The translations under genes were made by a program, and so were the position numbers. A stretch of 64,000 nucleotides of DNA from Macrostomum lignano (lineage: Eukaryota). The notes beneath the pieces are model-generated. The model saw only the letters and a list, made by a program, of their open reading frames with translations. It did not search any database and was not told the DNA's origin. Shown here piece by piece: positions 1 through 64,000 of this stretch (position 1 is the stretch's first letter; every line of letters starts with the position of its first letter). The stretch is taken from assembly GCA_002269645.1 (NCBI GenBank), contig NIVC01001230.1, positions 1-64,000 on the forward strand. The letters run 5' to 3'.

Positions 1-438
1 GAGAGAGACAAGAAGGCATGATATTGGGATTTTATGCTAAAAAATGACTAATTCCTATGCATACGAGCTAGATAGCTTACGAGTATCAAAACCGTCCTGA
101 GAAACTCAAGGTCTCGTTGGTTGCAGAAACTTCAGCAGTCCTCGACTGCTATTGCCGTGCTGAACTCAACTGCTTTTCAATTATTTATTGATGACTGAAG
201 GCTTCAGTTTGTGCTTGGCTACTCTTCAGGTTTGAGAAGCTTTCTATAGCCAAATCTTTTTTGAATTTCTGGTTCTTTAACTTACTCGTTAGAATTTGTT
301 TGGAGGAAATTTCCTGCAGAAAAGTGGTTCTCTTTTGATGAGCTGTCAATGTTGTCAAAAACTGATCAATTCAGGATAAGTTGGTGTGGTGGCGCGGGGC
401 CTCATTAACAGTCATATTAATCCAACTGATCACGGCAG

Positions 439-13408
<12,970 letters not shown>

Positions 13409-14384
13409 GCTGGGGCAACCCGGTCCGCTGCAGTCAGCACTGTGCGCGAATTCAAACAATACTTGATTTTTTTCAACTTGAAGATTCAAACTGAAGCCAT
13501 GCAGTCTCCTCTCTTCCCCTCTTCGTGCTGTTGGCGAGTTTTTCAGCTCAATTGTTCCCCCGAGACCCGCGGATGCCTCATCCAGGTAGCAACCAGCACG
13601 CGCCAGGCTTTGCCTTCCCCAAGCAGATTTTTCCTCTCACTTTGCTTTAGCTTGGGTCACGGACTGCCCCTCTGCCTTTGTAGCAAATAATGCACTTCTC
13701 TGATCCTGCTTAAATGTTCCGCAATAACTTACAGTTTCTGTTTTAATTATTTTATTATCGCACATCTGGTCAGCTGTTAATCCGATTTTATTTTATTCTT
13801 TTTTTGTTAAAATCTGAAACCTCGGAATTCGGTTCTCCCTGGTCAATGCACTGAGTAACCGTTTTTGCCTATATATGCATATGATCTTTGAAATATGGAT
13901 TATTACAAACTTTTACTTCTTATTATGAACTCCTTATATCTATATTTACAGGCTAATTTTTGCTTTACTTTTTCTTTTTCATTAAAGCTTGAGACACATT
14001 TTATCTATCAAAATGCTGGATATTTTTTTATTCTGTTTATTGGCAATATGATTTTGAGAAACAATATAATGCAAAAGCATTAAATATACAAATTAGAGAA
14101 TATCAATTTCTTAAGCCAGCTTAAAAACTTTATTTTATCAGCTCATCCGAAAGTCGAGTTACTAATAGGCGAACTTCTGAATGAAGCACAGGGCAGAAGC
14201 TGCAAAAGGTTTATCGCTACTAAATATCTCCGTATGCACGCGAAGCCTTCTCGTGCAAACAACTGGACGCGAGTTGAACAAAATATAAACAAAATCCACG
14301 ACTGCATGCAGAAGTGATTACTTTAAGTATGCTCTCCCATCTAAACTATTAGAATTCCTTCTCACCTCTTTTATCAGGCATTTC

Positions 14385-16790
14385 TCTTCTAATCCCTTCT
14401 CACCCTGATCCATTCTCACTCTAGTCCCTTCTCAACCTAATCCCTTCTCACTCTGATCCCTTCTCACTCTGATCCATTCTCACTCTGATCCATTCTCAAC
14501 CTAATCCCTTCTCAACCTAATCCCTTCTCACTCTAGTCCCTTCTCACTCTGATCCATTCTCACTCTGATCCATTCTCAACCTAATCCCTTCTCAACCTAA
14601 TCCCTTCTCACTCTAGTCCCTTCTCACTCTGATCAATTCTCACTCTGATCCATTCTCAACCTAATCCCTTCTCAACCTAATCCCTTCTCACTCTAGTCCC
14701 TTCTCAACCTAATCCCTTCTCAACCTGATCCCTTCTCACTCTAGTCCCTTCTCAACCTAATCCCTTCTCACTCTGATCCCTTCTCACTCTGATCCATTCT
14801 CAACCTAATCCCTTCTCAACCTAATCCCTTCTCACTCTAGTCCCTTCTCACTCTGATCCATTCTCACTCTGATCCATTCTCAACCTAATCCCTTCTCAAC
14901 CTAATCCCTTCTCACTCTAGTCCCTTCTCAACCTAATCCCTTCTCAACCTGATCCCTTCTCACTCTAGTCCCTTCTCACTCTGATCCATTCTCACTCTGA
15001 TCCATTCTCAACCTAATCCCTTCTCAACCTAATCCCTTCTCACTCTAGTCCCTTCTCAACCTAATCCCTTCTCACTCTAGTCCCTTCTCACTCTGATCCA
15101 TTCTCACTCTGATCCATTCTCAACCTAATCCCTTCTCAACCTAATCCCTTCTCACTCTAGTCCCTTCTCAACCTAATCCCTTCTCACTCTGATCCCTTCT
15201 CACTCTGATCCCTTCTCACTCTGATCCATTCTCAACCTAATCCCTTCTCAACCTAATCCCTTCTCACTCTGATCCATTCTCAACCTAATCCCTTCTCAAC
15301 CTAATCCCTTCTCACTCTGATCCATTCTCAACCTAATCCCTTCTCAACCTAATCCCTTCTCACTCTAGTCCCTTCTCAACCTAATCCCTTCTCACTCTAG
15401 TCCCTTCTCACTCTGATCCATTCTCACTCTGATCCATTCTCAACCTAATCCCTTCTCAACCTAATCCCTTCTCACTCTAGTCCCTTCTCAACCTAATCCC
15501 TTCTCAACCTGATCCCTTCTCACTCTAGTCCCTTCTCACTCTGATCCATTCTCACTCTGATCCATTCTCAACCTAATCCCTTCTCAACCTAATCCCTTCT
15601 CACTCTAGTCCCTTCTCAACCTAATCCCTTCTCACTCTGATCCCTTCTCACTCTGATCCCTTCTCACTCTGATCCATTCTCAACCTAATCCCTTCTCAAC
15701 CTAATCCCTTCTCACTCTGATCCATTCTCAACCTAATCCCTTCTCACTCTGATCCCTTCTCACTCTGATCCATTCTCACTCTGATCCATTCTCAACCTAA
15801 TCCCTTCTCACTCTGATCCCTTCTCAACCTAATCCCTTCTCACTCTGATCCATTCTCAACCTAATCCCTTCTCACTCTAGTCCCTTCTCACCTTTAATCC
15901 CTTCTCACTCTAATCCCTTCTCACTCTATTCCCTTCTCAACCTAATCCCTTCTCACTCTAGTCCCTTCTCAACCTAATCCCTTCTCACTCTGATCCATTC
16001 TCAACCTAATCCCTTCTCAACCTAATCCTTTCTCACCCTAATCCCTTCTCACTCTGATCCCTTCTCAACCTAATCCCTTCTCACTCTGATCCATTCTCAA
16101 CCTAATCCCTTCTCACTCTAGTCCCTTCTCACCTTTAATCCCTTCTCACTCTAATCCCTTCTCACTCTAGTCCCTTCTCAACCTAATCCCTTCTCACTCT
16201 AGTCCCTTCTCAACCTAATCCCTTCTCACTCTGATCCATTCTCAACCTAATCCCTTCTCAACCTAATCCTTTCTCACCCTAGTCCCTTCTAACTCTAATC
16301 CCTTCTCAACCTAATCCCTTCTCACCCTAGTCCCTTCTCACTCTAGTCCCTTCTCACCTTTAATCCCTTCTCACTCTGATCCCTTCTCACTCTAGTCCCT
16401 CCTCACCCTTAATCCCTTCTCACTCTAATCCCTTCTCACTCTAGTCCCTTCTCACCCTTAATCCCTTCTCACTCTAATCCCTTCTCAACCTAATCCCTTC
16501 TCAACCTAATCCCTTCTCACTCTGATCCATTCTCACCCTTAATCCCTTCTCACTCTAATCCCTTCTCACTCTAGTCCCTTCTCACCCTTAATCCCTTCTC
16601 ACTCTAATCCCTTCTCAACCTAATCCCTTCTCATTCTAATCCCTTCTCAGTCTAGTCCCTTCTCACCATAGTCCCTTCTCACTCTAACCCCTTCTGACTC
16701 TAGTCCCTTCTTAAACCTAATCCCTTCTTAATCCTGATCGCTTCGCCCTCTAATCCTTTCTTATTCTAGTTCACTCCCCTAATCCCTTTC
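14385..16790. repeat. 16-bp pyrimidine-rich satellite (CCCTTCTCAACCTAAT / CCCTTCTCACTCTGAT / CCCTTCTCACTCTAGT variants), about 2.4 kb
   Basis: Direct observation; several variant units are interspersed. Confidence 0.96.
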
Positions 16791-16910
16791 AGTTCTCACC
16801 ATTCACCCTAATCAATTTCCCCATTCAACTCTGGGTCGCCGCCATCCTCTCCAACCTGCACGTCCTGGTCCGAGTTCACCCTCAACAGTGTCGCAGAGCC
16901 CTGCAGCCCC

Positions 16911-17198
16911 CTAGGCCAGCTGGTTCAGCTTGCCAACCATGTTGCCAACTCGAATCACCCGCCGGGGATTCGGCGACTCGCCGGACAAAGCCGGCTGCCG
17001 CTTCTTCTTGCAGTAGCAGTAGACAATGATGGCCACGCAGAGCAGGCCGATGGAGCAGGCGATGATGAAGTAGTGCCACCACTCCAGCCTCACGCTCGGG
17101 CTGGCAGGAGTGCTGGCTGCGGCTGTCCGGGGCGCGGAGCAAGCGGCGGCGGCGGCCAGGAGCAGGCGGGCTGCTGGCGAGCGGCATCGGGCGGCCAT
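16911..17198 (-). CDS. Small single-pass membrane protein (about 95 aa from the first ATG), uncharacterised
   Basis: Signal-like LLLAAAAAC, TM helix WWHYFIIACSIGLLCVAIIVY, juxtamembrane CYCKKKR, GC-rich codon style like neighbouring genes. The N-terminus may extend further if the G homopolymer at 17226-17235 is one base off. Confidence 0.65.
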   Translation of the reverse strand: MAARCRSPAARLLLAAAAACSAPRTAAASTPASPSVRLEWWHYFIIACSIGLLCVAIIVYCYCKKKRQPALSGESPNPRRVIRVGNMVGKLNQLA

Positions 17199-17569
17199 CG
17201 GCTCAGGCTGGGCTGCAGGCGACTTGGGGGGGGGGATCGGCACCGACCCCGGAACTGCTGGGATTTTTACTGCCTCCCGCTGCCGAGCTCAGGTGCATGC
17301 GGCTGCTGCAGCCATGGCAACAGGGCGGGGGCCAATGGGGACTCTGAAAATCCGCTGTGGGGAGGCTGAATGCGCGATATAACAATGGGACTGGGGAGAG
17401 GGAAGGACGCGAGAGAAAGGAAATTGAAACACAGGGAGAGGCTGAGAGAAGAAATTGGGAATTGAATCGGGGAGATCGGATCGGGCATGGTATCTGGGAG
17501 ATGGGATCGGGGATTTGTTCGCGGAGATGGGATTGGGAATATTGGATCAGTGATTTAGTATCGGGGAAA

Positions 17570-18055
17570 TAGGATCGGGGATGGGTTTGGAGGTGGGATC
17601 GGTGAAATGGCATGGGGATGGGATCGGGGATGGGATCAGTGATATGGGATGGGAATGGGATCGGGGAGATGGGATCAGTGAGATGGGATGGGGATGGGAT
17701 CGGGGATGGGATCGGGATGGGATAGGGGATGGGATCGGGGAGATGGGATGGGGATGGGATCGGTGAGATGGGATGGGGATGGGATCGGGGATGGGATCGG
17801 GATGGGATAGGGGATGGGATCGGGATGGGATAGGGGATGGGATCGGGATGGGATAGGGGATGGGATCGGGGAGATGGGATGGGGATGGGATCGGTGAGAT
17901 GGGATGGGGATGGGATCAGGGATGGGATAGGAGATGGGATCGGGATGGGATAGGGGATGGGATCGGGATGGGATAGGGGATGGGATCGGGGAGATGGGAT
18001 GGGGATGGGATCGGTGAGATGAGATGGGGATGGGATCGGGGATGGGATCGGGGAT
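17570..18055. repeat. (GGGAT)n-like purine-rich microsatellite, G-quadruplex prone
   Basis: Runs of GGGAT/GGGGAT/GGGATC. Confidence 0.9.
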
Positions 18056-18804
18056 CTGCAGACGCGGAGATGGGTGATTGGGTCACACAGACGCAGGGGA
18101 GTGGGAACAGAAAAAGAGGAGGTCAATCGGTGGCAGAGCTTCGGTACAAGCGCCTGGACAGCAGACTGCGGCAGGAAGGCGGGGGAGGCCGCAGACAGAG
18201 GAAGTGCAGCGGCGGTGGGAGCTGCATGGCCGGAAGCCGGTCGCACTAGAAGTGAAACTGCAATAACCGGTCGCAGCTGGAGAGTCACGTGACGCAATTG
18301 TAATTCGGGTGAAGAGCGGCAGCTGGATCTCGGAACCCCCCCTCCAAAATTTGCCAATTAACGAAATTCGAGCAACTCTGTTTAGCTGGACTTTGGATGC
18401 CAAGTTGGGAGAGGACTGCTCAGTGCTCAATCAATTTGGTGATTAAAAACCACTTCTGCCTCGAAGCAGTCCGCACTGAGTACCCATTAAAGCTTTATTT
18501 GCCTTTCAATTTGAAGTAAATAAACGAGCCAGCACAGGCCATAAATTTAAAAAGAAGACAACACGACTCCAGAGCAAGGGGGAGAATTGATTAATTTTTT
18601 GAAGCACTTTCATCGTAAATTAAATGAAACTAGGACACTACTTGCGAGATCAACTACTCACAAAAGTAGACATTTAAGGGTTTTAAAATCGGACACTAAA
18701 AATACACTTCTTAGTTGAAAATGCAGGTGTGAATGCCTCAGAATCAAACACCAATTACGAGTATACTTCTAATTCCACTGAGCCACATACTACAGTTTCC
18801 GTCA

Positions 18805-19268
18805 TAGCCTCCTCATCATTCTCGGCCATCGCCATCCTCATCATTCTCGGCCATTGCCCTCCTCATCATTCTCGGCCATTGCCCTCCTCATCATTCTCGG
18901 CCATTGCCCTCCTCATCATTCTCGGCCATTGCCCTCCTCATCATTCTCGGCCATTGCCCTCCTCATCGATCTCGGCCATCGCCCTCCACATCATTCTTGG
19001 CCATCGCCCTCCTCATCATTCTCGGCCATCGCCATCCTCATCATTCTCGGCCATTGCCCTCCTCATCGATCTCGGCCATCGCCCTCCTCATCGATCTCGG
19101 CCATCGCCCTCCTCATCGATCTCGGCCATCGCCCTCCTCATCATTCTCGGCCATCGCCCTCCTAAATCATTCTCGGCCATCGCCCTCCTAAATCATTCTC
19201 GGCCATCGCCCTCCACATCATTTTCGGCCATCGCCCTCCTCATCATTCTCGGCCATCGCCCTCCTCAT
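18805..19268. repeat. 25-bp minisatellite (CCCTCCTCATCATTCTCGGCCATCG)n overlapping the endonuclease IV stop codon and 3' UTR
   Basis: On the minus strand the unit reads GAGGGCGATGGCCGAGAATGATGAG and contains the last codons plus the TGA stop. Confidence 0.93.
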
Positions 19269-21817
19269 CCGGGTCCCGCAGCAGGTCCCGCAGCGCGGCC
19301 AGCTGCAGTCCGTACCGATCGACCCCGGGCGTCTCCAGCACCATGGGCAGCGGGCGGGCCGCGGCCGCAGCCGTGACGGCCGGGTGCCTCAGCAGCAGGC
19401 GGAAGGCCGCGGCGCCCAGCTGCCCGTCGCCGATGTCGGCGTGTCGATCGACCCGAGAGCCGAGGCCGCCGCGGGAGTCGTTGAGGTGAAGGCCGCGGAG
19501 CAGCGGCCGGTGGCCGAGGGCCTCGGCCAGCTCTGCGAAGGCGGCGTCGAGCCCGGCCCGGCAGCGGAGGTCGTAACCGTAGGCGAAGGCGTGGCAGGTG
19601 TCGATGCAGACGCCCAGCCGGCTGTCGGCGTCCGTCGCTGCTGGAAGACGGCCGCGGACGGCGGTCAGAATGTCGCCGAGCTCGGTGAAGCTGCCTCCCA
19701 GACTGCCGCCCTGCGTTTTGGAGTTGGGGATTTTTTTGCTGGATAATGGGAACAGCACGGCCTGGGGAGCCAGGCTAGAAGGGGGCGGACACTCATTCAC
19801 AGGGAACAGGGGAAGGGGGCGGACACTCGTTCACAGGTAACAGGGGAAGGGGGCGGAAACTCATTCACAGGGAACAGGGGAAGGGGGCGGAAACTCATTC
19901 ACAGGGAACAGGGGAAGGGGGCGGAAACTCATTCACAGGGAACAGGGGAAGGGGGCGGACACTCATTCACAGGGAACAGGAGAAGGGGGCGGACACTCAT
20001 TCACAGGGAACAGGGGAAGGGGGCGGACACTTATTCACAGGGAACAGAAGGGGGCGGAAACTCATTCACAGGGAACAGGGGAAGGGGGCGGGAAATCATT
20101 CACAGGGAACAGGGGAAGGGGGCGGAAACTCATTCACAGGGAACAGGGGAAGGGGGCGGAAACTCATTCACAGGGAACATGGGAAGGGGGCGGACACTTA
20201 TTCACAGGGAACAGGAGAAGGGGGCGGAAACTCATTCACAGGGAACAGGGGAAGGGGGCGGGAAATCATTCACAGGTAACAGGGGAAGGGGGCGGACACT
20301 CATTAACAGGGAACAGGGGAAGGGGGCGGACACTCATTAACAGGGAACAGGGGAAGGGGGCGGACACTCATTAACAGGGAACAGGGGAAGGGGCGGACAC
20401 TCATTAACAGGGAACAGGGGAAGGGGGCGGAAACTCATTAACAGGGAACAGGGGAAGGGGGCGGACACTCATTCACAGGGAACAGGGGAATTCCGAACTT
20501 GGGGCTCACCTGTCCTGCCGCGTTCTCCAGCACTAGGCACACGTCGGGCACTGTAGTCAGAGCCTCGGCAAGCGCATCGGCCAGACGCTCAATGGCGACC
20601 GGCCGGTCAGGATTAGCGGCACCAGCTGAGCCGGGGTGAAGATTGTACAGCTGGAGGCCCAGCCTGCGGCACCTGACGGGAATGGGAAATTGGCACTTTA
20701 AAAATTTTAAAACACCCTTTGCTGATGAATAGAAGGAATGTACACTTCTCCAGTGTCCTCTCCATCATTCACGGAGAAGGGGGGGGGGGGTTGGACACTA
20801 CCGAAAATCAAGGCGACCCTCAGCCAGCGTTGAGGCAAGCAGTTATGCCAAAAAGAGTTCGCCTACTCTTGAGTAGCAAGAAAAGAATACATTTGAATAG
20901 TTTAATAGAACTGCAAGCGCGTGTTTGTTCACAGGTAAGGTCCCGGCTCCTCGCGCGTATCGCAGGTTTGAAACTCACATTAAAGCTCAGTTTTTAGGGG
21001 AATCCCTGCTGGTTCTCCAGGGAATCCCTTCTGGTTTTCAAAGGAAATCCGTGCTGGCTCTTCAGGAATTCCTTATGGTTTTTCAAGGGAAATTCCTGCT
21101 GGCTCTTCATGGAATCCCTTCTGGTTTTTCAAGGGAAATTCCTGCTGGCTCTTCATGGAATCCCTACTGGTTTTTCAAGGGAAATCTTTGCTGGTTATCC
21201 AGGGGAAATCATCATCAGCCAGTGCACATGAACACACTGCAATGGACAGAATCGCACAGAGCAAAAATTTCCCGATTTCTACGCATTTCCAACCTGTCCA
21301 TCTCGTCGATCAAAGCCGTCAGACTGCGCCGCCTGACCTCGGCATTGGGAGAGGCACAGTTGATGAGGTAGCTGCCGTGCGGCAGCGCAGCCTCCGGCTT
21401 GAAACCGCTGCTCCGCATCGCCGACTGAAACTCGGCGGCCTCCTCAGGCAGCAGCGGCTTCGACTCCCATCGGCGCTGGTTGCGCACGAATAGCGCCAGG
21501 CTGTCAGCGCCGATTGCGCGCGCGTTAGCGAAGGCGCGGTGCAGGCCGCCGGCCACTGAGACGTGGGCGCCCAGAAGCAGCAGATCCGGCTGCAGTTTCC
21601 GCTGCATCGGAGGTTGCGGAGATGCAGCACTGGCTGCCTGTTGTTTTTGCTTTCTGGCTTTCTTCTTGTCTGGAACAGTCTTCTTTGTGTCTGCTTTTAT
21701 CTGGCGCTTGGCAGCGCTGGGAGCTGCCGCCGCTTGCTGCTGCTTCTCTGAGAGCACTGCTGTAGCAGAGGCGGAAGCAGGTCTTCTGCTTCTGAGACTG
21801 CGCGGTGTCGGCACCAT
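19243..21817 (-). CDS. apn1: AP endonuclease of the endonuclease IV family. Exons: 21817-21294, 20672-20510, 19710-19243 (N-terminus uncertain)
   Basis: [43 protein letters not shown] and VLETP motifs supply all nine Zn ligands known from the Nfo/APN1 family. Basic N-terminal extension (KKKARKQK). GT-AG junctions keep frame. Confidence 0.93.
19786..20490. repeat. 34-bp minisatellite (CACTCATTCACAGGGAACAGGGGAAGGGGGCGGA)n in endonuclease IV intron 2
   Basis: Direct tandem repeat. Confidence 0.95.
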
Positions 21818-21894
21818 GAGACAGAAAATGCAGAGAGAGTTGAACTCACAAATGCTGCAGCAGTCAGGGAAGTTCAGTTGGCTCTTTTTAGTGG

Positions 21895-22380
21895 GAGCTT
21901 AGGAGCTTAGGCTCCCATTAGGCAGTGGGCTAGTGAGCTTAGACTCTCATTAGGCATTGGGCCAGTGAGCTTAGACTCCGATTAGGCAGTAGATCAGTGA
22001 GCTTAGACTCCCATTAGGCATTGAGCCAGTGAACTTAGACTCCCATTAGGCAGTGGGCTAGTGAGATTAGACTCTCATTAGACAGTGGACCAGTGAGCTT
22101 AGACTCATTAGGTATTGGGCCAGTGAGCTTAGACTCCCATTAGGCAGCGAGCCAGTAAACTTAGACTCCCATTAGGCAGCGAGCCAGTGAACTTAGACTC
22201 CCATTAGGCAGCGAGCCAGTGAGCTTACACTCCCATTAGGCATTGGGCCAGTGAACTTAGACTCCCATTAGGCAATGGGCCAGTGAGATTAGACTCCTAT
22301 TAGGCATTGGGCCAGTGAGCTTAGACTCCCATTAGGCATTGGGCCAGTGAGCTTAGATTCACATTAGGCAGCGAGCCAAG
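21895..22380. repeat. ~32-bp minisatellite (GAGCTTAGACTCCCATTAGGCAGTGGGCCAGT)n between CWC15 and endonuclease IV
   Basis: Degenerate tandem repeat. Confidence 0.9.
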
Positions 22381-22674
22381 GGGCTAAGATGATGTCAGAC
22401 CTGAGAATGAACTAATTAATTCAAAAAGACGCAGCAGACTATCCGTTTAAACCTGCGTATATACTTACTATTAGTAGAGCAGTCAGCATTTTTCGTTCTT
22501 TAATTAAATTTATTATGAAAAATTTATTAGTACGCAAAGTATTACACATAAAACATACGCTGATTAATAGTATGCAACGCAAAGCATGAAAACTTACAAC
22601 AAATACACGAGATAGATATTATACCAAATCAGACCCGCAATTACTAGGAGGAAACGCAAATGTACTTTTACAGT

Positions 22675-24145
22675 CTATTTAATGTACTTGTCCATGAACT
22701 TCTTGTGGAATTCCGAGCGCAGCGTGTCGTTAATGAAGCTGGCCGGCCGCTGCCGACCTTCGTCATCGTCGCGGGCGCAGTTTTTAAATACGACGTCGTC
22801 GTTCCAGCGACGCTTCACTTTGAAGTCGCCGCCTCCCGAGCCGCTGGACGAGGCGCCCTGCTTGGACTTGTTAAGCAGCGGGTTGCCCTTGAGAATGTTC
22901 TCCGTGCGGATGCGCTCCTCATCTGCCTGCCGCTCAGCCTCTCTGCAGGGGAAAGGGGGAATTAGGTGACTGGAGAATGGTGAAGGGACTCTAGAAGGGA
23001 AATCCCAGCTGACTCTAGAAGGGAAATCCCAGCTGACTCTAGAAGGGAAATCCCAGCTGACTCTAGAAGGGAAATCCCAGCTGACTCTAGAAGGGAAATC
23101 CCAGCTGACTCTACAAGGGAAATCCCAGCTGACTCTACAAGGGAAATCGCAGCTGACTTTAGAAGGGAAATCCCAGCTGACTCTACAAGGGAAATCCCAG
23201 CTGACTCTAGAAGGGAAATCCCAGCTGACTCTAGAAGGGAAATCCCAGCTGACTCTAGAAGGGAAATCCCAGCTGACTCTACAAGGGAAATCCCAGCTGA
23301 CTCTACAAGGGAAATCCCAGCTGACTCTACAAGGGAATTTCCAGCTGACTCTACAAGGGAAATCCCAGCTGACTCTACAAGGGAAATCCCAGCTGACTCT
23401 ACAAGGGAAATCCCAGCTGACTCTACAAGGGAAATCCCAGCTGACTCTACAAGGGAATTTCCAGCTGACTCTACAAGGGAAATCCCAGCTGACTCTACAA
23501 GGGAAATCCCAGCTGACTCTACAAGGGAAATCCCAGCCGACTCTAGAAGGGAAATCCCAGCTGACTCTAGAAGGGAAATCCCAGCTGACTCTAGAAGGGA
23601 AATCCCAGCTGACTCTAGAAGGGAAATCCCAGCCGACCCTACAAGGACAATGCCCACGGACACTTCAAGACCCACCTGCGCGCGGCCTCCGCCTCCCGCT
23701 CGCGCCGAATCTTGGCCAGCTCGGCCATCAACTCGGCCGCTTCGTCCTCGTCGCCTTCGTCGGCGGAGTCGGCGTCCGAATCCAAGTCGGCGGCGGCCAC
23801 GGCCGCGTCGTCGGCGTCCAGGTTGGCCGGCAGCGCCGCAGCGGAGCCGTCGGTCAGGCGGGCCCGCTTCGACGACGAAGAGGAGGTCGATGGCTCATCG
23901 GCGCTGCTGCCGCCGCCGCCGCCGCCGCGATGTCGGCGCTCGCGGTCCTCCAGGTCGCGCTTGAAGTCGCGGCTGCTGACTCGGGCATCCTCGGCGGTGC
24001 CCTGGCCGTCCTGGCGGTATTTCAGGCGGGTGTGGCTGGGCAGATCGCGCGAGCTGTACTGCTTGGACTGGGCGCTCAGGTCGCGCTCGCGCATGCCCTG
24101 CCCGCCGCGGGCGGTGTCGAATGTCGGCCTGTGAGCTGTGGTCAT
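22675..24145 (-). CDS. CWC15: Spliceosome-associated protein CWC15. Exons: 24145-23676, 22942-22675
   Basis: N-terminus [15 protein letters not shown]...[16 protein letters not shown]; C-terminus NILKGNPLL...[15 protein letters not shown]...[20 protein letters not shown]. Both are hallmark Cwf15/Cwc15 segments. Confidence 0.96.
22985..23642. repeat. 24-bp minisatellite (GGGAAATCCCAGCTGACTCTASAA)n in the CWC15 intron
   Basis: Direct tandem repeat, about 27 copies. Confidence 0.96.
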
Positions 24146-24239
24146 GCCTGCTGCTGCAGCTGTGGGGGGGGGGTCGAATATTCGGTCTCGAAATCTATGG
24201 GGAAATTCTTTGCACTGGCCAACTTTCCTCATTTTAATG

Positions 24240-24330
24240 GGGGTTGTAGCCTATGGGTCTCACGACGGGAGTTCGATTCCCGACCCACTCGGAACAATTT
24301 GTGTGTCCTTGAGCAAGATAAGGACGTGCG
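24240..24330 (+). mobile_element. Possible degenerate tRNA-derived SINE head
   Basis: B-box-like GTTCGATTCCC followed by GTGTCCTTGAGCAAG, a motif I associate with tRNA-derived SINEs. No full element was traced. Confidence 0.3.
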
Positions 24331-24754
24331 CAGCCTTCAGATGCGCCGCGCAATGGCTGCGGCTGAACTGTCGGTTGCACATCTACCCATTGGGGCAGGT
24401 GAAATCAATTGCTATTTTCAAACTATTGATACAAGCAGGACCAATCAAGAAATTAGACTAAGGATTTACAAAAAATAAATAAAACCGACAAGAAAGCTCT
24501 AAAAGACAACATCCGGGTGTACACATGCTTGCGTTTATTAATCCAATAACAAATTATGGGTAAATTTAGCTTTAGGATCGATGCAGAAAGAATTTGCGAA
24601 AACTGAAAACAAACGCAAATCATTTTAATTCAATATCGACTGGTAAATCTGGGATAAGCGCTGGAGCAGAATTCAGAAATCAATTGGGTCAATCAGTTAT
24701 CGCATAAGACTGTACAGACTGACAGGCAGGCGCCGGCTGCTCAACTGTTTTAAG

Positions 24755-24830
24755 CAGCCATTTTCAGACCAGTGGCCACTCGAATTTTGTTCCGAGTTTT
24801 CGGCCAAACTGTTCGTCATTCAGAGCGCGC
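24755..24830 (-). promoter_or_regulatory. SECIS element (type II) of selenoprotein T
   Basis: Minus strand: AUGAC-GAACAGUUUGGCC-GAAAA-CUCGGA(ACAAAA)UUCGAG-U-GGCCACUGGUC-UGAA. This gives the UGAC/UGAA kink-turn core (24819-24816 and 24766-24763), helix II of about 11 bp, unpaired adenosines and an extra apical mini-stem. AATAAA lies downstream at 24534-24539. Confidence 0.85.
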
Positions 24831-24959
24831 TGTGTGAGTTCTGTTTGGTTAGAGCAGCGAGTCGCTTCTGACATTTGCATTTTATCTTAAGTAATGCAGA
24901 TTGTTCGAATGGATTTTACCTTGGATACTGCTGGATATGATATTTTTGTCGCATATTAA

Positions 24960-25480
24960 CTGGGATTTCCCTGGGATACCGAAAGGGGAATCCTTCCTGT
25001 ATAGCAACTAGGATTTCCCTTGGATACCGAAAGGGGAATCCTTTCTGTATAGCAACTAGGATTTCCCTTGGATACCGAAAGGGAAATCCTTTCTGTATAG
25101 CAACTAGGATTTCCCTTGGATACCGAAAGGGGAATCCTTTCTGTATAGCAACTAGGATTTCCCTTGGATACCGAAAGGGGAATCCTTTCTGTATAGCAAC
25201 TGGGATTTCCCTTGGATACCGATGGGTGATTTCTTTTGCATAGCAACTGAGACCCCTTAGATACCGAAAGGGGAATCCTGTCTACATAGCAACTGGGATT
25301 TCCCTTGGATGCCGATAGGAGAATCCTTTCCACATAGCAACTGGGATTTCCCTTGGATGCCGATAGGCGAATCCTTTCCACATAGCAACTGGGATTTCCC
25401 TTGGATGCCGATAGGAGAATTCTTTCCACATAGCAACTAGGATTTCACTTGGATACCAAAAGGGGAATCCTTTCCACATA
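24960..25480. repeat. 48-bp minisatellite (GGGATTTCCCTTGGATACCGAAAGGGGAATCCTTTCTGTATAGCAACT)n between the SelT stop codon and the SECIS
   Basis: Direct tandem repeat, about 11 copies. Confidence 0.93.
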
Positions 25481-25641
25481 CTAAGATTCTCTTAGAGTAA
25501 CTCAAGTAAAACTATCCAGAGCAAGTCAGATGGGAATTTCATGACAGTTAAAATAAGTAATACAGCTTTGACATAAATAAAAATGAAGAGACGAGTCATT
25601 TCGCATGCACTATGAAAAACAAAAATTAAGTTCAGTATGAA

Positions 25642-28600
25642 CTATGAACTAGGAATGGACGATGAGCTCATCGATAACTGGCTGTCGATAATGTTAATCA
25701 GTTCGCTTGGCGAGGGCACGCGGCCGTTCTCCAGTTTGGACCAGATGACCATGTCTGCGGGTTGGGTTGAGCTTACCGGGTTGATGATGGATGCTGGCGT
25801 AGGTTTCATATTGGGGGGGGGGAGGGGAGTTGTGCCATTCACAGCCATGAGGGCCAACCCCCAGGGCACAGAGAATCGCCTCAGTGCTGGATGCGGGAGG
25901 ATGTCGCCCGCAAACCCTCTGCCCATTCACCCATTCACACTGACCATTGTAGGACACTTCAAAAGCCCCAGTAGAGATGAGCTGGCCCTCGATCGCGTTG
26001 CCAACAAAGAACAACATCATGCAGGCGTAGAGCTTGTTCTCCTGCGCCAGGGTGAACACGTGGGGAGTGGCCACGCCCAGGTAGGGGAACGGATCCAAGC
26101 CGGATAGGATAGCAATGATGATGGCGAATTTGATGACTGACAGAGTGCTGCACAGTTGTTGCCGCCATGTGGGTGGAGGATAATTGTCCCCTTCGATGTG
26201 CAGAGTGGGGAACTTCTGCGACAAGATGTGGGCAAATTCCTCAAACACCCGGCGGTAGCCTCAGGAGTAACTAAAAATATGGGAATAAAAAGTAAAATAT
26301 AAAAACTTGAACTGACAATAAATCATTTTATGTATGCTAAAATTGGGATATCACAGTATATAAAATGGGTTTAAGAAAGCTATAGTAAGTGCCACATGAC
26401 TAGCAATAAAGAAAACTAAAAACCTATAACTAAACACTTAATGCTCTATATACAGGTAAAGATTTAGGGGGCATTAAATTCAAATCTGTGCTAAACATTG
26501 TGGTATAATTCTATTATGTTAATCATAATAGACTTTAAATAGACTTTGTTTATTAAGACTATAAGACTAAATAAATAATAACAATAGTTATAGTCAGCTC
26601 TATAAGTTTCTTAACAACAGTGTTGTGTTTCTGCTTCCCTCAGTGCAGACCACAGATGGGGTGATTGGGGGTTTGGGTGCTGGACTGCCTAGAGCTTGCC
26701 AGGTGTGATAGGTGAGAGAGTGGCAAGCCCAGAGGCGTAGACACTTCGAGGTGGAAGTGGAAAGACTGGGAGCATACAGACACTCATCCAGCTGAGTTGT
26801 GAGGGAGATGCGGATGAGGAGGCTGTGAGCAGGTAGCCACTTAGCAGTAGCAGAGGTGAGCACAGGTCTGGAGACGCAGACACTGCAGACCTAAAGGAAG
26901 ACTGTGGCGAGGGAAGTGGATAATGAGGATAGGACAAATGAATGAAAGCAAATATTGTCTTACTGGGAAGGGTCACTTGATGCACTTATACAGGTGTGGT
27001 CTCTATATTTTACTCTGCTTAACCATTGCTGACTCGCACAAGCACAAAGTACATAGTAGTAGAGAGCAGGGTAGGACAGAGCCGGGTGAGGGCTGCGCAC
27101 GCACACAAATACTGGTTGAGAGCAGGAGGCTAGGTGGGGCTAAGCCATGCAGGACTGGGAGGTGGGGGGCAAAACTCAGAGTTGAAGGGTGAGAGAGAAA
27201 GAAGGGGGAAGGCTAGCCAATCAGGTGTCTCCGCAGCAAGACACATGATTGGACTAGCCTAAGCAAGAGAAAGATTAAAAGATGCCAGCCAATGAAAATT
27301 TATACAAATGAAAATGACAAAAAAGTATGAAGAATAGCAGCTTTAGATGGAGGGAGAAAACCAGAATAAACCAGTAGCAAGGAAAGGAGGGATGGAGAGC
27401 GCAAGGGTTGGGGCAAGGGCATTGCAGGGTGCAGCTCTCAACAAAAGAAATAATAATTTTAAATTGTTTGTGACGTGATAAGATATGGCAGCTACACATA
27501 TCTATAGCTAAAGTCCAAATCCAAAATCCATTTAAAAGAGATCTAAGAGGCACAAAAGGATAGCAATTTTATAGGAACTTATTTTTAGTTATTCATCAAG
27601 TATTCATAACCCCACTCAAAAATCTTACAAATATGCTAAAAAGTTTCAGTATACAATGGACCTGAAAATATGCTTGGCATTTAATATCTAGCATACAATA
27701 ATTGCTATACTATAGTAAATTGCACCACTGTGCTGGTATATGCCATGACAATATTTGGCATACTAAAATTACTTTTAAAATATTTTTATAGAAAACATTA
27801 AAACAAAATAAAAAAACAAAAATGCTATATAAAAATTTACTACCTTTTATTTACTTAAAGGTTCTTTTGTTTGTAAATAAGCTAAAAGCAATTTTTTGAC
27901 CTAAAATTTGAGCTAAAATTTAGCATAGCATTGCAATTTTTTAGGCATACATGTAATGTGCAACATTTTTTGGTATATCAATACCATGTAATAGATTTGA
28001 GAGTATAGGTTTATAATTATAATTCATTGCATTTGCCCATACTGACTAATTACTAAGTCTATCCATATGACTATAGTCTAGATAATTAGACTTTGTGCCA
28101 GAGACAAATCTCTTAAACTATATTATTCTGTGCCTATTTGAATTAGAAGTTTAAAAAAAATAAACATATGAAAGTATTGCCAAATTTATTATTACTCCTA
28201 CATGGGGCATGGCTTTGTTTTTATCTAAAATGACTAGATTGAATTGAATTTGAACTTTAAGCAGTCTTTTTTATTCATAAAAATGAGTTATAAGTTCCAC
28301 ACTCCAGATCATATAGAAATACGCCTGAAAATTTGGGTATGCATAGCATTGGCCTTGCAGGCAAAAGTTAGGTGTGCACAGTTGGCATGCATTATTCCTA
28401 AGAAAATAATGTGTGCACACCTGGCATGCACTTAATAGAAATCATCATATAGAAATTAAACAAATGTTTGTGCATATCCATTTTTACTATAAATGGTATA
28501 ATATAAGCAATGAAGATAAATAATAAACCAAATTATTAGCCATAAAGGGTCCTTTATGCGGTTGATAGTCATTTTGTCTACCATTCTTTTGTCTGCAAAA

Positions 28601-31600
28601 ATATGATGCAGTCATTGTCTGCCACAAAATATTAAGACTAAGTATGAGGCTAGTACATATAATAATAAAAATAAAATCTTTATATCTTAAAAAGTACATT
28701 ATATTAGAACTAGAAGCACAAGTGTACAATCTAAAAATATTTTTCCCAAGGGACCCATAGTATACATATACACATACACTAACTTTTTGTATATGAATTT
28801 TGTAAGCTGAATAATTGTTCCTAATGAAAATGCATTAATTATCATTGGATCGGGTCATAACAATGCTCATAATAGCCAGCAAATCATTTTTAACAATGAG
28901 CTCTGTCTCTGCCTTCAATATTCATAACTGCAGCATCCTTTCTTATCAGTATAAGTTCTTCTTTTCTATGGATGTTTAAAATTTATATCATATTTCTTTG
29001 AAATATTGCTATAAACAAAATTACACTTAGAAAAACTGACACCCCATTTTAAATTTTTGCATGATTTGCAATAATTAATTATAGAAAATTAGCTTTACTA
29101 GCTATGTAGCTATACCTTCATTTTTCTTCTTAAAAAGTTGTTTTGTCTGTCAGTAGACAAAAAGGTAGTAGACAAAATGACTGCATACCCCTTATGCAAT
29201 GCAAAAAGGTTATTTATTATTGCAACTCAAATGTCATTTATTAGGGTATGTACTTATTTTTTGGTATGCTTTTGTACTTACTCAATTTTTGCTTGGGCCA
29301 GGGGCAGATCCAGAGGGGGGCCATGGCCCCCTTCCTTAGCCGCAGCTAAAGAAATTTTGATCATACTTTTTTGGCCTATTACTATACCAGGTCTATTTTC
29401 CAATAAAGGGTTATAGTGCTTGTTATAGCTTGGCCTCCTACTCAAAAATTTTCTAGATCTGCGCCTGGCTTGGGCATATACTTAGCATAATCCTATATAC
29501 TAAAAAAGGAAATCTGTGCTATAATTAAGCAAAAGCAAAAAAACTTCAAAAAATACAAATATAACTATAAGTAGGCTGTCCAATGAGATTTTGAAAGTAA
29601 AAAAATCTGCTAATCTAACAATAAAACATTATAGAGGATGTTTGTAGCATTCCAAAAAGACTTCACTCATGAAAATTGAACTAGTAATAAAAAAGTTATA
29701 ACGATTTTTGTGTTTAAAAATTTGAACTTTTTAGATGACAAAAATACATTACAATCTGGTTCATTTTTTCGTTCTGGAAAGAATTTTTTGTGTTTAAATA
29801 AACATAACTTTCTTATTTTTTACAAGAAATTATTGGCTCTGGTGTCATTTGAAAAAAGAAATTGTTTTCATTTTTTGTGATATATTTGTTATTGTCTATT
29901 TATAGAGATATCATTGGATTTTGTAAAAGAATTCCTAAAAAATATAAAAATACAAGCTACCGGATGCATGATTTTTTTATTCAAACATGGAAAACTTAAA
30001 AAATATGGAAGATATACTCTCACTATTTTGTCCTTGTGTTAAGAACATGTATATTAAATATTATATAAAGTTTTGCTGAGAATTAATTATCTAGAGAAAA
30101 GATATTGTTGTTTTATTCATTTCTATATATAATTAATTTGTACCTTTACTGCACAAATGTATATATTTGGCTTTAATCTTTATTATCTCATTAAGTTCTA
30201 ATATAGGGTACCTATGCTATGTAATGTATTTTATTCTTAGTTTACTAGGGAATGATAAATATTATAAAATGTTTTTATCAATTCTATTTATATTGCACAA
30301 CACTAGTTTTGTTGGCAAAGGCCAATGCACTTTTTCATGAACATGGATTTTCAGCCTTCTCATTCAAAGTTAAAATGGCATCATCTTCAAAAGATCGCCT
30401 TGTGGTCATTTCAAATCAAAGGGCCATCCATTTTTTCGAAAAGGCGAGAAGTAAAAATGAAACAGGCGTTGCTATGGCAACTCGCCTGCTTCGTGCAATG
30501 GGGCTCATTTCGGTGAGCCTTAGTGACAAGTGCAAAGAGGCTCTTCTGCGAAAGGTCCGCCATTGCAAGAAGAAGGCACAAGATTTGTACAGAGATCACA
30601 AGCGCGAACTGAAGTCTGGCAAGCTTCATTCATCTTATGATGCCTTTCTTGAAGCCAGCTTTGATGTGCCTCAAGTACTTCTCCAAGAGGTGCAGCATTT
30701 TGTAGGGAAAAGGCTGCCAGCTGAGCCCGAACAAGTGGATGATCTTGACATGGGCGACGCTGAAGCTGATCTGCTTCCTAGCACAGATCGCATTCACCAG
30801 CAGGCCTCATCCGCTATGTCAGTTGAGGAGCAAACTGGCGTCCAGGCAGCTCTGTCGGACATCAATTCCGACCTCCGACGGCAGCTGCGTCAGAAGGAAC
30901 AGCAGCTCCACGCCCTGCATTGCCGTCTTGCCAAACGACCTAGTGCCGGCTTTTATACTCGGCAGCTCCGAACTCTGCAATCGAAAGTTGATAGTTCGAA
31001 GAAGAAGGTGCAGCAGCTGCTGCAGGAGAATCTGCGTCAGCGCGAAACGATTTGCGAGCTTCGAGCCCAGGTCAGACAGCATGACCGACAAAGCGTGTCC
31101 CAGCAGAGCTCGAAGCAGAAAGTCGGTGAGCTGCAACGCGAGATTCGCGAGCTCCACAGCAGTCTGGACCAGGTGTCGATCTCTCTGGAGGGGGCGGAGA
31201 AAGGCAACTTGATTTCGACGAAGGAGAACCGCCCCAGAGGAGGACTGCAATACAGTAACCAGGTATGAGATACATATAAGTTCAATACAATAGTCAATAG
31301 CTATAAATTTTATGTATGCTATTCTCTATTTTCTTATCAGTATTGTTCTACTTTTGCTGCTACATGTAGTAAAACTAAAATCGAATTTCGAAATTGAACT
31401 TTAACTAGGTAATTGAAACCTGCGTAAAGCTCGTTCTCGACTGCCATGTCCCAGTCCGATATGTGTCCCCGTGCATCCAGCATGTCCTTGCGGGGTTCAC
31501 ATCCTTTGATTCGAAGTCAATGGAGCTGCCGTCTAAGTCGCTGATTGCTAGCTGTGCATTCAGCGTCGGAAACTGTCTGGCGAAGGCTAGTGGGATGGAC

Positions 31601-34600
31601 AAAATCCTGGCAGTCACACAGACAGATCAGCCACTCACGCTGATGACCGACGGCACGTCAAAGAAGGGTCGGCATTACGCTGAGTACCAGGTGAGTTGGA
31701 GATGAATGGAGACCTGCAAAATGCGTGTACATGTACATGGAATAAAATAATTTCCTCGTTTCAATAAAGCCAAGGCATCAAGTTTTCCTAAAGAGTCAGA
31801 ATAAAAAAATTGGTTGCATTTTACAGATTGACCTCGGCTCAGCTGACAACCGCCATGTTGGCCTGTCTCTGCGAGAAGTGGAAGGCGGCACCGCGGAAAC
31901 GTACCTTCGCGAGTTGGACGCCTCTATCGATGAACTTGTAGACACCTTCTGCGCACTAACTTTGGAAGGCAGTGAAGAGGAGCGCCAGAAGATGAAGTAC
32001 AACGTGATGATGCGCCTAAAATTTCTGATGACAGATCGCCACGTCGTTAACAAGAGCCTTCAGGTAAGAAATTGAAATATTTGAAGCAAATAAATATATA
32101 AATTATAAAATTTTTGATTATTTACAGAACTAGTGTACTTTTCTACCGCCACCTCACCTGCATCTACGCGTCTACGCAACTCAGGTTCTTCTGAACGACA
32201 TGCGCTCTCAACTGGCCGGTGAACACGGAAAGGCGCCGCCTCCTCCTGTTGTATCGCTCTTCTGCGGCATGCATGTCATTGTAAACTTGGCTGGTGCCGT
32301 GGATAAGGGACTGTTCGACTATGAGAAATGTGCCACGTCTGAGCTAATCGGTTCCGCTGCAATTGGGGGCTTTCGTCCATCAAAGTCGGAGTCAGGTACT
32401 CAGCGTCTTATTCGTACAACGTGCAAGGCTTTTCATAAGCTGGGAAACGAGCAATGCGGTGTTGCCATGCCATTCGAGTCCTTCCTGGCGTCGAAAGGTG
32501 CGCCCAGCTTCCGGATGGAAGACTTTCGCGGTAATCGACTGTACGTCATTTTTCCAAATGGCGGTTATGTCTACCGGCAGAAGGATCTCCTACTGGCCTT
32601 TCTGTCGGAATACCACTGTAGCAACCGCCTGCTTCTCGCGGTCGAAGCAGACCTCAAATCTGCAATCCTGTTGGCCGGATGCCGTGCTCTGGGCTTGCTC
32701 GACCTGTTGCTCATTCGTCCTCTCTGGTTTCTGCTTCGGGACTCCCGCGTGACCCTAATCGACATGAATGAGCGATATGAGACTGCCTGCAGTTGGCTCC
32801 AGCAAATGACATCGGCTGAGACGGTTGTCCCGACTGCAGAGCTGGAGGGCCCATTTCCGGAGCTTTCCGGTGTTGTGCTTCAGGATGATGATGCACGGGC
32901 TTCGTGGGAGTCGCTGACTTCGGACGAGGTATCTGCGGAGACTAGTCTTGTCGGTCAAGCGCTCAAGGTCAGATATTTTATGTTATTTGCTTAGTCTGGT
33001 CACACTTTAATGTACAGTACTGTAGTGTACAATGAAGCAGATATACAATTACATGTATCTATTTGAAGTAAAATAACCCATTTTTCATACCCAGGTTCTA
33101 TGCGCCCATTGTCTCGTGCTGCTTCAGCGGGAAGTTGCTGATCACCTACAAGGAGGTCGTCTGCGAGATCTGTCTGCCGAGGACACGGCAGCAGCTGCTC
33201 AGGCACCAAAAGACAATGTAGCTGGAGAGCGGATGTTCGCTGTTTTGGACTACACGGTGCATGGCAAGCCGAACATGAGGCATTTGGCACGCGAGTCAGC
33301 TGTTCTTTTCAGCCAGAACTGCACTGCTGAGTGGCTGGAAACAAAGTCACAGCGCGAAAAACAGCTGATCATGTCGCGGGCCCGAGTCATGGCACCAACC
33401 ATGGAGAAGCGCGCGCGCACTTCCGCAGAATTTGTTCGTCGCAGACGTCAGGAGCTATTGCACGACAAGATGCTGGAGAAGCAGCGCAAGCAGGAGCTAC
33501 GGGCGTCCACTCTGCAAAATGCCATTGTTGGCATCGAGGCATTCGGTGGCATGTGGCGTAGTGCAGATGACGTGGACAGTCAGCTGGCAGCCTTGTCACC
33601 TGCTGAGCATGAGCAGGCATTAAAAGCTCAGCTCCGGCTCCACAAGGCAACGAGTATGTCCCTATAGCAGAAAAAATTTTATTTACGCATGGAGAATGTT
33701 AAGACTTAGGAAAACATTTAGATTTATTTATCAATTCTTTTTTAGAGATTGTCCTACCGAAGGACAAAGTCCGCTTGCTGAATTTTTCAGCAGGTGGTGT
33801 GCGCTTTTCAACTGCACAGCTCCGTGAAAATTTGTGCGAGGTGCTGGGCATTCTGGCACAGACCCCCCAGCAGAACGAGGATGGTCAGCGCACAGCTTCA
33901 GTTGCCATGGACTTGCTGGCCATCCGTGAGGAGCGGGTCAGCACAGTCATCCAAGCCATCTTGGCAAAGGGTGCTAGACAACCTGCTGCCCCCAGGCCAG
34001 GCACTGATGCTGACAGTGGACGATTAGGTCGTGGACGAGGTCGTGGAATGCACAGAGGCGCATCCAATGGTCGCGGACGCAGCCAAAGTTCGTCGCGGTC
34101 ACGAGGCAGAGGTGTGCATCGCGGGAGTCAATCTGCTAGGCCATCAGCATCAGCCAATTTTGACCACCTCCTCCTAGCTGGCATGCCACGCCTTTGCGAT
34201 GATCAGCAAATTGAAATGCGGTTTCTGTATGTCGATGAAGATGATAAGGAAGAGGAGTATGAAGAGTGGAATTCAGGGCGCATTATTGAGCAGCTTCCTA
34301 CACTTGGCATCTGCCACGACGTGTTCGATTTGCTGTTCTTGGTAGAGTTCAATGACTTCGAAGGGGAGGAATTCGAATACGACTTGTATCGTGACTGGAT
34401 TGGTGGAGACCTGCGCCTCCTGTAGAAGTTTATTTAGTGACTTAGTGTCTTGTTTACATTTTCATACAATGTACATGCATCTATGCATATACCATCATTG
34501 ACAATAATGATTGCATTCGCCGTTGGTCAATGGTTAAAAAGAAATGGAAGTAAATTTACTTCTATATTAGGCAGATTGGAAAGAGAAGATGAAGAAATCA

Positions 34601-36189
34601 ACATTTTTTTCGAAAACAGCATATTTATAAGTATATGTATGCATTTCTACGCAAAAAAAATATTTTTTCTACTAAGTAGTATATAAGTAGTATGTGCATA
34701 TTTAGGATCAAAGCATGAAATCCAACTTGCGGTATGCATGGTAATGGCTATGAGTAGCTCAAAAAGTTCACCCCCTTATAATTAATTCATTTTCAGCAAA
34801 AAAACTTCTGCCGAATATAAATTAGAATAGTAAAAAGCAATATCTGCTTTTCAATGGAGATTTACATGTATTTTGATGGTCTACAAAATATACAATAACT
34901 ATGTTGCGGGAAAAGCAACTTACAAAATTCTTTCTGCATGTAATTACTAGTATGCATATCTTTCTAAGAAAAAAGTCAAATTGCTTGCCGATGTGAAGGA
35001 AACCTGATTATTTTTGTATCAAATTCTTTCAATTGCAATACAGGTGTACAGGAAAAACTTTTTTTCCTTGAAATATTCTAAAAATATAAATTGGAATGTT
35101 TACTTTCATACTTATACTATCCTTTTTGTTAAAAACGGGTTTTTAAATCTTTAAATTTAGATTTTGTGAAAGCAGTTTTTTTCATAAAAAATCAACCGAA
35201 AAGGAAAAAACACGAAAAGTATATTATTTTCAGTTAACAAATAATCACACGAGGATTAATAATTTTACTTGGGGTTTGGCCAGATTAAAGAGTTTTTTTT
35301 CTTCTTTTCAGTGTATAGGCCTATTTCAGCAGTTCTGTGCACACAATACTTTATCCAAAATTTGAAATCAAAGTTGACACTATTTTGTAACTTTTTACGA
35401 TTTTGTTGACAAACTTTTGTTATCACATTGGACAGCCTACTATAAGAACAAAGGATGCCTAGTGCATTGGAGAAATAGCCTATTTGCACTAGAAAAATTG
35501 GTGGAATTTGCTGAGCATTGCCTTATTTAATCCTAATTATGCCATAGTTTGGATGGTATATTAGTGTACGCCAGGTTTAATGCTAGAAAAAATGACAACC
35601 TCATTTGTATACCACACTAGACCAGGTTTGTGTGCCAATATAAAAAATTATCATTTGACATGATGTATCTACTCTACTGTGCCATGTATGCCGGGATATA
35701 CCTTGGTATATGCTGAAAAATGGTAAGACCCTTGTCATACACCAGGAAATCTTGGCATATATGTTGCCTTCCAAACTATGATAACTATGGATTATCACTA
35801 AAAGAAACTAACCCCCTATTATACAAAGCACAAAAAATGCAATTTTTTTAAATACTTATTCTTAAATGTTAAACTAGGCCTAGGCCTAAGTGTAGCCCAA
35901 AGTAAGGTATTATTATTTAATTTATTAAGTAGGCCTGGCCGCCTAGGGCCTACATAACATAACTTCATACATAAGGCTGACCTATCTCTTAGTTTTGGAC
36001 CTAACTAAAGACTAATTTCAATATTAGCCATCAAAATAAAAAGAGCTCTTACCAATAAAGAACTTTCAAGGTTGGCATCGTGAATGACGCAAGCTTTGGC
36101 TTTTGAAATCTTTGTGGCTCCCTTTGCCCAGCTTGAGCATTAACGCATGCAACAGCCAGAAAGATAAATAACACCCGCAAAACTTGCAT
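25642..36189 (-). CDS. SELENOT: Selenoprotein T (thioredoxin-like, CxxU). Exons: 36189-36053, 26270-25945, 25754-25642; Sec UGA at 26263-26261
   Basis: Signal peptide MQVLRVLFIFLAVACVNA; spliced TG|T TAC TCC TGA GGC TAC gives C-Y-S-U-G-Y; then RRVFEEF, HIEGDNYPP, ENKLYACMMLFFVGNAIEGQLISTGAFEV and IWSKLENGRVP. SECIS present in the 3' UTR. Confidence 0.96.
29299..29467. mobile_element. hAT-type MITE, 169 bp
   Basis: TIRs CAGGGGCAGATCCAG / CTAGATCTGCGCCTG (2 mismatches); 8-bp TSD GCTTGGGC at 29291-29298 and 29468-29475. Confidence 0.9.
29572..35439 (+). mobile_element. DNA transposon, hAT-like (hATw-type by its 7-bp TSD), 5868 bp, antisense within SelT intron 1
   Basis: TIRs TAGGCTGTCCAATG / CATTGGACAGCCTA; 7-bp TSD CTATAAG at 29565-29571 and 35440-35446; internal transposase gene. 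Confidence 0.9.
30375..34425 (+). CDS. Spliced DDE transposase, about 1142 aa. Exons: 30375-31262, 31409-31690, 31827-32063, 32185-32967, 33095-33653, 33746-34425
   Basis: All five introns are GT-AG and keep frame; the total of 3429 nt has no internal stop. Motifs LMTDGT, LMTDRH, FCGMH (CxxH) and DNVAGERMF match the hAT/MULE/P-type DDE layout. Confidence 0.85.
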
Positions 36190-36750
36190 GCTGTTAACAG
36201 CAGCACTTAGAGCTCGAAAATTACTTACTCCGTACGTCCGCACTACTAGTTCGATTTGTCGAAATCAAACCCACTCAAATTAAAAAGGACACTAGACTGT
36301 CACAACTGCAATCCGATTTAATTCGTCTTATAACCGAATTAAAAATGTTTGTAAAAACGATCTCTTTTTTACAGGAAAACAGCCGATATTAACAAAATAA
36401 AAGTCATATATAGACTATCTTTTAACTACATTGGATACACAAGCGGCCTTATCAGTTTTTTTGCAATTTTGCTAGCAAAAATCTTAAAATAGAATCATGG
36501 AAACACTAATGTCCATTAGGCACGAATATGGTTTTGCTTGCGCAATCTTTTTTAAGGATTGCATGCTTGTTGCATTATTACATTTTTGTACATTTTAGAA
36601 TAATAATTTTCGTTACAGCTAAATAAAAGCAAGGTGGACATTTTTAACCTTAGAAAGTAGTTCTTTTCCTGTCATTATATTATTGCGAGTAATATTTACT
36701 ATTATTTAGACCAAATCTAAATACGACCAAAAAATCAAGCATCTTCAAAA

Positions 36751-37924
36751 ATGAAAGACAAGCTGAGGGGCCAGCTAGACCCCATTGTGCGCAAACGGAT
36801 AGGAAAAATTCTTGCTTATTTACTTCGATATGGTGCTGCCAAAGAGGGTCTTGCAGTTAACGACGGGGACTTTGTAGATCTCGACGAGCTTCTTGAGTGC
36901 AGTTTACTTAAAGGATACGCACAAGAATTGTTGAAGTCAGTAATAACAGAAGATGTCTCCTTTCGAGGGGTGAAACGATTTGAAATAAAGCAGGATGCTT
37001 TAAATGGTCAGCAATTCGTTCGAGCTACGTTTGGACGGCGGCTTGAAGAGGTAAGTATCACTTCGGTCTTAAAGATGCCATTCATAGATATTTTCAGCTA
37101 AATGACAACAATTAACAGTTCAAGTTAGATTTAAACGTAAAACTACTTCCTTCCTTTTTAGAAGCCATTTCATGACAATTCAAGAGTAAAAAAACTTGGA
37201 GAAATATGCCTGGATGCCATTGCCATGAACATTAAGCAATACGACTTCTCCGATTTCAATGACGACTATCTGATAAGGTAAGCAAAAGTTGCTACACAAT
37301 AAATATGGACAAACAGAGTCGAATTATTATGCAAAGCATGAAAAACTTTTGTTCTCCCGCAGCCAACTCATACAGCGGCTTCGCAGTAAAAAGATGCTCA
37401 ACAATCAAACTCTGGATTGCATACTGTCCTCTTCACTTGAAATCCTGGACCTCGAAGGCTGCTACCTGACACCGAAGTCGCTCGCCATCGTTCGCACCCG
37501 ATGCCCCGGCCTGCGTATCCTGAATCTACGTCGCCATGGCTACCTAATGACCGACTCCAACCTGAGATCGCTGCTGCAGGGCCTCCCCCAGCTGGAGACG
37601 CTGAATCTCACCTGCTGTCACAACCTCACCGGCCGCAGCCTGGAGTCGATCCGCACAGTCTGCCCGCACCTGCGACACCTCAACCTTTTCGGTGTGCCCC
37701 GCATCAGCGACGAAGCCCTGCTGCAGTTTCTCTGCCTGGCCGAGAGTCTGTCCTACCTCGACATCTTCGATCGCAAGTTCGAATCCAGCCTCTATCTTGA
37801 GACAGCGACTGAGACCGCTCGGCAGCGCGGCATCGTGCTACTCCACAGGGACGTCAAGGACCCGGAGGTGTGTCCGAGGAGGGCGCTGACTGCTCACCTG
37901 GGCGCTCGGGGTCGATTTTGGTGA
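36751..37924 (+). CDS. Uncharacterised 325-aa protein: Tpt1/KptA-like N-terminal lobe + BC-box-like motif + leucine-rich repeats. Exons: 36751-37050, 37162-37277, 37363-37924
   Basis: IGKILAYLLRYGAAKEGL...DFVDLDELL...VKRF...VRATFG resembles the TRPT1/KptA N-lobe (LSKALSYALRHGA.K.GL...GFV...KQRF...IRANQGH). It is followed by KLGEICLDAI and RNI/AMN1-type LRRs (LEILDLEGC, LRILNL, LETLNLTCC, LRHLNL, LSYLDI). Splices keep frame. Confidence 0.85.
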
Positions 37925-38751
37925 CAGATCAACAGCTGCAATTCATGCAGTCCCGACTGCTCCAAACCTCTTCAAATGCATCTAATTTTTAACAGCTTTG
38001 TACTCTGAACTTTCATGTAACATATTGCCTTGTGAGATTTTGATTCAAAATTTAACATGACGTAACAATGGATTATCCAGCTCCTATTCAGCGCGATTGC
38101 CTACGCAACTTATGCGCCGTTACTAATTACCGCTTGGCTGTCGGAATTGATCTGTAATGCTTATTTAGAATGTGTTTTGCAATAAATCATTTAACTTCGC
38201 CAATACATTCAAGCAGAAGCAATGTGACGTGCTTTTGTACAGTTTATGCATGCATGCGATTGCTCATGGAAGTAATTGCGTCACTATAACACTCGTAGCA
38301 CGTTCATTAAATGCTCAAAGCGAATGCTCAGATCGACATTAGAGGGATTTCTTCCAGGTCATGGTTACATGATCCTCACGTGATGCGAGATCAGCTATTT
38401 AAACTGCTTGAATTGGCAAATCTGACAGAGTATAGGTCATGAAGCCACGCAGTTGTTCAAGTCATGTTATTCAGTATACTAAATCTGTGATATGCGATAC
38501 AATTTATATAATAGCAGCGGCACGTACCAGACGCACGCATTTGCCGAAAGCTGATTCAACCTTCGAACTGTCTGAGAGTGCTGGCAGATGGCCTCTTGAG
38601 TCGATTATTTTAGCGAACAAAAAAGCCTCTCGATAGGCCGATTGTCCGCTTATCCATTGCTACGGACTAAAGTTTCTCCAGATACTATTTGGGCTTCATA
38701 AGCCAGGAGCAGAAAGGACTTCCTACAGAAAAGTAGCACAAAAGTCAGGAA

Positions 38752-41598
38752 ATGTTGCGGCCGTTGATTCTTGCGCTGCTCCCGGCGCTACTGCTGGCAT
38801 CGTCGGCTGGTCGCGCCGGCAGGCGGGAGAGCTGCTCCAGTCACACCGACTGCGCCAAGTGCGCCACCAGCCAGTCCTGGCTGGGCACCTCCTGCCGATG
38901 GTGCCCCATCGACCTGGCCTGCCACGAGCCCGGCTCCCTCGTCAACAAATGCTCGTCCTCGCAGGTACGGGGGCAGTTCCCTATCCTTACCTAGCCTTTT
39001 GGCAGGTTCAGTCTAACGCGTCTACAAGCTAAATCTTGCGACAAAGTACCGGGTTCGATTCCGTGAGGGGCCGCATTAATTTAGGGCTCGTGCACAGATA
39101 TATTGGCCGCAAGGGGCTTGTCGTCCGATTGGCGCCCTGGAGGACTGATGATGGTAAGAAAGGGTCGCTGTAAGCCTTTGCGCTAACCTTTACAACCAAA
39201 GCGTCTTATAAGTTACATGAGTAATTCTTATTGCTCGATATGGACAACAAAAGCTTTAAAAAAACTTCCCAAAACGAATTGTCTTCCTTGCACTTCAGAG
39301 CTTTTTTTAAATACTTTGAATACTTTTTTGTATTCACGAAGAGATGGAATTTGCCATGAAATTAAGGATTCACACCCAGATACAGTCGACAAGTCAAGCC
39401 TTCCGATGGATATTATATTATGGATACCAAACGAACTAAATGATAAAATCTAGCTCATAATCAAGCTTTATGAGCTTTATGCTAGTTTTGACCTCTCAAA
39501 CTCTATAACTGAGTTTTAAATTACAAGCGTAAGGCGCTTCAATAAGTAATTAAGTTCCATTATGCACAGGAGGTCCTGGACCCCGGCAAGTGCCACGAGC
39601 CGGACAACGGCCACTACGAGTTCGACGCCCGGCTGAGCGAGCTGGCCGCCGCCATCTCGGGCGCTGCCTACGCTCCGGAGCCGGCGCCCTGTCTGGCGAA
39701 CTTCCCGCCGGCGGCGCAGGCAGGTGGAGGCCGTCTAGTTGACGTCGTCAAAGGCGTGGCAGCCTGCGACATGCTGCACGACGAGTGCTCCGGCTTTGTT
39801 GGTGAGTTCTCTAGCTAGATTTGCTGGCTTTGCTCCGAAATAATGTCTCTTTCTCACGGAGGACATGTAAGTAGAGCAAAGACAAAGAATTACTGTTGCA
39901 TGCTTCTGTAATGCTACATCTAAGCCGAAAAGCAAAGTTTTTGATTCTGTTCTACCAACAGCAACAATCAGTCATACAGTATGCATGACAGACAGGCTGC
40001 GGCTCTCTATCACTGCGTCTTCTGTGACGCCGTTCCGCAAATGTCGGAGAGACATCACGCCAGTTCAGACACCCCCTGAGCGGGAAGTCATCAAAAATGC
40101 AGACTTAGCCACCTGTCGTGACGTCGGCGACTCCAGCAGGTAGGTTGCAGAATCTTGTCAAGTCCTGCTGGTCACAGCTGATAAAAGAGTTGCAGCTGCT
40201 GACGCCAGAACTTCAGATTCTGACGTTCGATCCCAAGTCTTGAGGCGCACCCTGTGACGCTTTTCCTACTCTGTTTTGCTGCTGTTTGTTTTCAAGTTCG
40301 AGTTTGCTGGGCAAAACCCCCATACAGACTTAAAGAAGTCATTGATAAAGAGAAACAAAAATAAAAGTTCCAAAACCTAAACCACAGGCCGCCTGCCGGA
40401 CCGCAAGCTGATCGTGCTCGCCTTTCGTGGCACCACCGGCAGCAGCCAACTGCTGGTTGAGGGCCTCATGGGCCTCGCCATGCCCAAGGAGGCCTTCCCG
40501 ATCGGCGGCAAAGTACAGGCGTACTTTAGCAACGGATTCAAAGCGCTCTGGCCGCAGCTTCACGAGCCGACACTGGCGCTGATGCGGGCCAACCCTGACC
40601 ACAGCCTGTTGGTCACCGGACACTCACTCGGAGGCGCGATGGCGGCCCTCGCAGCAGCCAGTCTGGCCGCCATTGATGGCGTGACGCCCGGCCGTCTGGT
40701 CTTCTACTCGTTCGGCGAGCCAAGAGTTGGTGACTATTTCTTTGCCAGGGCATTCGACAGGCTGGTGCCCAACAGCTGGCGAGTAGTGCACGGAAATGTG
40801 AGACTATTGGAAATCTTGCTCAATGAGGAACTGCTCAGATGGCCAAGTGCTCTCAATGAGGAATTGATCAGATGGCCAAGTGCTGTCAATGAGGAGTTGC
40901 TCAGATGGCCAAGTGCTGTCAATGAGGCATTGCTCAGATGGCCAAGTGCTCTCAATGAGGAATTGATCAGTTGGCCAAGTGCTCTCAATGAGGAGTTGCT
41001 CAGATGGCCAAGTGCTCTCAATGAGGAATTGATCAGATGGCCAAGTGCTCTCAATGAGGAGTTGCTCAGATGGCCAAGTGCTCTCAATGAGGCATTGCTC
41101 AGATGGCCAAGTGCTCTCAATGAGGCATTGCTCAGATGGCCAAATGCTCTCAATATGAGGCATTTCCTCAGCTAGTCTAATAAGAAACCGTGATTCCAAG
41201 ATAAAAAATGTGCTCAAACTCTCCAGGACCTCATCGTGCACCTGCCAATCTGCTCGCCGGTGATGCTGTCGAGCCGCGGCGTCTCCCGTCTGGTTGCGCC
41301 CTTCAGCTGCTCCGGGCACCTCGGCTTCCCCTACCATCACGGCACCGAGGTCTTCTTTGCGAGAACTGCCGACATGCTGCCCGGCAGCGGCGGCCACCGC
41401 ATCTGCACCGGCACGCCGATTAACGAGGACAGCAGCTGCGCCAACTCCTCGGACAACTGGCGGTCCTGCCTGAGCCCTTCAAACCTGATGGCCTGCGTGG
41501 AGGCGCACAAGAATTACTACGGAATTCACCTGGGCGGCTGGTGGAAGGAGAACCAGTGCACCGGGCTCTCTTTCAACAATGACAATACGCGTCTCTGA
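38752..41598 (+). CDS. Secreted class-3 (fungal-type) lipase with an N-terminal Cys-rich PSI-like module. Exons: 38752-38964, 39570-39801, 40388-40797, 41227-41598
   Basis: Signal peptide; C..H..C..C...C.WC...C...C module; AFRGT, VTGHSLGG (Ser), FGEPRVG, DLIVHLP (Asp), YHHGTEV and HKNYYG (His). Confidence 0.92.
40820..41155. repeat. 33-bp minisatellite (AATGAGGAATTGCTCAGATGGCCAAGTGCTCTC)n in lipase intron 3
   Basis: Direct tandem repeat. Confidence 0.93.
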
Positions 41599-41814
41599 TA
41601 ATGTAGCTGATGGCGATGAAACTCATCGAGTTGAATAAATAAGCGGTGCCTCATTTGTGGTCTGACCTTGACGCGGCTGCGCTTGCTTGTCTGCAAACTT
41701 ATTCGTAAACTGAAACAAGGAATCATTTCATTGTGCACGACAGATCAGCTCTTTGTTGAAAGGACTGATACTGATGATAGGAGTGCATCGATGTTGGGAT
41801 ATTGTCTGGCTTGA

Positions 41815-42140
41815 GGATCTGGGAGGCTGGTCCAGCAACTGAGGATCTAAGAAACTGGCCCAGCAACTGAGGATCTAAGAAACTGGCCCAGCAACTGAGG
41901 ATCTAAGAAACTGGCCCAGCAACTGAGGATCTAAGAGGCTGGCCCAGCAACTGATGATCTGAGAGGCTGGCCCAGCAACTGAGGATCTGGGAGGCTGGCC
42001 CAGCAACTGATGATCTGAGAGGCTGGCCCAGCAACTGAGGATCTGGAAGGGCGGCCCAGCAACTGATGATCTGAGAGGCTGGCCCAGCAACTGAGGATCT
42101 GGAAGGGCGGCCCAACAACTGAGAATCTGGGAAGTTGGCA
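41815..42140. repeat. 28-bp minisatellite (GGCTGGCCCAGCAACTGAGGATCTGAGA)n downstream of the lipase stop codon
   Basis: Degenerate tandem repeat. Confidence 0.9.
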
Positions 42141-42549
42141 GCCAAACAATGCAAGGTTTTAATAATTTTAAATGCTTGTGAAGCAGTATTAGCTGTGAGC
42201 ACAAATGATACCCGGAATTTTAAAGCATTTACAGAGACCTTTCTTCAAAAAGCGCATCAAAAATCTCACTTGTATAAGTACATTATATTTGTATTGTTTA
42301 CAGTACTTGGCTGCGTAAGGAAAAACTAGTTTTTTTACAAGCGTTAATAAACAGTAAAAGTACATATAATTACAATAAAACAAAAGCTTATATCACCAGC
42401 TTATCATCAAACTGCAGGCAATCCAGTCAACTGCAATTGTTACTTGTCATCCTAGAAAAATAGAAGCGGCCTAAGAATATTAAGTACTTAATGTATTGTG
42501 ATTAATTGTATTAGACATGACAAGAGTACATACGCAGTAACGAAAATAA

Positions 42550-44118
42550 CTCTGTTGGCTAGATTAGCTATCCATTCTATTCATTCACTTCTGATTGGCT
42601 AGATTAGCAATCCATTCTATTCATTCACCTGATTGGCTAGATTAGCAATCCATTCTATTCATTCACTTCTGATTGGCTAGATTAGCAATCCATTCTATTC
42701 ATTCACTTCTGATTGGCTAGATTAGCAATCCATTCTATTAATTCACCTGATTGGCTAGATTAGCAATCCATTCTACTCATTCACTTCTGATTGGCTAGAT
42801 TAGCTATCCATTCTATTCATTCACCTGATTGGCTAGATTAGCAATCCATTCTATTAAATCACCTGATTGGCTAGATTAGCAATCCATTCTATTAATTCAC
42901 CTCTGATTGGCTAGATTAGCAATCCATTCTACTCATTCACTTCTGATTGGCTAGATTAGCAATCCATTCTATTCATTCACTTCTGATTGGCTAGATTAGC
43001 AATCCATTCTATTAATTCACCTCTGATTGGCTAGATTAGCAATCCATTCTACTCATTCACTTCTGATTGGCTAGATTAGCAATCCATTCTACTCATTCAC
43101 CTCTGATTGGCTAGATTAGCAATCCATTCTATTAAATCACCTGATTGGCTAGATTAGCAATCCATTCTATTAATTCACCTCTGATTGGCTAGATTAGCAA
43201 TCCATTCTACTCATTCACCTCTGATTGGCTAGATTAGCAATCCATTCTATTAATTCACCTGATTGGCTAGATTAGCAATCCATTCTATTAAATCACCTGA
43301 TTGGCTAGATTAGCAATCCATTCTATTAAATCACCTGATTGGCTAGATTAGCAATCCATTCTATTAAATCACCTGATTGGCTAGATTAGCAATCCATTCT
43401 ATTAAATCACCTGATTGGCTAGATTAGCAATCCATTCTATTCATTCACTTCTGATTGGCTAGATTAGCAATCCATTCTACTCATTCACCTCTGATTGGCT
43501 AGATTAGCAATCCATTCTATTAATTCACCTGATTGGCTAGATTAGCAATCCATTCTATTAAATCACCTGATTGGCTAGATTAGCAATCCATTCTACTCAT
43601 TCACCTCTGATTGGCTAGATTAGCAATCCATTCTATTAATTCACCTGATTGGCTAGATTAGCAATCCATTCTATTCATTCACCCCTGATTGGCTAGATTA
43701 GCAATCCATTCTACTCATTCACCTCTGATCGGCTAGATTAGCAATCCATTCTATTCATTCACTTCTGATTGGCTAGATTAGCAATCCATTCTACTCATTC
43801 ACCTCTGATCGGCTAGATTAGCAATCCATTCTATTCATTCACCTCTGATTGGCTAGATTAGCAATCCATTCTACTCATTCACCTGATTGGCTAGATTAGC
43901 AATCCATTCTACTCATTCACCTCTGATTGGCTAGATTAGCAATCCATTCTATTAATTCACCTCTGATCGGCTAGATTAGCAATCCATTCTATTAATTCAC
44001 CTGATTGGCTAGATTAGCAATCCATTCTATTCATTCACCTCTGATTGGCTAGATTAGCAATCCATTCTATTCATTCACCTCTGATTGGCTAGATTAGCAA
44101 TCCATTCTATTTATTCAC
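42550..44118. repeat. 38-40-bp satellite (TTCACCTCTGATTGGCTAGATTAGCAATCCATTCTATTCA)n, about 40 copies
   Basis: Direct tandem repeat between the convergent lipase and PCS genes. Confidence 0.96.
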
Positions 44119-44849
44119 GTCAGAGCAGAACACATGGCGAGTAATTCTCATTAAAAAAAGTATAGAAATCAGATGCAAAACTTGCAATTTTGCTTGATGA
44201 AAGCAATGAAAAACAAATACTTAGATTGTAATATTTAAAAATTGCATAATTCCATCAAAAAAGTGAATTGGGTTTTTTTAAAATGCAGAATATTATAATT
44301 AGGTTAGCTACAGTTGGTTGTTGCATCATGATTAGCAATTCCGTAGAAATTTAAAACGGCCCTTTTAAGGCACTTCATTTCAAACAAAGCACAGCTCCGG
44401 TTTTTGATTCCAGACGACTCTAAAACGAACAGATATCACGGTAAAAGTTGCCAAATTGTCGTCAAAGAGTCGCCTAAGAGTCAATTTGAGGCGTTTTATT
44501 GTCTGCGACTCCGAAGCCGTAGAGTCGTTTCTGAGGCATGTTGGAGTCGCTGTAGAACCACAGAGTTGCGGCTAAAGCGGATCTGCGTCAATTTATTATA
44601 ATTTATAATTATCTAGAATCGCATGTTGCATTTAAGTAAAAAGTTAAGCGACTTGCAAACAATATTTTTGCGACTTAACAGTCACCTCTCCGTCGCATTA
44701 CAGTCGTTTGGGTCATTAAAAAGTCACAAGAGTTGCCAGTGAGCTGTTTGAAATGACTCCTTAGCCGTTCTTCTCGCGATAACGTTTTCAACGGGTAAAT
44801 CAATGCCCCGAAAAGGGCCGTTTTTGTAAAAAATGCGCAAATTCCAAAT

Positions 44850-46762
44850 TCACGAGACTCGCACGGGCGCTATCTCGAATATTGTCGATAGCTGATTGCG
44901 CAACAGCTGCACCTCCGTTGCTAGGCGGTTCGGCGCGCAGCGCAGCACCCAATCGCGCGCCTCCGCTAGCAGAGCGGCACGGGCCGAACCCGGCGGCATC
45001 GGCCAAGCCAGCAGCGTCAGGAGGGCCAGCGAGCCGTCCGCACCGCCGCAGCCGTTGTCGCCTTCAAGCTGGACATCCGCGGCCACGCCTGCGGCGGCTG
45101 CGCTTTGCCTCAGGCCGGCGAGGAAGGCGTCGCCGACCGGGCCGAGCGCCGGCAGCGAGCGCAGCGCCGCCAGCACAGCCTCGGCATCCGCGTCCGCCGC
45201 GGCCTGACGCTGCCGACTGAGAACGGCCTCGGCCAACCGGTGGCGGCCGCACAGCCGGCCCAGCTGCCCGGCCGCCTGCGACAGGGCCGCGATAGCGTCA
45301 CTCATCTCTCTGATCTGATTGGCTGGCGCACCCACCTCAACCTCCGCGGCCAGCCAGTCCTCAAAGTCGCGCGCCAGCCGCAGCAGCGGCGAGTCCGGCT
45401 GCCGGACGCCAGTGGCGAATCGCTGCGAGACGCGGAAGGCGGTGAGGCCCGGGGCCTTGGCCAGCACGCAGTAGCCGCGCGGCCGTCCAGTGGCCGAGTC
45501 TGGCAGCTTCAACGCATCCCAGAGCTGGCGCAGCGGCACCCAATGCGACGGATACTTGAACCGGGCCGTGTCGAATATGAGCACGAGCTGCCTGTCCGGG
45601 TGGAAGCCACCGATCGGGGCGAAGTGGCCGTCCCCGGTCTGGCCGAGCGCTCGCCGGCTGTAGCTGGCCACCAGGATGCAGCCGTCCGTGCGGCTGCAGT
45701 CGCGAACGGTCGCTTCGAATTCGGCGAGGCCGGCGGCGTCGGCTTGAGGATCGGCGTCGAAGGCGGGATGCACCAGGCGGCGCACCTGGAGCGAATTGCA
45801 GCCAGCCAGGCAGGCAAATTCAGCCAGGGTCAGGCCGTGCTTGCGGACCCGGTCCACCTGTGGGCGCAAGTCAAGTATTTTCGCATATTTTACTTATATT
45901 TCTACTCTAAGTAGCTGAACAAAAAAAATTAATACTATTTTTACATTTCTACTAACAGTAGGGTCATTAGTATATGCATTTTTTAATTACTGAACAACGC
46001 AAAATTACAAGCACAATAGCAAGTCCCGTGGGGGGACAAGGAGGTCACAGGGATAAGTTGCCCTGCCAAATCCTGTGGGGGGACAAGGGGATCACGGGGA
46101 ATAGTTGACCCTGCTATATCCTGTGGGGGGACAAGGAGGTCACGGGGATTAGTTGACCCTGCTATATCCTGTGGGGGGACAAAGAGGTCAGGGGGATTAG
46201 AAGAGCCTGCTATATCCTGTGGGAGGGACAAGGGGTCACGGGGATTAGAAGACCCTGCTATATCCTGTGGGGAACAAGGGGGTCAGCTGACCCTCCCCAG
46301 GGAAAACCGTGGATCTGGGTTCCTTCCCGACTGTTTGTCCTGCCTCACCTGCACGCAGCAGTCCAGCATCTCTTCGTGAAACCATCGCCAGGGACCTTTC
46401 CAAACTTTTCCAGGATCCACCTCCAGGCTATTGAGGCACATCACCAGCGTTGCCAGGCCGCAGAATGACGGATCGTCCTGGGTTCGATACTGCGAAGCCA
46501 GGGAAAAATAGCCTTCCATGAAGCCGGCCTCAAGGGCCTCGCGGAATACTTGCTTGCCCTCGGGGCTGCCGAATGCCACGCAGTTGGCTGGCAGGGCTCG
46601 CCTGTAGAACTGCACGGCCGCTGGCTGCAGTGGGGCCGGGCTGGCAGGGGAGGCCCCGCCAGAGGCTGCTGTTGCTGAGTTGCCAGCAAAGCGATTCAAT
46701 AGCCGAGGCAGAGCTGCGGCTGGATTTGGGCGAATGCATCGCAGCAGCAGACAGTGAAGCAT
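44850..46762 (-). CDS. PCS1: Phytochelatin synthase, about 473 aa. Exons: 46762-46349, 45857-44850
   Basis: [27 protein letters not shown] (catalytic Cys), [22 protein letters not shown] (His), [15 protein letters not shown] (Asp). One GT-AG intron. Confidence 0.96.
46020..46290. repeat. ~48-bp minisatellite in the PCS intron
   Basis: Repeats of GGGGGACAAGGAGGTCACGGGGATTAGTTGACCCTGCTATATCCTGTG. Confidence 0.88.
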
Positions 46763-47699
46763 TCTGGTCAGTGAGGTGGCTTGCTGTTTGCATGCGTACA
46801 CCAGCTGTCATAGGATTGTTGCCTGAATATGCTTTAGCTAAATACTCCACTGCAATATATGAAATTGAAGATGGTTGATTATTGTTTATAAATTTAGATT
46901 TGAATAGTCTCTTTTGTGCTTATTATTCTTTACAAAATTATTTTAGCTTAAGCCCAGATACTAATAGAAGTGATGCAAATTCACTTAACCAAGAGGAATT
47001 AATTAGTCTAAGCTCACCTTCATGGACAACTGAAGTTACGTTATATATAGGACGCGACACTCAGCTTTCATGGAAATTTTTTTGGAGGCCCGTAAGCCAT
47101 ATAAAGTTCTACGTACATAAGCCTAGGATTCGACTGCTACAAATAGAGCACAGGACTGTGTGTGTTGTAATAAACCATTCAGGTTTTCGTTTCTTACTAA
47201 ACTTGATAAGCTGACTTCACCTACTAATTAAAACAATTATACCACGTTCCCTTAATGGCCAATAACAATATGCATTTTTTAATTTGGATTTGTGAAATAC
47301 TGGTTTTCTTGTTTTCTTTTTTGCTGACAAACAATGTTTCTTTATATCACAAATGGCAACAAGAGACCATGTTTACAAAGCAAATTTTTAATACTTTTCA
47401 TAGCTGTAGGTTGCAAATACCATTGCATCTAAAAGTAAATTTTGTGTTCTGAAAAATAACATATAGAACATCAAATTTGATATGAAAAAACGGTCTAGGA
47501 ATCTTCCATCATGAAAGCTTGGCTTGTTTATAGTTGACTGGGTATGGTCTCCTATTATATTCTAATACAAGTCAAGAAAATAGTGCCAATTTTTTCAAAG
47601 TCACTTTCTTGCCTTTTTGGGTTTCTCAAATTTTTAGGCCTACACTCTAGAAATTGACATTAAAATGGAAGCCTTATTTCTATGTATTTCTATGTCATG

Positions 47700-47885
47700 C
47701 AGTAGCGCAACCAGAAATTTTTCAAGGGGGGAGGTGGATTCTAAGGGTAAAGTCCCGGGAGGGGGGCGGCGGTGGAGGGGTGGCTCTGTTTTTGGCAAAA
47801 ATTCGCTTGGTCCCCCTTTTGATTTTTTTTCGGTCCCCCGCCTAAGGGGGGAGGCGACCGCCCCCCCCCCCTGGTTGCGCCACTG
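47700..47885. mobile_element. hAT-type MITE, 186 bp, nested in the P element
   Basis: TIRs CAGTAGCGCAACCAG / CTGGTTGCGCCACTG; 8-bp TSD ATGTCATG at 47692-47699 and 47886-47893. Confidence 0.92.
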
Positions 47886-48282
47886 ATGTCATGTCTGTTA
47901 TTGTAATTAAAACTGAAATATTTCTATTAGTAAAAACCTTATTTATGTTAATGACTACCCCTAGTAGTTAGAAAGTTTTAAAGCCATGTTTTTCATTAAA
48001 TAGGCCCTAGCTTGTTTATTAACTAACACTTGTAATTTATTTGAAAATTTTAATTTGTATTAATTTGTATAATATAAAAAAAGTTGTATAAACTGATTGG
48101 TATTAATGCATGTACTAAATATTATAAACACTAAAAGGCCTATATTATAAGTAAAACCTATAAGAAATCCTTGACCAATAAAATTTCATCTAAATAGGTT
48201 ATTAAATGATATACAAGGTTCATAAACATATAAATGTGCAATTTTTACTTCTTTATTTGCTTTCAGATGGCACATAATTATC

Positions 48283-51232
48283 ATGACTCGTAAATGTTGT
48301 ATTCCTGGCTGTTTTTCAAACTATAAAAGTGGAGAAAAAGCAACAGTCTATCGATTTCCATCAAACAGTGAGGAACATGGCAAATGGCTTGCTGCACTTC
48401 CCACTCAAGTAAAGGTAGCTGAGTTTAAAAGTGTGAACTACTTTGGTCCTATCTATATTATGCAATATGATAGACAGAAAATGCTATAATATTTCAATGA
48501 CATTATATCATTCCAGAATGTCACCAAACACATGGGAATATGCAAAAAGCATTGGCCAAAGGATGCAAGGCTTACAAAAGTCAAGCAATATTTTCGACAT
48601 ATTGACCCACCATCTGTCTTTATGTGCCCACCTAGTTCTATGCGGCAAACATTTGCAGGTACATTTTTGCAAAAGTTCTTTAAATAATGCTTTCAATGCT
48701 TTTTTAATGCTTTTTTAAGTCAGCGCTGTCACTCAATTGCATTATTTCAGTGTCATCTAGAAATGTGACTGAACATTGTATTCTGGCCTCACATCGTCAA
48801 CAAATGCCTGATGAACTACAGGACTTTAATATCCAGGATAGAATTGGAGGCTGGGAGAACTTTGTATCTGCTGTGGCAGATGACAAGCTAGCCTGGATGT
48901 CCAGTTGGTTGGTCCAACGCGAGGAGGGTTGCTTTACTTTTCTTAAAGTTCTGTCTCGCGTTGTCGAATGTTCCATCACTGTTACTGTTCAATTCCATGT
49001 CACTGCATACCGACGAAACACACCTGTTCATGTTGCCAATTTACTTGGCTTTCAAAGTCACTTAGAACATTACAGTCAATTGGAGGCTGTCGCAAATCGT
49101 GTCAGACAAGCTAATGTCTCATTAAAAAACGAAGTCTCTGCTCATGTAGAAGAACTAAGAACTGCATGTCTGGAATCTGGTAGCGGACATCAGGGTCAAT
49201 ATTTCCTACTTCACCAGCTGGAGTTAAGCACTATTCTTTCATCTGGTGTACGGTATACATCCGAGGATATCCTGATCGCAGCACGACTGTACTTCTCCAG
49301 GAAAAACGCATACTGTACGCTACGAAACATTGCATCACTGCCTCATCCAGTTACACTAAAGCGCTATCTTGGAGGTCTAGGCATGGTTGGAAGTACTACC
49401 GACTGTAAGCTTGTTGTTCAGGCGCATTTTGCTGAAGCGACTCCGTTGCAGAAACTGTGTTCAATTGTTTTCGATGAAGTTTATGTTCTGCCATCCATCA
49501 GGCTGCGTGGATATTGTGGGTTACGCTGAAGACAACCCTACAGAACTGGCGCGCACTATTCTTGCTATATTGATCAAGCCAGTCATGGGTGCCGCAGCAT
49601 TTGTCGCTCGCCTTGTTCCTATATATAGCCTGAAGCCAGCCTTTCTTTATCAGGTGGTTCTAACAACAATATCTATAGTTCACAAATGTGGCAGCAAAGT
49701 TTTGAGTCTAATTTGTGATAATCACTTCACCAATCGCAGCTGCTTCAATCTATTTCATCCTGATCCAGCCTCTCCATGGAAGGCCATTAATCCATTTGAT
49801 CAGACACAGCCATTATTTCTACTCTACGATACAGTTCATATTTTAAAGAATTTATTCACAATATTTATTCGCAATAATTGGCTTACTCAGGCGTTTGGAG
49901 AGATCGAATTCTGTTCAGCGTCCGGGCTGTCGGCACAATGTGCTAAATAGAGCCATATTTCCAGCTTAGAGAAAAAGTGTCGCAAACATATCATTCGCAC
50001 CACCAATCTGAGCTCTGTAGCCTGCAATCTAATGCCACTGGGACGGCAAAAGGTGTCTTTAGTCCTAGAAGTATTCAACGATAAAATCGCTTGCGCTCTG
50101 TGAGTCTGTGACTACAGTGACACGGCAGATTTCATCAACCAAGTTGTAGATTTCTGGAAGATTGTAAACGTAAAATCACCAGAAGCACATATTATTTCCA
50201 ACGACATTCGGAGAGCACCCATCTCATCTTTGGACTCTGTCAGCTTGAACATCCTTTTGAATTTCGCCTCGATGGTCAACCAAATGAAGGGTGGATGTGG
50301 TCTATCACGCCCTCAGTCACTGACCACGGACACCCAAAAGGCTGTGGTTCAAACTTCTCAAGGCTTAGTGGAACTTTCCAAATTTCTTCTGGCTCAACAC
50401 TCATTCAAGTATGTTCTTCTAGGTAAGTTGATTAATCTTTTTTATTTCCAAATGACGACGCTTATGACTCCTCATAGAATTAATCATATTATTTTGTTAT
50501 TGTTCATTTATATTACTCAACCATCCCTACTTACTCAGGTGAGTTTCAATCGGATCGACTCAAAAGCGAATTCTCCATATACAGGCAAGGGCACAGTGGA
50601 TGCTACTTCATTTCAGTAGAGGAAATATTAATCAGTGCAAAGCTACGCAGGATGCAATTATACTCCTAGCTCAAAGATAAAGCTCCGGAACACCCGCGAG
50701 CAGCTTGTTGCGATGGTGAGCTGTCAGACGACGAACTCGCACATCTCGATGATCTAGTTTCGACTTTGACAGACAGCGCTGAATCCTCCATACCCACTGA
50801 TGAAGAACAGTTGGCACTGTACTATATATGCGGATATGTAGCTCGCAAGGAGCAGATCCCAGTTTCAGAAGACAGTGGCCAAGCTGATTCAATTCTCCAA
50901 TTCAGTTGCCCGCTGATTGTGAGTTCACGCATTTACTATCGAGAGGCAAGCTGCGCGAGCCTCCAGAGTGGCTCCTGGTTTTTGCCGCACTGTGCTACCG
51001 ACTGTTCTCATCACTGCAACTGTGTTGCTCAACTCAATTGGCTTGGATGTTTGTGTTTGTTTTTGATTCTGTCATGGATGTCGAAGTGCCTATCAACAAT
51101 GTACAAGGAATATCTAGGCGATTGGCAAACATTTTTCTAAAAGGACTAGTACGGAGAGAATCAGCCATCTGTTGTGATGCTCCAAATCCTCAAAATCGTA
51201 GGCTGCGAAAGCTACGTCCAGTCTTGTACTAG
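48283..51232 (+). pseudogene. THAP9/P-element-like transposase, spliced, disrupted
   Basis: THAP finger (KCCIPGC...RFP...KW...ICKKHW), IVFDEVY, LICDN, LYDTVHILKN, LALYYICGYVARK. Frameshift near 49510 and an in-frame TAG at 49948-49950. Confidence 0.88.
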
Positions 51233-52975
51233 TTTTTTACACCAATAATCTGCGAGAAGCGCCGCTAAGGCAGAAACAATGTTTTGTGCTATTTTGCTGT
51301 TTGCTTTCTTTGAAAAAACAGTTCAGGATACTTTCACTCTTGCAGTTAACTTCGTCAGATGTTAAATCTTTCACTGTGCCAAAAGCAATAAGTTTTATCG
51401 TAGCAGACTCCCCATCTTCAAGCTCCCTACAATGGATGACTGGGGCTTCTGGTAGATATGTAGCATTACTTAAATTTTGACTAAACCTGTGGATTTTTGG
51501 AACAGTTTTGCTGCTCAGGGCTGCTCAGTTTTAGTGTTGAAAAAAAGCCAAATCTAGGTCAGGATCCAGATCCAGGTCCTTCAGGTAAATTTCTGCTTCG
51601 TCGCAGATGCTTTGTCGAGTTTGCTATTGTTTTTCATCAGTTTTTTTGTTTTCCATTTTGTCTCACTCTAACACAAGCCAAAAATTTATTCACTTTTTTG
51701 ATACTTGTAATAATAAACCAATGGCATTTGACAGTGAAATTTTCTAAAATACATAAACTGTTTTATTTTACATATGCTTAATGAGATTATTAGTTTACAA
51801 ACTAAAAAATCGTTTTTGCTATTGACCAGGAATTGTGACAGGAATTGTAAATTTTAAATTGCACGAAATTGGGTTGTTTTCACTCTACTTAACTGTACGC
51901 TGCTTATACATGTAGTCTACTATTTTATCACTGACATTTTAATGAAAAACAAAATTCTGGACCTAACACCGAAAGAATTAGCTTTCTATGTGCAACTAGT
52001 CGAAAATTATATATATGTGAAGACCAGGCCTCCAATAAAAATTACACGATACGCGAGTGTTGTGTCCTACTACTTCAGTTGTCCTTGCTCACCTTTAAAA
52101 ATGTGAGTGTTAAATTATAAGGGCTACAATTCATGTTATTGTTTCACTGAAAACTGGCCTAGGTCAAGTTAGCCATAAAAGCATTATGGATTAAAGAAGC
52201 ATCATTTAAAAATAAAATAATAAATAAAATAAAAATAATAAAAAAAATGTTATAACAAACATACAAGAATTGTCATATCAACTTTAAAATACATATCATT
52301 TGGTTTTTGCTAAAAAAGCTTATTTTTTTATTTGGGATTATAAAAGATAAAGATAAAAAGGCTCATAAAAGAATTCCTATAACTCTTGGGCTTAGATAGA
52401 ATTCATGAAATGTTAAGGTTTATTAGATAATGATGAAGATTCCAAGGTTCATAGGAAGAATTTCTAAAATGCTTGACTTAGCAAGGTTAGAGTTTGGGTT
52501 TAACTATAAAGACTAATATGGAATTGTCAAGGTGTCAAGACTCCTGTAGGTGAATTTCTAAGTTGCTATGGCACTGGCTCATAGTGGAATTACTTGAAAT
52601 TCTTAGGCTCAAGGATAATTGCTGAACTGCTATAACTTGACACAGAGAAAGGTAAGGTTAAGGTTTAAGGTTCAATTATAAAAGAATAATTGAGTCAACC
52701 ATAATAAATTTATGGCCAATTGCTGAATTGCTATGGCACATAGGATATATAACTTATAGAGGGAATTGCTAAGATATCAAAGCTTGAGGTTTAGCCATAG
52801 AATAATTACTTTATCAATTAGAAAAGACTTATAGGGGGATTTCTAAGATAATAAAGACCTTATAAGAGAATTGCTAAGATATCAAGGTCTATAGGGGATA
52901 TTCCTAAGATGATAGGGCTCATATGGAAAATTGCTTTGAGACAAAGCTTATAAAGGATTTGATATCTTAGGCCTA

Positions 52976-53351
52976 TAGTCAGGAAGGTGGCATAGTGCAA
53001 CGGAATAATTTTTTAGGACAATCTATGCACTATGTGCCATTTGTGCTTGTGCACTGTCTGTGCCCTCATTTTATGTATTTTACATAAATTACATATTTTA
53101 CAACAAATTTACAAAATTCTTAGAATTCATGTAGACTCAATATGCTATGCCAGTTTTATGCTAATAAAGATTCTATTCTGATTCCTTATGCACCAAAGTT
53201 GTGCACAGCACCACATATGTCAGGGACTTTATGCGCAGCATGCACCATAATTATGCGCCATATGTGCTAGGGACCTCAGTATATGCCAAGTGCATCAAGG
53301 ACCCCTTGTGTGCGCTGTAATTTGCCATGGCAAAGGCCACTTTCCTGACTA
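52976..53351. mobile_element. Old MITE-like element
   Basis: Inverted termini TAGTCAGGAAGGTGGC / GCCACTTTCCTGACTA (15 of 16 match). TSD is degenerate, only 5 of 8 positions match. Confidence 0.5.
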
Positions 53352-54629
53352 TGGTCTTAGGCTAGATCATATATGCCCAACCTCAAAATTTCACCCATCC
53401 AGTGCAACTTAGTTTTGTCCAGATTTGCGACTTAGTTTCTCCCAATTGCAACTTAGTTTCTCCTAATTGTGACTTAGTTTCTCCCAATAGCAACTTAGTT
53501 CCTCTTGATTGTGACTTAATTTTCACTTTGTATATGACTTTTCTTGCTTTTTTCTTTTCTTCTCTTTTCTTTCTCTCTCTTCTTTCCTTTCTTTCTTTTC
53601 ATTTTCTTTTTTTTTCCTTTTTTCTTCCCCTAATTTTTCACTTTTTGCATTTTCAATTTTGCAACTTACCTTGGCTGGCAGCCATTTCACCTGTCTGGTT
53701 TGGATGGGTTGGATAGGTGTTAGGCATGTATGGGCTAGATAGCTAGATTTTTGTTTTAAGATTCATTTTTTAAGAAAGTAATAATAGTGACACACAAGGT
53801 CATAATATACATATAGTTTATTCAAACATTTCTATTCCTTTTTTTGCTTTTCTAATAGGAAGAAGGCAAAGATTGCTAGTTTATATAACAAAATCTTTTG
53901 TCAAAAAGAACTATATATTAATTAGTATATAACCATTACTTTATCATCAATTTAGTCACTGTTTGATATATATATATATATATTTATATTAGATTTTTAG
54001 GATATTGCCTATGCTATTAATAAGGGTACAAGTTGTTTCCTCTACTAATAGGGCCTAGGTTGTCTACTAAGCAGACAAAAAGTTTTTTTTCTAAAACTGT
54101 TTGTCTGCTAGGAAATATGGGAATTCATAGTGGTAGTAAGAAAAGACTTAGACCAGCTTAACAATATCTTTATTAAGATAGTCTATACTAGATTAGACCT
54201 ATTAGACATACCATTAGGAAGAAGGTTTTAGAGAGACACATGATATGCAAAAAACTCTAGATTTGAAACAACACAGATATCTTATATCTAAGAATTGTTA
54301 AATAAGAAAAACAATTTCTTGATATATTTATCTTTAGAAAATTTACAACAGTTTTGGATCCAGCATGGTTTATAATCAAGGAGGCTCTTTATATATTGCT
54401 TGTTTTGGTTCTAGAACCAGAAAAAATTTGTGAAGTATAACTTTTTGTCTCCTTAACTAGAAGGATATACTTGCTATAAAATTTTAATTATTGAATGAAA
54501 ATTGCCAAGAAGAAAGTGAAAACTTGTGCAAAGTGAGACTATTAAGGCAGTTAAATATTAATAGAGTCAAATAGTTTGCATAACTATGGTTTTGTTTGTT
54601 ATATTATTTCTTGTTTCAAATTTGTTCCA

Positions 54630-55165
54630 ATGCATGTAAAAATAGCTGGACAACCATCGGCTCCTACGACGATCATTCCAGTAGGCAATTTGCGTCCGCC
54701 TGCAGAGCTGTGCCAACTGGACCTCACGATGAGGGACCTGGCAGCCGTGACAATAGATACGCTGGCTACTATTTGTTGGTTGGCCACCTACAGGCTGCTT
54801 GCCAATGAACAGCAGTGTGGATGCCAGCCGGGTGCTCAAATGCATTTGCAATGCCGAGAAGGTGCCTGGTTTATTGATAACTTGGCCTGGGCCTATAAAG
54901 ACTGTTATGCCCAAGTTTCTATAAGGAAGGGATCTTTTTTTAAAGCCAGCCATTTGATTTTGACCCTGCAGCAGATTGTCAACTATATCTACTAGTGGTC
55001 TGTGAGACTCTAGTTCGACAAAATCCAATGTGTGTCGTATCCTGTCACCCAATACTGTTGCTGACTGGGGTAACTTCTGTCGAGAAATTTGTGCCCAGTA
55101 CCTTCTAGATCACCCTGTTGAGCTAGGCGGCCCTGGCCAAGAAGTCAAAGTAGATGAGTCCAAGT
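54630..55165 (+). pseudogene. Merlin (IS1016/IS1595-like) transposase relic, N-terminal half only
   Basis: VSIRKGSFFKASHL, VADWGNFCREIC and ELGGPGQEVKVDESKF, the last being the first-Asp motif of Merlin. Internal stop, frameshift, and truncation after DESKF. Confidence 0.8.
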
Positions 55166-57247
55166 TTTTTCAACTTTCTCTACTGGGTGCCACATTATTA
55201 TCCCGTCTAATTATCTTTCTCGTGACTTCGAACTCTAATTTGAACTTTTTTGGTGGTGGGTCATCTTTTTTGAACTTAAAATAATTTAACGAGCCATTTC
55301 TACATGCGCTGGAACAAATTCAAAACAAGAAATAATATAACGAACGAAACCATAGTTATGCCAAATAGTTTTACTGCTATTTTTCTTGGAAGATCCAAAC
55401 CGATTCTGGTTCTGGAATTGGTAATGTGAAGAGGCTTAAGCTTTTTGTTCTTTCTATAGTATATTACAACAATTATAACAACCATTGTAAAACTTTTTTC
55501 CAGGAATTTTTAGGGTAATTGTAATTGATGAGGATAAAGTCATCAAGATTGACAAAAAACCCAGTTTAGTAGATAAATGAAAGCTCATTTGACGCCAAAT
55601 AATTGCGTGGATATTTGTTAAAAAGATGATTGAAGCAGGTCATTTTTGTTAAAAGTTAAAGACAATCGGTTTGAATGTACCTGTACCTGAATATCTTTCA
55701 GAAAACCCACACCACACAGTAGGCCTAGAAAATCAAGAAAGGCATATTTGCATAGGGCTGTTTTACCAGTAGCCCTTGTTTTATTGGCAAAAAAATGACA
55801 AACGAAAAACATAATTTCAAAACACAGTAAAAAACACAAGACAACAGTTGGCTAACCGGCGTTAAATGTAAGACATTACCTAGGACAAATTGTGCGCACG
55901 CACGCAGTGTGCCCTATTTCGACGAAAGAAAAAAATTAAAACACTATGTGTCGTGAGTTATAACGCAAATAAACAACTCTCTAGAAGATACAAAAGATCA
56001 CTTTTTCGTAACTTGCTACAATAATAGGTTAAAATTTTTGTTTGGGAATAATTTAATATGACGTAAGTTTTTGTGCGGTTAGTAACGGGATGAATAGCTA
56101 GTGATAAAAATGCAAAACAATTTACGCAAACTACTATTCAATAAGTTCCTGAAGTGAGTCATTTTTGCATTTGTATGAAATATTTGAGCTATCGATGAAC
56201 AACGTATTCAGTAGACTTGTTCAAGTCCTGCACTTCTGAATTTTTTACCAGGAATCGCGCCAATCTTGGTTGGGGATGACGGCTTGAAGATTTTCTGAAC
56301 GAAATGCATTAATTGCGTACTGCCAAAAATCATGACAGTGTTCTTTCTTGTGGAATTTGGCTTTCACTCGCATATCCCCCCTGTATTTTGTCTTTGAAAC
56401 TGTCGCACAGGTTGATCTTGAAACCTTTGGACGGATTACTGCCTCTGATTGATATATTAACTCCGAAATCATGGGGTGAGGTGTTTTCTCCACTATGGTT
56501 TGCAATTTGTCAGTATCAATTAGCTTGACAACGTTGTACAATATCAAACGTTAAATACATCATTTTTATCTTTTTTAAAATTTCAAATATTTTATATTCC
56601 GCGTAGGGTTTGCAATCCCGGGATCGTGGGATTAAGGGGCCAAATTCCGGGATTTGAATCCCAGGATTAAAATTTGTCAGGATTTACCAGGATTGATAAT
56701 CCCGGGATTATCCATGGCCGGGATACGGGATCCCGGGATTAAAATCTGTGAATCCAGGGATTTTTCGGGATTGATAAGATGGAACATATAGACATTTTCA
56801 ACTTTCAATTTTCATCATGTATTTTTCAGTTCCACTTCACTTCACAATGCAATTTTTTAGACTATCGTTTAGTTATCCAAATAATGAAATGTGTGAATCG
56901 TAAAATCGTTTTCTAGGAATGAATTTGTTGGACTCTGACTGACTCTGATCGTTTATGGACTGTGGGCTCTGGGGTCAGTGCTTGGGGTGGGTTATTTGTT
57001 TGAGGGTTTGCTTACTCTGAGTACGTCGTTGCTCATTCTGTTTTGTAATTTTTGTAGTTTTTTGTAGTTTTTGCAAACTGTTTTGTATGAAATGTAAGGC
57101 GTCTTATTATTGTTGCGAACTGCGATTATGTTGTGAAGTTGTAAATCGTAAATTTGTACTTTTAATGCGATTGTTGAATGGTGATGGTGATGGATGGTGG
57201 ACGCAGTGAATTGACTGATTCAGTGATTGCATATTATGTTATTTAAC

Positions 57248-59446
57248 GGGATGTCAACTTAAGCACCAGAATGGAGCCCGAAGTTCAGCTCCGGACCAAA
57301 CCGACTGCAATCGATAACTTGTCGGCCCAGACGACTAGAATCGCCGAGACATCCCATCCGGCTCCCTTCCTTGGGGTCCCAGGGGATAAAGGGGATAAAA
57401 TGGGGATCTCATGTCAACTTAAGGCTCTGGAATGGAGCCCGAAGTTCAGCTCCGGACCAAACCGACTGCAATCGATAACTTGTCGGCCCAGACGACTAGA
57501 ATCGCCGAGACATCCCATCCGGCTCCCTTCCTTGGGGTCCCAGGGGATAAAGGGGATAAAATGGGGATCTCATGTCAACTTAAGGCTCTGGAATGGAGCC
57601 CGAAGTTCAGCTCCGGACCAAACCGACTGCAATCGATAACTTGTCGGCCCAGACGACTAGAATCGCCGAGACATCCCATCCGGCTCCCTTCCTTGGGGTC
57701 CCAGGGGATAAAGGGGATAAAATGGGGATCTCATGTCAACTTAAGGCTCTGGAATGGAGCCCGAAGTTCAGCTCCGGACCAAACCGACTGCAATCGATAA
57801 CTTGTCGGCCCAGACGACTAGAATCGCCGAGACATCCCATCCGGCTCCCTTCCTTGGGGTCCCAGGGGATAAAGGGGATAAAATGCAGATCTCATGTCAA
57901 CTTAAGGCTCTGGAATGGAGCCCGAAGTTCAGCTCCGGACCAAACCGACTGCAATCGATAACTTGTCGGCCCAGACGACTAGAATCGCCGAGACATCCCA
58001 TCCGGCTCCCTTCCTTGGGGTCCCAGGGGATAAAGGGGATAAAATGGGGATCTCATGTCAACTTAAGGCTCTGGAATGGAGCCCGAAGTTCAGCTCCGGA
58101 CCAAACCGACTGCAATCGATAACTTGTCGGCCCAGACGACTAGAATCGCCGAGACATCCCATCCGGCTCCCTTCCTTGGGGTCCCAGGGGATAAAGGGGA
58201 TAAAATGGGGATCTCATGTCAACTTAAGGCTCTGGAATGGAGCCCGAAGTTCAGCTCCGGACCAAACCGACTGCAATCGATAACTTGTCGGCCCAGACGA
58301 CTAGAATCGCCGAGACATCCCATCCGGCTCCCTTCCTTGGGGTCCCAGGGATAAAGGGGATAAAATGGGGATCTCATGTCAACTTAAGGCTCTGGAATGG
58401 AGCCCGAAGTTCAGCTCCGGACCAAACCGACTGCAATCGATAACTTGTCGGCCCAGACGACTAGAATCGCCGAGACATCCCATCCGGCTCCCTTCCTTGG
58501 GGTCCCAGGGGATAAAGGGGATAAAATGGGGATCTCATGTCAACTTAAGGCTCTGGAATGGAGCCCGAAGTTCAGCTCCGGACCAAACCGACTGCAATCG
58601 ATAACTTGTCGGCCCAGACGACTAGAATCGCCGAGACATCCCATCCGGCTCCCTTCCTTGGGGTCCCAGGGGATAAAGGGGATAAAATGGGGATCTCATG
58701 TCAACTTAAGGCTCTGGAATGGAGCCCGAAGTTCAGCTCCGGACCAAACCGACTGCAATCGATAACTTGTCGGCCCAGACGACTAGAATCGCCGAGACAT
58801 CCCATCCGGCTCCCTTCCTTGGGGTCCCAGGGGATAAAGGGGATAAAATGGGGATCTCATGTCAACTTAAGGCTCTGGAATGGAGCCCGAAGTTCAGCTC
58901 CGGACCAAACCGACTGCAATCGATAACTTGTCGGCCCAGACGACTAGAATCGCCGAGACATCCCATCCGGCTCCCTTCCTTGGGGTCCCAGGGGATAAAG
59001 GGGATAAAATGCAGATCTCATGTCAACTTAAGGCTCTGGAATGGAGCCCGAAGTTCAGCTCCGGACCAAACCGACTGCAATCGATAACTTGTCGGCCCAG
59101 ACGACTAGAATCGCCGAGACATCCCATCCGGCTCCCTTCCTTGGGGTCCCAGGGGATAAAGGGGATAAAATGGGGATCTCATGTCAACTTAAGGCTCTGG
59201 AATGGAGCCCGAAGTTCAGCTCCGGACCAAACCGACTGCAATCGATAACTTGTCGGCCCAGACGACTAGAATCGCCGAGACATCCCATCCGGCTCCCTTC
59301 CTTGGGGTCCCAGGGGATAAAGGGGATAAAATGCGGATCTCATGTCAACTTAAGGCTCTGGAATGGAGCCCGAAGTTCAGCTCCGGACCAAACCGACTGC
59401 AATCGATAACTTGTCGGCCCAGACGACTAGAATCGCCGAGACATCC
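57248..59446 (+). repeat. 161-bp tandem array, left arm (14 unit starts, the last partial)
   Basis: Unit starts at 57271, 57432, 57593 and so on to 59363. Confidence 0.98.
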
Positions 59447-60022
59447 GCTGTGCCACTATGTTCCGCTCTGTCGTTGAGTGCTGCTTTGCTGCCATTAAGC
59501 AGGACAAATGTGTTATCGAGAGGCACAAACCGTATCAGTGGCTGCCGTCAGCCGGCTTCAGTGAGCCCAGCCGATTAGACGTTGTTATCGAGACCTCGAT
59601 GGCAAAGTACAACCGGGCGCATCCAGGTTTTGAATCATTTAAACAGCTGCCACCGTCATGGACAGGGCTATCGTTGTTCGAATTCGGGCAGAATTTCATG
59701 CGCCGAGTGCTCTTGTCCAACGAACTGGACGAAATTGAGCAGCTGCACTTCAACTGTGATCTGAAGCGTGCCCCCCTGCTAACACAAGGGCATGGATTGC
59801 TGTCAACCCGCTGGATCCAAAAAGCTCGGGGTTCCCCCGAATTCATACAGTGAATTTGTCAGAGGTTTCGGTGGGTCCGTATCAACTAAATCAAGCCGAT
59901 TATTACATTCAAAACATTCGTGTCAAGGAGGTTCTCGGTAGCTACGAAGGTGACTCCTGGAGAGACTTTGAGTTACACATCCGAGCCGCCGGGGGTGTTG
60001 GAAGTTTCGGCAAGAGACGGAC
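59447..60022 (+). pseudogene. Fragment of a PIF/Harbinger/ISL2EU-like (DDE_Tnp_4-type) transposase C-terminal region
   Basis: RSVVECCFAAIKQ resembles the R.VVE..F..IK catalytic-Glu motif. LSEVSVGPYQLNQADYY resembles a downstream L..IT.G.YQL..A.SY motif I recall from this group. Frameshift near 59850. Confidence 0.55.
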
Positions 60023-60780
60023 CCGGATGGGATGTCTCGGTGATTCTAGTCGTCTGGGCCGACAAGTTATCGATTGCAGTCGGTTTGGTCCGGAGCTGAA
60101 CTTCGGGCTCCATTCCAGAGCCTTAAGTTGACATGAGATCCCCATTTTATCCCCTTTATCCCCTGGGACCCCAAGGAAGGGAGCCGGATGGGATGTCTCG
60201 GCGATTCTAGTCGTCTGGGCCGACAAGTTATCGATTGCAGTCGGTTTGGTCCGGAGCTGAACTTCGGGCTCCATTCCAGAGCCTTAAGTTGACATGAGAT
60301 CCCCATTTTATCCCCTTTATCCCCTGGGACCCCAAGGAAGGGAGCCGGATGGGATGTCTCGGCGATTCTAGTCGTCTGGGCCGACAAGTTATCGATTGCA
60401 GTCGGTTTGGTCCGGAGCTGAACTTCGGGCTCCATTCCAGAGCCTTAAGTTGACATGAGATCCCCATTTTATCCCCTTTATCCCCTGGGACCCCAAGGAA
60501 GGGAGCCGGATGGGATGTCTCGGCGATTCTAGTCGTCTGGGCCGACAAGTTATCGATTGCAGTCGGTTTGGTCCGGAGCTGAACTTCGGGCTCCATTCCA
60601 GAGCCTTAAGTTGACATGAGATCCCCATTTTATCCCCTTTATCCCCTGGGACCCCAAGGAAGGGAGCCGGATGGGATGTCTCGGCGATTCTAGTCGTCTG
60701 GGCCGACAAGTTATCGATTGTAGTCGGTTTGGTCCGGAGCTGAACTTCGGGCTCCATTCTGGTGCTTAAGTTGACATCCC
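60023..60780 (-). repeat. 161-bp tandem array, right arm, inverted (5 unit starts, the innermost partial)
   Basis: Reverse-complement copies of the same unit. Confidence 0.98.
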
Positions 60781-62689
60781 CTTTGTTGCGGTCTCTAGTA
60801 ACAGCTCAGACCGCAAGTACTCACTGGCTACAGAGTGTGTACAGTAGTACTGTATGCTGCTGTTTCGAAGGGAAACTGCGAGCGGTTTAACTGCGAAACT
60901 GCGATTTCGCAATAACTGCGTTACAAGAAACTGCTGCGATTTTTAACTGCGAGCGGACTCGCAGTCCACTTCTGCACCAGCTCCGCACCCCATCCATGGT
61001 CGGCTGGCTCCGTTACGTAATCACGTAAATCACGTAAATCGGCAGGTAAAAAGACGATCCTTTAAAAAAGCTGGATCCAAATTAGCTGCATTTTTGTAAC
61101 AGAAAAAAATTAAGTCTTAGTTCTTAACTGACTTAGTTATTTTACAAGAAAACTGACGCCGTGACCCTCAAATCCCTTGTAAAAACTGATTTGTAAAAAC
61201 TGCTTCGAGTATAACTGATCCCATCAAGGCCTACTGGGGAAATTGTTGAGATATCAAGGCTCATGGGGGATGGCTGGGGGAATTGTTGGGGGGAAGGGGG
61301 TTAGATTGTTGAGCGATTGTCAGATAGTCAAGTAGTACGGCTCAAGTAGCTCATTTATTTCAGATAATGAAATAGTACACACAAGTGGTGTTGATTTCTG
61401 CTAATAGGAAATACCAGCGTATTTATTAAAGGTTTGGTTCTTTGAGTTCGGCTAATAAATAGGGGTCTAAAACCGTCAAGGATTGGCCACGCAGTGTCTA
61501 TACGAGCTGAAGTGTATACTCAGCAACATCGAAAAGTCGCCATCACAGCAGATTCCGTCTGTGGTCGCCACTTTTGTGAGTGCAGGTGAAGTCTCTCAAT
61601 CTTGCGAGTGACGCAACTTAGCTACGCCGCGCGACAGACTTAAGTTGAGGAATGAAGTTGGGGGAGCGGTGTGCGAGGGTTGGACGGATTGAAGCTGCCC
61701 CTCAATTTTCTCGTATCTTTTATTTTAGAATTGCTCATAGAGGGGCGACTTTTCAATGTTGTTGAGTGTATATTCGGCGGCAATTAGGTTATTAACTCGT
61801 AAATTGTATGAACATAAAAGCGCGGTAGAACAGATGAAGGCAGACAGGAGAGGCGTCATGAAGCCGCAGTGTGCAGTACAGCAATAAAGTCGCCCTGCAT
61901 AATATTGCAGGAGCAGTAAATATTACCGGGTCATGAACAAAGTATATAGTTCGGCACTCTAGCGTGGCAGAACTACCTTACAGAGAAATAGTTTGCCTTG
62001 TTTTATTTAGCAGGGTGGCCATGAAGTGTAACAGCCGAGTTGACGGTCTTCTGTTTCCGTGCTCCCTCATACGAAGAATGAAACCGGATCATCGTTTGTG
62101 GCATGAAACTTTGATGAGAAATGTTGGCAAAGTTTCCTATGCAGTTGCTTTTATTCCCGCTATCCTAATAACAGGAAAACTGGAATCGAGATTCAATTTA
62201 AAAATCGATCACTAAACAGTGTAGAACACAAAAATTGAGGTTGGATTATGCATTTCCCATTGACTTGAATTTCATTTGGTCTGTGTCGAAGAAGGCCTCA
62301 ACAAGTCTTTAGTTCTCAAGCTCAAATTCTTTCATCAAGCAAGAAGCCTTAATGCAGGCGTGGGAAAATCTATTTTCTAGTCATGATCAAACTCGGATCA
62401 GTTTTCCCTCTCCGTTGCTTTGCATTCGGAATCTTGGCATTATTAAAGATTTATTATTTAAGGCATCGAGCCAGGCAGATGTTGGATGCCTAGCTGTCTC
62501 GCGTTGTTATTACAGCTTTTATAATGGGATAAAGTTACCGCGACTTTGTCTAATGTGCTTCACAGGCTACACTGAAGGCTTGTTTTACTTGATGCGACAA
62601 ACTCATCTGCAGTTTTAAAGAGATTTGGCCTTGTAATTAATTTTTACGCTTTAGGCAAATTAAATTTCCAGCCTCTATAAACATATAGC

Positions 62690-63953
62690 TCGGAACCACT
62701 GCAATTTTACCTGCAATAATGTGTCCTACATGTAAAAGTACAGTTCGGAACCACTGCAATTTTACCTGCGATAATGTGTCCTACATGTAAAAGTACAGTT
62801 CGGAACCACTGCAATTTTACCTGCAATAATGTGTCCTACATGTAAAAGTACAGTTCGGAACCACTGCAATTTTACCTGCAATAATGTGTCCTACATGTAA
62901 AAGTACAGTTCGGAACCACTGCAATTTTACCTGCAATAATGTGTCCTACATGTAAAAGTACAGTTCGGAACCACTGCAATTTTACCTGCGATAATGTGTC
63001 CTACATGTAAAAGTACAGTTCGGAACCACTGCAATTTTACCTGCAATAATGTGTCCTACATGTAAAAGTACAGTTCGGAACCACTGCAATTTTACCTGCA
63101 ATAATGTGTCCTACATGTAAAAGTACAGTTCGGAACCACTGCAATTTTACCTGCAATAATGTGTCCTACATGTAAAAGTACAGCTCGGAACCACTGCAAT
63201 TTTACCTGCAATAATGTGTCCTACATGTAAAAGTACAGTTCGGAACCACTGCAATTTTACCTGCAATAATGTGTCCTACATGTAAAAGTACAGTTCGGAA
63301 CCACTGCAATTTTACCTGCAATAATGTGTCCTACATGTAAAAGTACAGTTCGGAACCACTGCAATTTTACCTGCAATAATGTGTCCTACATGTAAAAGTA
63401 CAGTTCGGAACCACTGCAATTTTACCTGCAATAATGTGTCCTACATGTAAAAGTACAGTTCGGAACCACTGCAATTTTACCTGCGATAATGTGTCCTACA
63501 TGTAAAAAGTACAGTTCGGAACCACTGCAATTTTACCTGCAATAATGTGTCCTACATGTAAAAGTACAGTTCGGAACCACTGCAATTTTACCTGCAATAA
63601 TGTGTCCTACATGTAAAAGTACAGTTCGGAACCACTGCAATTTTACCTGCAATAATGTGTCCTACATGTAAAAGTACAGTTCGGAACCACTGCAATTTTA
63701 CCTGCGATAATGTGTCCTACATGTAAAAAGTACAGTTCGGAACCACTGCAATTTTACCTGCAATAATGTGTCCTACATGTAAAAGTACAGTTCGGAACCA
63801 CTGCAATTTTACCTGCGATAATGTGTCCTACATGTAAAAAGTACAGTTCGGAACCACTGCAATTTTACCTGCAATAATGTGTCCTACATGTAAAAAGTAC
63901 AGTTCGGAACCACTGCAATTTTACCTGCAATAATGTGTCCTACATGTAAAAGT
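62690..63953. repeat. 55-bp satellite (CGGAACCACTGCAATTTTACCTGCAATAATGTGTCCTACATGTAAAAGTACAGTT)n, about 23 copies
   Basis: Near-perfect tandem repeat with a 55-bp period. Confidence 0.97.
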
Positions 63954-64000
63954 AGCATTCGAATCAATCGACTGCCGCCATTTTCAGGAGGATGATTGTA

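What the first reader, a model, noticed from the sequence alone, without database searches (positions are those of the whole stretch)
36751..37924. Tpt1/KptA RNA-binding lobe fused to a BC-box-like motif and LRRs: candidate pseudo-enzyme ubiquitin-ligase adaptor
Seen: a clean 3-exon, 325-aa ORF. Exon 1 aligns by eye with the N-lobe of tRNA 2'-phosphotransferase, but the RH motif reads RY, the GHS motif reads GRR, and the NAD-binding C-lobe is absent. Exon 2 carries KLGEICLDAI (LxxxCxxxI) and exon 3 about five RNI/AMN1-type LRRs. Established: the Tpt1 N-lobe binds phosphorylated RNA ends, and LxxxCxxx[AILV] plus LRRs is the layout of Elongin BC/cullin adaptors such as ZYG11/ZER1 and PRAME. Inference: a catalytically dead RNA-phosphate sensor linked to a cullin-RING ligase. 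I do not recognise this architecture from any characterised protein.
Basis: partly seen in the sequence, partly recalled or inferred. Interest (0 to 1): 0.8.

Follow-up and report, generated by a model that had tools for sequence, protein, structure and literature searches.

The report
Tpt1 RNA-lobe fused to AMN1-like LRR
This flatworm gene belongs to an old, unstudied protein family that joins the RNA-binding half of an RNA-repair enzyme, without its catalytic half, to a leucine-rich-repeat module resembling the target-picking subunit of a ubiquitin ligase, which hints at an untested link between chemical marks on RNA ends and protein degradation.

Summary
The window is Macrostomum lignano NIVC01001230.1. 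The 3-exon, 325-aa model has canonical splice sites, is identical to NCBI protein BOX15_Mlig021724g1, and both introns keep position and phase in the annelid Capitella.

- **Residues 15-99:** the RNA lobe of Tpt1/TRPT1. Pfam PF01885 scores above its cut-off and the family profile hits TRPT1 structures at 1e-13. RH reads RY, GHS reads GRR, and there is no NAD+ lobe.
- **Residues 106-290:** align with vertebrate AMN1 from AMN1's residue 5 (hhalign 99.4%, E 7e-22).
- **LxxxC helix:** aligns with the Rad7 SOCS-box residues L168/C172. Rad7 is solved in complex with Elc1, which the Rad7 paper read here calls Elongin C.

An expert E3 compendium records a "clear BC/Cul box" and ELOB capture for human AMN1.

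The same fusion occurs in about 24 sequence clusters from Amoebozoa and Capsaspora to amphioxus. Two non-animal members also carry a NADAR domain. I found no vertebrate, arthropod or characterised member.

The bare motif occurs by chance in 43% of shuffles. Yeast Amn1 is reported to use Skp1/Cul1.

Cullin-adaptor and RNA-phosphate-sensor functions are plausible but unproven.

The parts
36751..37050 (+). Exon 1, aa 1-100: Tpt1/TRPT1 RNA lobe (winged helix), ending in the degenerate GHS position (GRR)
   Evidence: PF01885 on residues 15-99, 32.5 bits against cut-off 26. Family profile against TRPT1 structures, 1e-13. Foldseek TRPT1 matches.
36826..36831 (+). Codons R26-Y27: the RH motif of the catalytic tetrad reads RY
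   Evidence: Aligns with R35-H36 of mouse TRPT1. In the family, Arg is kept in 22/23, Tyr in 17/23 and His in 5/23.
36976..36978 (+). Codon R76: equivalent of the third tetrad arginine (Cth R68, Mm R81)
   Evidence: Aligns with the KQRF arginine of TRPT1. At least 90% conserved in the family. Its role in clamping the 2'-phosphate is from PMC6333775.
37033..37041 (+). Codons G95-R96-R97: GHS position reads GRR
   Evidence: alignment. The middle residue is Arg in 18/23 family members, and GHS is kept in only 3/23.
37051..37161 (+). Intron 1 (phase 0, gtaagt..ag), exactly at the boundary between the Tpt1 lobe and the AMN1-like module
   Evidence: Same alignment position and phase in Capitella (ER|NV) and Capsaspora (SL|EN).
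37162..37277 (+). Exon 2, aa 101-139 (the last codon is split): conserved linker (PFHDNSRV) and BC-box-like helix
   Evidence: AlphaFold2 helix 108-122, with low-confidence linker 95-110. hhalign to the AMN1 N-terminus.
37195..37221 (+). L112-x3-C116-x3-I120: BC-box-like core
   Evidence: L112 is invariant in 16/16 and position 116 is C/S/A/T/G. L112 and C116 align with Rad7 L168/C172.
37278..37362 (+). Intron 2 (phase 2, gtaagc..cag)
   Evidence: Same position and phase in Capitella (AA|T).
37363..37924 (+). Exon 3, aa 139-325 plus stop: second and third helices of the box, LRRs, C-terminal tail
   Evidence: Family residues 106-290 align with AMN1 5-219, probability 99.4%, E 7e-22.
37430..37843 (+). 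aa 162-299: five cysteine-containing-type LRRs plus a capping strand
   Evidence: Model strands. FBXL2 1e-13. LRR_4/LRR_6.
37844..37921 (+). C-terminal tail ending in GRFW
   Evidence: The ending G-[KRQ]-[FIV]-W is shared with Capitella, Dreissena, Liolophura and P0022. AMN1 ends in VTWTVY.
37868..37869 (+). Alternative donor GAG|gt inside exon 3, used by the fused UniProt model
   Evidence: P0170 reads ..RDVKDPE|EMLRPL... The matching acceptor cag| lies at 38748/38749.

Best explanation
The gene is real. It encodes a member of an ancient, uncharacterised eukaryotic family built from two known parts.

Part 1 (about aa 10-100) is the RNA lobe, a winged helix, of tRNA 2'-phosphotransferase TRPT1/Tpt1. 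The NAD+ lobe is gone, so the protein cannot transfer phosphate or ADP-ribose. The two arginines that clamp the RNA 2'-phosphate in Tpt1 (R26, R76) and the Lys of the SK motif (K19) are kept. The tetrad His is a conserved Tyr.

Part 2 (about aa 106-325), joined by a flexible but conserved linker, is an AMN1-type module. It has a BC-box-like helix (V109..L112..C116..I120), two further helices, five LRRs and a Trp-ending tail.

Most likely mechanism: the helix docks on Elongin C, so the protein acts as a substrate receptor of an Elongin B/C-cullin-RING ligase. The winged-helix lobe recognises a phosphate-bearing nucleic-acid feature (an RNA 2'-phosphate or 5'-phosphate end, or an ADP-ribose-phosphate adduct). 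This would bring the ligase, or in the NADAR-bearing non-animal members a hydrolase, to such RNA or to the proteins on it.

Shown here: the gene structure, both homologies, the loss of catalysis, and conservation across phyla. Inferred: Elongin C and cullin binding, nucleic-acid binding, and any ubiquitylation.
For: Gene model and its validation:
- establish the model.
- Both introns are conserved in position and phase in Capitella, and intron 1 also in Capsaspora.
- A Trinity transcript from Soliformovum, and 1.1-2.6 kb contigs from other samples, carry uninterrupted full-length members.

Tpt1 lobe:
- establish the homology.
- R26, R76 and R91-A92 are at least 90% conserved. The lobe is as conserved as the rest of the protein (mean column identity 49% against 48%).
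- The roles of these residues come from PMC6333775 and PMC10415124.

AMN1 relationship:
- The helix region aligns with AMN1 residues 5-71 at probability 96%, E 3.4e-9.
- The full-length comparison gives probability 99.4%, E 7e-22. The AMN1 sequences were retrieved and named by their sources.

Elongin link:
- The combined family plus AMN1 profile has Rad7, solved in complex with Elc1, as its top PDB hit at E 0.0024.
- L112 and C116 align with Rad7 L168 and C172, the residues mutated to make the SOCS-box mutant strain, which fails to ubiquitinate Rad4.

Against an F-box:
- No F-box Pfam hit in 16/16 members.
- hhalign to the verified SKP2 and FBXL2 F-box regions gives probability below 1%.

Link to NAD/ADP-ribose nucleic-acid chemistry:
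- NADAR is fused at the C-terminus in Capsaspora CAOG_08465 and in P0038, and both keep RH and GHS.
Against: - No interaction or binding data exist for any family member.
- The Rad7 match is weak (21 bits) and the ZYG11B match is not significant.
- No member hits the Pfam SOCS_box model.
- The residue before L112 is K/R in most members, not the S/T/P/A of the textbook BC box.
- The M. lignano protein lacks the Pro of the Cul-box-like FPDE motif (FNDD).
- The LxxxCxxx[AILV] pattern occurs by chance in 43% of shuffles.
- Yeast Amn1 co-precipitates with Skp1 and Cdc53 (PMC6181423).
- E3-ome rates human AMN1 'assessed, inconclusive; needs experimental validation'.
- In the lobe, three of the six RNA-contact positions of Tpt1 have changed (S->G18, H->Y27, K->V74). 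In TRPT1 the H->A mutant is inactive. Phosphate or RNA binding may therefore be lost or retargeted.
Confidence: 0.42

Rival explanations
1. Same architecture, but the helix region is a degenerate F-box. The protein would then be a receptor of an SCF (Skp1-Cul1) ligase, as reported for yeast Amn1.
For: - Yeast Amn1 binds Skp1 and Cdc53, and Ace2 is stabilised in skp1 and cdc53 mutants (PMC6181423).
- The best Foldseek matches of the whole model are Skp1-bound F-box LRR proteins: FBXL17, FBXL2, SKP2 and MAX2 at E 1e-6 to 1e-5.
- Automatic names such as 'F-box/LRR-repeat protein 7-like' and 'F-box protein SKP2B-like' are attached to orthologues.
Against: - No F-box or F-box-like Pfam hit in 16/16 members.
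- hhalign of the helix region to the verified SKP2 and FBXL2 F-box regions gives probability below 1%.
- The family lacks the LP..E[IL]L and the W-containing third-helix motifs.
- The only solved protein that matches the helix region is Rad7, bound to Elc1 (Elongin C), not a Skp1 partner.
- The Foldseek hits are driven by the LRR solenoid.
Confidence: 0.13
2. Not a ligase subunit at all. The protein would be a non-catalytic RNA- or ADP-ribose-binding scaffold. The helices merely cap the LRR solenoid, and the LRRs hold a partner protein, for example an enzyme of RNA-end or ADP-ribose processing. The NADAR-fused non-animal members would then be targeted hydrolases, and the animal proteins their NADAR-less regulators or competitors of canonical TRPT1.
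For: - NADAR fusions occur in Capsaspora and P0038, with RH and GHS retained.
- The two phosphate-clamping arginines are conserved.
- The BC-box evidence is indirect and the motif alone is at chance level.
- The Cul-box Pro is absent in M. lignano.
- Human AMN1 itself is unvalidated as an E3 receptor.
Against: - L112 is invariant, position 116 is always a small residue, and V109 is nearly invariant in the family and invariant in the 22-sequence family plus AMN1 alignment. This fits a conserved docking helix better than a simple cap.
- L112 and C116 align with the functional Rad7 SOCS-box residues.
- ELOB was captured with human AMN1.
Confidence: 0.3
3. The winged-helix lobe no longer binds nucleic acid. 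It has become a protein-binding domain or an autoregulatory lid for the LRR receptor.
For: - The tetrad His is replaced by Tyr in 17/23 members, and the GHS His by Arg in 18/23 as fixed states.
- The S and K contact positions are changed in M. lignano.
- Winged helices are versatile interaction domains (general knowledge).
Against: - R26, R76 and K19, the residues that contact the phosphates in Tpt1, are the ones retained.
- The changes introduce Tyr and Arg, both common phosphate ligands (inference).
- The model's low-confidence segment 95-110 separates the lobe from the rest, so the two are probably flexibly linked rather than packed together.
Confidence: 0.25
4. Annotation artefact: exon 1 belongs to a decayed TRPT1 pseudogene that lies by chance upstream of an LRR gene, or the true product is the 716-aa fusion with the downstream lipase.
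For: - UniProt holds a 716-aa model (A0A1I8J8S8) that joins this gene to the Lipase_3 gene.
- No RNA-seq could be consulted here.
Against: - The same fusion is collinear in about 24 clusters from many phyla.
- Intron positions and phases are conserved.
- Transcript-derived sequences exist for other species.
- The open frame is intact in two M. lignano copies that differ by one synonymous base.
- The C-terminal G-x-[FIV]-W ending, which the lipase fusion would delete, is conserved.
- NCBI annotates the lipase separately, with its own Met and signal peptide.
Confidence: 0.02

Closest known systems
Vertebrate 'protein AMN1 homolog' (human AMN1, 258 aa)
   Same: Family residues 106-290 align with AMN1 5-219 (hhalign probability 99.4%, E 7e-22). 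The helix region alone gives 96%, E 3.4e-9. Shared features:
- V-x2-L-x3-C helix
- P-containing second helix
- L-x-P-x-L-x2-LDL entry into the first LRR
- cysteine-containing LRRs
- a Trp-containing C-terminal tail
   Different: AMN1 starts at the helix and has no Tpt1 lobe. Identity is only about 21-26%. It has more LRRs. Intron positions are not shared with the ray AMN1 gene. AMN1 itself is functionally unvalidated in animals.
Tpt1 / KptA / TRPT1 RNA 2'-phosphotransferase (PF01885)
   Same: The RNA lobe (winged helix) is homologous and closest to the eukaryotic TRPT1s (1e-13). The Arg of RH, the Arg of K-x-R-F and the Lys of S-K are retained.
   Different: There is no NAD+ lobe: no H-H-V triad, no fourth tetrad Arg and no SGR donor loop. 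His is replaced by Tyr, and GHS by GRR. It cannot be an enzyme of this family, so the UniRef name '2'-phosphotransferase' is a misnomer.
Yeast Rad7 (SOCS-box LRR subunit of the Rad7-Rad16-Elc1-Cul3 ligase; PDB 5zb2 with Elc1)
   Same: It is the only solved protein matched by the helix region. It is the top hit of the family plus AMN1 profile (E 0.0024), in two collinear pieces. L112 and C116 fall on Rad7 L168 and C172. Its LRR solenoid is also found by Foldseek (4e-4).
   Different: The sequence match is weak. Rad7 has a long unrelated N-terminal region and no Tpt1 lobe. It works in DNA repair together with Rad16.
ZYG11B / ZER1 / PRAME
   Same: The layout looks the same by eye: an L-x3-C/A helix, a [FL]P-x-E helix, then LRRs. 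The ZYG11B-EloB-EloC structure 9lk2 appears in the Foldseek list (6e-4).
   Different: The profile comparison with verified ZYG11B 1-130 is not significant (E 0.013, probability 1.6%). PRAME, taken from a recalled and unverified sequence, gave no match. ZER1 was not compared. ZYG11B continues into ARM repeats.
FBXL2 / SKP2 / FBXL17 (F-box LRR receptors of SCF ligases)
   Same: Best LRR similarity by sequence (FBXL2 1e-13) and by fold.
   Different: No F-box: 0/16 Pfam hits, and hhalign to the SKP2 and FBXL2 F-box regions gives probability below 1%.
Capsaspora owczarzaki CAOG_08465 and metagenomic P0038 (Tpt1 lobe + LRR + NADAR)
   Same: Same family and same order of domains. The phase-0 intron at the lobe boundary is the same in Capsaspora.
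   Different: They carry a C-terminal NADAR domain (best E 1.3e-29 among the members) and keep the RH and GHS motifs. The M. lignano protein has neither.

Membership tests
Tpt1/KptA/TRPT1 RNA 2'-phosphotransferases | N-terminal RNA lobe (winged helix) homologous to PF01885 | tested here: met
   PF01885 at 32.5 bits against cut-off 26, residues 15-99. All 16 aligned members hit it, best 2.3e-14. Profile against TRPT1 structures 1e-13. Foldseek finds 7yw2/7yw3.
Tpt1/KptA/TRPT1 RNA 2'-phosphotransferases | C-terminal NAD+ lobe (ADP-ribosyltransferase fold with the H-H-V triad) | tested here: not met
   The Pfam match stops at profile position 84 of 177. Residues 106-290 are AMN1-like instead. The triad positions are taken from PMC10415124.
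Tpt1/KptA/TRPT1 RNA 2'-phosphotransferases | Catalytic tetrad Arg-His-Arg-Arg | tested here: not met
   R26 is present, His is replaced by Y27, R76 is present, and the fourth Arg (in the NAD+ lobe) is absent.
AMN1-homolog type LRR proteins | N-terminal helix region (V-x2-L-x3-C ... P-containing helix ... L-x-P-x-L-x2-LDL) continuous with cysteine-containing LRRs | tested here: met
   hhalign A3 against the AMN1 alignment gives probability 96%, E 3.4e-9. A2 against AMN1 gives 99.4%, E 7e-22. Combined alignment.
AMN1-homolog type LRR proteins | Protein begins at the helix region, with no other domain | tested here: not met
   A 100-aa Tpt1 lobe precedes it. Intron positions differ from those of a vertebrate AMN1 gene.
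BC-box / Cul-box (VHL- or SOCS-box) receptors of Elongin B/C-cullin ligases | BC box [STPA]-L-x3-C-x3-[AILV] on an exposed helix | tested here: inconclusive
   The core L112-x3-C116-x3-I120 is present and holds in 16/16 members (Cys in 11, otherwise S/A/T/G). It aligns with Rad7 L168/C172. However, the first position is K/R, the motif alone is at chance level, and there is no Pfam SOCS_box hit.
BC-box / Cul-box (VHL- or SOCS-box) receptors of Elongin B/C-cullin ligases | Cul2 or Cul5 box downstream of the BC box | tested here: inconclusive
   The family consensus F-P-D-E-[YF]-L-[IV] resembles a Cul2 box (recalled consensus). M. lignano reads F-N-D-D-Y-L-I, without the Pro. For AMN1 the experts could not tell Cul2 from Cul5.
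BC-box / Cul-box (VHL- or SOCS-box) receptors of Elongin B/C-cullin ligases | Physical binding to Elongin C/B and a cullin | not testable with these tools
   No multimer prediction with Elongin B/C was possible here, and there are no experimental data for any family member. The only evidence is indirect: ELOB capture for human AMN1.
F-box proteins (SCF receptors) | F-box domain (PF00646/PF12937) | tested here: not met
   No hit at E <= 0.1 in 16/16 members. hhalign to the verified SKP2 and FBXL2 F-box regions gives probability 0.7% and 0.07%.
F-box proteins (SCF receptors) | Binding to Skp1 | not testable with these tools
   Reported only for the distant yeast Amn1 (PMC6181423).

The most novel reading that the evidence does not exclude
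The family is a ubiquitin-ligase receptor that reads a chemical mark on nucleic acid rather than a peptide degron. The mark would be an RNA 2'-phosphate, a phosphorylated end or an ADP-ribosyl-phosphate adduct, read through a catalytically dead Tpt1 lobe. The receptor would direct ubiquitylation of proteins sitting on such RNA, or of the adduct itself. The ancestral form, still seen in Capsaspora, would have carried its own eraser domain (NADAR).
Probability: 0.12. Interest if true: 0.85.

Novelty: new variant of a known kind. Interest (0 to 1): 0.6.

Why it matters
Tpt1/TRPT1 is conserved in animals that do not need it for tRNA splicing, and its physiological role there is still open. A paralogue that keeps only the RNA-phosphate-recognising lobe is a ready-made reader domain for the same ligand. 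Here that lobe is wired to a probable cullin-RING receptor module, and in unicellular relatives also to a NADAR hydrolase of ADP-ribosylated nucleic acids.

If the inference holds, three things follow:
- It would be the first receptor coupling an RNA-end or ADP-ribose mark to ubiquitylation.
- It would give AMN1-type proteins, so far orphan candidate E3 receptors, an informative relative.
- It would correct a systematic misannotation, since these proteins are auto-named '2'-phosphotransferase' or 'F-box protein'.

The family is absent, as far as seen, from vertebrates, flies and C. elegans. That may explain why it has escaped study. It is present in tractable organisms: Macrostomum, Hydractinia, Branchiostoma and Capsaspora.

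Tried and rejected
1. **F-box reading.** No Pfam F-box hit in 16/16 members. hhalign to the SKP2 and FBXL2 F-box regions, whose sequences were verified against PDB, gave probability below 1%.

2. **ZYG11B and PRAME as closest relatives.** The ZYG11B profile match is not significant. PRAME, taken from a recalled sequence, gave nothing.

3. **Single-sequence PDB search with the helix region.** Only noise. The family-only profile gave Rad7 at E 0.12. Rad7 reached 0.0024 only with the combined family plus AMN1 profile.

4. **Word-indexed search with the 16-sequence alignment.** LRR words saturated it, and it returned only 8 hits.

5. **Pfam scan of long LRR proteins that match from profile position ~105 onward.** Only generic LRR domains, so uninformative.

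6. **My recalled human AMN1 sequence.** It was not exact (257 aa, not in the collection). I replaced it with retrieved AMN1 homologues.

7. **Vertebrate AMN1 as this family minus exon 1.** The intron positions of a ray AMN1 gene do not match, so the idea gains no support and is not excluded either.

8. **The 716-aa UniProt fusion with the lipase.** Rejected as read-through.

9. **Literature.** Searches with Tpt1/KptA/leucine-rich-repeat, NADAR/Capsaspora and Pfam-identifier terms listed no paper on this architecture, judged from titles and abstracts, and the gene identifier returned no paper.

10. **Divergence between the two M. lignano copies as a measure of selection.** There is 1 synonymous difference in 1174 bp against 3.2% in the flanks. 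The introns are identical too, so this shows homogenisation or recent duplication, not dN/dS.
Full report
**What is in the sequence**

The window is the first 64 kb of Macrostomum lignano contig NIVC01001230.1. Between 36751 and 37924 on the + strand, three exons (36751-37050, 37162-37277, 37363-37924) are joined by GT..AG introns. Together they give a 978-nt frame and a 325-aa product. That product is identical over its full length to the NCBI protein BOX15_Mlig021724g1.

A second copy on contig NIVC01001227.1 encodes the same protein. It differs by one synonymous base in 1174 bp, while the flanks differ by 3.2%.

No RNA-seq was available, so I tested the model by comparison with other species:
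- Intron 1 is phase 0 and lies between ..GRRLEE and KPFHDN.. in Macrostomum. It lies between ..GRRMER and NVIHKD.. in Capitella, and between ..GHSISL and ENLPP.. in Capsaspora. This is the same alignment column and phase in all three.
- Intron 2 splits the codon after ..DYLI (AG|C) in Macrostomum and the aligned codon after ..EFLV (AA|T) in Capitella.
- A Trinity transcript from the amoebozoan Soliformovum, and many 1.1-2.6 kb contigs, carry uninterrupted full-length relatives.

The exon 1-2 join is therefore secure.

**The N-terminal domain**

Pfam PF01885 matches residues 15-99 to the first 84 of 177 profile positions, above the curated cut-off. A profile of this domain from 22 family members hits mouse, yeast and human TRPT1 at about 1e-13, and all 13 matches below E 0.01 are Tpt1/KptA structures. 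The AlphaFold2 model (mean pLDDT 79.9) also finds TRPT1 by fold.

I mapped the residues onto mouse TRPT1 and the Clostridium thermocellum enzyme:

| Tpt1/TRPT1 residue | Role in Tpt1/TRPT1 | State in this protein |
|---|---|---|
| Mm R35 / Cth R18 | clamps the 2'- and 3'-phosphates | kept as R26 |
| Mm R81 / Cth R68 | clamps the phosphate | kept as R76 |
| Lys of the SK motif | RNA contact | kept as K19 |
| tetrad His | contacts the junction 3'-phosphate (Cth H19); H36A abolishes activity (mouse TRPT1) | replaced by Y27 |
| GHS motif | not checked here | reads GRR |
| Cth S10 | RNA contact | G18 |
| Cth K66 | RNA contact | V74 |

Nothing corresponds to the NAD+ lobe, which holds the H-H-V triad, the fourth arginine and the SGR loop. 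The protein therefore cannot be a phosphotransferase or an ADP-ribosyltransferase.

Across 23 family members the changes are fixed states rather than decay:
- The first Arg is kept in 22.
- The tetrad position is Tyr in 17 and His in 5.
- The GHS centre is Arg in 18.
- R76 is kept in 21.

The lobe is as conserved as the rest of the protein.

**The C-terminal two-thirds**

The model shows a low-confidence linker (95-110) whose sequence is nevertheless conserved ([NS]P[FY]H[DE]G[TS]KV). It is followed by helices 108-122, 135-147 and 153-159, then six short strands at about 26-residue spacing. These form five cysteine-containing LRRs plus a cap.

By sequence and fold the LRRs resemble FBXL2, SKP2 and FBXL17. 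No member has a detectable F-box. The helix region does not align with the F-box regions of SKP2 or FBXL2, whose sequences I verified against PDB.

It does align with the very N-terminus of vertebrate AMN1. The helix region gives probability 96%, E 3.4e-9. The whole module, family 106-290 against AMN1 5-219, gives 99.4%, E 7e-22.

**Is the helix a BC box?**

On its own the pattern L-x3-C-x3-[AILV] means little here. It occurs twice in the protein and in 43% of shuffles. Three other observations give it weight:
- L112 is invariant, V109 is nearly invariant, position 116 is Cys or a small residue, and position 120 is I/L/V in all 16 aligned members. V and L stay invariant when AMN1 is added.
- A combined family plus AMN1 profile has yeast Rad7 as its top PDB hit (E 0.0024). 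Rad7 is solved in complex with Elc1; the Rad7 paper read here describes the ligase as containing Elongin C. The match is in two collinear pieces. L112 and C116 fall on Rad7 L168 and C172, the residues mutated to make the SOCS-box mutant strain, which fails to ubiquitinate Rad4.
- The supplement of the 2026 E3-ome compendium lists human AMN1 with the expert comment that AlphaFold shows "a clear BC/Cul box", and with ELOB affinity-capture MS. It is rated inconclusive and in need of validation.

Several points count against it:
- The Rad7 score is low.
PRAME gave no match, but only from a recalled sequence.
- The residue before L112 is basic rather than S/T/P/A.
- The M. lignano protein lacks the proline of the FPDE motif that could be a Cul box.
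- Yeast Amn1 is reported to work through Skp1 and Cdc53.

**Distribution**

An exhaustive HMM search found about 24 clusters (at 50% identity) that match both the lobe and the LRR module. Source names place them as follows:

| Group | Taxa |
|---|---|
| Amoebozoa | Soliformovum |
| Filasterea | Capsaspora |
| Cnidaria | Rhopilema, Hydractinia |
| Platyhelminthes | Macrostomum |
| Annelida | Capitella, Dimorphilus |
| Mollusca | Dreissena, Sinanodonta, Liolophura, Lottia, Elysia, Plakobranchus, Lymnaea |
| Nematoda | Soboliphyme |
| Echinodermata | Patiria, Apostichopus |
| Hemichordata | Saccoglossus |
| Cephalochordata | Branchiostoma |

No vertebrate or arthropod member appeared. All are 'uncharacterized', or carry automatic names such as '2'-phosphotransferase', 'F-box/LRR-repeat protein 7-like' or 'F-box protein SKP2B-like'.

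Capsaspora CAOG_08465 and a metagenomic relative add a C-terminal NADAR domain and keep the RH and GHS motifs. [quoted passage not shown] This ties the ancestral protein to NAD/ADP-ribose chemistry on nucleic acids.

Literature searches with Tpt1/KptA/LRR, NADAR/Capsaspora and Pfam-identifier terms listed no paper on this architecture, judged from titles and abstracts, and the gene identifier returned no paper.

**Most likely mechanism and its rivals**

I rate a cullin-RING receptor function through an Elongin C-type docking helix as the single most likely reading, at about 0.4. In this reading the dead Tpt1 lobe acts as a reader of a phosphate-bearing nucleic-acid feature.

The rivals are:
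- the same function through Skp1 (about 0.13)
- a non-ligase RNA/ADP-ribose-binding scaffold (about 0.3)
- a lobe that has lost nucleic-acid binding (about 0.25, compatible with either ligase reading)
- annotation artefact (about 0.02)

The 716-aa UniProt model that runs on into the downstream lipase uses a donor inside exon 3 (37868/37869) and an acceptor 3 nt before the lipase ATG (38748/38749). It would delete the conserved G-x-[FIV]-W ending, so I treat it as read-through.

**Verdict**

The family already exists in databases but is uncharacterised and misnamed. The combination of a Tpt1 RNA lobe without its NAD+ lobe and an AMN1-type candidate receptor module is a new variant of known kinds. 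The decisive experiments are Elongin B/C against Skp1 binding, and phosphate or ADP-ribose-dependent RNA binding by the lobe.

Noticed in passing
window 38749-41400 (+): A Lipase_3 gene with its own Met and signal peptide starts 825 bp after the stop codon. A UniProt model (A0A1I8J8S8, 716 aa) fuses the two genes through donor 37868/37869 and acceptor 38748/38749, 3 nt before the lipase ATG. This looks like read-through, or use of a trans-splice acceptor in cis.
   Followed up: partly
L002 (NIVC01001227.1:48520-61693, reversed): A second M. lignano copy of the gene plus the lipase neighbour. The gene region, introns included, differs at 1 of 1174 bases, against 3.2% divergence in the flanks. 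This suggests recent homogenisation between the duplicated regions.
   Followed up: partly
L004 (Capsaspora KE346360.1) 5001-6964; P0038: The non-animal family members carry a C-terminal NADAR domain and keep the RH and GHS motifs. The animal members have lost NADAR and fixed RY and G-R-x.
   Followed up: partly
window 37844-37921; AMN1 alignment A5: A conserved C-terminal ending, G-[KRQ]-[FIV]-W, is found in several family members, and VTWTVY in AMN1. It may be a structural cap or a functional tail. Its role is unexplained.
   Followed up: no
window 3893-7955 (+): Long ORFs with gag (zinc knuckle), protease, reverse transcriptase, RNase H and integrase features of a Ty3/gypsy-type retrotransposon. 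This was judged by eye from the translations only.
   Followed up: no
window 19243-19800 and 21215-21817 (-): Two exons of an AP_endonuc_2 (endonuclease IV-like) gene, PF01261 at 5e-16 and 3e-10.
   Followed up: partly
window 23639-24232 (-): Cwf15/Cwc15 splicing-factor homologue (PF04889, 8e-35). The same neighbour lies upstream of the second gene copy (L002).
   Followed up: partly
window 44850-45869 and 46283-46801 (-): Two exons of a phytochelatin synthase gene (PF05023, 2e-39 and 2e-35).
   Followed up: partly
window 805-1718, 2133-2646, 22962-23675, 24956-25429, 40800-41150: Several minisatellites that read as long peptide-repeat ORFs in several frames. One (NEELLRWPSAL-type units) lies inside the lipase locus.
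   Followed up: no
window 48750-49950 (+): Two overlapping ORFs of 259 and 187 aa. The first gave no Pfam hit and the second was not scanned. By eye they resemble a transposase-derived gene. Not identified.
   Followed up: no
P0005 (Branchiostoma hybrid, 487 aa): A family member with three to four tandem copies of the segment around the second helix and first LRR. This is either an assembly or annotation artefact, or a real internal duplication.
   Followed up: no
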